Below are positions 1 through 64,000 of a stretch of DNA of 64,000 bases, one piece after another. Numbering within the stretch: the stretch's first letter is position 1; each line of letters starts with the position of its first letter. The stretch comes from Spirochaetota bacterium (lineage in GTDB: Bacteria > Spirochaetota > UBA4802 > UBA5550), in NCBI GenBank assembly GCA_963663865.1, contig OY760686.1:1152001-1216000 (forward strand), written 5' to 3'. The notes under the pieces were generated by a model, which was not told the origin of the DNA, searched no databases, and worked only from the letters and a program-made list of their open reading frames with translations. Made by a program: the position numbers and the translations under genes.

Positions 1-196
1 ATTTCAATGCCCCTCGTGTTTCACAGTCATAGAAGCGGGGGCATTGAGCATTTCTCTTTCTGTGATTGTTCGAAAATCATATGATGTTTTTGCTTTTTGA
101 GTAATAACGGGCCTCTTGTTCTACGGCATATCCAGCCGATATTAACTTGACATAGCCGGATACACTTTGACGATTACTTCATTCGAGGTAATCGGT

Positions 197-1372
197 ATGT
201 CAGCAACCAGATCAGTCGTTCTAAAAAAAGGCAGAGAAAAGGCCGTAAGAAACCGTCATCACTGGGTGTTCTCCGGAGCAGTAAAGAGTGTTTCGGAAGG
301 CATCGAAAATGGAGATATTGTTGAGGTCAGAAGCATTGACGGAGAGCTTCTCGGTCATGCCTGCTGCAATCCGCATGGATCAATTCTGGCAAGAATGCTC
401 TCATTTGGCAGTGAAGACCCACATCACGCAGTAGCTCAGGCGATACGTGAAGCCTGGGACATGAGGCAGGCGCTGCTCACCCGGGATACCGATGCCTACA
501 GGCTTATAAACGGCGAGGCCGACCGTATTCCTGGACTCGTTGTTGATGTTTACGGAGATGCTGTCGTTCTGCAGGCCGGAACAGCCGGTATTGATAAGCT
601 GAAAAAATTTGTAACAGATGAGATTGTTAAAATACTAAATCCTGTAGCGGTTATCGAAAAATCCGACTCGCCCTCCCGAGCGGGAGAGGGGCTACCTCCT
701 TCGGAGGGCCTGCTGTTTGGAAAATCAGAGGGACAGGTTTCTTTTACTGAGGACGGAATGAAGTTCAGGGCTGATCTTCTGACGGGACAGAAGACCGGCT
801 TTTTTCTTGATCAGAGAGGCAACAGACGCACGGTCCGCTCAATGAGCAGGGGGCGCGACGTTCTCAACCTGTTCTCGTACACAGGAGGCTTTACGGTTGC
901 CGCCGCGTCAGGGGGAGCAAAGTCGGTCCTGTCTGTTGATGTGTCTGAGGATGCGCTCAAAATGGCAAAGGTAAACGGAGATAATAACAATCCCGGCGGT
1001 GCAGAACTTGCTTATGTGTGCGCTGACGTGTTCAGCTATCTGAGAGAAAACAGGATAGAGAGTGATTTTATTATTGTTGATCCTCCGGCTTTCGCAAAAA
1101 AAAAGAAGGACATAGAACCCGCGTGCAGGGGTTATAAGGATATCAACAGGCTGGTCTTTCAGGGAGCACGTCCCGGAGCCGTCGTCTTGACATGTTCATG
1201 CTCATATCATGTAGGCTATGACCTGTTTCAAAATGTTGTTTTTCAGGCCGCGGCTGAGGCCGGGCGCAATGTCAGGATTATCGGAAGGCACCGCCTCGCG
1301 GAGGATCATCCGGTCAACATATATCATCCTGAGACCGATTACCTAAAAAGCCTGCTGCTTTATGTTTCGTAG
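197..1372 (+). CDS. rlmI: 23S rRNA m5C1962-type class I SAM-dependent methyltransferase (RlmI/YccW family)
   Basis: PUA-like N-terminus (RHHWVFSGAV), GQKTGFFLDQR, VLNLFSYTGGF, DPPAF and TCSCS motifs. ATG 197 follows GAGGT and is preferred over TTG 167. Confidence 0.85.
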   Translation: MSATRSVVLKKGREKAVRNRHHWVFSGAVKSVSEGIENGDIVEVRSIDGELLGHACCNPHGSILARMLSFGSEDPHHAVAQAIREAWDMRQALLTRDTDAYRLINGEADRIPGLVVDVYGDAVVLQAGTAGIDKLKKFVTDEIVKILNPVAVIEKSDSPSRAGEGLPPSEGLLFGKSEGQVSFTEDGMKFRADLLTGQKTGFFLDQRGNRRTVRSMSRGRDVLNLFSYTGGFTVAAASGGAKSVLSVDVSEDALKMAKVNGDNNNPGGAELAYVCADVFSYLRENRIESDFIIVDPPAFAKKKKDIEPACRGYKDINRLVFQGARPGAVVLTCSCSYHVGYDLFQNVVFQAAAEAGRNVRIIGRHRLAEDHPVNIYHPETDYLKSLLLYVS

Positions 1373-1401
1373 CGATCAATATTCATGAACGGGAGAATAA
1401 A

Positions 1402-2337
1402 ATGATAAGTGCCAGCGGTATTTCAAAGTCGTACGGCAGTATTAGGGCCGTCAATGGAATATCTTTTTCGATCAACGAGGGCGAGATTACCGGGCTTCTG
1501 GGCCCGAACGGGGCCGGCAAGACGACGACGCTCCGAATGCTGACAGGATATCTCAAGCCTGACAGCGGAGAGGTTGTAGTCGGCGATCTTCGCGCGGGTG
1601 AGGCTGATGTCAGGCTCCGGCAGATGATCGGCTATCTTCCTGAGTCGGCGCCGGTTTACGGCGACATGCTCGTTTACGATTACCTGAGCTACATTGCCTC
1701 AGTCAGGGATATTCCTGATTCTCATGCAAGCATTGAGCGTGCAGCTGTTCTCTGCGGGATACTTCCGGTAATGCACAGGAATGTCAATGAGCTTTCAAAG
1801 GGATACAGACAGCGTGTCGGTTTGGCTCAGGCTATAATACACGACCCGCAAATCCTCATACTCGATGAACCCACAACGGGTCTTGATCCGAACCAGATAG
1901 TCGAGATCAGGAGCCTTATCCGTGAAATTGGGAAGAAGAAAACGGTAATCCTTTCCACTCATATTCTTTCCGAAGTGGAAGCGGCGTGCGACAGAGTGAT
2001 TATCATCAATAGAGGGAATATCGCGGCAGATGAGCGTACCGAGAGTCTCCTCTCGTCAGCTTCGGGCGGTCTGACGGTAAGGGCGGCGGGCGTTTCCGCG
2101 GATGAGCTGGTTGCGGCGCTGTCCTCGCTACAGGGAGCAGGCAGCGCTGTGCAATGCGAGGGAGAGCCGGGTTTAGCTTCCGCGGTTGTAAGGTCTGTGC
2201 AGAATGGTACAGACCTGCGTCCCGGTGTTTTTAACCTCGCGCGCGACAGAGGCTGGACGCTCTATGAGCTGTCCAGAGAACAGAATACGCTTGAAAACAT
2301 TTTCAGAGAGCTTACCTCCGGAGGCAATAATGAATAG
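1402..2337 (+). CDS. ABC transporter ATP-binding protein (GldA-like)
   Basis: Walker A GPNGAGKTT, signature LSKGYRQR, Walker B ILILDEP, H-loop STH. Confidence 0.9.
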   Translation: MISASGISKSYGSIRAVNGISFSINEGEITGLLGPNGAGKTTTLRMLTGYLKPDSGEVVVGDLRAGEADVRLRQMIGYLPESAPVYGDMLVYDYLSYIASVRDIPDSHASIERAAVLCGILPVMHRNVNELSKGYRQRVGLAQAIIHDPQILILDEPTTGLDPNQIVEIRSLIREIGKKKTVILSTHILSEVEAACDRVIIINRGNIAADERTESLLSSASGGLTVRAAGVSADELVAALSSLQGAGSAVQCEGEPGLASAVVRSVQNGTDLRPGVFNLARDRGWTLYELSREQNTLENIFRELTSGGNNE

Positions 2338-3037
2338 AAAAGGAATTCAGGCTGTCGCTTCAAGGGAGATGGCATCCTATTTCACGAGTCCAATCGCCTA
2401 TATAGTCATAACAGTGTTTCTTCTTTTTACGGGATTCATGTTTTTTAAGGACTTTTTTTATTTCAACCAGGCTGAGATGAGGAACCTGTTTCAGTCGCTG
2501 CCTCTTATGTTTACCTTTTTCGTTCCTGCAGTAACCATGCGGCTTTTCTCCGAGGAGAAGCAGACCGGCACAATTGAGATGCTGCTTACGATGCCGTTAA
2601 CTGTTTCCGAGATTGTAATAGGAAAGTACATAGCAGCGTGCGTATTTATCGGGGCAATGCTTGCTCCCACGCTTGTCTATCTCTTTACTGTTCTTCTTGT
2701 CGGTTCTCCTGATATGGGACCTGTCGCGGGCGGTTACCTTGGTGCGCTGTTTTTAGGTTCGGCAATGGCCGGAATAGGCATGATAACATCGGCTCTCACC
2801 CGCAATCAGATTGTCGCCTTTATTACAGCCTGGGCTGCCGGATTCTTCCTCTGGATGATCAATAAAATAACGGTCTTTCTTCCCGGTGCCATGTCATTTC
2901 TTGAACAGGCCGGGACTGATTATCATTTTCAGAACATATCGAGGGGACTTATAGACACGCGTGACATTATCTACTTTGTTTCAGTCGCAGTTATATCAAT
3001 ACTGCTGACAGTAAAAATCCTTGAGGAAAGGAGATAG
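2330..3037 (+). CDS. ABC-2 type permease (GldF-like)
   Basis: About 6 TM segments, YFTSPIAY and EEKQTGTIEMLLTMP motifs. ATG 2330 follows GGAGG and overlaps the upstream stop. Confidence 0.88.
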   Translation: MNRKGIQAVASREMASYFTSPIAYIVITVFLLFTGFMFFKDFFYFNQAEMRNLFQSLPLMFTFFVPAVTMRLFSEEKQTGTIEMLLTMPLTVSEIVIGKYIAACVFIGAMLAPTLVYLFTVLLVGSPDMGPVAGGYLGALFLGSAMAGIGMITSALTRNQIVAFITAWAAGFFLWMINKITVFLPGAMSFLEQAGTDYHFQNISRGLIDTRDIIYFVSVAVISILLTVKILEERR

Positions 3038-3042
3038 TTGAC

Positions 3043-5217
3043 ATGAGCAAAGTCGTTTTGAAAATAAAAGGACTATTAAAGTCTGCACCCGGATATTTCA
3101 GGTCGATAGTGGAAGGGAGAAACAGAAATGCCGGTTTCATTCTGTATATAGCTGTTATTCTGCTATTGAATGCAGCTGCTTCAACTCTGAACTTCCGGCT
3201 TGACCTTACGAGGAACAGCGCCTATTCACTTTCAGAAAAAAGCATTGACCTTGTTTCAAATCTCAGCAGCAACATGAAGGTTAAGGTGCTTTTCTCAGAG
3301 GACCTTCCCGCTGAACATGCCGCTGTGCACAGGTATATCAGGGATATTCTGGATGAGTATGAATACTACGGTAACAGGTTCTTTGCTGTCGAGTACGTAT
3401 CCGGCGATGAGATGGAGAAGACGGCCTCAGAGTATGGAATTCAGCCTGTTCAGAGCAGGGAGCTTGTTGATGACCAGCTGAAGATAAGAAACACCTACAT
3501 GGGTCTGGTCATTCAGTACACCGATTCAGTCGAAAAGATATCGCCTCTGGCAGATGCGGAGGGACTTGAATATAAAATAACCTCCGCGATGGAGAAGATG
3601 TCTTCAAAGGCCGAGTCACTTCAGAAGCTGGACAGTCCTCTGGCGCTCAGGCTCTACACTTCCGATCAACTCAGGAAGCTGCCTATATCAGGCATAGAAA
3701 AGCTGGAAGAGACTGTAATGGAGGCAGCTGAAAAGGCATCGCGTTTAAATTATGGTAAAATCAAATTCGAGAAGGCCGGTGCGGGTGAGGGGCAAAACCC
3801 TGAAGAGCTTAAGAAGGCTTTCGGAATTGAGGTCGTGTCATGGAATGCCGGTACAGACAGAAACGGCCGCTATCTAAAACCCGGAAGCGCTCCACTGGGA
3901 CTTGTATTAACCAACGGAAGCAAACACAGAGCTATTCCTCTTGAGGTACAACCGACACTTTTTGGCGGGTATATTCTTTCCGGGCTGGAGGCCCTTGAAG
4001 ATTCCATCAATGACGCTGTTTCTACGCTCTTAAACTCCGGTCTCAAGGTGGGCTATGTAACAGGGCATGGTATCGCGGGACTCGATGATAACAGGACACG
4101 CGAAGGTGCGGCCCTTCTCAAGGAACTCCTGTCCGACCGTTATGAGCTGGTTCCTCTCGATCTTTCGAAAGATGAGATACCCTCCGATGTGGACACACTG
4201 ATTGTGAACGGGCCCGAGAAGAGGATGAGTGAACTTGAACTTTTCCGAATTGATCAGCATCTCATGAGGGGCGGCTCAGCTTTTGTTTTGCTTGACTCGT
4301 ACATTGAAGAGCAGCAGGACCAGTACGCTGCCATGTTGGGACAGCAGCCTTCAGTCGCGGTGGTTGACAGCGGGTTGACTGAGATGCTTTCCTCATACGG
4401 GATCAGAGTCAACAAGGACATCGTTCTGGATAAGAGCTGTACCCAGGTCCAGGCGGGCGGACAGGTGATGGACTATCCTGCTATACCGCTTATAAGAAAA
4501 GAAGGCCTGTCTGACTCAAATCCGGCAACGGCCTATCTCAACAGCCTGCTTTTTATCAAGAGTTCATCAATAACGGTTGATGATGAGGCTGTCAAAAAGA
4601 GCGGGCTTGCAGCGAAGCCTCTGACAAGGTCGAGTTCTTCAAGCTGGCTGATGAAGGACAATGTCAGCTTCGATCCGTTCTCCATGATGGCTGTTCCCGA
4701 AAAGGATATGAAGCCGTACAGCCTTGCCGTTTACGCTGAAGGGAAGCTGAAGAGCAGCTTCGCGGGCAGAATTGTTCCGGGGATATCAACAGAGAAAAAC
4801 AGATCAGGCCTTATTAAGAGCGCAGGAAGGCTTGACGAAACTGTTAAGGGCCTGCAGAGCAGACTTGTTGTCGTAGGAACATCGGAAATCGCGTCATCGG
4901 GCTTTATTATGGACGCGAGAAAGATTCTCTCCGGTGGCGGCGCCGCATCTGTTTCAGGAAATGAAAACTTCCTTCACGGCGCAGTTGATTACCTGACCGG
5001 GAATGTCTTCATCCCCCCCATGATGAACAAAGGAATGGAGTATAACCCTCTTGAGATGACTGAGCCCGGAACCAGGTTTTTCCTCAAGTCGCTCAACATA
5101 GCGGGGGTTCCAATTCTGATTATATTGACCGGGCTTCTCGTCTGGAGGCGCAGGAATCAGAGAAAGGCCATGATTAAGGCCAGGTTTTTGAAGGAGGCCG
5201 CTGATGAGGTTCGATAA
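3043..5217 (+). CDS. GldG-family ABC accessory membrane protein
   Basis: N-terminal TM followed by RLDLT..YSLS, GYVTGHG, IDQHLMRGG and a C-terminal TM; sits in an operon with GldA/F-like genes. Confidence 0.85.
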   Translation: MSKVVLKIKGLLKSAPGYFRSIVEGRNRNAGFILYIAVILLLNAAASTLNFRLDLTRNSAYSLSEKSIDLVSNLSSNMKVKVLFSEDLPAEHAAVHRYIRDILDEYEYYGNRFFAVEYVSGDEMEKTASEYGIQPVQSRELVDDQLKIRNTYMGLVIQYTDSVEKISPLADAEGLEYKITSAMEKMSSKAESLQKLDSPLALRLYTSDQLRKLPISGIEKLEETVMEAAEKASRLNYGKIKFEKAGAGEGQNPEELKKAFGIEVVSWNAGTDRNGRYLKPGSAPLGLVLTNGSKHRAIPLEVQPTLFGGYILSGLEALEDSINDAVSTLLNSGLKVGYVTGHGIAGLDDNRTREGAALLKELLSDRYELVPLDLSKDEIPSDVDTLIVNGPEKRMSELELFRIDQHLMRGGSAFVLLDSYIEEQQDQYAAMLGQQPSVAVVDSGLTEMLSSYGIRVNKDIVLDKSCTQVQAGGQVMDYPAIPLIRKEGLSDSNPATAYLNSLLFIKSSSITVDDEAVKKSGLAAKPLTRSSSSSWLMKDNVSFDPFSMMAVPEKDMKPYSLAVYAEGKLKSSFAGRIVPGISTEKNRSGLIKSAGRLDETVKGLQSRLVVVGTSEIASSGFIMDARKILSGGGAASVSGNENFLHGAVDYLTGNVFIPPMMNKGMEYNPLEMTEPGTRFFLKSLNIAGVPILIILTGLLVWRRRNQRKAMIKARFLKEAADEVR

Positions 5218-6151
5218 AAAGATTGCAGCAGGGATTTCAGCGCTTGTACTGCTCGTGTTGTATCTGCTTTTGCGCGATGTCACGTTCAAATCCGGTATGC
5301 CCGAAATAGCAGACTGGAAAGGCGATGCAGATTTACTGACTGTCACCGGTCCCTCAGGCACGGTGAAGCTTGCCAGAGAGGGTGACCGATGGTTTGTCGG
5401 AGAGAAAAAGTATCCGGCTGATGGCGGTGTTGTTGCTCAACTGCTGAAGAAGATCAATGAACTCGAAGGACTTGAGCTCGTAGCGGAGAAAGCATACTTC
5501 CCGGGCTACGGGCTTGATGGAGATTCAACTGTCAGCGCTTCATTATCGGTCGGCGGGAAAGAGGTCAGGAAAGTAGTATTTGGAGGAAAGAATTCAGCGG
5601 CATCCCATACCTTTGTTCGGATCGATGGTTCTGATTCGGTCTATCAGCTTCCGGGATCATTCGACAGCGATCTTAAAAAAAATGTGGACGATTTCCGTGA
5701 CAGAAGGGTCATATCGCTTTCACCCGACGCTCCCGAGAAGCTGACAATAAGCTACCGCGGGAAGACTTATGAAATTACTAAAGTAAAAAAAGGGGGGGAT
5801 GAAGGCCTGTACTCATGGCAGACATCTTCTGGTCTTGAACTCGACCGTTACGAGGTCGAATCGAGGATTGGATACCTTTGTTCCGTACAGGCTTCGGCTT
5901 TCCTGCCCGACGGCACTGTTCTCAGAGGGGAGCCTATCTGCACAGTAAGGGCGGCACACAGCGGAGGAGAGACCGCTCTCAAAATCTATTCAAGGGGCGA
6001 TACAGATGCGAATACTTACAGGGCAGCGTCGTCGGAAAGCCCGTACGCATTTACTATTGACTCCTGGAAGGCTGAAGAATTTTTTATTGATAATATATCA
6101 AAACTGCAGCATAATAAAAAGCAGCCAGGCGCTGAGGGCGCAGGCCAATAA
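5204..6151 (+). CDS. DUF4340-like membrane-anchored protein
   Basis: N-terminal TM, YPAD, YGL and FRDRRV motifs; usual fourth gene of Gld-like ABC operons. Confidence 0.7.
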   Translation: MRFDKKIAAGISALVLLVLYLLLRDVTFKSGMPEIADWKGDADLLTVTGPSGTVKLAREGDRWFVGEKKYPADGGVVAQLLKKINELEGLELVAEKAYFPGYGLDGDSTVSASLSVGGKEVRKVVFGGKNSAASHTFVRIDGSDSVYQLPGSFDSDLKKNVDDFRDRRVISLSPDAPEKLTISYRGKTYEITKVKKGGDEGLYSWQTSSGLELDRYEVESRIGYLCSVQASAFLPDGTVLRGEPICTVRAAHSGGETALKIYSRGDTDANTYRAASSESPYAFTIDSWKAEEFFIDNISKLQHNKKQPGAEGAGQ

Positions 6152-6168
6152 AACAGGGATGGAGTCAA

Positions 6169-8535
6169 ATGCAGGATAATAACGGACAAAACAAAACTCT
6201 CGTTCTCGCGAGCGACGTTCTGCCGGAAACCCTTACAATTATACCGCTTTCGCAGAGGCCGATATTTCCGGGCATGATGGTGCCCCTTGTTCTCAGCGGC
6301 GATGATATGATAAACAGCGCCAGCGAGATCATGGAAACTGATCATAAGATTGCGGGAGTTGTTCTTATAGAAAAGAATCACGAGGGAAATGCTGTCAGCG
6401 ATGATCTTTACCGTGTCGGAGTGGCAGTGAAAGTACTGAAGGTAACTCCGATTGACGATAAGAGCATTCAGGTGATGGTGAACGCCCTTGGCCGTTTCAC
6501 CTTCAGAAGCGTAGTTGAGGACGGCCCGCTTTTAAAGTGGAAGGTCCTTCATCACAGGGAGGAGCCGGCTGACAGCACCGAAGAGATGAAGGCCTACTCT
6601 ATGGCTATCATATCCTCTATACGAGATCTTATTAAGTCTAACTCCCTGTTCCAGGAGGAGTTCAAGCTTTTCCTGAACAGGTTTACCGCAGAAGACCCCG
6701 GAAAGCTGGCGGACTTCGTCTCCTCCATGACATCGGCCGACTCGAGGGAAATACAGGAGGTTCTGGAAACCTTCGAACTAAGAAAGCGGGTTGAGAAGGT
6801 AATAGTCCTTCTTAAAAAGGAGATAGAGCTCAGCAAGCTTCAGAAAAAGATATCGCAGCAGATAGAGGAGAGGCTGACTAAGCAGCAGAAGGAGTTTTTC
6901 CTTAGAGAACAGCTGAAAGAGATAAAGAAGGAGCTTGGTCTTGAGAAAGACGAAAAGACCACTGAGATAGAAAAGATTGAAGAGAGGCTGACCTCACTGA
7001 AGCTGACTGAAGAAGCACGGAAGAGAATTGAAGAGGAGCTTTCAAAGCTGCGATTTCTTGAGCCCCATTCCGCGGAGTACGGGGTAAGCAGAAATTATCT
7101 CGACTGGCTTACACAGCTTCCATGGGGAAAGTATTCTCAGGACAATTACGATATCGCAAAAGCCCGGAAGGTGCTTGACCGTGACCATTTTGGCCTTGAG
7201 GACATAAAGGAAAGGATACTTGAGTTTATTAGTACCGGAAAGATGAAGGGGAATATCAGCGGATCGATTATTCTCTTTGTCGGCCCTCCAGGCGTCGGCA
7301 AAACGTCGATAGGGAAATCGGTCGCGGAGTCCCTCGGTCGTAAGTTCTACAGGTTTTCGCTCGGAGGTATGCGCGACGAGGCGGAGATCAAAGGGCACAG
7401 AAGAACCTACATCGGGGCAATGCCCGGAAAAATCATTCAGAGCCTCAAGACCGTAGACGTGGCAAACCCGGTAATTATGCTTGATGAGATCGACAAGATA
7501 GGGGCAAGTTTTCAGGGAGATCCTGCTTCGGCGCTGCTTGAGGTGCTTGACCCTGAGCAGAACATGAATTTTCTTGATCACTACCTGGATGTCAGGTTCG
7601 ATCTTTCGAATGTTCTGTTTATAGCTACGGCAAATCAGCTCGACACCATTCCAAGGCCTCTTCTCGACAGGATGGAGGTCATGAAACTCTCGGGCTATAT
7701 TCTTGAAGAAAAGCTTCAGATCGCCAGGAAATATCTTGTTCCAAAACAGCGCTCTGAGCACGGGCTTTCAAAGGATATGGTTTCAATCGATAACGGGGCT
7801 CTCAAGTATATTATAGACGGCTACGCGAGGGAGGCCGGGGTGAGGAGCCTTGAAAACCATATACGCAAAATAATGCGAAAGGTTACACGCAAGTTTGCGG
7901 AAGGTTTTGACGGCAAGATCAGCATAACGCACGATAATGTTCCTGATTATCTCGGACACAGGATTTTCTCCGAGGAGTCTCTATACGACAAGAGTATTCC
8001 CGGAGTCGTGTTAGGTCTGGCATGGACAAGCATGGGCGGAGCGACTCTCTACATTGAGGCCACTGACATTCCGGCAAAGGCAAGGGGGTACAAGCAGACT
8101 GGACAGCTCGGCAATGTAATGAAGGAGTCTACAGAAATAGCTTACACCTATATCAATTCAAGGGCGGTGGACTACGGAATTGATCCGGAGTACTTTAACA
8201 ACCGGATGATACACCTTCACGTTCCAGCCGGTGCGACTCCCAAGGACGGCCCTTCGGCGGGCATTACCATGGCAACAGCGCTCTATTCGCTGGCCAAGAA
8301 CAAGCCTATCAAAAGAAATGTTGCCATGACCGGTGAGCTTACTATAACTGGAAAGGTCCTGCCGATAGGCGGTGTAAAGGAGAAAACCATAGCTGCTAAA
8401 AGAGCAAAGGTAAAGACCATTATTTTCCCCTACGAGAACAAAAAGGATTTTGACGAACTCCCGGATCACATCAAATCAGGGCTTACACCGCATTTTGTGA
8501 ATTACTTCGATGAGGTCTTAAAGATAGTATACTGA
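6169..8535 (+). CDS. lon: ATP-dependent protease La (Lon)
   Basis: Walker A GPPGVGKTS, GHRRTYIGAMPG, catalytic PKDGPSAG and IGGVKEK. Confidence 0.97.
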   Translation: MQDNNGQNKTLVLASDVLPETLTIIPLSQRPIFPGMMVPLVLSGDDMINSASEIMETDHKIAGVVLIEKNHEGNAVSDDLYRVGVAVKVLKVTPIDDKSIQVMVNALGRFTFRSVVEDGPLLKWKVLHHREEPADSTEEMKAYSMAIISSIRDLIKSNSLFQEEFKLFLNRFTAEDPGKLADFVSSMTSADSREIQEVLETFELRKRVEKVIVLLKKEIELSKLQKKISQQIEERLTKQQKEFFLREQLKEIKKELGLEKDEKTTEIEKIEERLTSLKLTEEARKRIEEELSKLRFLEPHSAEYGVSRNYLDWLTQLPWGKYSQDNYDIAKARKVLDRDHFGLEDIKERILEFISTGKMKGNISGSIILFVGPPGVGKTSIGKSVAESLGRKFYRFSLGGMRDEAEIKGHRRTYIGAMPGKIIQSLKTVDVANPVIMLDEIDKIGASFQGDPASALLEVLDPEQNMNFLDHYLDVRFDLSNVLFIATANQLDTIPRPLLDRMEVMKLSGYILEEKLQIARKYLVPKQRSEHGLSKDMVSIDNGALKYIIDGYAREAGVRSLENHIRKIMRKVTRKFAEGFDGKISITHDNVPDYLGHRIFSEESLYDKSIPGVVLGLAWTSMGGATLYIEATDIPAKARGYKQTGQLGNVMKESTEIAYTYINSRAVDYGIDPEYFNNRMIHLHVPAGATPKDGPSAGITMATALYSLAKNKPIKRNVAMTGELTITGKVLPIGGVKEKTIAAKRAKVKTIIFPYENKKDFDELPDHIKSGLTPHFVNYFDEVLKIVY

Positions 8536-8566
8536 GTGTTTAAGTTTTATGGGATGGGCTGAACGC

Positions 8567-10165
8567 TCATCCCATAAGGGTCTGAATCGCCTTAAGAAGC
8601 TCGTTTTTCTTGTATGGCTTTTGTAGATACAGAAAGTATTTGTTGTCATTAAGAAGTTCATTAAGTCCTTCCTTAGAATAGCCGGAAGATATTATTCCCT
8701 TGAGATCCGGGTTGATCTTACGCATTTCAATGAGGGTGTCCTTGCCGTTTCTCCCCGGCATAATCATGTCCATTATTACAATGTCAATATATTGCCACGT
8801 TTGTCTGTAGTATTCCAGAGCGCTGTTGCCGTCCGGAAAAGCCGTCGCTATGTGGCCTGCATCTGTCAGCATGTCTGTTGAAATTTCCCTGAAGTCTTTC
8901 TCATCATCTGCGAGTAATATTCTGGCCGGTGCAAAATCCGCAGATACGTTGTGTTCGAATAATCTGCTTCCTTTATCATTTAAGGACGATAGAGGCAGGT
9001 AGACTGAAAAGGTGCTCCCATTCCCCGGGCTGCTCAAAACAGAAACGGTTCCATTGTGACTCTGCACAGTCCCAAGTACCGCGGATAGCCCCATTCCAGT
9101 TCCTTTGCCTTCAGGCTTTGTCGTAAAAAAAGGCTCAAAGATTCTGTTCTGTATTTCTTCGGGAATTCCGCAGCCCGTATCCGTTATACTCATTTTTACA
9201 TATTTACCGGGATTGATTTTTATAAACGAGCTGCCTGTAAGATGTTCTGTAACAACTTCAATATCAGTCTTTATTATTATTTCTCCGCCGCCGGGCATTG
9301 CATCTCTGGCGTTTATGCAGAGGTTGAGAAGCAAGTTCTGTATCTGGGTATGGTCGCCCTGAATTACAGGATCTCTTTTATCCAAATTTGTCTTTATCGT
9401 AATACTTTTATCGAAGGTATGTTTGAGAATTCCAGCCACATCTGTTGCAATTTTGTTGATATCCAGCTGTGAAGACTGAATTTTACCCTTCCTGGCGAAG
9501 GAGAGCAGCTGTGATGTAAGCCCCGATGCATTGTTAACGCTGGTAATGAGTTTTTCGGCAAAACTGCGAACTTCCTGGTTGTCCTTTTCTCTCGCAATAA
9601 TAAGCTCAGTCAATCCCATTATTGCCGCAAGTTGATTGTTGAAGTCATGAGCAATACCGCCTGCGAGCTGTCCAATGGCGTCCATTTTTTCTCTGTGATG
9701 CAGTTTTTCCGAGAGAAGCATACGCTCCTCTTCGATTTTTCTTCGTGCTTCAATTTCACTCATGAGTTTTTTGTTAATTATTTTAAGTTCGGCGTTTTTA
9801 AGTATTAGCTCCTGTGCCTGGCTATAGGTGAGGCTATTGAGTCTATTTTTTTCGTTTTGCAGAATTTCAGTTAAATTTCTGTTTTCAAGAATAACGGCGA
9901 GCATCTGAATCGAGTTTTGAAAGAGTATCAAGTCATTCCTGGGGATTTTATCATAATCACCATGTATTATTATAAAACCGTAGTTCTTGTTAATTGTCTG
10001 AACAGTATGGTATCTGATGGAGCTATCAGGGACTTCGCTGGTGAACGTCAGTTTGATATCCACGAGCTCTGTCTCCAGCGACTCGATAAAAAGTTTTATT
10101 ATTCTTTCCTGACTTCCTGTCTGGGCAAGTGTCAACATAAGAAGGAAGAGATCATGCGCATTCAT
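8567..10165 (-). CDS. Hybrid sensor histidine kinase/response regulator
   Basis: H-box IAHDFNN, N-box NARDAM, G boxes DTGCG and GTGMGL, C-terminal receiver (LADDE, MDMIMP, QKP). Confidence 0.93.
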   Translation of the reverse strand: MNAHDLFLLMLTLAQTGSQERIIKLFIESLETELVDIKLTFTSEVPDSSIRYHTVQTINKNYGFIIIHGDYDKIPRNDLILFQNSIQMLAVILENRNLTEILQNEKNRLNSLTYSQAQELILKNAELKIINKKLMSEIEARRKIEEERMLLSEKLHHREKMDAIGQLAGGIAHDFNNQLAAIMGLTELIIAREKDNQEVRSFAEKLITSVNNASGLTSQLLSFARKGKIQSSQLDINKIATDVAGILKHTFDKSITIKTNLDKRDPVIQGDHTQIQNLLLNLCINARDAMPGGGEIIIKTDIEVVTEHLTGSSFIKINPGKYVKMSITDTGCGIPEEIQNRIFEPFFTTKPEGKGTGMGLSAVLGTVQSHNGTVSVLSSPGNGSTFSVYLPLSSLNDKGSRLFEHNVSADFAPARILLADDEKDFREISTDMLTDAGHIATAFPDGNSALEYYRQTWQYIDIVIMDMIMPGRNGKDTLIEMRKINPDLKGIISSGYSKEGLNELLNDNKYFLYLQKPYKKNELLKAIQTLMG

Positions 10166-10173
10166 AATTGCCG

Positions 10174-10824
10174 TTATTTTTTAAGGAATTCAGGGGCATA
10201 TTCTGCAAGCCAGTCATCGGGATCCTGGTAGAATGGATTTTCCGTTATAACACCCTTGCTGATTGTGTACGGATGAGTCCTCAAAACCTGCATTATAATG
10301 TCCCCGGTAAATCTGGTGATGTTGTATAGGCAGATGCTTATCCATGGTTTGCGGGATATGAAATAGTTCAGTCTCGATTCGTATACCATCAGGTGTTCCC
10401 TTCCAGGAATCGCTTCAAGTGCCCATACCATCTCGGCTGTTGCTCTGACATTTCTGGGCCCCTTAGACTGACTATGAGTATAAAAGCTGTCAAGTCTCTC
10501 GTCCATGTCCAGGGGCGAGAATGTTCCCTGAGGGTAGTAAAGATCCTTTGGTGAGGATATTACTATTGAATCTTGATTGCTCAGACATGATGAATAATCC
10601 GGATGAGCTGATGAGTACTCGCTAATAAAGTCGTTTGAATTTCTCTCAGATGGACAGTAAAAATTGAGATCATTGTTTTTGAAACCCTGCGATAATAATC
10701 CGAATATTATTGAGTCTCTCTCCTCTTCGGTTTCGTAGAGACCGCACATGTGAACGCCCCAGTTGCATGTATAGCCCCCGAAGCCAAGTTCGAAGGAAGC
10801 AAGTTCTGATGTTTTGATGTGCAT
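10174..10824 (-). CDS. Stand-alone MEDS (DcmR-like sensory) domain protein
   Basis: HMCGLYE, RATAEMVWAL, YESRLN, ICLY and VLRTHP match the MEDS domain pattern. Confidence 0.8.
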   Translation of the reverse strand: MHIKTSELASFELGFGGYTCNWGVHMCGLYETEEERDSIIFGLLSQGFKNNDLNFYCPSERNSNDFISEYSSAHPDYSSCLSNQDSIVISSPKDLYYPQGTFSPLDMDERLDSFYTHSQSKGPRNVRATAEMVWALEAIPGREHLMVYESRLNYFISRKPWISICLYNITRFTGDIIMQVLRTHPYTISKGVITENPFYQDPDDWLAEYAPEFLKK

Positions 10825-11002
10825 TTCCGGCCTCCCGTGTGAAATTATTTATGGGCAGTATGGGGTTTCAACAGTTAAAGTGTAATACAGTAATTGAAAA
10901 AAGCCAATATTCCCTGCCACAAAAGCATACGATTGGCTGAGTATAGCATAAAACTGGATTCGTGTACAGTGTTTTTCGTCGTGACGCCTGGTGGGTATTG
11001 TT

Positions 11003-11518
11003 AGTAGGGAGCCTGGCGGCTGTTTTCACGCTGAGAGCGTGGTACTGTGTTTGTTCGGGACGGTCTCGACCGTCCCGAACAAACTGTTTTCTGTGCGGAG
11101 CGGACAGGCTATTTTCCGCCACTTTTTTGTCGCGCCACAAAACTTGAACTGTTTTTAGGCAGGGGGCCTGCCTGTCATTTTTCACACTGGGAGTGTGAGA
11201 CCTTTTTCATCGACCACTTTCGTCCGGGCGAAAGTGGTCGACCCTGGGCGGCTTAGGCACTAGTTCATCCTGAACGTCGGCGCTGTGCGATTTGCATCCA
11301 TGAAAATCGCACTGGTTGCGTTCTTGAAGAAGGAGGCCTGCAGTTTAAAATTCCGCCATCAGGTTCCGGCACCCGGTAGAGCCGCCCAAATTGGGCGGCT
11401 CTACCCCACCATGACATGCTACGCGCCCCTTAGGAATAAGATGAGTCGGTAAGCCGAAGGCCGTAAAATTGGCGGCAGATTTCGTTCTGCCACTTTTCTA
11501 TCAAAAAGAAAAGCGGCA
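11003..11518. repeat. Multi-hairpin mosaic intergenic repeat, copy A
   Basis: Shares modules with 25314-25660, 36800-37200 and 41438-41818. Contains a 17-bp-stem palindrome at 11049-11084 and a GTAG-type REP at 11376-11404. Confidence 0.85.
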
Positions 11519-11529
11519 AAGATGATACA

Positions 11530-12513
11530 TCACTTTTTCTTCCCGAAATTTATCTCCTCTCTGACGTGATATGGAGGTTTCCCCTGGGATTCATGATAAA
11601 TTCTTGTCATTATCTCAGCGATAATTCCCATCTGGATGAAGATTAGACCGGCAATAACGAAGAGGATTGTCATGTATAGAAAAGGATTACCGGTCATGTT
11701 CATGCCCATATAGTACTTCATGAGAATGGTTGTGACCGTAGTAGCCAGTCCAAGCAGCATAAAAACAAGACCTGTTCCGCCGAAGATGTAAATCGGTTTT
11801 GTTGAAAAGGTTCCCATAAATTTCACGGTTATGAGATCCAGGAGCACCTTAAAGACACGCTTAAGTCCGTACTTTGATTTCCCGTATATTCTGGGATTAT
11901 GGTTTACGGGAACCTCGGTAATCCTTGCGCCCACCCATGACGCATGGACTGGAATGAAGCGGTGCATCTCGCCATATAGATTTACTTCCCTGAGTATTTC
12001 ACCCCTGTAGAGCTTGAGCGAGCATCCCAGATCGTGCAGTTTGACACCGGAGATTTTTGAGATAAGAGCATTGGCTATTTTTGAAGGAAGCTTTCTCGTA
12101 AAAGCCTTATCCTTTCTGTTGACTCTCCATCCGCTGACAACGTCGTATCCTTCATCCATTTTGTTAATCATCCTGGCGATATCATCAGCATCATTCTGCA
12201 GATCAGAGTCCATGAAGGCTATGAGGTTCCCGGTTGAGTAGTTTATCCCCGCGGACATGGCGGCAGTCTGGCCGAAGTTTCGTCTGAAGATGACAAGTTT
12301 AACTTTTTTATCCTTTGACGCAATCGATTTCAACTTCTCCTGTGAACTGTCAGTACTGCCGTCGTCTACAAATATAATCTCATAGCTTATTTTGAGGGCG
12401 TCCATTGCCTTTTTTACTTTACCATACTGAAGGTCAATGTTCTCTTCTTCGTTGTATACAGGAAGGATTAGTGATAAAAAGTGTTTACGGTTTATTTTAT
12501 TTGATGTAGCCAT
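11530..12513 (-). CDS. Family 2 glycosyltransferase (ArnC/GtrB-like polyprenol-phosphate transferase)
   Basis: LPVYNEE, VDDGSTD, RNFGQ, DSDLQ, YGEMHRFIP and two C-terminal TMs. Confidence 0.92.
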   Translation of the reverse strand: MATSNKINRKHFLSLILPVYNEEENIDLQYGKVKKAMDALKISYEIIFVDDGSTDSSQEKLKSIASKDKKVKLVIFRRNFGQTAAMSAGINYSTGNLIAFMDSDLQNDADDIARMINKMDEGYDVVSGWRVNRKDKAFTRKLPSKIANALISKISGVKLHDLGCSLKLYRGEILREVNLYGEMHRFIPVHASWVGARITEVPVNHNPRIYGKSKYGLKRVFKVLLDLITVKFMGTFSTKPIYIFGGTGLVFMLLGLATTVTTILMKYYMGMNMTGNPFLYMTILFVIAGLIFIQMGIIAEIMTRIYHESQGKPPYHVREEINFGKKK

Positions 12514-12583
12514 ATTATCCTCTCTAAGCTGTTATGGTCGATAAATCACTGTAATCGTCTGATGAAATTAACGGTTGCAAGTC

Positions 12584-14551
12584 CTATTTTTTATTTACTA
12601 TTTCTATGTAATCGGCAGTGATTTTAAAAGCCTCACGCAGGAAAAGGTCTTTTTTAAGGTCAACTTTGCCGTCCTGTTCTCCGGAGTCTCTGACTTCGTC
12701 GTTAAGTTTTTCCTGGTTTTTCCTGACATTGTCCGCTTCTTTTTTTAAACTCATTGTTTTCTGCGATAGCTGTTCTTTATACTTTTGAATCTTTCTTCTC
12801 AGCTCAAGGTATTCACTGTCTTTTGATAGTCTGGAAGTTGATAATGTTCTCAAACGTGAAAGTATGTAAGTGTTGACTTGCGACGTGTCTCTGGAGCGCA
12901 ACTGGCTGCCGATGGGTTCCCACTTTAAAGGATCAGGAAGCTTGTCCTCTCCAATGTCCCATATTGAAGTAAGAGACGGCACTACGATGTGGGGGGATAT
13001 TCCGTTAAGCTGGTTGGATGTTCCTCCCGGTTGATAAAAAAGATGTGTCGTGACCTTCATAGACCCATAGGGAAGTTCATTGTAAGATTGAACTGTTCCT
13101 TTTCCAAATGTATTGGTGGGTCCGATAACGATTCCTCTTTGATAGTCTTTTACGGCGCCGGCTAAAATCTCGGATGCGCTTGCGCTGAACCCGTCAACGA
13201 GAATGACAAGGGGGCCATTATACTTTCTGTAATCGTTCCCTATCATGCTTTCGGAGAAGGACAGTGTCTGGGCGAAATGATTGGGGGCTTTTATCTGAAC
13301 TACAGGGCGTTCTCCGAGAAACAGTCCTGCTATGTTGACTGACTCATTAAGCAGCCCGCCGGGATTGCCTCGAAGATCCACAATCATTCCATCAACCTTT
13401 TCTTCGATGCTCTTGTTTACAAAGTTCATCATATCGGAAGACGAGGAGGTGGTTCTCTCCTCGTTAAGATAAAATGACGGAAGGTTGATGTAGGCGATCT
13501 TTGCTTTCCTGCTATGGTGATTGAATTCTTTTATTTCAAGTTTTGCGGCGCTGTCTTCAAGGTTTATTCTGTCTCGTATGATAGGTATTATCTTTCTTTC
13601 CGGTGTTTTGGATGAGGGTGTATCTCTGAGTATGGTCAGTATAACCCTTGTTCCTTTTTTCCCCCTGATCTTTTTTACAACCTCGGAGAGTTCAAGTTCG
13701 ATGACATCTTCAGCTTCTTCGTCATCCTGCGCGACGGCAATAATCTTGTCGTTAGGTTTAAGCTGAAGCTTCTCCGGCAGCATGTCAGCGGGGCCGCCTT
13801 TTATTATTGATTCGACAGTAGTGAAGCCATCCTGTTGACGGAGCCTTGCTCCTATGCCTTCGAGTTTAAGCTCCATCGATATCTTGAAATCCTCAGTCTC
13901 TTCCATTGAAAGATATGAAGAATGAGGGTCAAGTGAGGCCGCAAAAGCGTTTACGAACCTTGCCAGGATATCATCCTTATTTGCCTTTTTGACTTTATTG
14001 TGAAACCATGTGTATTTTTTCTTCAGGTATTTTTGAGCGTATTTGATATCCTTCCCGATGGTAATGTAGTTGAGAATCTGTAGTTTAACTCTCTTTCGCC
14101 AGCGTTCCTCCATCTCCTTTTTGTCTACGGCATAAGCTGTTTTTTCCCTGTCGATTGTTATATCCTCATCAATTGAGAAATCATGCTTTACATCAAGAAG
14201 CTTTAGCGAAAGGATAAAGCTCTCATTGTACCGTTCAAGAAAGGTGTTGTATATCTGGAAGATTGGCTCGTAGTTTGAACTGCTGATATAATCGTCGAAT
14301 AAATACTTATGCTTGTTAAAAGTATCAATATCTGATTTATAAAAGTAGTATTTGCCCGGATCAAGGGCTTTGATGTAGTTGTCGAGTGTTTTCTCCGAAA
14401 GCTCGTCTGACAGCTGGTTCTTGTTGACGTGCATGTATAGAAATTCGCCGATAACGGAACGGACATCGTCCTCTTTTAGGCCCTGCGATTTCTTTGTGCA
14501 GGAAAAAACGAGCAGCAGTGTCATTATGGGGATAAGAAAATTTCTGATCAT
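12584..14551 (-). CDS. Carboxy-terminal processing protease (S41A, Prc/Tsp-like), probable lipoprotein
   Basis: LDPHS, PDZ GIGA, DLRGNPGG, SASASE catalytic Ser, TFGKG Lys. Lipobox-like VFSC when started at ATG 14551. Confidence 0.92.
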   Translation of the reverse strand: MIRNFLIPIMTLLLVFSCTKKSQGLKEDDVRSVIGEFLYMHVNKNQLSDELSEKTLDNYIKALDPGKYYFYKSDIDTFNKHKYLFDDYISSSNYEPIFQIYNTFLERYNESFILSLKLLDVKHDFSIDEDITIDREKTAYAVDKKEMEERWRKRVKLQILNYITIGKDIKYAQKYLKKKYTWFHNKVKKANKDDILARFVNAFAASLDPHSSYLSMEETEDFKISMELKLEGIGARLRQQDGFTTVESIIKGGPADMLPEKLQLKPNDKIIAVAQDDEEAEDVIELELSEVVKKIRGKKGTRVILTILRDTPSSKTPERKIIPIIRDRINLEDSAAKLEIKEFNHHSRKAKIAYINLPSFYLNEERTTSSSSDMMNFVNKSIEEKVDGMIVDLRGNPGGLLNESVNIAGLFLGERPVVQIKAPNHFAQTLSFSESMIGNDYRKYNGPLVILVDGFSASASEILAGAVKDYQRGIVIGPTNTFGKGTVQSYNELPYGSMKVTTHLFYQPGGTSNQLNGISPHIVVPSLTSIWDIGEDKLPDPLKWEPIGSQLRSRDTSQVNTYILSRLRTLSTSRLSKDSEYLELRRKIQKYKEQLSQKTMSLKKEADNVRKNQEKLNDEVRDSGEQDGKVDLKKDLFLREAFKITADYIEIVNKK

Positions 14552-14716
14552 CAGCCTTTCTCCAAAGTCGAATATTAGGGTCTGAAGTAACGCGGACACT
14601 AAAAAATCATAGTAGGATTTCTACGGCTCTATCGTCAATTACAATTGACCGGTGTATCGGGATTTTTTATTGACACGACAGCACAAAAAACTGAGACTCT
14701 TCACAACTAACCGGAG

Positions 14717-16171
14717 ATGGATATGATTTACGATAAGACAATACATGAACTTTCTGAACTGCTTGACAGCGGCAAATTATCAGCTGTTGAGATAGCATCG
14801 GAATTAATCAACAGGGCTGAAAAGCATAATCCTGTCATAAATGCCTTTATTACGGCACCCGGTGAGGATTTGTTAAAGGCTGCTGAAGAATCAGACAGAA
14901 GGAGGGCCGCAGGGCAAAAGCTTTCTCCTTTCGATGGCATTCCAATAGCTGTGAAGGACAACATAAATGCTGCCGGTGTAAGAACAACCTGCGGTTCAAA
15001 AATACTCTCAGAATTTGTTCCGGCTTTTGATGCCTCGTCGTACTCCAAAATGAAAAAGATGGGCTTTCTCCTTCTTGGCAAGACCAATATGGATGAGTTT
15101 GCCATGGGCTCAACGAACGAGACCTCTTTTTTCGGCGCCGTCAAAAACCCGTATGACACAGAGCGTGTTCCCGGCGGCAGTTCGGGAGGTTCAGCCGCGG
15201 CCGTTTCAGCCATGATGGCGCCGGGAGCCCTGGGATCCGATACAGGAGGTTCAATCAGACAACCAGCCGCATTCTGCGGAGTCACTGGTATAAAGCCGAC
15301 ATACGGAAGGGTTTCAAGGTACGGACTTGTGGCTTTCGCCTCATCACTTGACCAGATTGGGACTTTCGCCCGGTCGGTTGATGATGCTGCTCTTCTCCTT
15401 GCTGCAATTTCAGGACATGATCCTAAGGACAGCACTTCAGTTGAATGCCCGGTCGATTTCGGCCCTGGTTCAATTTCAGATGATGTTAAGGGCATGAAAA
15501 TAGGTGTGCCCGATGAATATTTCAAGGGGACCGATCCTGAGATTAAGGATATGGTCATGTCCAGGGTAAAAATGCTTGAAGATGCAGGAGCTTCAATAGA
15601 GACAATTTCTCTGAAGCTGACAGACTATGCCATACCGCTCTACTACCTTATAGCTACCGCGGAGGCCTCGTCCAATCTGGCACGCTTTGACGGTGTGCGT
15701 TACGGCTACCGTTCCCCTTCCGCGGAATCACTGGAAAGCCTTTACACGCTTTCGAGAAGCGAAGGCTTCGGCAAAGAGGTAAAAAGGCGTATTATCCTGG
15801 GAACATTTTCGCTCAGCTCTGGATATTATGATGCATACTATCTTAAGGCTTTGAAGGGAAGGGCGCTCCTGGTGGAAGATTACCGTCAGGCTTTTTCGAA
15901 GGTTGACGCGATAATAACTCCTACGTCCACTTCGGCGGCTTTCAAAATAGGCGAGATGATGACCGACCCGCTTCAAATGTACATGTCGGACATTCTGACC
16001 ATATCGGCCAACCTCGCGGGAATTCCCGGAATAAGCATTCCGGCAGGTTTGAACAGCCAGGGGCTTCCGGTAGGACTTCAAATTATGGGGAACCACTTTG
16101 AAGAGAACAAGATACTCGGCCTCGCGCGTTTTATCGAGAAGAACAGTGAAAGGATATCGCCGACTTTATAA
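14717..16171 (+). CDS. gatA: Glu-tRNA(Gln)/Asp-tRNA(Asn) amidotransferase subunit A
   Basis: Amidase signature GGSSGGS and GSDTGGSIRQP, SNLARFDG, EVKRRI. Confidence 0.97.
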   Translation: MDMIYDKTIHELSELLDSGKLSAVEIASELINRAEKHNPVINAFITAPGEDLLKAAEESDRRRAAGQKLSPFDGIPIAVKDNINAAGVRTTCGSKILSEFVPAFDASSYSKMKKMGFLLLGKTNMDEFAMGSTNETSFFGAVKNPYDTERVPGGSSGGSAAAVSAMMAPGALGSDTGGSIRQPAAFCGVTGIKPTYGRVSRYGLVAFASSLDQIGTFARSVDDAALLLAAISGHDPKDSTSVECPVDFGPGSISDDVKGMKIGVPDEYFKGTDPEIKDMVMSRVKMLEDAGASIETISLKLTDYAIPLYYLIATAEASSNLARFDGVRYGYRSPSAESLESLYTLSRSEGFGKEVKRRIILGTFSLSSGYYDAYYLKALKGRALLVEDYRQAFSKVDAIITPTSTSAAFKIGEMMTDPLQMYMSDILTISANLAGIPGISIPAGLNSQGLPVGLQIMGNHFEENKILGLARFIEKNSERISPTL

Positions 16172-16622
16172 GACGGCATTGACCGCTGCGGCATTTATAT
16201 TTGTGTCGTGTTCTCATTATCAAGAGGCTGTAATATACGATGCTCTTGAGTTCACCGTCCACGAAAAGGAAGCGGTCTATTCAGCTGTCTACGGTGAAAG
16301 GCCGGTAAAGACCAGGCGCTACTATTTTAAGGGAATCCGCCGCTTTGATTTTTCGTCGCATACGGAAGAACAGATGGAAATAGCCCTGCATGCCGTGAAG
16401 AGTTTCGAGGCGGGGCGTTTTGAAGAGGCCTTAAACCTTTTTAACAACCTTTCAAAATATGACAGTATCAGGGCCCAGTCATGCAACAATGCCGGAATTG
16501 CCCTTGAATCCATGAAGAGGCAAGGTGAAGCGATTGATATGTACCTGAAGGCTTCGATGTACAGGCCTGACTCCGATATATACCGGAAAAACTTTTTAGC
16601 CTGCATGGCAGGAGGAGTTTAA
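16146..16622 (+). CDS. TPR-containing putative lipoprotein
   Basis: Lipobox-like FVSC and TPR-like NNAGIALE...EAIDMYLKA. Start uncertain (GTG 16146). Confidence 0.6.
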   Translation: MKGYRRLYKTALTAAAFIFVSCSHYQEAVIYDALEFTVHEKEAVYSAVYGERPVKTRRYYFKGIRRFDFSSHTEEQMEIALHAVKSFEAGRFEEALNLFNNLSKYDSIRAQSCNNAGIALESMKRQGEAIDMYLKASMYRPDSDIYRKNFLACMAGGV

Positions 16623-16623
16623 A

Positions 16624-17172
16624 ATGCGGCCGCTGTTGGGTTCGTTATGTTATATAATTATAGCAATTGTTCCAGCCTCCGCGCTTCAGGTTTCGTATTC
16701 ATTTGGGGGGGGATATAGCTGGAATGCCGATGATGACACTCCTTTCGGGAAGGGAGGAATATCAATCATTCAGCCGGTTGTCGAGGATTTCTCTGTCGGA
16801 CTGGAATACAATATCGTTAGCAGTATCCATCCGGATTTTGAGGCACCGGCATCACTCTTCGAGCTTTCATGCAGAAAGTATTTTTATGATGTGCCTGCAA
16901 AATACGGCGTTGACTCTTTCTATCCGTTCGCCGCGGTGCTCCCCGCGGTATTGTATCGGCAGAATCGTGATCTTGTGCCCGGGATTGAAATACAGCTTGG
17001 CTTTGACCTGATGTACGAGACGTGGATGATAGACCCGATCAGCTATTCCATGTCATGGCTGGCCAGGTCAAGACAGCTCATCTCTGTGGTCTTCTACGCT
17101 ACCGGCCTTTATATGAAGGACTACTGGAGCGGTGATTCTGGTATCAGAGTTTACTCCGGGACTCTGTTCTAA
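16624..17172 (+). CDS. Hypothetical exported protein, possible beta-barrel
   Basis: Signal peptide (ASA), alternating aromatic/hydrophobic strands and a terminal Phe. Confidence 0.5.
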   Translation: MRPLLGSLCYIIIAIVPASALQVSYSFGGGYSWNADDDTPFGKGGISIIQPVVEDFSVGLEYNIVSSIHPDFEAPASLFELSCRKYFYDVPAKYGVDSFYPFAAVLPAVLYRQNRDLVPGIEIQLGFDLMYETWMIDPISYSMSWLARSRQLISVVFYATGLYMKDYWSGDSGIRVYSGTLF

Positions 17173-17359
17173 GAAGCGAACTGGCAAATGATGACCGAGA
17201 GCTTTATCCCCCCTTTTTTACATTACAGTCAAAAGTTGTTTCTCTAAACAAAAATTGATTTTATTTCAATCAGCCTGTACCTTTTGTGAGTGGTGTTTTT
17301 ATACAGCTTGAAATGATGAGGGCTGTTTTGGTGTGATTCAAGTAAAAAGGAGGCAATGT

Positions 17360-17653
17360 ATGAAAGCCGGACTGCTTATGACCGGGAATGGAGCGCTGGT
17401 ATACCTGACATCTCATAAGGCTTATATTGATGATAGCCTTGTCGAGAAGTTCATAAGTAAGGGAATAGACAAGTTTATTGCCTACGAACTGCCGGTGGAA
17501 GAGGCAAGGAAGCGTTACGCGGGTCATTTCGACAGGGTGATACAGGATTTGCGTGAAACCGATGATCTGAGAATACTGGATTATGACGGCTCAAGGGCTT
17601 TCAAGATTTTTTCATTTAAGGAACTCGGAAAGCAGTATATGTATGAGGGATAG
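17360..17653 (+). CDS. Conserved-looking small hypothetical cytosolic protein
   Basis: AAGGAGG RBS before ATG 17360 and natural composition (GIDKFIAYE, DLRILDYDG). Confidence 0.7.
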   Translation: MKAGLLMTGNGALVYLTSHKAYIDDSLVEKFISKGIDKFIAYELPVEEARKRYAGHFDRVIQDLRETDDLRILDYDGSRAFKIFSFKELGKQYMYEG

Positions 17654-17701
17654 TAATTCTTGTTTTAAATTATTCGTAGTTAGCGTGGTGTCCGAGCGTT
17701 G

Positions 17702-17736
17702 AAAAAAAAGGGCTTCCCGACGAAACGGAAAGCCCT
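17702..17736 (-). terminator. Rho-independent terminator between convergent genes
   Basis: AGGGCTT(T/C)CCG stem followed by T8 on the minus strand, just after the 17743 stop. Confidence 0.75.
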
Positions 17737-17742
17737 GAGGTA

Positions 17743-18708
17743 TTAATACTTATTCATCAACCGTTCAAGAGCATTTTTAGCCTTTGGATATTTCTCCTGA
17801 TTGGATATTCTTTGAATGTTCTTTTTGAAGCCGGGCTTTGCGAGGTTTACAACAAATCCGCCCCCGGAAAGGTTGGTCTGTGCAAGCTGGTCAAATACCA
17901 GGTATCTGAGCTCGTTGTCTCTGTTATCGGATGCTGATTTCACGATTGTATCTACCATTGTGAATCTTTCTGTCGCATCCATCTTGTTCAGGTGGTTAAG
18001 AAGGACATTGCCTCTGTTTTCATTAATAAACTGGCTGGAATTTGCAGTCTTCATGTATGTTTCCATAACGTACTTTGAGCCAAGCGCCTGGGAGAGGCTG
18101 GTCGAAGAACCCTGAGAGCTTTTGTTTTGCTCGTTCGAAGCAGCTTTTTTTTCTCTCATGTATGCTGCATAGTTGAATAATTTATAGCTATTGCCATCCT
18201 CGTAGTAGATGTTCCATTCCTGGTTCGAGCCGTTATTGTGGCCGTAGGGTATGACAGCCTGTCCCTGTTTTTTTTTGCTAACTCCGCCCTGCGCATCGGC
18301 GACTTTTCCGTTTGAGAGTTTTATTATGAAGCGTGAATCGTTAACCATAAGAAATTTCACATATTCCGGCCTGCTGTCTGTGGCTAAAATCTCGTGCTTT
18401 TTCTTGATCAGTTTTCCTGTTTTAATTGTTTTTGTGTTCAGGTACTTGCCCTCTCCAATGTTTCTGAGTCTGAATTCACCATTAGAGCCGTTCTTATGTG
18501 CTGACCATTGTTGATCTCTGTTGGTTCTATTTATGGAGTAAAGCTTGATTTCACCGTTTTTTGCCTCCATGTACATATTAGTTCCAGCGTTTTTGATAAA
18601 AATTTTCTCCGGAAGCTCGGTGATGACACTGTAATTTTTTGCCGAAAGCGCAGACAGTCCCACCAGGACAAAAAGCAGCGAGACAGAGAGAGTTATAAGT
18701 TTTTTCAT
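17743..18708 (-). CDS. Secreted protein with ricin-B (beta-trefoil) lectin domain and helical C-terminus
   Basis: Signal peptide (LSA), QxW motifs (QQW, NQEW), GKYL and GKVAD repeats, S/Q/N-rich linker. Confidence 0.65.
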   Translation of the reverse strand: MKKLITLSVSLLFVLVGLSALSAKNYSVITELPEKIFIKNAGTNMYMEAKNGEIKLYSINRTNRDQQWSAHKNGSNGEFRLRNIGEGKYLNTKTIKTGKLIKKKHEILATDSRPEYVKFLMVNDSRFIIKLSNGKVADAQGGVSKKKQGQAVIPYGHNNGSNQEWNIYYEDGNSYKLFNYAAYMREKKAASNEQNKSSQGSSTSLSQALGSKYVMETYMKTANSSQFINENRGNVLLNHLNKMDATERFTMVDTIVKSASDNRDNELRYLVFDQLAQTNLSGGGFVVNLAKPGFKKNIQRISNQEKYPKAKNALERLMNKY

Positions 18709-18917
18709 GTGTTCCTCCTTATTGTTTCATAATAGTTTATCAGCCAAAAACAATACGTCAAGTATTAATAGCCAAAAAAAACTACATAAAACCGCAATTT
18801 GAATAAAAATTTATCATTGCTCTTTGTGTGTTCAGAGCTTAATTTAACGTCAGGGAAGACATGATTCTACGCCTTTTACAATTGAAGCGATGAAAAGAGG
18901 ATAAATGGATCCCCTCT

Positions 18918-19616
18918 TTATCTGACAAGGACCTCTTTGATATGGTCCCTGCAGATATCCGCCAGCCTGGCGGCTGTTTCAGGCGATGTTTTTTCGGTTT
19001 TTCTCAATTCAACTGACGGGATGTTGTCTCTGGGAACAAAACGCTGAATAATAAACTTTTTAACTCCCTTAAGCTCTGAGCACATCTGCCTTATTACTGC
19101 ATCGCTGTGAATGCCTGGAACCGCAGTTGTGCGGATCTCGTAATCTAAACCCGAGTTTATAAGCAGTTCAAGGCTCTTGAGGACCTTTTCCTTATTGTTT
19201 ATGACCTGAGTGACGGTGCTGTACTGCTCGGCAGGCATTTTGTAATCCATGGCTATGTAGTCACAGTACTTCAGGCATTCCTTAAGGGTTTCTGGAAAGC
19301 TGCCCTGTGTGTCGAGTTTGATCTTGAATCCCCTTGACTTGATGAATTCAAGCGTTTCGGGAAGCTTCTTCCTTAGAGTCGGCTCTCCCCCGGTAATACA
19401 CACCGCATCAATCCAGTTCGCCTTCGCCCTTGCGAGCACTTTGCCGAGTTCTTCGAAAGAGATAAAGCTCTCTGAAGACGGAATAAGCTCAGGGTTGTGG
19501 CAGTACACGCATCTGAAGTTGCATCCTGAAGTAAAGAAGAGAAGGGCAAGGTGCCCTTCGTAGTCTATTGTTGATTCGCTTCTGCTGAATGAGAAAAGAG
19601 CCGAGTGACCTGTCAT
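18918..19616 (-). CDS. nrdG: Anaerobic RNR activating radical SAM enzyme
   Basis: CNFRCVYC, ITGGEP and YEIRTT motifs; last gene of the nrdD operon. ATG 19616 avoids overlap with the upstream gene. Confidence 0.88.
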   Translation of the reverse strand: MTGHSALFSFSRSESTIDYEGHLALLFFTSGCNFRCVYCHNPELIPSSESFISFEELGKVLARAKANWIDAVCITGGEPTLRKKLPETLEFIKSRGFKIKLDTQGSFPETLKECLKYCDYIAMDYKMPAEQYSTVTQVINNKEKVLKSLELLINSGLDYEIRTTAVPGIHSDAVIRQMCSELKGVKKFIIQRFVPRDNIPSVELRKTEKTSPETAARLADICRDHIKEVLVR

Positions 19617-19617
19617 G

Positions 19618-20010
19618 TCAGTTCTCGCGGGCAAGGGCCAAAAGCTCTTTGATCTGAACAGGCTTGATCCGTGGATCAGCAAGGCTGTAATCTGTTTCGA
19701 GCTGAAGATATGCCGGTACGAATTCATAGATGCCCGAGGATTGCTGCTCGGGCCTCGGGTCTTCAGCCTTGACGTACGAAGCTGTTTCTTCAGAGTACCT
19801 CATAATCTGGAGTGCTGGAATCCTCTGTCCGTTGACCGTTTCAGCGGTTGCGTAGGCTTCCATTCCCTCAACCGTCGACAGATTCTGGTAATCGAGCTCG
19901 AATTCTTTGCTGTATTCTGGGCTCGATAGAATATCGATAACTTCATTTTTAAGCTCAGCGCATTTCGGGCAGTTGTCTTTTCCGTATATTACAATCAGTT
20001 TCTTTTCCAT
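19618..20010 (-). CDS. Thioredoxin/glutaredoxin-like protein (CPKC)
   Basis: IYGKDNCPKC, EGMEAY and cis-Pro-like IPAL; GAGG RBS before ATG 20010. Confidence 0.75.
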   Translation of the reverse strand: MEKKLIVIYGKDNCPKCAELKNEVIDILSSPEYSKEFELDYQNLSTVEGMEAYATAETVNGQRIPALQIMRYSEETASYVKAEDPRPEQQSSGIYEFVPAYLQLETDYSLADPRIKPVQIKELLALAREN

Positions 20011-20021
20011 TATTTCCTCTA

Positions 20022-22862
20022 TTATAGTCTGCATACTCCGTCCGAGCATTGCGCGTCTTTATTCGATACGGCTGAATACTCCGCGCTGCCGCTGTCTCTG
20101 CTCGGGCTGTACGGCGGAATCAGGTCAATGCCCAATTCTGAGCCGTTCCCCATGACGCTGTAGTTGCCGGCTCCCCTTGATTTAAGCTCGCCTTTTTTTG
20201 ACTTGTTCCAGTCATGAATAACGCTGAAGTATCCAACAATCCTTGATATTCCGTCCACATCCGCGCTTCCGCACTGCTCGCACTTTTCAATTAGCCCGCG
20301 CATTTCGTGATGGCACTGGTTACAGTAAGTGAACTCAGGGCTGATTGTAAGCTGAGCCGATTGGGTCCTGAAGAAGGTATTCTTAACCAGTCTGAATATG
20401 CTTTCTGATGAAGGTCTCTCTTCTCCGACAAACGCGTGCGTAATGGCGCCAGACTCAATCAGTCCGTGGAATAGTCCCTGAATCCTGATTCTCTCAACAA
20501 GGCTTACATTCGAGTCAGCCGACAGGTGTATCGAGTTGGTGTAGTAGATTGTGTCATTATCAAGGCCGCCCTTAACGATGTCATTAGCGTGTTGCGGGAA
20601 GTATATCATGTCAGTCTTTGCAAGCCTTCTGGCTGCGCTCTCTGCCGGCGACTCCTCAAGGGTGAACTTGAGGCCGAACCTTTCCGTGTACTCTCTTAAC
20701 TTAACATTCATTGAAGCTACAATCCTGATTGCAAGCTTAACGGCCTCCGGTGATTCATGCATTTCGAGTCCGGTAATGAACTTGACCGCGTCGTTGACGC
20801 CGATCAGGCCGACAATGTATGTAGCGGACTCAAGGTCGACGTACTTAGTACCGTCGGAGCATTCCTTGCCAATCTGCCAGAGGGGGCCTCCCTTCTGCAT
20901 CATCTTTTCTCCGACGAATTTTTTCTTCAGAAGGTGGGCTTCAATGGCCATGTCCATGGATTCGTAGACTTTTTCAATCAGGCCGTCAATGGTTCTGTTC
21001 CCTTCTTCCGCAGCGAGGTATGCCGCGTGTGGAATGTTGATGGTAACGTTCTGGAAGCCGCAGAAGCGCATGCTTTCAGGGTGCATCAGCATGTAGTTGT
21101 CGTTGATCGTTGTTCTCAGCCTGCAGCAGGCTGAAAGCGTTACCTGATCGCGGTCGAAGATAAAATAGACCGACCCGTTCCTGGACGCTACTTCGCATGC
21201 CCTCCTCAAGATGGCAAGCTGTTTCGGATCGGTGAAGGATTCGGCGCTTACGTGGAAATCGCATTTCGGGAACTCGAATATTCTTCCATTACGGTCACCC
21301 TTTTCCCAGACTTCAAGCATCTTGACCGCGAACTCACCTGCGATATCCTCGTAGTCTCCGTAGGTTACGATTCTCTCTCCGGCCCCGGCCAGATCTTTTT
21401 CAACAGCTGAATCGTAGACAATCTGGCCGCTTTGGTCGAGGACCTCTTTGAGCACGGTCCTTTCGCCGTATTTGAGCTCCATCAGGCTGTATCCGTTTGC
21501 TGTTTTGACGCCGGTGCTGTATTCGTCAAGGAAGACCTTAACTCCGTCGGCAATCATCAGCATGTAGCGTCCTCCTGCTCCGATAGCCGGCACCTTCTTC
21601 ATGTACTCAGGTACGCCTGAGTGGATGTTGAAGTCGAGGAAGATGCTCTGTCCTCCTCTCGAGAAAGCGTTCTGAGAGCCGTTGAATATGAGCTCCTGTG
21701 CCCTCTGGTACAGCTCTTTTCCTGATAGGCCCTCAAGAAGCGGAGCGTAAAGGATGTTGATATACGCAACCCCGAGCGCGCCGGCATAGTATGCCTGCAT
21801 TGAGGCAAGGAAGGTGTTAAGGTGTCCGGTAAGCACCTGGGCCGATTTCGCAGGGTCGGATTCGCTTGTCAGGTTGACCAGGCCTTTGAGGCCGTATTTC
21901 TTGATATACTCGATGGAGTGTGACGAACAGTAGACCCTGTCAGGAAAGCCCAGGTCGTGGATGTGGATTCGTCCCGTAGCGTGAGCCCTTTCGAGCTCTT
22001 CGCCGAAGAGAAAGCGCAGGGCATACTGCTTCAGCACAATCTCGCCGATTGTCTGAGTAACCGCCTCAGGATTGTTGTTTTTGATATTGCTGTTCTCATC
22101 GGATTTTGAGAAGAGAAGGCCCTCGAGAACGGGCTTTGATATGGAGAACTGTGCTGTGTTTTTAAGTGAATCGTGATGGCCGCGCTCCTCGAGCTCATTG
22201 TTGACCATCTCACGTACAAGGGCAGTGCTGATGGTTGATCCGTTCCAGGCGAATGCCCGGTTCTCAACTGATTTTGCTATGCTCCGTGACTGTTCATAGC
22301 CGAGCGTGGTTTCCTTCTGAAGCGCTTCGATTATACGGGACTTGTCCCAGGGAAGAGTCATGTTTTCGGTAGTCGATTCTACAAGCAGAAGCGCGTCTGT
22401 CGAGTCTGGTCTGCCGGCTTCAAGCTTCGTCCTGATTTTGATCTGGTTTCTGATATTCTCACGTTTCTTTCTGTAGAGCTTGAAATATCTCATTACGTCG
22501 TGGTATCCGTTTTGGGACAGGATAATTTCAACGAGGTCCTGCATGTCCTCAATCATAGGAACCCGCGATCCTTCCTTTTCAGCGACGTAGTAGGGGGAGT
22601 TGATGTTGTTAAGCTCCTCTATTACTCTGCGGGTTATCTCTCCGGAGTCTGGAATGCCGCTCTGGGCCTGCAGATCGGCCTTTACCTTTTCTGAAGCCTT
22701 CTCAATTGCAGTGGATATCTTTACTGCGTTGAAAGGCACAATCTGCCCGTCCCGCTTCATGAATCCGTCAAAGCCGTAGCTGCGTCCGTCTGGATTGATT
22801 GAATTGTTACTATTGTGTTCCGGGTTTTTCTGTAATGGTTTTTCGTTCAGTTTAACGTTCAT
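20022..22862 (-). CDS. nrdD: Class III anaerobic ribonucleoside-triphosphate reductase with two ATP-cone-like domains
   Basis: IHIHDL, YC, SACCRL, ESPAES, YYTNS, Zn-binding CxxC...CxxC and the glycyl-radical motif RIVGY. Confidence 0.95.
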   Translation of the reverse strand: MNVKLNEKPLQKNPEHNSNNSINPDGRSYGFDGFMKRDGQIVPFNAVKISTAIEKASEKVKADLQAQSGIPDSGEITRRVIEELNNINSPYYVAEKEGSRVPMIEDMQDLVEIILSQNGYHDVMRYFKLYRKKRENIRNQIKIRTKLEAGRPDSTDALLLVESTTENMTLPWDKSRIIEALQKETTLGYEQSRSIAKSVENRAFAWNGSTISTALVREMVNNELEERGHHDSLKNTAQFSISKPVLEGLLFSKSDENSNIKNNNPEAVTQTIGEIVLKQYALRFLFGEELERAHATGRIHIHDLGFPDRVYCSSHSIEYIKKYGLKGLVNLTSESDPAKSAQVLTGHLNTFLASMQAYYAGALGVAYINILYAPLLEGLSGKELYQRAQELIFNGSQNAFSRGGQSIFLDFNIHSGVPEYMKKVPAIGAGGRYMLMIADGVKVFLDEYSTGVKTANGYSLMELKYGERTVLKEVLDQSGQIVYDSAVEKDLAGAGERIVTYGDYEDIAGEFAVKMLEVWEKGDRNGRIFEFPKCDFHVSAESFTDPKQLAILRRACEVASRNGSVYFIFDRDQVTLSACCRLRTTINDNYMLMHPESMRFCGFQNVTINIPHAAYLAAEEGNRTIDGLIEKVYESMDMAIEAHLLKKKFVGEKMMQKGGPLWQIGKECSDGTKYVDLESATYIVGLIGVNDAVKFITGLEMHESPEAVKLAIRIVASMNVKLREYTERFGLKFTLEESPAESAARRLAKTDMIYFPQHANDIVKGGLDNDTIYYTNSIHLSADSNVSLVERIRIQGLFHGLIESGAITHAFVGEERPSSESIFRLVKNTFFRTQSAQLTISPEFTYCNQCHHEMRGLIEKCEQCGSADVDGISRIVGYFSVIHDWNKSKKGELKSRGAGNYSVMGNGSELGIDLIPPYSPSRDSGSAEYSAVSNKDAQCSDGVCRL

Positions 22863-22866
22863 ATAC

Positions 22867-23319
22867 TTACTTCCTCAAAAGATTTTTTATTTCCTGCTCA
22901 AATGTCTCCACGTCCTTGAAGTCTTTATAAACCGACGCGAAGCGGATATATGCGACCTTGTCCAGGCTCCTGAGCTCTTCAATTATCAGGTTGCCTATTG
23001 AACCAGATTCGATTTCTTTTTCGTATTGCTTTCTGATGATGGTCTCTATGGTGTCAACGGTGCTTTCAATCTGGTCAGCGCTTACCGGCCTTTTTTCTGT
23101 TGCTTTCAGTATGCCTCTGAGAATTTTTTCTCTGTCAAATGGCTCCCTTTTTCCGTCTTTCTTGACAACCATGAGATTTCCCATCTCTATTCTTTCGTAT
23201 GTTGTGAATCTCTTGTCGCATTCAAGGCAGATTCTGCGCCTTCTTATTGTATTGGCCCCAGATTTCTCTCTTTTGTCGACTACCCTGTGAGAATGTGAAC
23301 CGCAAAATGGACATTTCAT
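22867..23319 (-). CDS. nrdR: Transcriptional repressor NrdR
   Basis: MKCPFC, IRRRRIC..C..RFTTYE, ATP cone and VAYIRFASVY. Confidence 0.97.
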   Translation of the reverse strand: MKCPFCGSHSHRVVDKREKSGANTIRRRRICLECDKRFTTYERIEMGNLMVVKKDGKREPFDREKILRGILKATEKRPVSADQIESTVDTIETIIRKQYEKEIESGSIGNLIIEELRSLDKVAYIRFASVYKDFKDVETFEQEIKNLLRK

Positions 23320-23374
23320 CTCTCTTTCTCCTGAATAAATCTTCGGAATTTGGCAGTATAAGTCAAACAAAAAA

Positions 23375-23421
23375 ATACAATATCTTGTGTAATAATGAAA
23401 AAATAACGCTATATGTTGTGT
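23375..23421. promoter_or_regulatory. Tandem NrdR boxes
   Basis: ATACAATATCTTGTGT (23375-23390) and ACGCTATATGTTGTGT (23406-23421) fit acaCwAtATaTwGtgt, start 31 bp apart, and lie upstream of nrdR-nrdD. Confidence 0.85.
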
Positions 23422-23589
23422 ATAGTTCTTTTTTAATATTATGTCTCTAATATTTGTTTAAATTGTAAACAAAATTGTATCCCAGGGTATGTATGAAAGA
23501 ATTATGTATTGCAATTTTTTATATCAGATTTATAGATGCTCAGCTTTCACGGGTTATTTTTATCTCCAATGTGAGTGAAATGATTCATT

Positions 23590-24261
23590 ATGTTCGATAA
23601 AAACGAATTTTCTTCTATTAATGTGGAAGGATTAGACTCTCTCCTGTCAGTTTACGATGAACTTGAAGCAGCTAACACCAGACAAAGAAACGGGTACGGA
23701 TTTGGCTGCCTTGAAGGGTGCTCGATATGCTGCGGCACATCAGCTTTGAACATTGAGGCTACGGTTTTCGAGCTTGTACCCCTTGCCCTGTATCTGCATG
23801 GTGCAGGACTGACAGATCACTTCTACTCTGTTATTACGGGCCGGGGATTTGACTCTTCCTGCGTAATGCATTCCCCCGGCGATCAGGTCTTTACCGGGTC
23901 GGGGTGTTCGGCCTACAGATGGAGGCCGCTTGTCTGCCGTCTGTTCGGATATTCCGCGGTGAGCGGCAGAGATGGGCGTGCCAGGTTCTCAGCCTGCCGT
24001 GTCATGAAAGAGCGCTACCCTGGAATAGCTGACAGAATGAACACCCTGCTTGAGGCAGATTGCGGAATTCCCGTAAACAGCGAGGTAGGCATGCGAGTCT
24101 GTCAGCTCAATCCTGCGCTTGCCTCGAAACGTTACGGTATTAATGAAGCGCTGTTCAGAGCGATAGAGTTTATCGGATTGCGCATGCGCTACGCGGCTGA
24201 GTCGGACAATACGCTTAATGATATTCCACCAATACTTCCTGACGGAGAGAGAAGCGCATGA
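23590..24261 (+). CDS. YkgJ-family cysteine-cluster (putative Fe-S/Zn) protein
   Basis: CLEGCSICC and CSAYRWRPLVCRLFG. Confidence 0.85.
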   Translation: MFDKNEFSSINVEGLDSLLSVYDELEAANTRQRNGYGFGCLEGCSICCGTSALNIEATVFELVPLALYLHGAGLTDHFYSVITGRGFDSSCVMHSPGDQVFTGSGCSAYRWRPLVCRLFGYSAVSGRDGRARFSACRVMKERYPGIADRMNTLLEADCGIPVNSEVGMRVCQLNPALASKRYGINEALFRAIEFIGLRMRYAAESDNTLNDIPPILPDGERSA

Positions 24262-24284
24262 GGTTTTGCCCGGGAGTCTGAGGG

Positions 24285-25169
24285 TCAGTCACTGGTGAGG
24301 GGCTTTATCCTGCCGAACCTGAAGATGAGATAACCCGCTGCGGTAATGAGCGCGTAGCCTGCGGCACTGTAACTGTCGGGAATTTCAGAGAAAACCGCCA
24401 TTCCGATAAGGCTTGAGAAAATTACGTTGGTATAGTTGTATATGGAGATTTCTCCAGCGGGCGCCAGACGGTAAGCGACTGTGAGTGAGAACTGTCCGCC
24501 TGCCGCGGCGAAGCCGGCTCCAATGAGGTAGATGAACTGAAGGGGTCTCGGCATTACAAAGCCTGCCGCCGCGGGCGGAAGCGTTATCAATGTCGATACC
24601 ATCGAAAACCAGAAGACTATCGTATAGCTGTTTTCTTTCCCACCGAGGTAGCTTACAAAGACATAGGCAAGGCCCGCGAACACAGCTGAGAGGAAGCATA
24701 TTACCGCCGGAAATGTCTGTCCGAAGTCAAAGCCCGGTTTGATAATGAGAGCTGAACCGAGTAGCGCGATAAGAAGAGCGGCCATCTGGTTGATGGAGAT
24801 TTTTTCTTTCAGGAAAAAGAATGCAAAAACTGACACAAAAAAAGGATGCATTTTATTCAGCATGCCTGAGTCCGCGAGTATAAGCCTGTCTATCGCGTAA
24901 AAGTAGAAGATTACGCCGATCGTTCCGAAGATGCCTCGTCCGAGCAGAGCCAGTCTGTTCTGCGGGCTGCCCCATGGGCTTTGCCGCTGCTTGGCTAAAA
25001 GTATTACCGCAATGATGAGGCTGACAAGGTTTCTGAAGAAGGCCTTCTCAAATACCGGGATGGGGCCTGACAGCTTGACGAAAGCGCCCATCGCGGCAAA
25101 GCTTAGCGATGAGAGCAGCATCAGGGTGACTGCTTCGGCTTTTTGTTTTGCGGGATTATAGGTGTTCAT
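24285..25169 (-). CDS. DMT/EamA family transporter
   Basis: About 10 TM segments, FFRN, FLKEKI and FSEIP. Start uncertain (25169 or 25196). Confidence 0.9.
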   Translation of the reverse strand: MNTYNPAKQKAEAVTLMLLSSLSFAAMGAFVKLSGPIPVFEKAFFRNLVSLIIAVILLAKQRQSPWGSPQNRLALLGRGIFGTIGVIFYFYAIDRLILADSGMLNKMHPFFVSVFAFFFLKEKISINQMAALLIALLGSALIIKPGFDFGQTFPAVICFLSAVFAGLAYVFVSYLGGKENSYTIVFWFSMVSTLITLPPAAAGFVMPRPLQFIYLIGAGFAAAGGQFSLTVAYRLAPAGEISIYNYTNVIFSSLIGMAVFSEIPDSYSAAGYALITAAGYLIFRFGRIKPLTSD

Positions 25170-25313
25170 GGTATTTTTATGATTGATCAAGCCCATCTTG
25201 CCGGTTGATTTGGTGCTGCATTTTTTTTAGAATATCGCCGCAGTTTGCCCGGCAGATAAATCAGTGATAATATCGATTTTTTAGTGACTGGAGGATTCGT
25301 CAATGAATTTTCT

Positions 25314-25660
25314 GGCAGGGAGCCTGCCTGGCTTTTTCACACTGGGAGTGTGAGGCCTTTTTTTAGTCACTTTCGTCCGGGTTTTTTGCCGCAGGCTTTA
25401 ACTCGCTCAGCTGTGCGAGACGCATTTTTGGCAGGAAGCCTGCCGTCATTTACACGCTGAGAGCGTGGCACTTCTTTTGCCGCTTTTTGACCGGCCAAAA
25501 AGCGGCGGGAAAAAGCCGTTCCTCAGGCGCCGGAAAGGCTTGGCTTTTGCAATTACCTGTCTGTTGCAGCGCCGTTATCATCATCCTGATGAAACGGCAC
25601 CCGGGCGATTTGCATCCATGCAAATCGCACTGGTTGAGTTGTTGAAACAGGGTGCATACA
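25314..25660. repeat. Multi-hairpin mosaic repeat, copy B
   Basis: 25331-25406 is nearly identical to 36801-36887 region. 25449-25652 is nearly identical to 41440-41645. Confidence 0.88.
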
Positions 25661-25827
25661 TAGTCTTTCCATCCCCATGATGTTTTGATATTCTGTTTCG
25701 GTATCGGGTTTTGTTATTAAAACGTACGGCATCAGAGAAAATGAAAAAAATTGCATTGGAATATAAAATAATTCACGGCCGAAGGATATGGGACGTGTAA
25801 CTAATAGATATCAAAGGGTAACGATAC

Positions 25828-25904
25828 AACTGGAACATAAACGGTATTGAAACGGTGTACGACTGGAGCAGTAACGGAGATATAACGGAGTAGTAACGGA
25901 GCTG
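25828..25904. repeat. Degenerate 11-bp-period tandem repeat (about 7 units, core AACGG/ACTGG)
   Basis: aactggaacat aaacggtattg aaacggtgtac gactggagcag taacggagata taacggagtag taacggagctg. Confidence 0.6.
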
Positions 25905-26067
25905 TAGATGTTAACATGAGGCCGTGAGGGAGCAAAAATGCCCGGGACGTTTTTGCATTGTCAGCTGTTGTTGTGAGAAGCCGGGGGATTTTTCCAACAA
26001 GCGGGTGAAGATATCTATGCATTATGGCATATTACGTAATAATATTGATCTAACCGTCATTATGTTC

Positions 26068-26114
26068 CGGCACCCGGTAGAGCCGCCCAATTTGGGCAGC
26101 TCTACCGGGTGCCG
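26068..26114. repeat. Extended GTAG-type REP palindrome
   Basis: cggcacccgGTAGAGCCGCCCAA-T-TTGGGCAGCTCTACcgggtgccg, with the same core as 11376-11404 and 41686-41714. Confidence 0.85.
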
Positions 26115-26221
26115 TATTGTGCAGGTATATCTACGCAGGGAACGGTCGAGACTGTTCCGCATCATCCACCAAGACTACATCGAGTCATCCATGGTATAAA
26201 AAGAAAAGCAGCGAGAAAAGC

Positions 26222-26250
26222 TTGACATTAAGAATTGTACTGGTTATGAA
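26222..26250 (+). promoter_or_regulatory. Putative sigma70 promoter of the RHS gene
   Basis: TTGACA-N17-TATGAA, with GAGGAG RBS at 26268-26273 and ATG at 26281. Confidence 0.45.
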
Positions 26251-26280
26251 TTTCTCACATACCATTTGAGGAGCCGGCAG

Positions 26281-29200
26281 ATGAATATTATTCAAGCCCT
26301 TTCAAGCCCTTTCAAGCCCTTTCAAGCCCTTTCTGATTATTCTTATGTTATCATTTTTCATTATCTGTGCAGATAATATTTACGCGAACCACGCGGTCAA
26401 TCCCGACGGGTCTTTCGCCTATAGCATTCCAATTGAGGTCCCGCCCGGAACGAATGGAATAGCCCCTTCGCTTTCTCTTACATATAACTCAAACGCCGGC
26501 AACGGAATCTGCGGTGTCGGGTGGCAGCTTTCCGGACTGCCGTACATTACGCGCGACAGTACCTATCCTGTAAACTATGACGGGTTTGACCATTACACAG
26601 GGCCTGCCGGACGGCTGGTAAATATCGGCGGCAGCGTCTATCATTACGAGGATGAGAACTTCTGCAGGGTGGAGGCACATGGTTCTTATGGCGACGGCCC
26701 TGAGTACTGGGTAGAGACAAAGCCTGACGGGACGAAGTATTATTACGGATATAACAGCGGGGAATGCGACTTCGGTTCCAGCTATCGTTCAAAGATATCA
26801 ATGGTAAAAGGCAACGGATCTATAACTTCTAATACAAGGGTCTGGGCCCTGTCAAAGGTTCAGGATATTAACGGAAATTATTACAGCATCAAATATACCC
26901 AGTCAAATGGCCAGTTTTACCCTGAGGAAATTATTTATACCGGAAATGTCGTAACAGATTACGATGTCCGCCGGTCAGTTGAGTTCGATTACGAATCAAG
27001 GACAGACGATATTGCTGATTATTCATCCTCATCAAGAGTCGAGACATATAACAGATTGAAAAGCATAACGGTAAAGCTTGACGGAGATGAGGTCAGGAAA
27101 TACACTCTTTATTACTCAAGCACTTCATCCTATGGAGGGCTTAGAAGCCGTATTGCCAATGTTGCCGACAGCGGTCTGCCTGCGGGAGAAAATTTTTACA
27201 GCTTCAGCTGGACAAACTCGCCTGTATCTTACAACTCTTATTATGGAAATCTGAACTACGATACTGAGAATATTGGTAATTCCTATTTTGGCGATTATGA
27301 TGGTGACGGCAAGCTCGATTACATGATAAAAAACGGCGCCTCCCTGAAGGTTTTCAAATTTAACGGATCAGGCTGGGTTGATATCGGACAGTACTCGGGT
27401 GTCGGTTATGTTTATAATATGATGGTGGATGTGAACGGCGATAATAGATCAGATCAGATAATGCCAACTATGGATTTCTCTCAGGCAGATTACAATTTTC
27501 ATTTCTATCATACAATCAGGTATGCCGGTTCCGGGACACTGGAGAATGTCACTTTCGGCAATGACGCTTATACGGCAAGTGCTGTTACGGTTGATGCCAG
27601 AGTGCGCTACGTTGATGTCAACGGGGACGGGAAATGTGATATAGTGTATAGAGACGCGAATAATAACCACAAATTCCTGTATCGGACTGAACCCGGTCAG
27701 GGGAATTATCCTCAATCCGGGGGGAACTGGAGGCTGGGGACAAGCGTGCAATTCCCGAGCGGGAGCACGGATTCCGGATCTGATTATCCCTGTTTCACAT
27801 ACACTGACGCTACAGGTGATGGGAAAGCTGATATTGTATTTATAAAATACGATCCAGTATCGGGGACAGTTAAAGCAAGGGTTTGTGTAAACAAGGGCTC
27901 AGGATGGCAAGAGAGCTTTACAGCTTATTCATTTCCATCGAGTTATTCTACGATATCTGACAGATATACTGTTACAGACATGAACGGAGATGGACTGACG
28001 GATATTGTTTACAGAAATGATAACAATCAGCATTATATTTATTCAAGCACAGGGACTTCATTCAGGCAGAGCGCGTACACGGATATTTTGGGAACTGAAT
28101 CGGATTCAGCTTATTATAACTACTATGATATGAATGGCGACGGTTGGACGGACATTGTTGCCATGAATTCCTCTGGGAATTTTACAATAGCTCTGGCAAA
28201 GTCTGTCATAGGCAAAAACTGGACCACTGTAAGCAAATCTCTGGGGAACGGAGATAAGGAAAGGTACCGGTTTGGAGATTTCAACGGAGACGGCCGGGTT
28301 GATATTTTATATATCAACAAATCATCAGATCAATTAGTGCTCGGGACTTCATTTTGTAAGGCAATAGAGAAGATTTCTACAGCGACTCCGCCGAATCAGA
28401 CATTAACGAGTGTTGTTTATGAGCTTCCGACAACCATGACAGATAATATTGATGATTGGGTTGCTGACAGTGCTTTATATTTGTCGGGAGGGAGCGGTAA
28501 ATTTATGCCGGATAATACCCCGAGGAGCCTGATATAAGCGTGTGTTATGAGCCGGATTATAGAAAAATAAGTTCAACAGTTTACTCATATCACAACGGAC
28601 TGATAAAGAAGGGATTGCCATATGAGAGGAAGAGTGTCGGATTTGAAAGAGTTGCGTCCAGAATGGGGGATGGAACCTATGCAAGGAATGATTATATTCA
28701 GACAGGGCTTTCGTTTCCCGGAAGAATGGCATACCATTATGAGTTTAGCTCCGAAAGACAGACAATTAGTCGAAAGTATTATACGTATCTGGAGGAGACG
28801 CCGTATTCCGGAGTGAAGTGGATTAAGACGGATTCTGAACTCAGTCATGACTATGAATCAGGAGTAGCTGTTTCAAATATTCTGAGAGAATATGGCTACG
28901 ACGAAGGCGATAGTGGTTGTTATGGTAACGTAACTTCAATAGCGATGAGTGTCAACGGTAATGATGGACTATATACGGAGATATCTTACAGTCCGAATCA
29001 ATCGGACTGGATAATTAACCGGGTAATATCGGTAAAGAAATGGGAGAACAGCAGCTGCGCCAATCTTATTTCATGGTCGAGCTTTGGTTACGATAATTAC
29101 GGATGGGGAGGAAATATCAAGACGAAGGCAGATTACCTGAAGGAAGGTACGAGCTGGAGGGCTATTGAAAGAAATTTTGGATATGATGATTACGGAAATA

Positions 29201-32200
29201 TAACATCGCTTTCTTTCCCAAATGGGACAGGAGGAAATTCCAGCGTCATAACGAACACATATGACGAGGACTATCATACCTTTCCTGTTGAAGAAATATC
29301 ATCTAATGACAGCGGCACAGAGCTCAAAACAATTACTACCTATGATTATGCTACTGGAAATAAAACATCAGTTACGGATGCCAATGGCAATACTACTGTT
29401 TATGAATATGACGATTATGGAAGAATTGTTGCTGAGAAGGCCCCTGGCGATGACTGGACAAAACAGTATTTATACTCCAAAGAATACTTCCCGGCGCCTT
29501 ACAGCGTTGTTGAGAGCCGCTTTAAAGACGATTCGTCTCTCGGTTATTCGTGGAAGCGTGAATACTATGACGGGCTTAAGCGCGTTGTAAAGACCGAGTC
29601 GAAGGGGTACAATGGACATGCGCTTGTTCAGGAGTTTAGCTATAATCTGCTCGGAAGGCTTGAGTCAAAGACAAACCAGTACCTGAGCGGATGCGATACT
29701 CCTCAGAAAACGGAATATGAATATGACAGCGCCGGAAGGCCGCAGAAGGCGGAAGCTCCGGATTCAACGGTCAAGAGAACGGAGTACAGCTACGCGGGAA
29801 ACCTCAAGGTGCTCAGGGAGATAGATGCTGACGGCAATGCCAGTTTGAGCAAGTATGACGCGCAGGGGAGGCTCAGGTACCAGGTTGATCCGTCGGGCGG
29901 AACGATAACATATAACTACGATGCCCTCGGCAGGCTGATATCGACTGTTGACGCGGGCGGGAATGTAACCTCAATTGCCTACGATACTCTCGGAAGGAAG
30001 ACGTCGATTACTGATCCGAACACGGGGACTACCTCGTTTACCTACTATGACAGCGGCGACGTAAAAACCCAGACGAACGCGCGAGGTGTAACGCTTACCT
30101 ATACCTACGACTCGCTTAACAGGATAACATCTGAGAGCTCTTCAGACGGGACTGTCAGGGCCGAGTATGTCTATGACAGCGGGACTACGAACAACCTCAA
30201 GGGCAGGCTTTACGGTGTAGATGACAATTCGGGGAGCACGGTGTTTTCATACGACGCGAGGGGTAATGTCACTCACACCCTGCGTTCAATAGACTCAGAC
30301 GGAGACGGGGTAGAGGACCGCGAATTCGCGGCATCATTTGCTTACGATTCGCAGAAGAGGCTTGTTGAAACGGCCTATCCTGACGCGAATCATCTTGTTG
30401 TGAAGAGGGTATACGGTGAGGCCGGGAACCTCCACGCGGTGACAGACGAGTCGGGCAACGCCTTTGTGCAGTACAGAAGGTCTGGGTCGACAGCGACTGC
30501 CATGAACGGCCATTCCATAAGCAGGATGACCGGAAACGGTGTTGAGACAGTAGTTGATTTTAATCCCGCCAACATGAGGCCCGTCACTCTTGAGACAAAG
30601 AGAGGGAATGATGTTCTTGAGCAGATGAACTATACGTTCAGGCCAGGGGGCAATATTCTTTCAATAACCGACGGATGTACCTCTGACGGAGATGACAGTG
30701 AGAGCTTTGTATATGATAACCTGGGCAGGCTTGTACAGGCATCGTCTGCTTCAAGCATGTATGGAACAAGAATTTATACATATGGTGCTCAGGGAAATAT
30801 TGAAACGGTTCAGTATACAAGCAATACGGGCCTTGTTTATTCATATGGCAACAGCAGTCATCCTCATGCAGTAAGTTCAATAATGTCGGCTCCGTATAAT
30901 ATGCCATATGGCTCATACAGCTATGACTCAACCGGCAACATGACTTACAGAAACGGCAAGACGCTTGTCTACGACGCGAAGAACCGTCTCATAGAGGTGA
31001 GAAGCGGCGCTAATCTGGTTGAAAGCTACGTCTACGACTTTACCGGAGCGAGGATAATCAAGAAGCTCGCTGACGGTTCGGCGGTGTTCTCCATAAACGG
31101 GATGCATGATCTGAAGACAACGCCCGGTTTCCCCGATCAGTACGTGAACTACATAACGGGGGCCGAGGGCGATCTTGCCGCGCAGATTGAGGGAGTCAAC
31201 ACGGCAGCCGGCGCGAGCGTCTACCCTGTTGTGAAGAACATGTACAACTGGAAGAGCCCGGCGGGCCTGATGCTAACGATAAACGCGTACGCGAGCGCCT
31301 GGCTGAACAATCCGGCGAACTACAGAAGGCTGGGTTACGCGCTCTTCGGTCTGCTTTTGGCGGCGTGTTCATTTGTGCTGTTCTACAGTGTGAGAAGGTA
31401 TAAAGCAGCAAGGAGCGCTAACGCGTGTTCCATGCTGCCATGGTCCTGGCTGAGGCACAGCGTACCTGGAATACTGCTTTTCTTCGTGTTCACATCATTC
31501 GGGCTTACCGGCTGCTTCGACGGGTCAGTAGACAACACGACCTTGAGCAACGTCAAGTACATGCACCCGAACCATGTCGGTTCAGTTGCAATGGTAACCG
31601 ACCACGAAGGAACGGTGGTGGCGCGCTACAAGTACGAGCCTTACGGGAAGGTACTGGCGCAGTCAACAGGCACCGGAATTTCAGACTACAAGTACACATC
31701 ACAAAAGTCGGACGCTACAGGCCTGTACTACTACAACGCGAGGTACTACGACCCTGACATCGGCAGGTTCATAACAGCTGATACCGAGATACCTGATGTA
31801 AAGAACTCTCAGGCCTTTAACAGGTACATGTACGTTGTTGGAAATCCGGTGAATTATGCTGATCCCAGCGGACACTGGGGATTCGGCTGGCTGAAGGATT
31901 TAGCTGGTAGTGCGTGGAGTTATACACAAAGTGGTCTTAAAACAGCCTATAAGTATACTATCGGTTGGATGTATGATAATGTAATAAAACCTACGGGGCA
32001 CTGGTTTAAAGATGTCGGATCTGAAATTGGAAGTACTTTTCAAAACTGGCAAGACGTTGTAGGATGTGTTGCTACGGCATTTTTTATTGCTTTGTCGATA
32101 TATATTGTTTGTACGACACCAGTCGGGTTTATGTTAATTGTATGTACAGTGATAGGTGCCATCGTTGGGGGTACACATGGAAATTTATTCAGTGCATCTG

Positions 32201-32571
32201 CGTGGAAAAATTGGGACTGGGCAGGAGCAGGTATAGGAGCAGCCGAGGGTTTTGCTGTAGGGGTAGTTGGACAAATGATTCCCGATTATGGTAGCATTCC
32301 CTTTCTTACAAAATATACTGGAATTAGTGCACTTCAAGCTGCATTTTACATGATGGTTGGTAATGGTATATATAATTATGCCAAAACCAATCAAGTCTGG
32401 CTTGAGTGGGATACCAACACTGATAATTTGTCAAATAAGTCTTCGAATAAACTAAGTAATATTAAAATAGAAAATGGTATTGATGAAAATGTTGACTATA
32501 ACAGCCTCTCTGATCTAAAAAAATCTTTGAGCTTGGTTCATTTTATTAACGCTTTTTATTCCGAGAGGTGA
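26281..32571 (+). pseudogene. Large SpvB/FG-GAP/TcdB-mid/YD-RHS protein (TcB-TcC fusion-like, about 2090 aa), doubly frameshifted as assembled
   Basis: SpvB-like IEVPPG..PSLSLTYNS..GVGW, several DxNGDGxxD repeats, YD repeats and RHS core LYYYNARYYDP..GRF..NPVNYADPSG. ORFs 26345-28537 and 28540-32571 abut in different frames, and the 5' repeat shifts the start. Confidence 0.85.
26291..26333 (+). repeat. Simple sequence repeat (TTCAAGCCCT)x4 plus TTC in the signal-peptide coding region
   Basis: Four exact 10-bp units begin 10 nt after the start of ATG 26281. Confidence 0.97.
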
Positions 32572-33200
32572 GTTATATGATAAGAGAACCAGGTAGAATT
32601 TTATGGATATTTTTAGTTATTTTCTGCAGCTGTGGAGTGAGTCTTAATTCATCGGCAAAGAAGGATGAAGTTATTAATTATCAACGTGAAATGAATTTTC
32701 ATACTATTCGTGTTTATATAGATGCCAGAATTATATCAGAATCAGGTTATGAATTTCATGAAAAAAGCAAAATATGGAATCCAATTATTCCAATAATGAA
32801 AAAATCTCTTAAAAGATTGTATGGAGAAAATGTTGATATCGTAATAACTAATATTACTGAGAAAGAGGCAAAAGTTGAGAAAGATGAAATTGAAATTGAT
32901 ATAAAGATAAAACTAATAAAACCGTCTGGTTTTATTATGCCGTGTATATCGGGAATTACTTTAGGAATTATTCCATTTTCTCAAAAAAATCGTATTCAAA
33001 TGCAAACAGTTATTTCTAATAATATTAACAAAAAGACTAAAAAATATATTCTCGAGGATGAATATAAATTTTGGGTCAGCTCAATATTTATTATTGTATA
33101 TCCGTTTGTACAAACTGATTTAGATTTATTATATCAGGTGCTGGATGACCAAAATAAAACTGTTTTCAAGAACGCTACATATGACCAATTATTCAAATAA
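32568..33200 (+). CDS. Putative lipoprotein, candidate immunity protein 1
   Basis: Overlaps the RHS stop (GTGA), lipobox-like FCSC, AT-rich, internal ITLGIIP segment. Confidence 0.65.
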   Translation: MSYMIREPGRILWIFLVIFCSCGVSLNSSAKKDEVINYQREMNFHTIRVYIDARIISESGYEFHEKSKIWNPIIPIMKKSLKRLYGENVDIVITNITEKEAKVEKDEIEIDIKIKLIKPSGFIMPCISGITLGIIPFSQKNRIQMQTVISNNINKKTKKYILEDEYKFWVSSIFIIVYPFVQTDLDLLYQVLDDQNKTVFKNATYDQLFK

Positions 33201-33242
33201 TTGATTTATATTTAAGCATGCTGGCTGCGACACAGCCCTATT

Positions 33243-33680
33243 TTGGTTAGCGCTTTGTTAGCGTCAGGGATAGGTATTGCAGGAGCAATATTAGTTCTTT
33301 TAATAGCTTCTGTCGTAATTGGTGCTGCTGTTGGAGCTGTAACTGGAGCAATAACAGGTGCAATTTTAGCATATGTGTCTCATGAAGCCTTTGGAACGGA
33401 TACAGAGTGGGGCGATTATGCGAAAAGAGGAGCAATTTCTGGAGCTATTGCAGGCGGCTTTGGTGGTTTATCTGGCGGGGCTAATGGTGCTTTCTCTGCC
33501 TCATTAAAGAATTGAGTTAAAACCGCTGGTGAAACAATTTCTGAAACAGCTCCAAATTTAAAAATTGGTGGGGAAACTTTTAAAGGGATTGTTGTAGAAG
33601 TTAATTTCCCTCCTCCCTCATGGTATGCTACAGATCAATCAAAAATTCTTTTTTCATCAATATGGGGTTCTGAATGGTAA
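33243..33680 (+). pseudogene. Decayed orphan RHS C-terminal cassette (Gly-zipper) with internal TGA
   Basis: GxxxG-rich ORF. The frame stays open past TGA 33513-33515 to TAA 33678-33680, which overlaps the next ATG. Confidence 0.6.
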
Positions 33681-34204
33681 AAAAAATCAAGAACTGTATG
33701 AGTATTTTTTTTATAAGCTATTTATCTTGCAGTAATTTAAGTAAAAATGTAGATTGTAATAATATTGAACAATCGCTTGAAGATTATAGAATAGTGAATT
33801 GTATGGAATATAAAAAGATCTACAAAAAAAAGTTTCATCAAGTGGAACTAATAAAAAATGATGAATTATTGAATTATGAAATTATTGGTGAATTTGAAAT
33901 AGTCAAATTCATCGATCTAAACAACTATAGAGTATCAACATCGTATACTTTGATTACAGGTATACCCATTTCTCCCATGGAAATTATCAACTTTGGTGAA
34001 GATGTCAAAAGAATCGTAAGTGAATCTCATAAAAAAGCGATTGCAGAAGCAGAAAAGAAATATGTGAATGCAATTTCATATTACGGCACAAAAACTAATA
34101 ACAGCAAAGGATATAAAAAAAACACCATTCTTCTTGATATTCAACCTGATTGTCCCAATTATTTAGTTTCGAAGTATTACATGTTAAATAAGTCTCGAAA
34201 GTGA
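33674..34204 (+). CDS. Putative lipoprotein, candidate immunity protein 2
   Basis: Basic N-terminus, lipobox-like YLSC, AT-rich, coupled to the upstream cassette. Confidence 0.6.
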   Translation: MVKKIKNCMSIFFISYLSCSNLSKNVDCNNIEQSLEDYRIVNCMEYKKIYKKKFHQVELIKNDELLNYEIIGEFEIVKFIDLNNYRVSTSYTLITGIPISPMEIINFGEDVKRIVSESHKKAIAEAEKKYVNAISYYGTKTNNSKGYKKNTILLDIQPDCPNYLVSKYYMLNKSRK

Positions 34205-34262
34205 AGTTGAAACTGAAAATAGTAGTTAATTTCCGATTATAACAGATAACGAAGGTGATATA

Positions 34263-35192
34263 GCGCGCTACAAGTACGAGCCGTACGGGAAAGTACTGGT
34301 TCAGTCAACAGGCACCGGAATTTCAGACTACAAGTACACATCACAAAAGTCGGACGCTACAGGCCTCTACTACTACAACGCGAGGTACTATGACCCGGAA
34401 ATCGGCAGGTTCATAACGGCTGATACCGAGATACCTGATGTTAAGAACACTCAAGCTTTCAATAGGTACATGTACGTTGTCGGAAATCCGGTGAATTATG
34501 CTGATCCGAGTGGACACTGGGGATTCGGCTGGCTGAAAAATATAGCCAGTAGTGCGTGGAATGGGATTAAAACAGCAGGGAAAGTGATGTATGATTATGT
34601 AATAAAGCCTGTGTATGATGAAGTCTTAACACCTGTGGGGCATTTCTTCCGGGCTGGCTGGAATGGTGCAATGGACACGGTTTTTTCTGGGGACTGGTGG
34701 AAGGATATATGGAATAATAACAAGTGGTTGAGGACTACAGTATGCATTACTGTTATAATAGTTTTAATTATTATTGGAATTGCTTTGATACCTGGAGGTT
34801 CACCAGTGTGGTATTATCCTTTGGTATGTACATTGATTGGAACGATAGTTGGTGGTACCAAGGGTAATGTCGTAATGCATCCTTTTTCAAAAGATACCTG
34901 GTCAAATTGGAGCTGGGAAGGAGCGGCACTGGGTGCCATTATTGGGTTTGTTATTGGTTATGCTATCGCTTATTCTTCTGAATTAGTTGCAAAAGAAGCT
35001 GCAAAAAAATTATCTGAAAAGGTTGCTGCGGAGGAAGTATTTGCTAGTGGTTCCAAGATATGGGGAGAGGGTGCTATTAGCGGTAAGGGTGTTGTGGCGG
35101 GAAATACGCTTGGAAATTATGTCACTGAAGGATTTATTTTAGAATTATCTCTATCTTCTATTGCTATTGGTATAGGGATGCTTTTTAATTAG
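34263..35192 (+). pseudogene. Orphan RHS core fragment plus alternative C-terminal domain
   Basis: Near-identical to the main gene from 31621 through DPSGHWGFGWLK, then diverges. No clear start for the core. Confidence 0.85.
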
Positions 35193-35301
35193 TATTAAAA
35201 TTATATGTATAGGAATAAATAGAATTGTGTCACGAAATATTATGCTTTATTATAATAACTTATTGTAAGTGGTAAAGAAATTCAATTTGGATTAAACAAT
35301 A

Positions 35302-36306
35302 ATGAAAATAAAAAATGTAGCTTTCATATTAATGGTTGAAATTTGTTTTTCGTGCAATGGAGGTAAGCAATTAGAATTATATACGCAAAATAATATTAAA
35401 AACAGTAGAATTGGTTTTAGAAATTCATGCAACAATCTTTCTGACGAAGAAATAAAGCTGAGTGATTCAGTATTAAACCATATTTATTATGAAATACAAA
35501 GTGATAATGAAATACTTATTAGCGGATTTATTCCATTGAATACTGAGGTTGTCATTCCGGTGACGTCGGGGAAAAAGAAAATTGAATATTTAATCACTTC
35601 GCATATGGGCCGTTTAGAAAAAGAATATTTAATTTCAACAGTACCAAGAACCGGGTATCATATTTCAGAAAAGTATAGATACAAGAAAATTGATCTTGAG
35701 CTAAATGATGGTGAATCTATAGTTTTTAATGCAGTTATAAAAAAACCGGTAGAATACCCTTCGCTTGCTGCACTTAATTCCTGCATAGAAAAGTTTTTTC
35801 ATATACGTTCCAGGCCGGAATTGTTTTATGAAGCAAGTTTTGTTGAAGCTAACCAATTGCATAATTCAATAACGGATATAAAAGAAGCAACTATTAGGTT
35901 TAAATTATCAGATAGTGTTGTATTTAAAAATTATGCTAAGAATTCAAGTTGTAATCATGAATATACAATTGCAACTTTAGCAATAATGCTATCCCCGAGA
36001 CACCTGCATTTATTTGAAGTGCCATTAAATTCGGAAATAAATTTTCATGCTGACCCAGGTAAGTATAAAATTGGTTATATGGTGTATGGTTTGTTTTGCA
36101 GAAATAGAGAGGATGACTTAGTTGAGATGTCAATATATGAAAGAGCGAATAAAGCAAAGTTTATTGAGGTAGATGCTGTAAAAGGCAAAACAATAAATTT
36201 AACTCTTGTGAGGGTTGGTAATATGAAAAAGACTGGGTTGTTTAATAACAAACTATTTCAGGAAATAGAATTTAAGGTTGATTCGGACAAACAATACAAA
36301 GAATAA
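35302..36306 (+). CDS. Putative lipoprotein, candidate immunity protein 3
   Basis: MKIKN + hydrophobic stretch + CFSC lipobox, AT-rich, follows the orphan C-terminal domain. Confidence 0.65.
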   Translation: MKIKNVAFILMVEICFSCNGGKQLELYTQNNIKNSRIGFRNSCNNLSDEEIKLSDSVLNHIYYEIQSDNEILISGFIPLNTEVVIPVTSGKKKIEYLITSHMGRLEKEYLISTVPRTGYHISEKYRYKKIDLELNDGESIVFNAVIKKPVEYPSLAALNSCIEKFFHIRSRPELFYEASFVEANQLHNSITDIKEATIRFKLSDSVVFKNYAKNSSCNHEYTIATLAIMLSPRHLHLFEVPLNSEINFHADPGKYKIGYMVYGLFCRNREDDLVEMSIYERANKAKFIEVDAVKGKTINLTLVRVGNMKKTGLFNNKLFQEIEFKVDSDKQYKE

Positions 36307-36363
36307 TTTTTCGTCGACTACATGAAGAATGTCTTAAGATAAATTGCTATTCATGGCACAAAA

Positions 36364-36790
36364 GGCGACCTTGCCGCGCAGATTGAGGGAGTTAACACAG
36401 CAGCCGGCGCGAGCGTCTACCCTGTTGTGAAGAACATGTACAACTGGAAGAGCCCGGCGGGACTGATGCTAACGATAAACGCGTACGCGAGCGCCTGGCT
36501 GAACAATCCGGCGAACTACAGAAGGCTGGGTTACGCGCTCTTCGGTCTGCTTTTGGCGGCGTGTTCATTTGTGCTGTTCTACAGCGTGAGAAGGTATAAA
36601 GCAGCAAGGAGCAATAACGCGTGTTCCATGCTGCCATGGCCCTGGCTGCGACATAGCATACCTGGAATACTGCTTTTCTTCGTGTTCACATCATTCGGGC
36701 TCACCGGCTGCTTTGATGGGTCGGTAGACAACACGACAAGAAGCAATGTGAAGTACATGCACCCGAACCATGTCGGTTCAGTCGCAATGG
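36364..36790 (+). repeat. Partial duplicate of RHS gene segment 31168-31594 (TM hairpin/lipobox region)
   Basis: Colinear 427-bp copy with mostly synonymous differences, ending at GSVAM. Confidence 0.92.
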
Positions 36791-36799
36791 AGACTGCAT

Positions 36800-37200
36800 G
36801 GCTTTTTCACACTGGGAGTGTGAGACCTTTTTCTTCGTCACTTTCGTCCGGGTTTTTTGCCGCAGGCTTTAACTCGCTCAGCTGTGCAACTTGCTTTTCT
36901 CTTGTCTGAGACAGGGAGCCTGTGGACCATTTTCACGCTGAGTGCGTGGCACCTCGTTGCTTTGCAACGGTATCGACCGTTTACCGAAAATATATTTTGT
37001 GCGGTGCGCACGGGCATTTCTTTCGCCACTTTTTTGTTGCGCCACAAAAAAGTGGCGAAAAAAAGGCGTTCCTCAATCGCCGGAAGGGCTGGCTTTTGTA
37101 GTTAGCAAACTATTTCAGCGCCGTTATCATCATCCTGATGAAACGGCACCCGTGCGATTTACATCCGTGTAAATCGCACGAGTTGAGTTGTTGAATCACG
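36800..37200. repeat. Multi-hairpin mosaic repeat, copy C
   Basis: Same modules as copies A, B and D, with compensatory stem changes. Confidence 0.85.
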
Positions 37201-37373
37201 ATGCTTGCAGTCTCATAATTCTACAATTGTGTTTGCCTACGTTTATTTCGACCTCCTGGCGGCCGTAGGCACTGTGACATCGTGTCAGGCGCGCCGCCTC
37301 ATCGCAGTTGTAATCCCCACGAAAAATCATTGAAGTTATAAGTAGAGTTTCTAATAATAACAACGGGGTCACG

Positions 37374-38240
37374 GACTACAAGTACACCTCGCAAAAGGCC
37401 GACGCTACAGGCCTGTACTACTACAACGCGAGGTACTATGACCCTGAAATAGGCAGGTTCATAACGGCTGATACTGAGATACCTGATGTAAAGAACACTC
37501 AAGCCTTTAACAGGTACATGTACGTTGTTGGCAATCCGGTGAATTATGCTGATCCGAGTGGGCACTGGGGATTCGGCTGGCTGAAAAATATAGCCAGTAG
37601 TGCGTGGAATGGGATTAAAACAGCAGGGAAAGTGATGTATGATTATGTAATAAAGCCTGTGTATGATGGTGCAGTAGGTTTCTTAAGAGACATTAGAGAC
37701 CTTGGCTCAGGAGTAGGCGGTTTCTTTAAAGATATGGGTAGGGATATAGGCGATTTTTTTGCGGATCTATGGGATAAACAGTGGTTTCGGGTTACAGTAT
37801 ATTTTGCTATAATTGTCGCTGCTATTATTGTCGGCATTTACTTGGCTCCAATGCTTTATGCTGCTATTGGGATAACTGTCACACAAGGAACGATGTTAGG
37901 TTATATTGGAACTGGAATGGTTCTTGGGGCTTTAATCGGAGGGACGAAGGGGAAAATTGTAAAATTTGTGATTGAATTGGCAAAGGGGAAAGTGAGATCT
38001 CTTGATGATATTGGAGATTTTTTCAAAGAAAACTGGGATTGGGAAAATGCTCTTCTTGGAGCGGCAATCGGGTCTGTCTCTGGATTATTTGGCCCACTAT
38101 TTAAAAAATATGTATGGGATTTATCAGTAAATTTTGGCGATGCTCTGTTGGAAAGTGTAAAATATCGAGAAGGTGATGCGTTATTAGGTCAAGGAGGTGA
38201 AGTGTTTTTAGGGGTAGAAATGAGTATCCCATGCTTTTAA
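37374..38240 (+). pseudogene. Orphan RHS core fragment plus alternative C-terminal domain
   Basis: Homology to the main gene from 31684. Near-identical to the 34263 cassette up to PVYD, then diverges. Confidence 0.85.
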
Positions 38241-38398
38241 CAATATGGAGGTTGAAATGAATAAAAAGTATTGTTTGATTATGGTTTTTATGGTTTTTGT
38301 TAGTTGTAGTTCAACACATCTAAAAGGTATTACTGCTAATAGTAATGTTTATGATTGGGCAATTAGAGGAATAGAGGTAAGCGTCAAATCTCCCCCAG

Positions 38399-40003
38399 TC
38401 ATCTGATTTTAATCATTTCCTGAGAAACCGTATCAGGCAGGAGATTTCTGAGTTCTACCTTGTTTGTACATTTTGGCAATCTTTCAAAAATATACCGCAA
38501 ATAGTAGTAAGGTTCCAGCTTGTTGGCCTTTGCACTCTCTATCAGAGAATAAAAACAGGCACTGCTTCGAGCTCCCCGGGGAGTATTCGAGAACAGCCAA
38601 TTCTTACGCCCGACGACAAATGGACGTATGGCATTTTCAACCAGATTGTTGTCCGGTGTTAACAGGTGGTGATCAAGAAAATGAATGATATTTCCCCACA
38701 TAGAAAGTGTATATGACAGGGCTTTTCCGCTTAGACTTGAAGGGAGAACAATTATTTGTTGTTCTATAAGCCAGTTATGAAACTTCTCAAGTATGGGCTT
38801 CATTTGTTCTCTGCGTTTGACAATAAAATCATCGTTCTCAAGATTTCTACTTCGCAGAGTACTTTCTACACTGTAAATGTCGCGGATATATTTCAGAGCC
38901 GTGTGTGCACACTTTGATTTCCGGTTAGCCTTGTATGCCTTTTCAAAGCCCCTTCTTGCATGAACAAGACAACCGACATGGGTAATTGTTCCTTCATATG
39001 AGGAGTCATTAAAGTCATATCCCTTATATCCGTCAGTTTGAACAAACCCGGAATAATTCTGTAGTATTCTTTTCGGAACTTCTGATGAGCGAGTCGGATG
39101 ATACTGATACAGTAAAAGAGGATGCTCTTTATCTCCATATCCATACGCCACCCACATGTATGATTTTGATGAAGGTGATTTATTTTCCTCTCTCAAAACC
39201 TGCACTGTTGTTTCGTCCATACGAATAACCGGTCCTGAAAGAATAACCTCTTCCAGGACTTCCATGAGCCCCCTGCATTTTTCTGCCACAAGAAGTGACC
39301 AGTTGCATTGTGTTGCTCGGGAGATATCAACTCCGAATCTGGAGAAGATTTTAGCTTGTCTGTAAAAAGGTAGAGCATCGCAGAATTTTGATATAACAGA
39401 ATATGCGATAAGCCCCGGTGATGCAATACTCCCAGGGACAAGTCGTTCTGGTGCTTTTGCTGTCTTTATTTCCGTAATTTCTTGTTCCAGAAAATCATCG
39501 CAGGCGCATGGGCCATATTTTTTTCTGATGTGTTTATTAACAATTATCTGCTGCGGAATAATATCAAGTTCTTCTGTTATATCTTCTCCAATGCAAGGAC
39601 GCTCTTTCCCACAGCAAGGACATAATTTTTCTTCATTATCCAGATCGTGAATGATCTCTTTACGAGGAATTTCATCTGAAAGTTTCTTTCTGCCAGGTTT
39701 TTTCCGTGTATGAGAAGGGATCGTTATATCGTCATTTTCTGGTTCTTTCGGTGAATTTTCATCAGCACCATCTTCAGCTTCGTTAAACAAAAGCAGTTGA
39801 TCTATTTCTTCTTTTGTCAGTTTTTCACTTCTCTTTCCGAAAACCATTCGCCTGAAATCTGAAAGCTGAAGCCGTAAAGAATCAATTTCTGTTTCAAGAT
39901 TATTACGTTTCTCTTCGAGCTGTAAACATTTAGAATCTAATGCCAGCAACATCTCTTTTAGTAATGCTGGATTGTCTGGAAGGTTGTTCGGATCAATACT
40001 CAT
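38399..40003 (-). CDS. tnpC: IS66 DDE transposase
   Basis: FGKRSEK, CPCCG zinc finger, MDETT, QTDGY, CLVHARR and DNNLVENAIRP. Confidence 0.95.
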   Translation of the reverse strand: MSIDPNNLPDNPALLKEMLLALDSKCLQLEEKRNNLETEIDSLRLQLSDFRRMVFGKRSEKLTKEEIDQLLLFNEAEDGADENSPKEPENDDITIPSHTRKKPGRKKLSDEIPRKEIIHDLDNEEKLCPCCGKERPCIGEDITEELDIIPQQIIVNKHIRKKYGPCACDDFLEQEITEIKTAKAPERLVPGSIASPGLIAYSVISKFCDALPFYRQAKIFSRFGVDISRATQCNWSLLVAEKCRGLMEVLEEVILSGPVIRMDETTVQVLREENKSPSSKSYMWVAYGYGDKEHPLLLYQYHPTRSSEVPKRILQNYSGFVQTDGYKGYDFNDSSYEGTITHVGCLVHARRGFEKAYKANRKSKCAHTALKYIRDIYSVESTLRSRNLENDDFIVKRREQMKPILEKFHNWLIEQQIIVLPSSLSGKALSYTLSMWGNIIHFLDHHLLTPDNNLVENAIRPFVVGRKNWLFSNTPRGARSSACFYSLIESAKANKLEPYYYLRYIFERLPKCTNKVELRNLLPDTVSQEMIKIR

Positions 40004-40044
40004 GCAGACATTGTATGTGGACGTTAATATATTAATAGTACTTT

Positions 40045-40392
40045 TTATGAAGCATGGAAAAAATTAAGAGGTCTGTGTGCATTGAAAAAGTCAATGCCTG
40101 ACAACAGCATTGTTAGCTGCTGCTGACTTATCTCCTGTACTTCCTCCTCTGTTTGCGGCCACGGAAATCTATGTTTCTCCATCCGTTTTTGCCAGAGACA
40201 AAATCCGTTGCTATCCCAATACAACACTTTTAACAAACGATGATTCCTGCTGCAGAACATGTACAGGTGACCATTGAATGGATCCAGATGCATCTCTTCC
40301 TCTGCGATAATTACAAGTCCGTTTATCTGCTTGCGCATGTCTGTAATGCCGGGCTTGATAAATATACGAACACTGTTCCAGTCTATCTGCAT
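40045..40392 (-). CDS. tnpB: IS66 accessory protein TnpB
   Basis: TDMRKQINGL, LKVLYWDSNGFCLWQKR and FPWP. Confidence 0.93.
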   Translation of the reverse strand: MQIDWNSVRIFIKPGITDMRKQINGLVIIAEEEMHLDPFNGHLYMFCSRNHRLLKVLYWDSNGFCLWQKRMEKHRFPWPQTEEEVQEISQQQLTMLLSGIDFFNAHRPLNFFHAS

Positions 40393-40706
40393 GGGATAAC
40401 TCCGAAAGATTTGACAATACATATAAGCATCTCCGGTGATATGTCCGCTGGAAAAGAGATGTGAATTATATTGCTAAAATGGATTTCAATCCTGTTTGCT
40501 GATGCTGTTTTTTGCAGTACAGGTTTGAATTTTATTTCTGTCATGGCTGATGATTTTTGTTCACTTTCGAGTCGGCGCTTCCATTGATTAAATGACCAGT
40601 ATGATATACCTGAGTCGAGGCAGAATTTCCGTTGTGACGCTCCAGAGGCATAGAACTCTTTTAGTTGTTCCTGCCAGTATTGCTTGCGTTTTTCTCTTGA
40701 TTCCAT
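40383..40706 (-). CDS. tnpA: IS66 accessory protein TnpA
   Basis: W...SGASQRKFC...W helix-turn-helix pattern; first gene of the IS. Confidence 0.85.
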   Translation of the reverse strand: MESREKRKQYWQEQLKEFYASGASQRKFCLDSGISYWSFNQWKRRLESEQKSSAMTEIKFKPVLQKTASANRIEIHFSNIIHISFPADISPEMLICIVKSFGVIPCR

Positions 40707-41300
40707 GTTTCCCCCATATCAAATGATGGAAATCTATCACAATTCAGAATTTATGAGAAGATGCTGTCAATTTGACGCTTACGAATAGAGAATGCTGACA
40801 GTTATAGATTTGTTATTCATGGTGCTTTATATCCTATGAATGACCTTGGCACTATTGGTCAATTTGGGGAAAAAGCAATTGAAGGAGTGTTTTTTATTTC
40901 AAGCAAACAAATTCTATTTTCAGTTTATAATCCTAACTTAATGACATATTATACAGTAGATCAAATTAAATTTGATGATATTACATCATTATCATCGAAA
41001 AAACATGGGATTACACGGCTTATTACTATTAAAACAAAAAAAAATTATGTTTATAGCATTATGGTTGTATTATGTTTGAACAATGAAGGAGTAGAAGTTG
41101 ATAAAGATAAAGTCGTCGAATTTATACTTGGGCAAAAAAATCCGAGATTATAAAATAAATATATCACTATTATATTATATCAACTCTATTCATGCTAATT
41201 ATTAAAAAAAGTAAAAGTGTTTATGTTTTTATTGAATATAATTGAAGAAATGTTATCTGATATGATATTCTATGCATGTTGTTTAATAACAATATACTAT

Positions 41301-41427
41301 GAATACTGCTCTTCTTCGTGTTCACATCATTCGGACTCACCGGCTGCTTCGACGGGTCGGTAGATAATACAACCTTGAACAATGTTAAGTACATGCACCC
41401 GAACCATGTCGGTTCAGTTGCAATGGT
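41301..41427 (+). repeat. Second partial duplicate of the RHS lipobox segment (31469-31595)
   Basis: 127-bp colinear copy ending at GSVAMV. Confidence 0.9.
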
Positions 41428-41437
41428 GAGTGTAGTC

Positions 41438-41818
41438 TTTTTTCACGCTGAGAGTGTGGCACTTCTTTTGCCGCTTTTTGACCGGCCAAAAAGCGGCGGG
41501 AAAAAGCTGTTCCTCAGGCGCCGGAAAGGCTTGGCTTTTGCAGTTACTCGACCATTGCAGCGCCGTTATCATCATCCTGATGAAACGGCGCCCGGGCGAT
41601 TTGCATCCATGCAAATCGCACTGGATGAATTGTTGAAGCAGGGTGCCTGCAGTTTCTTAATTCCGCCATTATGTTCCTGCACCCTGTAGAGCCGCCCAAT
41701 TTGGGCGGCTCTACCTCACCGTGACACGCAGCGCCCCGCGGATGACAAGATGAGGAGGGAAGCCGAAGGCAGGAACATTGGCGGCAGATGCAGGGTCACC
41801 CAAATTGGGCGACCCTAC
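41438..41818. repeat. Multi-hairpin mosaic repeat, copy D, with two GTAG-type REPs
   Basis: The 5' part matches copy B and the 3' part matches copy A. REPs at 41686-41714 and 41790-41818. Confidence 0.88.
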
Positions 41819-43770
41819 ATCATCGTCTTCTCAAAGAGCTCTTCGTCTTCGGGGCGACCTATGACGGCGATGTAATCGTTTTCAAGTATTACGTAATCAG
41901 GCTCAGGGTTGGGAAGCAGCTTTCCGTCTCTGAGAATGCCTACTACCGATATCCCGGTCTTCCTGCGTATCTCCGATTCCCTGATGGACTTCCCGGCCAG
42001 GGGGCTGAGCGCTTTCACTTCTTTCCAGTGCATCTCGAGAAAGAAGGGCGTCTTCTTGATCACGGAAAGCACAGAGCTGTCAAGTTTCTCAGTCAGTATG
42101 TTCGTGTAAGTCTGCTGTCTTATCGCGTCAGTGAGGCTGTATATCTCAGTCAATGGAAGGTCAAAGGCAGTCAGCGTCTTCCGCACAATCTCAAGGCTTG
42201 CTTCAAACTCGGGCTGTACTACTTCGAAGATGTTCATTCTGAAGAGCTCGTTTACGCTTGAAAGCGCGTCCGTTCTGGCGATTATCTTGATGCCGGGATT
42301 ATGCCTTGACGCGATGCCGATAATGTCCCGTGCCGTTGATAGAAACGGTATTGTAACAATCAGCAGTCTGGCCCTGTTTATCTGCGCCGCGTGCATGACC
42401 GTCTCCTGGCCGCTGTCTCCGTAGATGACTGGATATCCTGCGGACTTGGACATCTCGAATCTGCGGAAGTCCTGTTCAATAATGATAAAGGGATAGCCCA
42501 GCTCTCTGAAGATAGAAGCGATCTGGCGTCCGACCCTTCCGCCGCCGGCAACAACAATGTGTCCGGTCAGTCCCGCTGAGGAAACATTAATTGTCTGAAA
42601 CTCTTCATGTTTGAAGTACTTCTTCTTGAGTGAGTAGAGCGGCGATGTCAGCATCGACAAAAACGGAGAGATAATCATGGTGATAATCGAAACGGAAAGG
42701 ACCAGCGAATAGAAGTCCGCCCCGATAATCTCGTGCTTTAATCCGGTCCGTGCCAGCACGAATGAGAATTCTCCGACCTGAGCGAGCCCAAAGCCGAGCG
42801 CCAGGGGAATAATATTGAAGTACTTAAAAACCACGCTGAGCGAAGAAAAGATGACAACCTTGCTTATTACGATTACGGCGACAAGCGCGAAGACGAGGCC
42901 GGTATTTTCGGCGATGAATGCCGGATTTACGAGCATACCTATTGAAGTAAAAAACACCAGTCCGAAAATATCTCTCAGGGGGATGATGTCGTTAAGGGCC
43001 TGGTGGCTGTAATCGGACTCGCTGATTACCATTCCGGCGATAAATGCCCCGAAAGCCAGTGAAAGCCCGAACATGTGAGTCAGGTACCCTACGCCGAGAC
43101 CTATGGCCGTAATCGTGACGAGAAAAAGCTCACGGGAGTAGAGCTTTACGACAAGCTTCAGGAGCCAGGGTATTATCCTCATTCCCACAAAGATGATTGC
43201 GACAAGAATGAGCAGTGCTTTCAGAAGGATGAGCAGAAGCGGGACGATATTGCTTTCAAGCGACTGAATATTGGGGATGATGAGCATAAGCGGAATTGCG
43301 GCGAGGTCCTGTACAATCAGTACCCCGATCATTACCCTGCTTGACAGCGTTCCGATGAGCCCCCGGCTCATAAGGGTTTTCAGAACTACCATCGTGCTTG
43401 AGAGTGATATTACCATTCCAAGTACGATGGATTCGGAGAAGGGCAGCCCCAGGAACCTGCCGATTCCGTAACCCGCTCCAATGAGCAAAATCACCTGAAT
43501 CGGCGTGCCGATGAGGGCTATGCCTTTGACGGACTTCAGCTCCTTGAATGAGAAGTCGAGCCCGATTGAGAAGAGAAGAAGCGCGACGCCTATCTCCGCT
43601 AAAAGCTCTATCTGGGGAATCTGTGAAATGGTTACTCCGCCCGTGTGCGGGCCCATTATCACCCCGGCGAGGATGTAGCCGACAATCGGCGGAATCTTGA
43701 GCCTGTTTGCCGCAAGGCCCGCCGCCAGTCCTACCAGTATAATAATGATGAGATCTTCTGCTATTCCCAT
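41815..43770 (-). CDS. CPA2/Kef-family cation:proton antiporter with TrkA-N and TrkA-C domains
   Basis: LAEIGVALLLFSIGL, SLSST, IVQD, FFTSIG, GGGRVG and a C-terminal RCK-C. Confidence 0.92.
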   Translation of the reverse strand: MGIAEDLIIIILVGLAAGLAANRLKIPPIVGYILAGVIMGPHTGGVTISQIPQIELLAEIGVALLLFSIGLDFSFKELKSVKGIALIGTPIQVILLIGAGYGIGRFLGLPFSESIVLGMVISLSSTMVVLKTLMSRGLIGTLSSRVMIGVLIVQDLAAIPLMLIIPNIQSLESNIVPLLLILLKALLILVAIIFVGMRIIPWLLKLVVKLYSRELFLVTITAIGLGVGYLTHMFGLSLAFGAFIAGMVISESDYSHQALNDIIPLRDIFGLVFFTSIGMLVNPAFIAENTGLVFALVAVIVISKVVIFSSLSVVFKYFNIIPLALGFGLAQVGEFSFVLARTGLKHEIIGADFYSLVLSVSIITMIISPFLSMLTSPLYSLKKKYFKHEEFQTINVSSAGLTGHIVVAGGGRVGRQIASIFRELGYPFIIIEQDFRRFEMSKSAGYPVIYGDSGQETVMHAAQINRARLLIVTIPFLSTARDIIGIASRHNPGIKIIARTDALSSVNELFRMNIFEVVQPEFEASLEIVRKTLTAFDLPLTEIYSLTDAIRQQTYTNILTEKLDSSVLSVIKKTPFFLEMHWKEVKALSPLAGKSIRESEIRRKTGISVVGILRDGKLLPNPEPDYVILENDYIAVIGRPEDEELFEKTMM

Positions 43771-43979
43771 ATAGTTCCATCCTGAAAGATAAGGCCTGTT
43801 TCAGGCCGCCTGTACATACAGATTAGCGCCATTGTCTGCTGAGTCAATAAAATTTAAGTCCGTTTCAGCCATTAAAGTTCATATAAAAGCATTTGCAAAA
43901 TAAGTTCTTGCGATATAGTGTAAGAGAATAAACCATTGCGGATGAAGTACTGATATAAACTCGGAGGTAAACAGACGAC

Positions 43980-44591
43980 ATGATAGAATTCTTTAGCGCT
44001 TCCGCGCTTCTGCTGGTACTGCTCAATCCGTTTCTGGTCATAATATATCTCATTGACGCCGTTCAGAAGCTTCAGTACTACGAGTTCGTAAAGGTAATGC
44101 TGAGGGCGTCGCTTATTTCAATAGCGGTGTTCTGCTGTTTCGCGGCCCTGGGCGACGCGATTTTTTCCGATCTGCTGCACGCCGACTTCGCTTCGTTTCA
44201 GATATTCGGAGGAATAGTTTTTCTTCTTATAGGACTCGAGTTCGTATTCAACGGCCCCAAGGCCATAAAGATACTGAGGGGCGATTCCAAATTTTTAGCA
44301 GGCGCTATCGCCATGCCGGTACTGATCGGGCCCGGAACGATAAGCGCGAGCGTGCTTATAGGGAAGCACAATGAGGTGGTCTTTGCCTGCCTTTCGATAG
44401 TGTTTGCCATTGTGGTTTCAGTGATAATCATCATAGCACTGAAGGCGCTTCACGACTATGTCCGCCCCAGGCGCGAACCTCTCATTGAGAGATACATTGA
44501 GATTATGGGGCGCATAACGGCTCTCTTTGTCGGAACAATCTCCATTCAGATGATTATGGAGGGGGTAGGTTCCTGGCTTGACAAGCTGTGA
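43980..44591 (+). CDS. MarC-family membrane protein
   Basis: LLNPF, FQIFGGIV and MPVLIGPGTI; 6 TM segments. Confidence 0.9.
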   Translation: MIEFFSASALLLVLLNPFLVIIYLIDAVQKLQYYEFVKVMLRASLISIAVFCCFAALGDAIFSDLLHADFASFQIFGGIVFLLIGLEFVFNGPKAIKILRGDSKFLAGAIAMPVLIGPGTISASVLIGKHNEVVFACLSIVFAIVVSVIIIIALKALHDYVRPRREPLIERYIEIMGRITALFVGTISIQMIMEGVGSWLDKL

Positions 44592-44821
44592 ATAACGCGG
44601 CAGTAAATTCTGTATTCCTCTGTTGCCTGAAACAGCTGTTTCTTATGGCTGAGAAAAATAAAGTAAATATGTTATCTCTGCAGAAACAGGCAATTATTTG
44701 GAGAAATGGATATTGCAATCAGCGGTTTAATTTTTTAACATGTTCCTGATACTTCTTCTTAAAAACAGATATAATGAGCAGCCGGGAAGACAGAAACCGG
44801 CCTTTGCAGGCAACGGCATGA

Positions 44822-45814
<993 letters not shown>

Positions 45815-45886
45815 TATTTATTTTACATTCTTTTACAGGACTTGTTTTTAAACAAAAAATGAATAACGCGGCAGGGGTTTTGTTGA

Positions 45887-46753
45887 ATGAAAAATGTTTT
45901 GATAACACTGACAGCGGTAATGTGCCTGGGCATAGCGGTTAAAGCGTCCGCTCAGACAGTGCCTGAAAAGCAGCCGCCCTCTCTGTTTTACAATATTGGG
46001 CCGAACATACTTAACAGCTTCATGGGATGGAACGCGCTTTTTATGGCAGGTGGAGTGGGAGCAACGGTATGCCTCGTCAATACCGGTGCTGACGCAAAGA
46101 TTAACGACTTCGCTGCCAATGACCTGAACGGCACCGCGAGCAATGTCTACGGGGTCCCCGCTGCGCTTCTCGGCGCTGTGGTACCCGTTGTGATTCCCTC
46201 TGTTCTTTACTGTACCGCCGATGAGGACGACTACGAGACAATCGGGGCAGCCGCGGCGTCGGGGCAGTCTGTAATTGTGGCATTCACCATGAACTCGCTC
46301 ATGAAGGCGGTTTCAGGGCGCGTCCCGCCGGCCAGAGAGGAGAGGGGAGACACCGCCTCGCGAAGCAGGGCCTTCCATGTCGGCTTCATGAATGAGGGTG
46401 TCTTTGACGGATGGCCCTCTGGGCACTCAATGGTCAACATGGCCCTTGCTTCAACTCTTGCGAATTACTATCCGGAGAAGACATGGCTTCAGGCGGCATC
46501 GTACGGATACGCCCTCTACATTATTTCCGCTGTCTTTCTGGGCCTTGAGGGAAACATGCACTGGTTCTCTGACGGCGTGGCAGGCGGTCTCATGGGCTAC
46601 GCTGTCGGTTCAACTGTCGGAAAGAGCTTTTACCGGCGCCGTATCGCGGGCAGCTCAGACGGTGGGACTGACGGTCCAGTATCAGAGGTGAGCATTATCC
46701 CCCTGATCTTTGAAGACGGGGCCGGCGTCTCCTTTCAGTGCGCCTTCCGCTGA
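45887..46753 (+). CDS. PAP2-family phosphatase, exported/membrane
   Basis: KAVSGRVPP, PSGH and HWFSD motifs; signal peptide (ASA). Confidence 0.82.
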   Translation: MKNVLITLTAVMCLGIAVKASAQTVPEKQPPSLFYNIGPNILNSFMGWNALFMAGGVGATVCLVNTGADAKINDFAANDLNGTASNVYGVPAALLGAVVPVVIPSVLYCTADEDDYETIGAAAASGQSVIVAFTMNSLMKAVSGRVPPAREERGDTASRSRAFHVGFMNEGVFDGWPSGHSMVNMALASTLANYYPEKTWLQAASYGYALYIISAVFLGLEGNMHWFSDGVAGGLMGYAVGSTVGKSFYRRRIAGSSDGGTDGPVSEVSIIPLIFEDGAGVSFQCAFR

Positions 46754-46897
46754 TTAAGAACTTTCCGGAAGATGCGGGCGTTTTGGAAAAAGCCGCTCAG
46801 CCCTGACAGGAAAACCGGCGGCTTCCTCTCTCCAGAGAGTCCAAATGACACAGCCTTCTATGCTCGTCACGGCTGATAGGCTGAGAAGACCACAAAA

Positions 46898-47128
46898 TTA
46901 TGTAAAGCTCACATAGTGTTATGTAAAAGAGACATACCATTATGTAAAAGTCACATAACGTTATGTAAGGAAGACATACCATTATGTAAAAACCACATAA
47001 CGTTATGCAAGGGAGACATACCATTATGTAAAAGTCACATAGCGTGATGTAAGTGAGACATACAATTATGTAAAAGTCACATAATGTTATGTAAAAGAGA
47101 CATACCGTTATGTAAAAACCGCATAATT
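46898..47128. repeat. Array of 11 x 21-bp units, each TATGT-N7-ACATA, alternating two types (42-bp super-period)
   Basis: Units start at 46898, 46919, 46940 ... 47108 with no indels. Confidence 0.95.
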
Positions 47129-47238
47129 TAATGTCAGGCCCATATGTGATTAAGCAGAATCGGCATTATTATCAGTGAATTCGGCCGGAAACCGGGGCTT
47201 TTCTGCCGTGTCTCCGGCAGTTCTCTCCGGCATGGAAT

Positions 47239-47281
47239 AAAAAAATGCCCTCCGGAGAGATGAGATGGACTGCCGGAGGGC
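47239..47281 (-). terminator. Putative terminator after the 47315-47785 gene
   Basis: GCCCTCCGG...CCGGAGGGC stem with a long loop, followed by a T-run on the minus strand. Confidence 0.55.
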
Positions 47282-47314
47282 TAAATAATCAGGAGCACTA
47301 AATCAGGGGGACGT

Positions 47315-47785
47315 TTATTCGGCTGAAGAGCTCTTCTTTCTGCTGCGTTTAAAGAAAACGCCCATCTCCTCTATAGCTACATTCAGCCCCGGGATCTTCT
47401 CCCGGTTCATCTTCGCGGCGGAGTACACCTCAAGCGCCGCGCTCATAGTATCGCTGTTAACCGCCATAAGCGTTCTGTCGAGGCTTTCCGAGAGGGCCCG
47501 CACCTTTTCAGCGACAGCCGCTATGTCGGACGAAAGCTGGTAATCTCGTTTGAACTCTTCGATGTCAAAGACAGCCGGCATTATCTGCGGATAGGCTTCC
47601 GCAGTGCTGTATGCTTTGTCAAGGAAGGGCGCGTAGGCGTTGCCCGCCTTGAAGATGCTCTTGACGTCCTGCGGGCTGATGGAGACGAGAAAGCCCAGGG
47701 TCGCCCTTATTTCGTCTAACTTCGTCATAATATCAGAGAGTGTGTCGGGAGAGATAGATGCTGAAACCATGTTCTGAGAGCTCAT
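47315..47785 (-). CDS. Uncharacterised all-helical protein (156 aa) with basic C-terminus
   Basis: GGAGGA RBS before ATG 47785, amphipathic helices, ends FFKRSRKK. Confidence 0.8.
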   Translation of the reverse strand: MSSQNMVSASISPDTLSDIMTKLDEIRATLGFLVSISPQDVKSIFKAGNAYAPFLDKAYSTAEAYPQIMPAVFDIEEFKRDYQLSSDIAAVAEKVRALSESLDRTLMAVNSDTMSAALEVYSAAKMNREKIPGLNVAIEEMGVFFKRSRKKSSSAE

Positions 47786-48074
47786 AAATCCTCCATTACA
47801 TTGTATGATATTGTCCTCTGCGGAACCGGACAGAATGGACTTATCCGTGTAAATGTCAAGCACTCTTTAAGAGTTTATTCCTTTTGGGGGTGGATATATG
47901 TGCGGGCAGGGCGGCGCGTCAGCCTCCCGGGCGGAAAATTCAGTGACAGTTGAGGTCATCATCCTCCCCTCAAAAAAGAAGTGCGGCGAAACCGTAAAAA
48001 TAAACTTGAGAAATATTATCACTGGTTTAAACAGGTTTATTGGGTTCTGGCGTGATTATACAGGGAGGCTGGCC

Positions 48075-48779
48075 ATGCGGACGCGTTACATTCAGCTCAA
48101 AGACATGAAGCTGGCTTACCGGCGCATGGGCTCAGGCAAAACCCTGCTTCTTCTTCACGGCAACGGTGAGAGCAGGGACATCTTTACTGAATACCAGGAG
48201 GTCTTTTTCGCGGATTACGACACCGTTGCCCCTGACAGCCGGTGCCACGGTGAAAGCGTATTTGACCCGTGTCCGCTCACGATTGAAAGTCTCAGCGATG
48301 ACATCGCGGAGTTCTGCCGCGCGGCCGGAATTGAAGAGGCGTTTTTGATCGGATACAGCGACGGAGCCAACATCGCCCTGCATCTCGCGAAGAGGGCCCC
48401 GCATATATTCAAAAGGATAGCCCTCATCTCGCCGAATGTTCTTGTGTCGGGCTTTAAACCCGCAACGCTGCTGTCAATGAGGCTGCAGCGCTTCTTCTGG
48501 CGCGCGGCCGGGCTGGCTGGACTGGACGTCAGGCGGCGTCTTATGCTGCTCGGACTGATGCTGAACGACATCGGTCTTTCGGGCGAAGACCTTGCTTCCC
48601 TGGACGTGCCGGTCCTTCTTCTATATGCTGAGCGCGACGTCATAAAGAAAAGTCATATTGAGGATATAGCTCTCTCCATTCCGGGCTGCCGGGCTGTAAT
48701 GATCGAAGGGACAGACCATTACAGCATACTCAATGACGCAGCGACGGTGAATGAGCTGCGCCGATTTCTAACCGGCTGA
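48075..48779 (+). CDS. Alpha/beta hydrolase
   Basis: LLHGNG, nucleophile elbow GYSDG, D and H (GTDH). GGAGG before ATG 48075. Confidence 0.88.
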   Translation: MRTRYIQLKDMKLAYRRMGSGKTLLLLHGNGESRDIFTEYQEVFFADYDTVAPDSRCHGESVFDPCPLTIESLSDDIAEFCRAAGIEEAFLIGYSDGANIALHLAKRAPHIFKRIALISPNVLVSGFKPATLLSMRLQRFFWRAAGLAGLDVRRRLMLLGLMLNDIGLSGEDLASLDVPVLLLYAERDVIKKSHIEDIALSIPGCRAVMIEGTDHYSILNDAATVNELRRFLTG

Positions 48780-48796
48780 ATCGGCAGTCTTTCGGA

Positions 48797-49570
48797 TTAT
48801 TTTACGTCAGCCTCAGTCGGGGCCTTCTCCTCTCCGGGGCTCTCTGCGCTATCAGGCTCTTCTTCTCCGGAGCTTTCGACGTCCTTCTTGACTATCTCAA
48901 TCAGCTCTATATCAAAGATGAGCGCCGAGTTTCCTGGAATGCCCTGCATCTCTCTCGGGCCGTAAGCCATGTCGGCGGGAACGAAAATCCTGTAACGCGA
49001 GCCGGGGTTCATCAGCTGAAGGGCCTCAGTCCATCCCTTTATTACCCTGTTTACCGGAAAGACGGCCGGCTCGCCGCGGCTGAAGGAGCTGTCGAACTCA
49101 TTTCCATCAATTGTGTTTCCCCTGTAGTGGACCTTTACCGTGTCGCTGAGAGACGCTTTCTCTCCGCTTCCTTTAGCGATAATCATATACTGGAGGCCGC
49201 TTTCAGTAGTTACCACGCCTACCTTTTGGCCGTTCTCTTTCAGGAACTTCTCGCCCGCGAGCCTCGTCTCCTCAAGCTTTTGGATTCTTGCTTCGCGCAC
49301 TTTCTGCTGAAGCAGCGCCATCGCGCTGTTCCTCTCTTCGGCGCTGAGTTCTGTCTTTTGCCCGGCCATGAAGTCGTCCATGCCCCTGTACACCTGATAG
49401 GTGTTGATGTCGACTCCCGCTTCCTTCAGGCTTTCGCCCATGGTCATTCCCATGGCGTAGCTGTAGGTGTTCTTCTCGCTCGCCTTTGCGGACTCATCGA
49501 CAGCCAGATTGCGGTTAAGCGATGAGCAAGCCGCAAGCAGTACCGGAAATATAATTAGTGCTTTTTTCAT
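48797..49570 (-). CDS. FKBP-type peptidyl-prolyl isomerase (FkpA/Mip-like lipoprotein)
   Basis: LAAC lipobox, SYAMG, SGLQY, VHYRG, FDSS and VIKGW. Confidence 0.93.
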   Translation of the reverse strand: MKKALIIFPVLLAACSSLNRNLAVDESAKASEKNTYSYAMGMTMGESLKEAGVDINTYQVYRGMDDFMAGQKTELSAEERNSAMALLQQKVREARIQKLEETRLAGEKFLKENGQKVGVVTTESGLQYMIIAKGSGEKASLSDTVKVHYRGNTIDGNEFDSSFSRGEPAVFPVNRVIKGWTEALQLMNPGSRYRIFVPADMAYGPREMQGIPGNSALIFDIELIEIVKKDVESSGEEEPDSAESPGEEKAPTEADVK

Positions 49571-49985
49571 GTTGCTTCCTTCCATTTTATTTCTGTATGA
49601 TTATCGGCGGGCTGTTCATCCCCCGGTTGTGATACGATTCCGGTATTTGGAACATGGCTCCGGTTTTAGTAAAGGAGATTTTTTATCAAACACCATATAA
49701 ACCGGATTCTTATAGCTGAATGAAAGCAAACAAGTTATTGCAAAAAAAATACGGAAATGGCATTGTGATTTATCATCAGGGTGAAGGCCCGGTTTAAGTG
49801 GATCGAATGAACGGTTTATGGCTGAGCGGGTATCCGCATTGGCCGGTATTGTCATAGATCAGGGTGATTCGGGCCGCGGACTGGTTCGCGTGACCATTGA
49901 CGCGCGGATTAAGCCGCTATATTTGGAAATATTCATAACACAATAAAATAGAAATAACAACAATCAGTAAAGGAGGAAGGTTCTT

Positions 49986-52427
49986 ATGCATAAGAGAGAT
50001 AAAGAACCAGGCAAAAACGTTTTGAATACCGCAGCGGCGCTCGCTGCTATGTTTTTATTTTTCGCGTGCTCATCCGACCCGGGACAAAAAGAGTACAGAA
50101 CCGAAAAGGATATCTCAGCGGAATGGAAGTTCCTGAATGGATACATCGAGGGAGCGGAAGCCGTCGATTACGACGACTCGAAGTGGGACAATGTGAATAT
50201 TCCGCATGACTGGGCCATTGAGGGGCCTGTTCTGGAGTCAAATCCATCAGGAAAGTCCGGAGGCTTTTTTCCCGGAGGCGAGGGATGGTACCGCAAAAGC
50301 TTTGAGGCGGAGTCCGGCTGGGACGGCAAAAGGATTTACATTCTGTTTAACGGCATTTACAGAAACGCTGACATATGGATTAACGGCAAAAAGCTTGTGC
50401 ATCAGTTCTACGGCTATGTTTCGCATTACTACGATATTACATCATTTCTGAACATGCCGGGCGAAAATTTAATAGCCGTTTATGTTGATAATTCTGACCA
50501 GCCCAATGACCGGTGGTATCCGGGTTGCGGCATATACAGAGATGTCAGCCTGGTCATAACCGATACTGTACACATTCCCGTCTGGGGGACATACGTGTAC
50601 GCGGAGGGAGTAAGCGAATCTTCAGCCTCCGTGAAGGCGGAAATAACCGTTAAAAACGATGATGCGGTGTCAAGGTCTGTGCGCGTATCCACCGAAATTT
50701 TTTCACCTGAAGGGAAAAGTCTGGGGACTATCGAGACTGAAGAAGCTGTCGGCGCCGGTTCGGAGGTCCTGATTGAACAGGCCACGACTGTTGACGGGCC
50801 GGCCCTCTGGTCGCCTGATAGCCCTTCGCTATACAGGGCCGTGTCTACGGTGTATGCTGATGATAAGATTACCGACAGGTACGAAACAACATTCGGCATC
50901 AGGAATGTCCAGTTTACCGCAGACGAGGGTTTTCTGCTAAACGGCAAAAAGCTCGTTCTCAGGGGAGTCAACCTGCATCATGACGGCGGGAGCGTGGGCG
51001 CTGCTGTTCCTCCGATGGTATGGGAAAGGAGGCTCGGCATTCTGAAGGACATGGGCTGCAACGCGGTAAGGCTGGCCCACAATCCGCACGACACTGCCGT
51101 GCTTGATATGTGCGACAGGATGGGCATCCTCGTCTTTGATGAGATGTATGACAAGTGGGTGCTTCAGTCAAACGGGCAGGTGCTCAGCGAAGAGAATTCA
51201 TTTGAGGCAAACTGGGAAAAGGACCTCGAGGCCTTCATTAAAAGGGACAGAAACCATCCTTCTGTATTTATATGGAGTGTGGGAAATGAGGTGAATGAAC
51301 AGACAGCCGACTCTGACTCGGGCGTGGAGATATTACAGCGCCTTTCAGCCTTTGTGCATCAGCTTGACCCGCAGAGGGAGGTGACCTGCGGTCTTATGCC
51401 CGATAACGGAGGCGAGGCGCCCTCGCGCATGATACACCACATGGATGTCATAAGCTATAACTACCGGACATCAGATTTTCCCGCGTGGCATGAGCTGTAT
51501 CCCGAATACAGATTTCTGGTGAGTGAAACAATGCAGTACAGAGAGGACTTCTCCTGGTCGACCGAATATGGAGATATTGACTACTCCGGAAACTCGTGGT
51601 TCGGCATGAAGGATTTTATAGCGGGCCAGTTTATCTGGTCGGGGATTGACTATCTCGGCGAATCCCGCGGATGGCCTGACAAGGGAATAAGGTGCGGACT
51701 GCTTTACACAAACGGTTTCAGAAAGGCTTCTTCTTACTTTATTGAAAGCGTTTATTCTGAAGAGCCGATGGTGCATATTGCCGTCAATGATCCGGACCTC
51801 CTTGACGAGTTTAAGCTTGTGAAGTCGTATCTCAATTCATGGCACGGCCCCTGGATTTCAGACCACTGGACGCATCCGGGCAGGGAGGGGGAAGCAATGG
51901 AGATACTTGTGTTTACAAACTGCGAAGAGGTTGAACTCTTTCAGGACGGCATTTCTCACGGGAAGAAGCACCTTTCGGATTTCAGCGACAGAGTTATTCG
52001 TTACAGCGCGGTTTACTCTCCCGGCGAACTCAGGGCTGTAGCCTCAAGCGCGGGAGAAACGGCAGCTGAGCATTCCGTAAAAAGCCACGGGGAGGCCTCC
52101 TCGATTGTCCTCTCCGCCGACAGGGAAGAGATAAGAGCAAACGGAACCGACGTTGTGCATGTCGAAGCTGCCGCCTCGGATAATGAGGGGCTGACTGTAA
52201 GCTCTTTCAGCGGGGCTGTGAAATTCTCATTGGAGGGGCCGGGGAAGATTATCGGGATAGATAACGGAGATCAGGCTGACACCTCCGGCTATAAGGAAAA
52301 GGAGAGGAACCTGTACAGGGGCAGATGTCTCGTCCTGGTCCAGGCCGGTGATGAAAGGGGCAGGGTCGTTCTCAGGGCAGTTTCGGAGGGCCTTGAAGCG
52401 GCAGAGATAAGCTTTTCTGTAAAATGA
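49986..52427 (+). CDS. GH2 glycoside hydrolase (beta-galactosidase-like), lipoprotein
   Basis: FFAC lipobox, PHDW, RDRNHPS, acid/base WSVGNE, nucleophile LVSE and DYLGE. Confidence 0.92.
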   Translation: MHKRDKEPGKNVLNTAAALAAMFLFFACSSDPGQKEYRTEKDISAEWKFLNGYIEGAEAVDYDDSKWDNVNIPHDWAIEGPVLESNPSGKSGGFFPGGEGWYRKSFEAESGWDGKRIYILFNGIYRNADIWINGKKLVHQFYGYVSHYYDITSFLNMPGENLIAVYVDNSDQPNDRWYPGCGIYRDVSLVITDTVHIPVWGTYVYAEGVSESSASVKAEITVKNDDAVSRSVRVSTEIFSPEGKSLGTIETEEAVGAGSEVLIEQATTVDGPALWSPDSPSLYRAVSTVYADDKITDRYETTFGIRNVQFTADEGFLLNGKKLVLRGVNLHHDGGSVGAAVPPMVWERRLGILKDMGCNAVRLAHNPHDTAVLDMCDRMGILVFDEMYDKWVLQSNGQVLSEENSFEANWEKDLEAFIKRDRNHPSVFIWSVGNEVNEQTADSDSGVEILQRLSAFVHQLDPQREVTCGLMPDNGGEAPSRMIHHMDVISYNYRTSDFPAWHELYPEYRFLVSETMQYREDFSWSTEYGDIDYSGNSWFGMKDFIAGQFIWSGIDYLGESRGWPDKGIRCGLLYTNGFRKASSYFIESVYSEEPMVHIAVNDPDLLDEFKLVKSYLNSWHGPWISDHWTHPGREGEAMEILVFTNCEEVELFQDGISHGKKHLSDFSDRVIRYSAVYSPGELRAVASSAGETAAEHSVKSHGEASSIVLSADREEIRANGTDVVHVEAAASDNEGLTVSSFSGAVKFSLEGPGKIIGIDNGDQADTSGYKEKERNLYRGRCLVLVQAGDERGRVVLRAVSEGLEAAEISFSVK

Positions 52428-52576
52428 GAATCGATATTATCCGAATTTGATATCAATAAAAACAGGTAAGGAATTATCGCATTTGTCGACTTTTCTGATT
52501 TAGCGCGTTATAAGATGGTTCAGATTGGCAAGCGGGAGGCTCCGCCGCCGCGCAAAAATATTTCAGGAGAGTAGTT

Positions 52577-53698
52577 ATGTTAAAAAAAAGCGGTAGTTTT
52601 CTTTTATCTGTTCTTGTCGCTGTGTTGATGTCAGCGGCATTTGTATCATGCGACAGCTCGGACGATGACAGTGAGTTTGTTCCGAATTATGATCTCAGTG
52701 TCATAAAACTCAACGAGCTTGTGCCTGACGAGTATTTGACGGAAAGCGAAGAGAAGGGCACGGTAGAGACGATTGCCTATGATTCGTACATCTATTCTTA
52801 CGATGTTCCGAACAGCGTCCCTGAGAGCGAAAGGCACAGCGTTGAGAAAAAAGCCAACGTGTATCTGCCAGCTGGTTACAGCTCAAAGAGAAAGTACAAT
52901 GTGTTCTACCTTCTGCACGGCGGCGGAGGCAATGAGAAAGAGTGGCTTGGAACGGCGCTTACCAGTGAAATAGTTGATTATCCGACACAGGAAGCGCGTC
53001 AGGAAGCGGGTTTCTGGTTTGACGGGTTCAACGCCTGGTCAGAGGTAAGGAATCCGGGAGAGGGTGACCTCGTCAGGATACTTGACAATCTGATCGAGAA
53101 GGACATTATTGAGCCGCTCATAGTTGTTACTCCCACGATGTACTGCACATCGGAGACACTGGAGCTTTCGCCTCAGCAGTCTACTGACTGGACAGACAAC
53201 TTCTACCTTGAACTTCAGAATGATCTGATTCCCGCTGTAGAAGGCAGGTATTCCACTTACGCAGATTCCACTTCAAAAGAAGACCTTATCGCAAGCCGTG
53301 ACCACAGGGCCCTTGCCGGACTGTCAATGGGATCGATGACTACATGGCGTTCGGGGCTGCAGAGAAGTCTTGACTGTGTCTCGTGGTTTGGAAACTATTC
53401 AGCCGGAATGAGCGCGGGAACCACCGAAGAGGTGACTGCTGACGCTGACGCCCTCTGGAACGCGATCAGTACCGAAGAGATGAAGGACTACCGTATAAAC
53501 CTGATGCTGAGCTTTAACGGTACCACAGATATAGCTCATGACGGCCACGTGACGACATATAACAGACTCTTAGAGATCGGGGGCGACCGAGTGGTTGAAG
53601 GAGATAACGCGGCATTTTACGACTTCAACAGGTTCAACCATGGATGGTACGCATGGATAGTCTACGCGTACGACACATTGCTTGTGCTGTTCAAGTAG
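52577..53698 (+). CDS. Alpha/beta-hydrolase esterase (CE1/XynZ-like), lipoprotein
   Basis: FVSC lipobox, VYLPAGY, YLLHGGGG, GLSMG, GTTD and NHGW. Confidence 0.85.
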   Translation: MLKKSGSFLLSVLVAVLMSAAFVSCDSSDDDSEFVPNYDLSVIKLNELVPDEYLTESEEKGTVETIAYDSYIYSYDVPNSVPESERHSVEKKANVYLPAGYSSKRKYNVFYLLHGGGGNEKEWLGTALTSEIVDYPTQEARQEAGFWFDGFNAWSEVRNPGEGDLVRILDNLIEKDIIEPLIVVTPTMYCTSETLELSPQQSTDWTDNFYLELQNDLIPAVEGRYSTYADSTSKEDLIASRDHRALAGLSMGSMTTWRSGLQRSLDCVSWFGNYSAGMSAGTTEEVTADADALWNAISTEEMKDYRINLMLSFNGTTDIAHDGHVTTYNRLLEIGGDRVVEGDNAAFYDFNRFNHGWYAWIVYAYDTLLVLFK

Positions 53699-53828
53699 AG
53701 ACGGGTTGTTATGATGTAGAGAAGTAGATACGGATTTGGTGTGTTGTAGAGACGGATGATTATCCGTCTCTACAACATAATTGTATAATCTGTCTCTACA
53801 TCAATTGTATAATCCGTCTCTACAGCAA
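53695..53828. repeat. Nested GTAGAGACG REP cluster
   Basis: Several direct GTAGA(GACGG) half-sites, a central GTAGAGACGGATGATTATCCGTCTCTAC, then several inverted half-sites. Confidence 0.88.
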
Positions 53829-53950
53829 TTGTTTAACCCGTCTTTTTACCGTGCCTTTTTTGTGTTTTTTAATTTTCCGCAATTTATTTTGTTAATTATT
53901 TAGCGAAAAACACACTTGTTTCATAGATCATCGTAATCTGAGGAGGAGCT

Positions 53951-56179
53951 ATGAAAGGTGTGCGCATTTCACTATCCATTCTGTTGTCATTATTGTTTTT
54001 TACCATTTCCTGCAGTGATTCTGAAGAGGATGTAATTCCGGAAAATCCATGTGACGGTGTTAACGCGCCTTCAACGGCTGAAGTGCCTATACTTGTGTCA
54101 TCGGACAGCTCCTTGATAAAGGAGAAGGCAGTGTATGGAACGGACGGGACTACCGTGTGTTATAGCGTTCCGTATAAGGACCTTGACGGAGATTCGGAGA
54201 TGGATGCCTTTGAGAACTGGAGCCTTTCGCCGGAGGAGAGGGCAGCGGCGCTTGTTGCCGACAGCGGCTTTACTGCTGAGATGAAGGCCGGGCTTCTTGT
54301 AAATGTAGATGTTTTAACGCATGGTGTTGCAGGAACTCTTTCTACTGAAGAGTCAGCGGCGGTAACCGCCGGAGCGAGAATGTTCAGAACATCTGCAAAT
54401 GAAGTGTCTGCCAGTGGGCGGGGATTCTTTGCAAACAACCTTCAGGCCGCCGCGGAGTCGGGGGCGTATTCAATACCAGTACTTCTCAGTTCAGACATTC
54501 TTCCATCATATCCGAATACAGCGTGGGGGATGTCGTGTTTTCCCGGAATGCCGGGAGTGGGATCAGCAACATACAACAACCTTGAGCTTGCTGAGGGAAT
54601 CGGCTCTGACCTGGCTCAAGACCTCAAGGTCATAGGGGTCAGGCTGATGTTCGGCCCACAGGCAGACCTTGCTACTGAACCGAGATGGTGGGGATCGAGG
54701 AACCTTCTCGGAGAGGATGCCTCTAAAGTGGGCTCTCAGGTATCGGCTATGGTTAAGGGGATTCAGGGCGGAGATTCTCTGTCTGCAGCAGGTGTTGCCG
54801 CAGTGGTTAATTACTTTCCGGGGGCCGGTCCGCAGAAGAACGGGCTTGATTCAAGGGATTTGGCTTCAACTCACCTTATCGCATACGGTTCATCAGACAA
54901 TCTTGATTATCACATAGCGCCCTTTGAGGAAGCGATATCTGCGGGAGTAACGGGAATAATGGCAGCCCACGGAGCTCCAGAGGGGGCCGGTGTTGACGAG
55001 GTTTCTGTTTCGTATAACTCGGACCTGCTTACAGCGAGGCTAAAGGGGACAATGGGATTTGACGGGCTTATCTTCTCAGACACGGACGCGCTCGATGTTT
55101 CCACGGCTGTCGGTGTGAGCGCTTCTACCACGGCAGAGAAGGTCAGCGCCATGTTCAGCGCGGGCTGCGACGTGATAACCGGAGTTTCATCCTCAGACGT
55201 GTCCAATGTAATAACAGCGGCGGCATCGTACAGCGATGCTGGCAAGGTTGACACAGTCGCGGAGAAGGTGCTCACGCTTATGTTCAGGCTTGGCCTTTTC
55301 GAGAACCCATACATAGTAAATGAGGATGGCGAGATTGATGGAACGGTAGCGAGAGAAAAAGCCGGCAGTGGCGTGAATGGTGTAGAGGCGATGTCAGAGC
55401 AGGTTGTGCTTCTGAAGAACACTGAGAAAACAGGAGCAAAAGCATTTTTGCCAATGGATCCTGGAACACCATATATTATGGGATCAAACTTTTACTGGAT
55501 AGATGATTCAGAGTTGTTCGAATACGACGAGTTTTTAGTTGATACTTCGGGATATTCTGTGGACACAAATAATCTACCGATATGGGGAATATATGATGAA
55601 GCGTCGGAAACATATTCAGGCTTGAGCTATATGGATGATGGCAGCGGAATTACGGAGTTCGAAGGCGAGCAGCTCATAGAAGCCCGCAAGTTCTATTCCC
55701 AGTACATTGTCCACTTCATAGATGCACCAAAGAAGTCTGCGGACGATGAGGGAACATCTGACCCTGACGGACTGTTGAGCTTTTACTACAACCTGGACGG
55801 GACGGGAGATGCAGCAGACAACGCTTCTGTAATAGATACAGTTAAGGAGAACTCGGAGCTTGTGTCCGGCTGGGAGAACACTATCTACATCGTTGTCATT
55901 AACATGGAGAGGCCATCTTACGTGCTTGATGAGATATACAATCTTGCTGACTGTGTAGTCCTTCACTGGGGAAGCACCACAAAGTATCTCATGGATGTTC
56001 TTCATAATATACTTCCTATAAATAACCGCAATACAAACGGTACTCTCACTGCCGGCCTTCCATCGTCGAACGCCGAGGTCGAAGGCGGAGATTCTGCGTT
56101 GCCTTCAGCGGAGAGCCCCGATTTGTGGAGAAACCGTGGTTACAGCAAACAGTTTGTGCCGCTGGACGAAAGGGAATAG
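53951..56179 (+). CDS. GH3-like lipoprotein, paralog 1
   Basis: TISC lipobox, GPQADLATEPRW, (NY)FPG and GFDGLIFSD. Confidence 0.82.
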   Translation: MKGVRISLSILLSLLFFTISCSDSEEDVIPENPCDGVNAPSTAEVPILVSSDSSLIKEKAVYGTDGTTVCYSVPYKDLDGDSEMDAFENWSLSPEERAAALVADSGFTAEMKAGLLVNVDVLTHGVAGTLSTEESAAVTAGARMFRTSANEVSASGRGFFANNLQAAAESGAYSIPVLLSSDILPSYPNTAWGMSCFPGMPGVGSATYNNLELAEGIGSDLAQDLKVIGVRLMFGPQADLATEPRWWGSRNLLGEDASKVGSQVSAMVKGIQGGDSLSAAGVAAVVNYFPGAGPQKNGLDSRDLASTHLIAYGSSDNLDYHIAPFEEAISAGVTGIMAAHGAPEGAGVDEVSVSYNSDLLTARLKGTMGFDGLIFSDTDALDVSTAVGVSASTTAEKVSAMFSAGCDVITGVSSSDVSNVITAAASYSDAGKVDTVAEKVLTLMFRLGLFENPYIVNEDGEIDGTVAREKAGSGVNGVEAMSEQVVLLKNTEKTGAKAFLPMDPGTPYIMGSNFYWIDDSELFEYDEFLVDTSGYSVDTNNLPIWGIYDEASETYSGLSYMDDGSGITEFEGEQLIEARKFYSQYIVHFIDAPKKSADDEGTSDPDGLLSFYYNLDGTGDAADNASVIDTVKENSELVSGWENTIYIVVINMERPSYVLDEIYNLADCVVLHWGSTTKYLMDVLHNILPINNRNTNGTLTAGLPSSNAEVEGGDSALPSAESPDLWRNRGYSKQFVPLDERE

Positions 56180-56263
56180 GTGAGAGGTTGTGAACCTGTA
56201 AAATAAAATGAATGTTTGTCTGATATCCTTGCGGGGCCGGGTTATGCAAACAAGCCCCAGGAG

Positions 56264-56297
56264 GCACGGTTCTCTGAGAGGAACCGTGTTTTTTTTT
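56264..56297 (+). terminator. Rho-independent terminator
   Basis: GCACGGTTCTCT-GAG-AGGAACCGTG followed by a long T-run. Confidence 0.75.
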
Positions 56298-56377
56298 AAT
56301 TTTCCGCAATTTATTTTGTCAATTATTCAGTGAAAAACACACTTGTTTCATAGATAAGCGTAATCAGAGGAGGAGCT

Positions 56378-58825
56378 ATGAAAGGTGTGCGGATTTCACT
56401 GTCAATTATATTGTCATTGTTGTTTTTTACCATTTCCTGCAGTGATTCTGAAGAGGATTCGAATAACCCTGTAATACCGGGAAATCCATGTGAGGGTGTC
56501 AAAGCGCCTTCAACGGCTGAAGTGCCTCTGCTTGTGTCATCGGACAGCTCCATGATAAAGGAGAAGGCAGTATATGGAACGGACGGAACGACGGTTTGCT
56601 GTACGGTTCCGTACAAGGACCTTGACGGTGATTCGGAGATGGATGCCTTTGAGGACTGGAGCCTTTCGCCGGAGGAGAGGGCAGCGGCGCTTGTTGCCGA
56701 CAGCGGCTTTACGGCTGAGATGAAGGCCGGGCTTCTTGTAAACGTAGATATTTTAACGCATGATGCTGCGGGAGATATTTCTGCTGAAGAGTCAGCAGCG
56801 GTTACCGCCGGAGCGAGGATGTTCAGAACATCTGCAAATGAAGTGTCTGCCAGAGGGCGCGGAAAATTTGCCAACAACCTTCAGGCAGCCGCGGAGTCGG
56901 GGGCGTATTCAATACCGGTACTTCTCAGTTCAGACATTCTTCCATCGTATCCGAATTCAGCGTGGGGGATGTCGTATTTTCCCGGAATGCCGGGAGTTGG
57001 ATCGGCAACATACAATAACCTTGAGCTTGCAGAGGGAATCGGCTCTGACCTGGCCCAAGACCTCAAGGCCATAGGAGTGAGGCTGATGTTCGGGCCTCAG
57101 GCAGACCTTGCTACCGAACCGAGATGGTGGGGAACGAGGAACCTTCTCGGAGAGGATGCCTCTAAAGTAGGCACTCAGGTATCGGCTATGGTCAAGGGGA
57201 TTCAGGGCGGAGATTCTCTGTCTGCAGCAGGTGTTGCCGCAGTGGTTAATTACTTTCCGGGGGCCGGTCCGCAGAAGAACGGGCTTGATTCAAGGGACCC
57301 GGCTTCAACTCACCTGATAGCATACGGTTCATCAGACAATCTTGATTATCACATAGCGCCCTTTGAGGACGCGATATCTGCGGGAGTAACTGGAATAATG
57401 GCAGCGCACGGAGCTCCTGAGGGGGCCGGCGTTGACGAGGTTTCCGTTTCGTATAACGCTGACCTGCTTACGGCGAGGCTTAAGGGGACAATGGGATTTG
57501 ACGGGCTTATCTTCTCCGACACGGACGCGCTCGATGTTTCCACGGCTGTCGGTGTGAGCGCTTCTACCACGGCAGAGAAGGTCAGCGCCATGTTCAGCGC
57601 GGGCTGCGATGTGATAACCGGAGTTTCATCCTCAGACGCATCCAATGTAATAACAGCGGCGGCATCGTACAGCGATGCGGGCAAGGTTGACACAGTCGCG
57701 GAGAAGGTGCTCACGCTTATGTTCAGGCTTGGCCTTTTCGAGAACCCATACATAGTAAATGAGGATGGCGAGATTGATGGAACGGTAGCGAGAGAAAAAG
57801 CCGGCAGTGGCGTGAATGGTGTAGAGGCGATGTCAGAGCAGGTTGTGCTTCTGAAGAACACTGAGAAAACAGGAGCAAAAGCATTTTTGCCAATGGAACC
57901 TTCATATCTGTATGGGGTGCCAGGGACAAACTTTTACTGGATTGATGATTCAGAGCTGTTTGAATACGAAGAAGCTATGGTTAATGCATCAGGATATTCC
58001 TTTGATAAAACCCAGCGTCAGATTTGTGGTTTGTATGATTCAGCAGAAAACACGTACTCCGAAATGACAGACCAATTGGGTTATGACTCGATGGATTGTG
58101 ATCTAACAAGACATGTTGCGTTCAGTGACTATATTGTTGCCCACATGATTAACTATGACTCGTCCACTCATGGTGAGCTGCAGGGTGAAGGTGAAGTATA
58201 CGAGAAGTACTACATAGACGATAATGGAAGTGAGGTCCATGAAGGCGACTATATAGATACTAATGGTAATCTTATTGAGTATGTTGAAGGTGAAACAGAG
58301 GTAGATAATAGAATATATACCGGCCGACTGACAACAGCCCGCAAGCTCTATTCCCAGTACATTGTCCACTTCATAGATGCACCGAGGAAGTCTGCCGACG
58401 ATGAGGGAACATCTGACCCTGACGGACTGTTGAGCTATTACTACAACCTGGACGGGACGGGAGATGCAGCAGACAACGTTTCTGTGATAGATGCAGTTAA
58501 GGAGAACTCGGAGCTTGTGTCGGGCTGGGAGAATACAATCTACATCGTTGTCATTAACATGGAGAGGCCTTCCTACGTGCTTGATGAAATTTACAACCTT
58601 GCTGACTGCGTAGTACTTCACTGGGGAAGTAGCACAAAGTATCTCATGGATGTTCTTCATAATGTAGATAACCGCAATACAGACGGTACTCTCACCGCGG
58701 GCCTTCCGGCATCAAACGCCGAGGTCGAAGGCGGAGATTCAGCGTTGCCTTCCGCGGAGAGCCCCGATTTGTGGAGAAACCGTGGTTACAGCAAACAGCT
58801 TGTGCCGCTGGATGAAAGGGAATAG
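56378..58825 (+). CDS. GH3-like lipoprotein, paralog 2 (tandem duplicate)
   Basis: Near-identical to paralog 1, including about 85 bp upstream, except for one internal variable block. Confidence 0.82.
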   Translation: MKGVRISLSIILSLLFFTISCSDSEEDSNNPVIPGNPCEGVKAPSTAEVPLLVSSDSSMIKEKAVYGTDGTTVCCTVPYKDLDGDSEMDAFEDWSLSPEERAAALVADSGFTAEMKAGLLVNVDILTHDAAGDISAEESAAVTAGARMFRTSANEVSARGRGKFANNLQAAAESGAYSIPVLLSSDILPSYPNSAWGMSYFPGMPGVGSATYNNLELAEGIGSDLAQDLKAIGVRLMFGPQADLATEPRWWGTRNLLGEDASKVGTQVSAMVKGIQGGDSLSAAGVAAVVNYFPGAGPQKNGLDSRDPASTHLIAYGSSDNLDYHIAPFEDAISAGVTGIMAAHGAPEGAGVDEVSVSYNADLLTARLKGTMGFDGLIFSDTDALDVSTAVGVSASTTAEKVSAMFSAGCDVITGVSSSDASNVITAAASYSDAGKVDTVAEKVLTLMFRLGLFENPYIVNEDGEIDGTVAREKAGSGVNGVEAMSEQVVLLKNTEKTGAKAFLPMEPSYLYGVPGTNFYWIDDSELFEYEEAMVNASGYSFDKTQRQICGLYDSAENTYSEMTDQLGYDSMDCDLTRHVAFSDYIVAHMINYDSSTHGELQGEGEVYEKYYIDDNGSEVHEGDYIDTNGNLIEYVEGETEVDNRIYTGRLTTARKLYSQYIVHFIDAPRKSADDEGTSDPDGLLSYYYNLDGTGDAADNVSVIDAVKENSELVSGWENTIYIVVINMERPSYVLDEIYNLADCVVLHWGSSTKYLMDVLHNVDNRNTDGTLTAGLPASNAEVEGGDSALPSAESPDLWRNRGYSKQLVPLDERE

Positions 58826-58948
58826 GTGTTGAGACGGTGTTTTATGTTGTAGAGACGGGTTGTTGTGTTGTAGAGACGGATAATTATCCGTCTCTACAAC
58901 AATTGTTTAATCCGTCTCTACATCAATCGTTTCAACCCGTCTCTACAA
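58826..58948. repeat. Nested GTAGAGACG REP cluster
   Basis: Three direct and three inverted half-sites centred on GTAGAGACGGATAATTATCCGTCTCTAC. Confidence 0.88.
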
Positions 58949-58971
58949 TACGTTCCGGTCCTGCCGGATAA

Positions 58972-59739
58972 TTATCCTCTTACAGCCGTGACGAGCATCT
59001 CGAAGTCGTCTCTGGTAAGAGTGTCGCTTCTTGAGAAAGACCCCAGACGGGCCCCGAAGATTTCAATATTCTTGAATCCTGCTGTTTTCAAAAGCCAGGT
59101 TATTTCACTCGGAATATAGTATCTTTGACTGGTCGCTATCGTTTTTTTGACACCGTCATCATCCTCAAATTCAGTAATGTCATGGTTTCTGAATGTCATC
59201 AGGTCGAAGCTGCCGCTGACGTACTCTGCGTTTCCCTCGACTGAGTTTTCCGAGCAGAACTCTTCAATTGAATGGGACATCGGGAAGAGGCCGTTCAGTG
59301 TCGTGAATATGAACCTGCCACCCTGCTTAAGCGCCCTTGACGCGCTTTTAAGAATCTCAAAGTTCATCTCATCTGTTTCCATCAGCGAAAAGCCGCCTTC
59401 GCACATCATTATTGCCGCGTCGAAGGCCCTGTCGAAGGGAAGGGCTCTCGCGTCTCCGTGCATGAAGCTGATGTTGAGCTTCTTCTCTGCGGCCTTTCGT
59501 TTTGCTTCGGCAAGCTGAGCCTCAGAGAGGTCAATGCCGGTGATTCCGGTGTAGCCTCTTGAAGCGAGCTCAATGCAGTGCCTTCCGGTCCCGCACCCTA
59601 TATCCAGTATTTCAGCTGACCTGTTAAAGTCTAATTCCTGTTCCAGGAAGTCGCATTCTCCGGCTGTCCCCTTTGTGAAAGATTCCCTGTCGTATTTTTT
59701 TGCGTAGTTGGCGAATAGTTCTTCGTACCACTGTTTCAT
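58972..59739 (-). CDS. Class I SAM-dependent methyltransferase
   Basis: ILDIGCGTGRH, GIDLS and GDAR. GAGGA before ATG 59739. Confidence 0.9.
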   Translation of the reverse strand: MKQWYEELFANYAKKYDRESFTKGTAGECDFLEQELDFNRSAEILDIGCGTGRHCIELASRGYTGITGIDLSEAQLAEAKRKAAEKKLNISFMHGDARALPFDRAFDAAIMMCEGGFSLMETDEMNFEILKSASRALKQGGRFIFTTLNGLFPMSHSIEEFCSENSVEGNAEYVSGSFDLMTFRNHDITEFEDDDGVKKTIATSQRYYIPSEITWLLKTAGFKNIEIFGARLGSFSRSDTLTRDDFEMLVTAVRG

Positions 59740-60104
59740 TGTTATCCTCATTAATTATTTATAGATATGGTGAATTGAACTACGGCTGATAAAGGCGCAT
59801 AACAAAACGCGGTTGAATTGTTTTCAGCCGTAAAATCTGACGGGGGATGCGCCGGCCGCGCTGAGGATACTTAGAAGTGTCTGTAAGATGTCCTTTCGGG
59901 ACGGCGCTTACTTCACGGATGCCGGTGTTGCGGTTATTGTCATCAAAACCTCTTGATACGAGATAATTACAGGCAACGGTGCTCTTTAGGCGTAAGAATG
60001 TCAATTTAAAATCGTAATTTATGAATAAGGGTGATTTTTCTAATCCTAACTGATTTGACGGTGCTTATAATTCTCTACGGGAGGTGGCTGGTATGCTGAA
60101 AGAA

Positions 60105-60138
60105 GGCCTGCCGCGGCAAGAGCTGCTGCCGGCAGGCC
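60105..60138. terminator. Hairpin downstream of the GH3-like gene
   Basis: GGCCTGCCG...CGGCAGGCC stem 20 bp after the stop, with a short T-rich tail on the minus strand. Confidence 0.5.
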
Positions 60139-60159
60139 AAATGTGCCATTCGGATAAGT

Positions 60160-62676
60160 CTAATACAGTCTGAAGGCCGAGGTGAGCTTCCGGGCGTCCG
60201 GATTGGAGCTTTCTGCCACGATAAGCTCGTACTGTATGTCTTCAATTACCATGCTCTGAGAGGCCTCGTCCCAGTAGGCGAGATCGGAAGGCTCAATGTA
60301 CATGGTCGCGGTTTGTGTTCCACCCGCCTCAATGTCAACCCTGTCAAAGCTGAAGAGCTGCTTGACCGGACGTCCCCAGGCGTCGTCAAGCTGTGAGTGA
60401 CTGAAGCCGACATAGGCCTGTACAATCTCTGAAGAATCGTACTCTCCGTTGTTTGTGACATCGACGCTTACTCTGACAAGCCGGGTTCCTTCATCATTAA
60501 CGTAGTTCGGATCGACCTCCAGGTTGTTGTAGCTGTAGGTATTGTAGCTCAGCCCGTAACCGAACCAGTAGCGGGGGCTCTTCTCTTCTGTTTCGGCCAG
60601 ATCCTTCTCAAAGAGGCGGTAACCATGGTAGTAGCTGTAGTTATATTCAGTTGTTTGTCTGCTTGAGGGATATAAGGGAAGCTGGGCATCCGAACGGGGC
60701 CATGTAACAGGGCTTTTTCCTGAGAAGCTGACAGCTCTGACCTCCTGAGGCTCGCCTGTCCACATGTTATGATCGAGTGTCTGTCCGAAGACGAGCTCGG
60801 CTATGGCCTGCCCGCCGCACATGCCGGGGTACCACGCCTGAACAATCACATCGATATCATCGACGAAGTCCTCAACGAGTACGGCTGAACCGCTCTCAAT
60901 TATTACCATAATTTTGAGGTCAGGATTGGCTTTTCTTGCTTCAACTGCCGCCTCTATGTTGCCGAGGTCACGCTCTGGCAGTGAAAGTGAAGAACGGTCC
61001 ATTTGTTCACCTTCTTCTCCATTGTCATTGCAATACTCTCCCGAGCCGCATTCGATAAATGAAAGATTAGCGGGGACATAGGAGCTTACAACGATTGCCC
61101 ACGAAGCTGTCTTAAGCGCGTTCAACGCCTCCTTGTCTCCGTACTCCTCATGATTAACTGCATGGTAATAGTGTGGGAAGTCAGTGTCTTTATTGCCGGT
61201 GAAGTACTTAATGCGTTCCTCTTCGAGAAATTCACTGAACCCCTGATAAGGAGTGATGTCAAGGATGGATCCCCCGGGAGATGTAATGGCATACGATGTA
61301 CAAATATCACCGGTGCGGGCAACGTTGGAATATTGCCCAAGCATGACTGCAGGATGTTCAGCTGTAATGCTCTCTGAACTGTCATAAATGGGAAGCAGGG
61401 CGTCTTCTGATGATTCTGTGCTTCGGCCGCCGTCCTTCAGGAGTACAATTCCCCTCCTTGCGATCTCAAGGCTCGCCTGAATGGACTCCGGTCTCTGAAG
61501 TCCCTCAGCGCTCTGATAAGCATGGTATTTATCTTCCTCGCCTATGGTATAGGTCTTTGAAAAGTCCCTGCCATAATCCAGCATTCCATATGCTATCTTT
61601 CTTTCAAGTATTCTCAGGACGATTCTGTCTATGTTCTCCTCGGCAATTTTACCGCGCATAACTGCCTTTAATAAGAAATCTCCATAAACATGCTCGTTGT
61701 TATAGTCATTTTCGCTGATGGGTATCTCAATTGAAAGTTGAGCTTCGACAGCGTTTTCAGTTGATTCTGCAATACCCCACCATTGCGTAAGGGTATATCC
61801 CTCAAAGCCCCATTCATCATAGAGAATATCGCTCATGAGCTCTTTGTTTGATGCGCAGTAATCTCCGTTAACCATATTGTAAGCTGACATAACACCCGCC
61901 GGGTCTGCCCGGTCGATGGCCTTCTTGAACTGAGGCAGAAAAACCTCACGAAGAGTTCTCTCATCAACCACCGCATTTAACTGTCTTCTTGTTTTATCAA
62001 GGGCCGATACAGCGAACTCTGATATAACCGACTGAACGGCGTAGGTACGTCTTCCCTCAGCGTCAAAATATAGGAAGTTTCCGTTTTCATCGAGATCGGG
62101 ATTGCCGTCACCGTCTTCGTCAGCAGCTCCCGAGTACTTTGTTCCATTTATGTGTAAGGAAGCCATCTCACCGATGAGATATGAGTCCTCGCCGTAGGAC
62201 TCCTGGCTCCTGCCGTATCGCGGGTTGACTGTCTGGTTCAGGTTCGGCGCGCAGAGGACGTAGTTGCCTAACGACCTTGTTTCGAGGGCGCTTATCTCTC
62301 CAACGAGACGTTCCGAATTCCTGTCGAACGAAGCCGCCCTTGAAGCGGCAACAGGAAATGCCGTTGTGTACAGGTAATCCTCATTGTATGTCATGGATTT
62401 GGCGCCGCGTGTACCGTCGCTGAAAACCATGCTCGGAATATTGAGCTCAGCATCGTATATCTGCGTCATCATTGATATGGCTGAACTCTGACTTGGCCCT
62501 CCGCTCATCTGGTTGACCTTCTGCTCAAGGGTCATCTGCGAAAGAAGCGCCAGTGCCCGTGTTTTTATGGGGGCCGGGTCTTCTTTCACAGCTTCATCCT
62601 TTCCGCATGAAATAAAAAGCATGATAAAAGAATAAATAAGAGCGATTGTAAGTTTTGTTTTCATCATTAACCTCAA
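60160..62676 (-). CDS. GH3 beta-glucosidase-like lipoprotein with FnIII domain and substituted catalytic motifs
   Basis: FISC lipobox, DGTRG, PRYGRSQESYGED, LREVFLPQF, AWYPG and FGYGLSY. SE replaces KH and TQW replaces SDW. Confidence 0.85.
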   Translation of the reverse strand: MRLMMKTKLTIALIYSFIMLFISCGKDEAVKEDPAPIKTRALALLSQMTLEQKVNQMSGGPSQSSAISMMTQIYDAELNIPSMVFSDGTRGAKSMTYNEDYLYTTAFPVAASRAASFDRNSERLVGEISALETRSLGNYVLCAPNLNQTVNPRYGRSQESYGEDSYLIGEMASLHINGTKYSGAADEDGDGNPDLDENGNFLYFDAEGRRTYAVQSVISEFAVSALDKTRRQLNAVVDERTLREVFLPQFKKAIDRADPAGVMSAYNMVNGDYCASNKELMSDILYDEWGFEGYTLTQWWGIAESTENAVEAQLSIEIPISENDYNNEHVYGDFLLKAVMRGKIAEENIDRIVLRILERKIAYGMLDYGRDFSKTYTIGEEDKYHAYQSAEGLQRPESIQASLEIARRGIVLLKDGGRSTESSEDALLPIYDSSESITAEHPAVMLGQYSNVARTGDICTSYAITSPGGSILDITPYQGFSEFLEEERIKYFTGNKDTDFPHYYHAVNHEEYGDKEALNALKTASWAIVVSSYVPANLSFIECGSGEYCNDNGEEGEQMDRSSLSLPERDLGNIEAAVEARKANPDLKIMVIIESGSAVLVEDFVDDIDVIVQAWYPGMCGGQAIAELVFGQTLDHNMWTGEPQEVRAVSFSGKSPVTWPRSDAQLPLYPSSRQTTEYNYSYYHGYRLFEKDLAETEEKSPRYWFGYGLSYNTYSYNNLEVDPNYVNDEGTRLVRVSVDVTNNGEYDSSEIVQAYVGFSHSQLDDAWGRPVKQLFSFDRVDIEAGGTQTATMYIEPSDLAYWDEASQSMVIEDIQYELIVAESSNPDARKLTSAFRLY

Positions 62677-62793
62677 CGGTTGAATTACATTTATACTATG
62701 TATGTGTTTTTATGACGGGATTATTGACATAGTTTTTCCGCTTAAGTCTAAAAAATATTCTTATACGGGCATGGGACGCAGAGAAATTATTTC

Positions 62794-62821
62794 TTGACAT
62801 ATCGTTATCGTATTTTAGGTT
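62794..62821 (+). promoter_or_regulatory. Putative promoter of tRNA-Leu
   Basis: TTGACA-N16-TAGGTT just upstream of the tRNA. Confidence 0.4.
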
Positions 62822-62844
62822 GCTACTCGTATCATTCAATGAAT

Positions 62845-62927
62845 GCCCAAGTGGTGGAATTGGTAGACACGCATGCTTGAGGGGCATGTGGGAATTTCCT
62901 GTGTGGGTTCAAATCCCGCCTTGGGCA
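62845..62927 (+). tRNA. tRNA-Leu(GAG)
   Basis: GCCCAAG/CTTGGGC acceptor stem, anticodon loop TTGAGGG, variable arm, GTTCAAATC T-loop. Confidence 0.95.
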
Positions 62928-63088
62928 CATCTCTCAACAGAAAATCAGGTGACACAGGATGTCACCTTTCTTCTATACAGATCTGATTTGCATTTCATAG
63001 CTTTTCGCCTTATTCCCGGGTCCGCACGCGCGGAACGTGACGCATATTTCTATCGCAAACAATTTTAAGATAAAATATCGGGGGAATT

Positions 63089-63748
63089 ATGAATGTGATT
63101 TTGTTGGGAGCGCCCGGCTCGGGCAAGGGAACCGTGTCGAGGCTGCTTGAAGAGCGCTTCGGAATTGTGCAGATATCAACCGGTGATATTCTGCGGGCGG
63201 AGGTAAAGGCCGACTCGGCCACCGGCAGGTTCAGCGAGCCGTATATGACTAAGGGTGACCTTGTGCCCGATGATGTCATCATGAACATTGTTGAGGAGCG
63301 GCTCGCTCAGAAAGACTGCGAGAAAGGCTTTATCCTTGATGGTTTTCCGCGGACTATTTCTCAGGCAGAGGGACTCGGAAAGCTGATGAGCGAAAGAGGC
63401 CTTAAGCTCGACCTTGTGGTCAACCTTGATGTACCGGAAGATGTTCTTATTTCACGCCTCACAAGCAGAAGGACCTGCTCAAACCCTGACTGTCACGCAA
63501 TCTACAACACCATTTCCAATCCGACTAAAATTGAGGGAGTCTGCGACAAATGCGGAAGCCCGACCATCCAGAGGGACGATGAGACTGAGACGGCTATAAA
63601 ACACAGGCTCGAGACTTATAAAGAAAAGACCGCACCTCTAATTGACTTTTACAGAAATGAAAACTGTTTCGTTAATGCTGATTCGTCAGAAACGAAGGGT
63701 GTGTTTGAAACGGCTATGGCAAAGCTCGCCATGGCTGGAGCTATCTAA
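63089..63748 (+). CDS. adk: Adenylate kinase (Zn-binding LID)
   Basis: GAPGSGKGT, ISTGDILR, LDGFPRT and QRDD. Confidence 0.97.
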   Translation: MNVILLGAPGSGKGTVSRLLEERFGIVQISTGDILRAEVKADSATGRFSEPYMTKGDLVPDDVIMNIVEERLAQKDCEKGFILDGFPRTISQAEGLGKLMSERGLKLDLVVNLDVPEDVLISRLTSRRTCSNPDCHAIYNTISNPTKIEGVCDKCGSPTIQRDDETETAIKHRLETYKEKTAPLIDFYRNENCFVNADSSETKGVFETAMAKLAMAGAI

Positions 63749-63796
63749 AAAATACTTTACAAATATCGTCTGTTTCAAATAGTAACTTCAAGTGCT

Positions 63797-63883
63797 GGAG
63801 AGATGCCCGAGAGGTCGAAGGGGACGGTCTCGAAAATCGTTGAGGGCGCGAGCCTTCCGAGGGTTCGAATCCCTCTCTCTCCG
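63797..63883 (+). tRNA. tRNA-Ser(CGA)
   Basis: GGAGAGA/TCTCTCC stem, anticodon loop CTCGAAA, long variable arm, discriminator G. Confidence 0.95.
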
Positions 63884-63900
63884 ATAAGCATTTGATATAT

Positions 63901-63985
63901 GGAGAGGTGTCCGAGAGGCCTAAGGAGCACGCTTGGAAAGCGTGTGTAGCGCAAGTTACCGGGGGTTCGAATCCCCCCCTCTCCG
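63901..63985 (+). tRNA. tRNA-Ser(GGA)
   Basis: GGAGAGG/CCTCTCC stem, anticodon loop TTGGAAA, long variable arm. Confidence 0.95.
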
Positions 63986-64000
63986 AAATATTCAAGACGG

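Follow-up and report, generated by a model that had tools for sequence, protein, structure and literature searches.

The insert that lies just ahead of the RHS core in the protein studied here is a conserved module of one clade of Sec-exported RHS polymorphic toxins of the TcB/TcC-fusion type. It comprises two hydrophobic segments joined by a basic loop, and the second segment closes with a cysteine placed as in a lipoprotein signal. We think it rather probable that an internal stop-transfer helix, together with the lipoprotein-type signal behind it, tethers the cocoon in the periplasm and brings about lipidation of the plug. The module is described from a 64,000-nucleotide stretch of a Spirochaetota genome (contig OY760686.1; hereafter the window) and from its homologues.

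Organization of the toxin locus

The preliminary description had treated the 1343-aa ORF that carries the insert as a self-contained RHS protein. This proved wrong: the ORF is only part of a gene, the downstream portion of an SpvB/propeller/RHS fusion of the TcB/TcC type that has been split by a frameshift, and the SpvB domain and FG-GAP propeller of this fusion are encoded in the upstream ORF. The broken gene is organized as follows.

26291..26333, plus strand: decanucleotide TTCAAGCCCT in 4.3 tandem copies, lying after the upstream ATG (MNIIQ...) and before the h-region of the signal peptide
26345..28537, plus strand: 730-aa ORF, TcB-like N part, with domain matches to SpvB, an FG-GAP/VCBS propeller and TcdB_toxin_midN
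28525..28531, plus strand: site where, compared with the intact paralogue, 73 nt have been deleted between 7-bp direct repeats (GAGCCTG)
28540..32571, plus strand: 1343-aa ORF, TcB C-part plus TcC-like part; AF2 model with pLDDT 82.5

Pfam matches included RHS_repeat (7.2e-41) and, in the upstream 730-aa ORF, SpvB (8.3e-14), FG-GAP_3 (1.6e-23) and TcdB_toxin_midN (32.4 bits against a cut-off of 24.8). The start of this upstream ORF falls within the h-region of a signal peptide. The translated downstream ORF holds an RHS/YD shell, the insert, the RHS core and a C-terminal toxin.

An intact paralogue of 2137 aa is located at genome position 771521, where SpvB, propeller and RHS parts are fused in one chain with the same module, the invariant Cys being at about aa 1,800. 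Six decanucleotide copies place the upstream ATG of this paralogue in frame, whereas in the window copy the ATG is out of frame; the 73-nt deletion then shifts the frame and leads to the stop at 28535-28537. With both lesions, the window copy is probably inactive, judging from its reading frames. The contigs of all four sequencing runs compared break at the decanucleotide repeat, while the deleted form is bridged by contigs of runs X1 and X2 and both forms are present in X5. The identity between the window copy and the paralogue stops after the D-P-S-G-H-W-G motif, where the toxin starts. The divergent paralogues of the genome also carry the module (three of three, with LTGC, LTAC and FNGC), and no accessory gene conserved beside the genome's three loci was evident on reading the ORF lists.

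Export of the shell by Sec, as proposed in the preliminary description, agrees with the complete relatives, since 21 of the 22 carriers with complete N-termini have an N-terminal Sec signal. It does not extend to the window copy, whose signal is cut off by the deletion and the out-of-frame start; the export model developed below thus fits the intact paralogue and the relatives.

Anatomy of the insert

The segments from the insert to the end of the downstream ORF are listed below.

31219..31329, plus strand: start of the insert, a helical stretch (aa 894-930) ending N-P-x-N-Y-R-R; AF2 helices 907-923 and 925-960
31330..31392, plus strand: TM1, aa 931-951, LGYALFGLLLAACSFVLFYSV, 21 uncharged residues; putative stop-transfer helix, periplasm to cytoplasm
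31393..31461, plus strand: basic loop RRYKAARS...WLRHS, aa 952-974, five K+R and no D+E; predicted to be cytoplasmic
31462..31512, plus strand: TM2, aa 975-991, VPGILLFFVFTSFGLTG, a signal-peptide-like h-region with the lipobox L-T-G at its end
31513..31515, plus strand: Cys 992, invariant; putative site of Lgt lipidation and LspA cleavage
31516..31557, plus strand: short acidic linker from the Cys to the core; pLDDT 29 for aa 991-1000
31558..31881, plus strand: RHS repeat-associated core, the plug with its aspartyl protease, ending at the D-P-S-G-H-W-G cleavage motif
31882..32571, plus strand: polymorphic C-terminal toxin of about 229 aa, with hydrophobic helices and glycine-zipper-like stretches

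In the translation of 28540-32571, TM1, the loop, TM2 and the core start YMHPNHVGSV are all present at the positions reported earlier, the last beginning at aa 1007. Both segments are hydrophobic enough for membrane helices; the best 19-residue Kyte-Doolittle mean is 2.06. The loop holds a P-x-x-W motif ahead of TM2, and TM2 ends, as had been noted, in a lipobox-like x-x-[GAS]-C. The anatomy of an SPase II signal is found in the window (R..R-H-S, 17 hydrophobic residues, then L-T-G-C), but its location departs from the N-terminal rule, the Cys being aa 992 of the window ORF. AF2 confidence is low across the insert (pLDDT 29-75). Past the linker, TIGR03696 is matched at aa 1032-1112 with 73.5 bits, and D1081 and D1108 of the core are nearly invariant in an alignment of 32 sequences; the core can also be aligned with that of TccC3.

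In the 17-sequence alignment described below, neither Met 971 nor the L-A-A-C within TM1 is conserved. An internal translation start before TM2 at this Met was therefore rejected as a general explanation, and the L-A-A-C was set aside.

Conservation and distribution of the insert

The insert is not a chance feature. A hydrophobic window within the 150 aa before the core is absent in 86 of 113 homologues, and one or two are present in the remaining 27; in 25 of these 27, the last segment closes with a Cys. When 17 sequences sharing 23-51% identity were aligned, this Cys was the only invariant column of the insert before the core. A profile search supplied 109 further representatives of 50%-identity clusters, each with at least 120 aa before the core. 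Two or more hydrophobic segments occur in 95 of them, and a Cys closes the second in 94 of the 95, so that the conservation of the Cys among homologues, on which the preliminary description had laid weight, is borne out. Six further representatives lie below the hydrophobicity threshold and carry the module by eye. In agreement with the earlier statement that Tc BC and T6SS Rhs shells are soluble in this region, 24 solved Tc, Rhs, teneurin and SGS sequences can be aligned only downstream of the Cys.

On a tree of 167 rows, the insert trait requires 5 changes, against a mean of 56 after shuffling, and it marks essentially one clade. Since the carriers form one clade, their conservation partly reflects shared ancestry. 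Among genomes of the phylum, 64 of 401 contain a match to the insert profile, as do 53 of the 75 sampled from one spirochaete family; one module carrier comes from a myxobacterial (Polyangiaceae) MAG.

The dimensions and charges of the module are also maintained (n = 109 representatives). TM1 has a median of 21 uncharged residues and the last charge precedes the Cys by a median of 18. The loop is basic, as described earlier for the window, with a mean K+R of 4.28 against 1.12 for D+E and a net positive charge in 99 representatives. The flank ahead of TM1 is mildly basic too (2.19 against 1.03), so the charge argument for topology rests on a difference between the two. The 15 aa past the Cys are net negative in 70 representatives and net positive in 24, and the linker, which spans 10-113 aa in relatives, is of low complexity and rich in G, S, T, P, D and E.

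Proposed topology and lipidation

From this anatomy we infer a topology, a lipidation and cleavage step and a route to the target that may need no delivery machine. The N-terminal signal peptide would take the SpvB domain, the propeller and the YD shell across the cytoplasmic membrane. TM1 would then halt the transfer, the basic loop would remain cytoplasmic and TM2 would re-start export of the core and toxin. With both ends of the hairpin in the periplasm, the cocoon could close there, tethered at the outer face of the inner membrane. TM2 is built like a lipoprotein (type II) signal peptide. Lgt would most likely attach a diacylglyceryl group to the invariant Cys, and LspA would probably cleave the chain on the N-terminal side of this residue. 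Two fragments would result: the shell, held by the hairpin, and the linker-plug(-toxin), anchored by its lipid. Both enzymes are encoded in the genome (Peptidase_A8 at 118.8 bits for LspA; LGT at 148.3 and 131.1 bits for Lgt).

The residues around the Cys bear on this reading. Among the 94 representatives, position -3 is most often F (36) or L (25), position -2 is T (32), S (17) or A (13), and position +1 is G (27) or S (25). G, A or S occupies position -1 in 71, the other 23 having N, Q, T, D or Y there; only 25 of the 94 conform to the strict lipobox [LVI][ASTVI][GAS]C. A PROSITE-like lipobox pattern was found ahead of the core in 80 of 220 proteins; among other cysteines, it fitted 52 of 1843.

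The hairpin might instead be a membrane anchor and nothing more, both of its ends being periplasmic, with no lipidation or cut and with the Cys kept for helix capping, a disulfide or a metal contact. The topology evidence has no need of lipidation, nearly a quarter of the lipoboxes (the 23 of 94 above) have a non-canonical residue at -1, and no precedent for an internal lipobox was found in print. Such an anchor leaves unexplained, however, that the Cys is the single invariant column of the insert and that it invariably closes TM2, preceded by small residues and followed by a variable, acidic, G/S-rich linker like those at lipoprotein N-termini. A second conserved Cys with which it could pair is not present in the 17-sequence alignment. 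Moreover, in short ORFs, P0218 and P0212 among them, a normal lipoprotein signal at the N-terminus leads into the same Cys, linker, core and toxin, and the relatives P0029 and P0031 have an A-x-A site in place of the Cys, which points to processing by a signal peptidase. On balance, we regard a bare anchor as unlikely.

Still less likely, in our estimate, is that the hairpin is kept inside the cocoon or packed against it until it enters the membrane of the target cell to aid toxin entry, in the manner of the N-terminal TM domains of prePAAR Rhs proteins or the shielded helices of SGS1. RHS shells can indeed shield predicted TM helices, as described for SGS1 (PMC9935623), and membrane-active cargo is enriched in carriers (see below). 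Yet, in proteins with N-terminal Sec signals, segments so hydrophobic should partition into the membrane of the producer, and, as the aspartyl protease cuts downstream of the hairpin, the released toxin would leave it behind. The basic loop, the lipobox with its invariant Cys and the disordered linker of 10-113 aa would also be left without explanation.

Finally, a functionless chance stretch or by-product of pseudogene decay, which the frameshift and out-of-frame start of the window copy and the unconserved L-A-A-C of TM1 might bring to mind, deserves hardly any credence. The conservation data already contradict it: the module persists in the intact paralogue and two divergent paralogues, in more than 100 cluster representatives and in the matched genomes of the phylum (64 of 401).

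We therefore retain the tethered and lipidated cocoon as the preferred reading. To our knowledge, no lipoprotein signal has been described as far along a protein as here, about 1,750 residues from the N-terminus; our literature search returned no paper on a lipoprotein signal deep inside a protein and, in mostly freely accessible journals, no description of a pre-core TM hairpin or an internal lipobox.

Comparison with known systems

Classical Tc subunits are not known to have a Sec signal and leave the cell through a lysis cassette. With the Tc BC cocoons (TcdB2-TccC3 of Photorhabdus, YenB-YenC2 of Yersinia entomophaga), the proteins of the clade share the SpvB N-domain, the FG-GAP propeller, the YD shell and a core with two conserved aspartates, a D-P-x-G cut site, where cleavage is predicted here, and a variable C-terminal cargo. 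The AF2 model superposes on YenC2 (4igl_B) with Z 35.6 (538 aligned, rmsd 2.7) and on TcdB2-TccC3 (6h6g) with Z 35.4 (943 aligned, rmsd 2.8). The clade differs in being a single-chain fusion with an N-terminal Sec signal and in carrying, ahead of the core, an insert of ~100 aa with two TM segments and a lipobox, with which the solved Tc sequences do not align; its cargo is of a bacterial-envelope type, whereas Tc cargo modifies actin. A related class already described is TcdB/TcaC (Zhang et al. 2012, PMC3482391), reported from spirochaetes as well as other groups and defined by a signal peptide that precedes the SpvB domain and integrin-like propeller, with RHS repeats and exchangeable toxin tips; the excerpted text of that paper mentions neither a pre-core TM hairpin nor an internal lipobox.

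A closed YD cocoon, a core aspartyl protease and an encapsulated toxin are also shared with T6SS Rhs effectors (RhsA, Tse5, RhsP, Tse15), with fold matches of Z 23-32. Tse5-type cargo is a glycine-zipper membrane toxin, and the TM helices of prePAAR effectors are N-terminal and chaperone-bound in the cytoplasm; here, the helices are pre-core and accompanied by a Sec signal. No PAAR or VgrG domain was matched in the window ORFs. The absence of a T6SS, noted earlier for the window, extends to the whole genome, where no VipB/TssC sheath was matched while the control was matched in E. coli. As for TcA, which was likewise said to be missing, no TcA-type family (TcA_TcB_BD or VRP1) was matched in the whole, 98%-complete genome, a weak result as the TcA control genomes were silent too.

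SGS1 and the teneurins share the YD shell (Z 30.4 for 8fjp_A and 30.7 for 6fay). The helices of SGS1 are C-terminal cargo after the protease site and the TM of teneurins is N-terminal, neither having a lipobox before the core. The features shared with type II signal peptides, the substrates of Lgt and LspA, are the basic n-region, the h-region (median of 18 residues from the last charge to the Cys), the x-x-[GAS]-C and a flexible G/S-rich tether. Here, however, the signal lies inside the chain, behind some 1,750 exported residues and a putative stop-transfer helix, and the cleaved 'signal peptide' would stay on the shell. SitA proteins, myxobacterial toxins delivered by outer-membrane exchange (PMC5562445), are likewise polymorphic lipoproteins, but have an ordinary N-terminal lipobox and no RHS shell.

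Cargo, immunity and orphan cassettes

Carriers of the insert mostly hold hydrophobic or cell-wall-acting toxins. In raw counts, membrane-active cargo was found in 100 of 134 carriers against 25 of 95 other proteins, and the envelope-acting cargo of the clade includes hydrophobic or glycine-zipper toxins, lysozyme, M23 and Tlde1. No Pfam family was matched for the cargo of 65 of 70 carriers, nor for the window toxin. Candidate immunity ORFs have signal or lipoprotein-like N-termini, and orphan cassettes follow the window gene.

32568..33200, plus strand: candidate immunity protein of 210 aa; N-terminal signal with a lipobox-like end; weak match to the lipoprotein LIC12231 (E 4.8e-4)
34227..35192, plus strand: orphan core remnant and glycine-zipper toxin cassette, followed by a lipoprotein-like ORF (35302-36306)
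36349..36909, plus strand: orphan fragment with the entire insert (TM1, loop, TM2, L-T-G-C) and the core start
37353..38240, plus strand: orphan core remnant and glycine-zipper toxin cassette
41285..41689, plus strand: orphan fragment beginning inside TM2 (FGLTGC...), with the core start

Hydrophobic toxin segments would themselves be prone to arrest in SecYEG, which sits uneasily with encapsulation once Sec has exported the chain. A bolder and rather doubtful extension of the lipidation model is that the plug itself is a lipoprotein. The LspA cut would split the hairpin-anchored shell from a triacylated linker-core(-toxin), and the Lol or a spirochaetal surface-lipoprotein route would extract or move the plug with its cargo, in place of TcA or a T6SS. 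If so, envelope-acting polymorphic toxins would have a new route that depends on no secretion system and is widespread in Leptospira-like spirochaetes.

Implications

The RHS and Tc cocoons known so far are soluble capsules and rely on a dedicated injector such as TcA, a T6SS or a T7SS. Here, a whole clade is Sec-exported instead, with an apparent stop-transfer helix and lipoprotein signal at a fixed place before the plug. As a practical matter, orphan cassettes that begin in TM2 will be annotated as small lipoproteins. The conserved pair of putative membrane helices before the plug, ending in a candidate lipid-attachment Cys, points to a hitherto undescribed mode of anchoring and processing for these toxins, and the link to membrane-active or cell-wall-active cargo offers a concrete handle on it. 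If the Cys is lipidated, this would be the first internal lipoprotein signal known to us in a giant exported protein; it would add a processing step by host enzymes to RHS maturation and would make testable how bacteria without a T6SS or TcA use RHS toxins.

Anatomy of the RHS protein and of its fusion partner

The preliminary description placed a transmembrane hairpin ending in a lipobox at 31330..31515, and translation of the RHS/YD open reading frame (ORF) recovers all of its segments at these coordinates, namely TM1, a basic loop, TM2 and a Cys:

28540-32571, plus strand: RHS/YD ORF, 1343 aa
31330-31392 (aa 931-951), plus strand: TM1, hydrophobic segment
aa 952-974, plus strand: loop carrying five K/R but lacking D/E
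aa 975-991, plus strand: TM2, terminal residues L-T-G
31513-31515, plus strand: Cys 992, final codon of the described feature
14 residues after Cys 992, plus strand: acidic linker, then Y-M-H-P-N-H-V-G-S from aa 1007
aa 1108-1114, plus strand: D-P-S-G-H-W-G, marking the usual aspartyl-protease cut

Pfam assigns RHS_repeat to this ORF (E 7.2e-41), and the RHS-associated core TIGR03696 covers aa 1032-1112. The C-terminal ~229 aa are hydrophobic, resemble glycine zippers and matched no Pfam family. Since the adjacent upstream ORF (26345-28537) holds SpvB, an FG-GAP propeller and TcdB_toxin_midN (Pfam), the two ORFs jointly form a TcB/TcC-type fusion, a context that had escaped the preliminary description.

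An intact 2137-aa paralogue lies at position 771521 of the genome. The window copy is 99% identical to it in the first 2.7 kb and 95% in the following 3.4 kb, and identity ends immediately past the cut motif. The window copy lacks 73 nt that are present in the paralogue and flanked by 7-bp direct repeats (GAGCCTG, junction 28525-28531); this deletion causes a frameshift and a stop at 28535-28537 that splits the fusion into TcB-like and TcC-like ORFs. It is not an assembly slip, because contigs of two sequencing runs from different studies span the junction of the deleted form, and both forms occur in a third run; the broken allele is thus not confined to a single sample. A second lesion concerns a tandem repeat:

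26291-26333: 10-nt tandem repeat TTCAAGCCCT, 4.3 copies, lying after the upstream ATG and ahead of the signal-peptide h-region

Four copies in the window copy leave the upstream signal-peptide ATG out of frame, as against six copies, in frame, in the paralogue. Contigs from all four sequencing runs compared end at this tract, which may act on the RHS genes as a slipped-strand phase switch. Owing to the frameshift and the out-of-frame ATG, the window copy is probably inactive, so the intact paralogue and the relatives are the better basis for assessing the module.

Conservation of the insert and of the lipobox

A word-indexed protein search with aa 860-1120 of the window ORF returned 112 proteins, and hydrophobic windows were counted in the 150 aa preceding the core of these and of the window ORF itself. 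Of these 113 proteins, 86 had none and 27 had one or two; the last hydrophobic segment closes in Cys in 25 of the 27, and the other two, P0029 and P0031, have A-x-A-like sites in its place. These two proteins (P0031 is named Verrucomicrobia) retain both hydrophobic segments and a very basic loop between them; their TM2 closes in V-E-A-A or V-Q-A-Q with no Cys, an end resembling a type I signal-peptidase site at the same position. In alignment A2, built from 17 carriers of the insert with 23-51% identity, the Cys is the sole invariant column ahead of the core. The lipobox is flanked by two small conserved motifs: P-x-x-W ahead of TM2, at its start in most carriers (alignment A2 and search matches), and G-x-P-P-W, 10-20 residues past the Cys in a Leptospira-like group.

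The A2 profile, searched against 1.84 billion representatives, matched 115,140 proteins at E<=1e-3, essentially every RHS core, and 177 at E<=1e-30. The best 150 matches comprised 139 new proteins, and the sequence ahead of the core was at least 120 aa long in 109. At least two hydrophobic segments were present in 95 of the 109, with a Cys closing the last one in 94; seven had one segment and seven had none, and six rows below the hydrophobicity threshold visibly have the same Cys ending. In the 94 proteins, the preferred residues are F (36) and L (25) at -3, T (32), S (17) and A (13) at -2, G (38), A (22) and S (11) at -1, where N (8), Q (7), T (4), D (2) and Y (1) also occur, and G (27) and S (25) at +1. 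A strict E. coli-type lipobox is satisfied in 25 of them. A PROSITE-like pattern occurs ahead of the core in 80/220 proteins versus 52/1843 other cysteines.

Distribution and origin

On a FastTree phylogeny of 167 rows (80 carriers and 87 relatives without the insert), from which a 60% fill filter had removed the insert columns, the trait changes 5 times, compared with a mean of about 56 after shuffling (0/500 shuffles as low). At least two 'non-carriers' within the carrier clade, P0207 and P0225, are misclassified rows. The insert thus has essentially one origin, and the conservation counts cannot be treated as independent.

At E<=1e-30, the profile matched 64 of 401 sampled genomes of the window's phylum, including 53/75 in one family and 7/39 in the window's own, often with several copies per genome. 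Named carriers include Spirochaetota and Leptospirales MAGs, Leptospira sarikeiensis, Leptospira sp., a Chrysiogenales MAG and a Polyangiaceae MAG. The window's genome has three divergent carriers (L-T-G-C, L-T-A-C and F-N-G-C). A fourth RHS protein (C1:247619, minus strand, 2491-aa open frame) has an N-terminal lipobox, I-L-F-S-C, and no pre-core insert; one genome thus places a lipobox at either end of its RHS proteins.

Topology and fold

Charge and length statistics were computed over the 109 carriers. TM1 has an uncharged stretch of 21 residues (median), and the Cys follows the last charged residue at an h-region-like distance (median 18). The loop (median 15 aa) averages 4.28 K+R versus 1.12 D+E and is net positive in 99/109, whereas the first 15 aa after the Cys average 0.79 versus 2.04 (net negative in 70/109, positive in 24/109). 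The flank preceding TM1 is mildly basic (2.19 versus 1.03), which weakens the contrast with the loop without reversing it. A low-complexity linker of 10-113 aa (median 39) joins Cys and core. Among proteins with an SpvB motif near the N-terminus, a signal peptide was found in 21/22 carriers and 7/8 non-carriers, the lone signal-less carrier being a truncated gene call of a window-like copy. Sec signal, basic loop and lipobox at the TM2 exit point to a predicted out-in-out path; having shell and plug on one side of the membrane also calls for an even helix count.

An AF2 model of aa 1-1125 of the window ORF (32-row alignment; mean pLDDT 82.5) resembles YenC2 (4igl_B; Z 35.6, rmsd 2.7, 538 aligned) and TcdB2-TccC3 (6h6g; Z 35.4, rmsd 2.8, 943 aligned). 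For the insert (aa 888-1001) the model gives helices 907-923, 925-960 and 969-988 at low confidence (block means 29-75), and the post-Cys stretch is unstructured. All 24 query-matching solved Tc, Rhs, teneurin and SGS sequences align only from just past the Cys.

Possible mechanism

We lean towards a reading in which an internal stop-transfer helix and a lipoprotein-type signal tether a periplasmic cocoon and leave the plug lipid-anchored. The stop-transfer helix and the TM2 signal would hold the cocoon at the inner membrane, and processing by Lgt and LspA, both encoded in the genome, would give the plug its lipid anchor. A problem for this reading is that hydrophobic cargo would itself be expected to get stuck in SecYEG. 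A hairpin serving as membrane anchor without lipidation would share the two helices; set beside the invariant Cys, it seems unlikely. That the hairpin is a device for the target membrane is a more doubtful proposal, set beside the signal peptides and the basic loop, and a chance hydrophobic insert is scarcely credible next to its conservation in paralogues and relatives.

For the lipid-anchored cocoon, no precedent for a lipobox so far inside a protein was found in the literature searched. A T6SS sheath was not found in the genome, a TcA-type family gave no match there (the control genomes were silent too), and no conserved neighbour gene beside the RHS loci was evident in the genome's ORF lists; hence no route to a target cell is visible. 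Sec-exported SpvB-propeller-RHS toxins are already known as the TcdB/TcaC class (PMC3482391), and neither the available passages of that paper nor the literature searched mention a pre-core hairpin with a lipobox. Treponeme genome papers, in the portions available, merely count RHS/YD genes. SGS1 (PMC9935623, available portions) shields TM helices, yet as cargo, whereas here they precede the core.

Toxins and orphan cassettes

At least one TM-like window lies past the cut motif in 100/134 carriers versus 25/95 non-carriers (odds ratio 8.2, Fisher p 3e-13, proteins being counted regardless of kinship). Pfam cargo names among 70 carriers were Phage_lysozyme (1), Tlde1 (2), Peptidase_M23 (1) and a weak DUF456 match; precomputed domain matches gave M23 in P0009 and the nuclease Tox-REase-7 in P0013. 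Candidate immunity ORFs of the window's genome open with signal or lipoprotein-like sequences. From the TM-like excess, the named domains and these signals, the carrier clade looks specialised for envelope-acting toxins.

Orphan cassettes of core and toxin also form an array in the window (33243-42261), two of the four encoding glycine-zipper toxins:

about 34227-35192, 36349-36909, 37353-38240 and 41285-41689: orphan core/toxin cassettes
33674-34204 and 35302-36306: interleaved lipoprotein-like ORFs, candidate immunity genes
38399-40706: IS66 element within the array

Two short ORFs among the database proteins, P0218 and P0212, open with a standard lipoprotein signal at the N-terminus, directly after which come the linker, core and toxin seen in the carriers. 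They could be stand-alone genes for a lipoprotein plug and toxin, or else orphan cassettes, and cassettes of this kind will be annotated as small lipoproteins.
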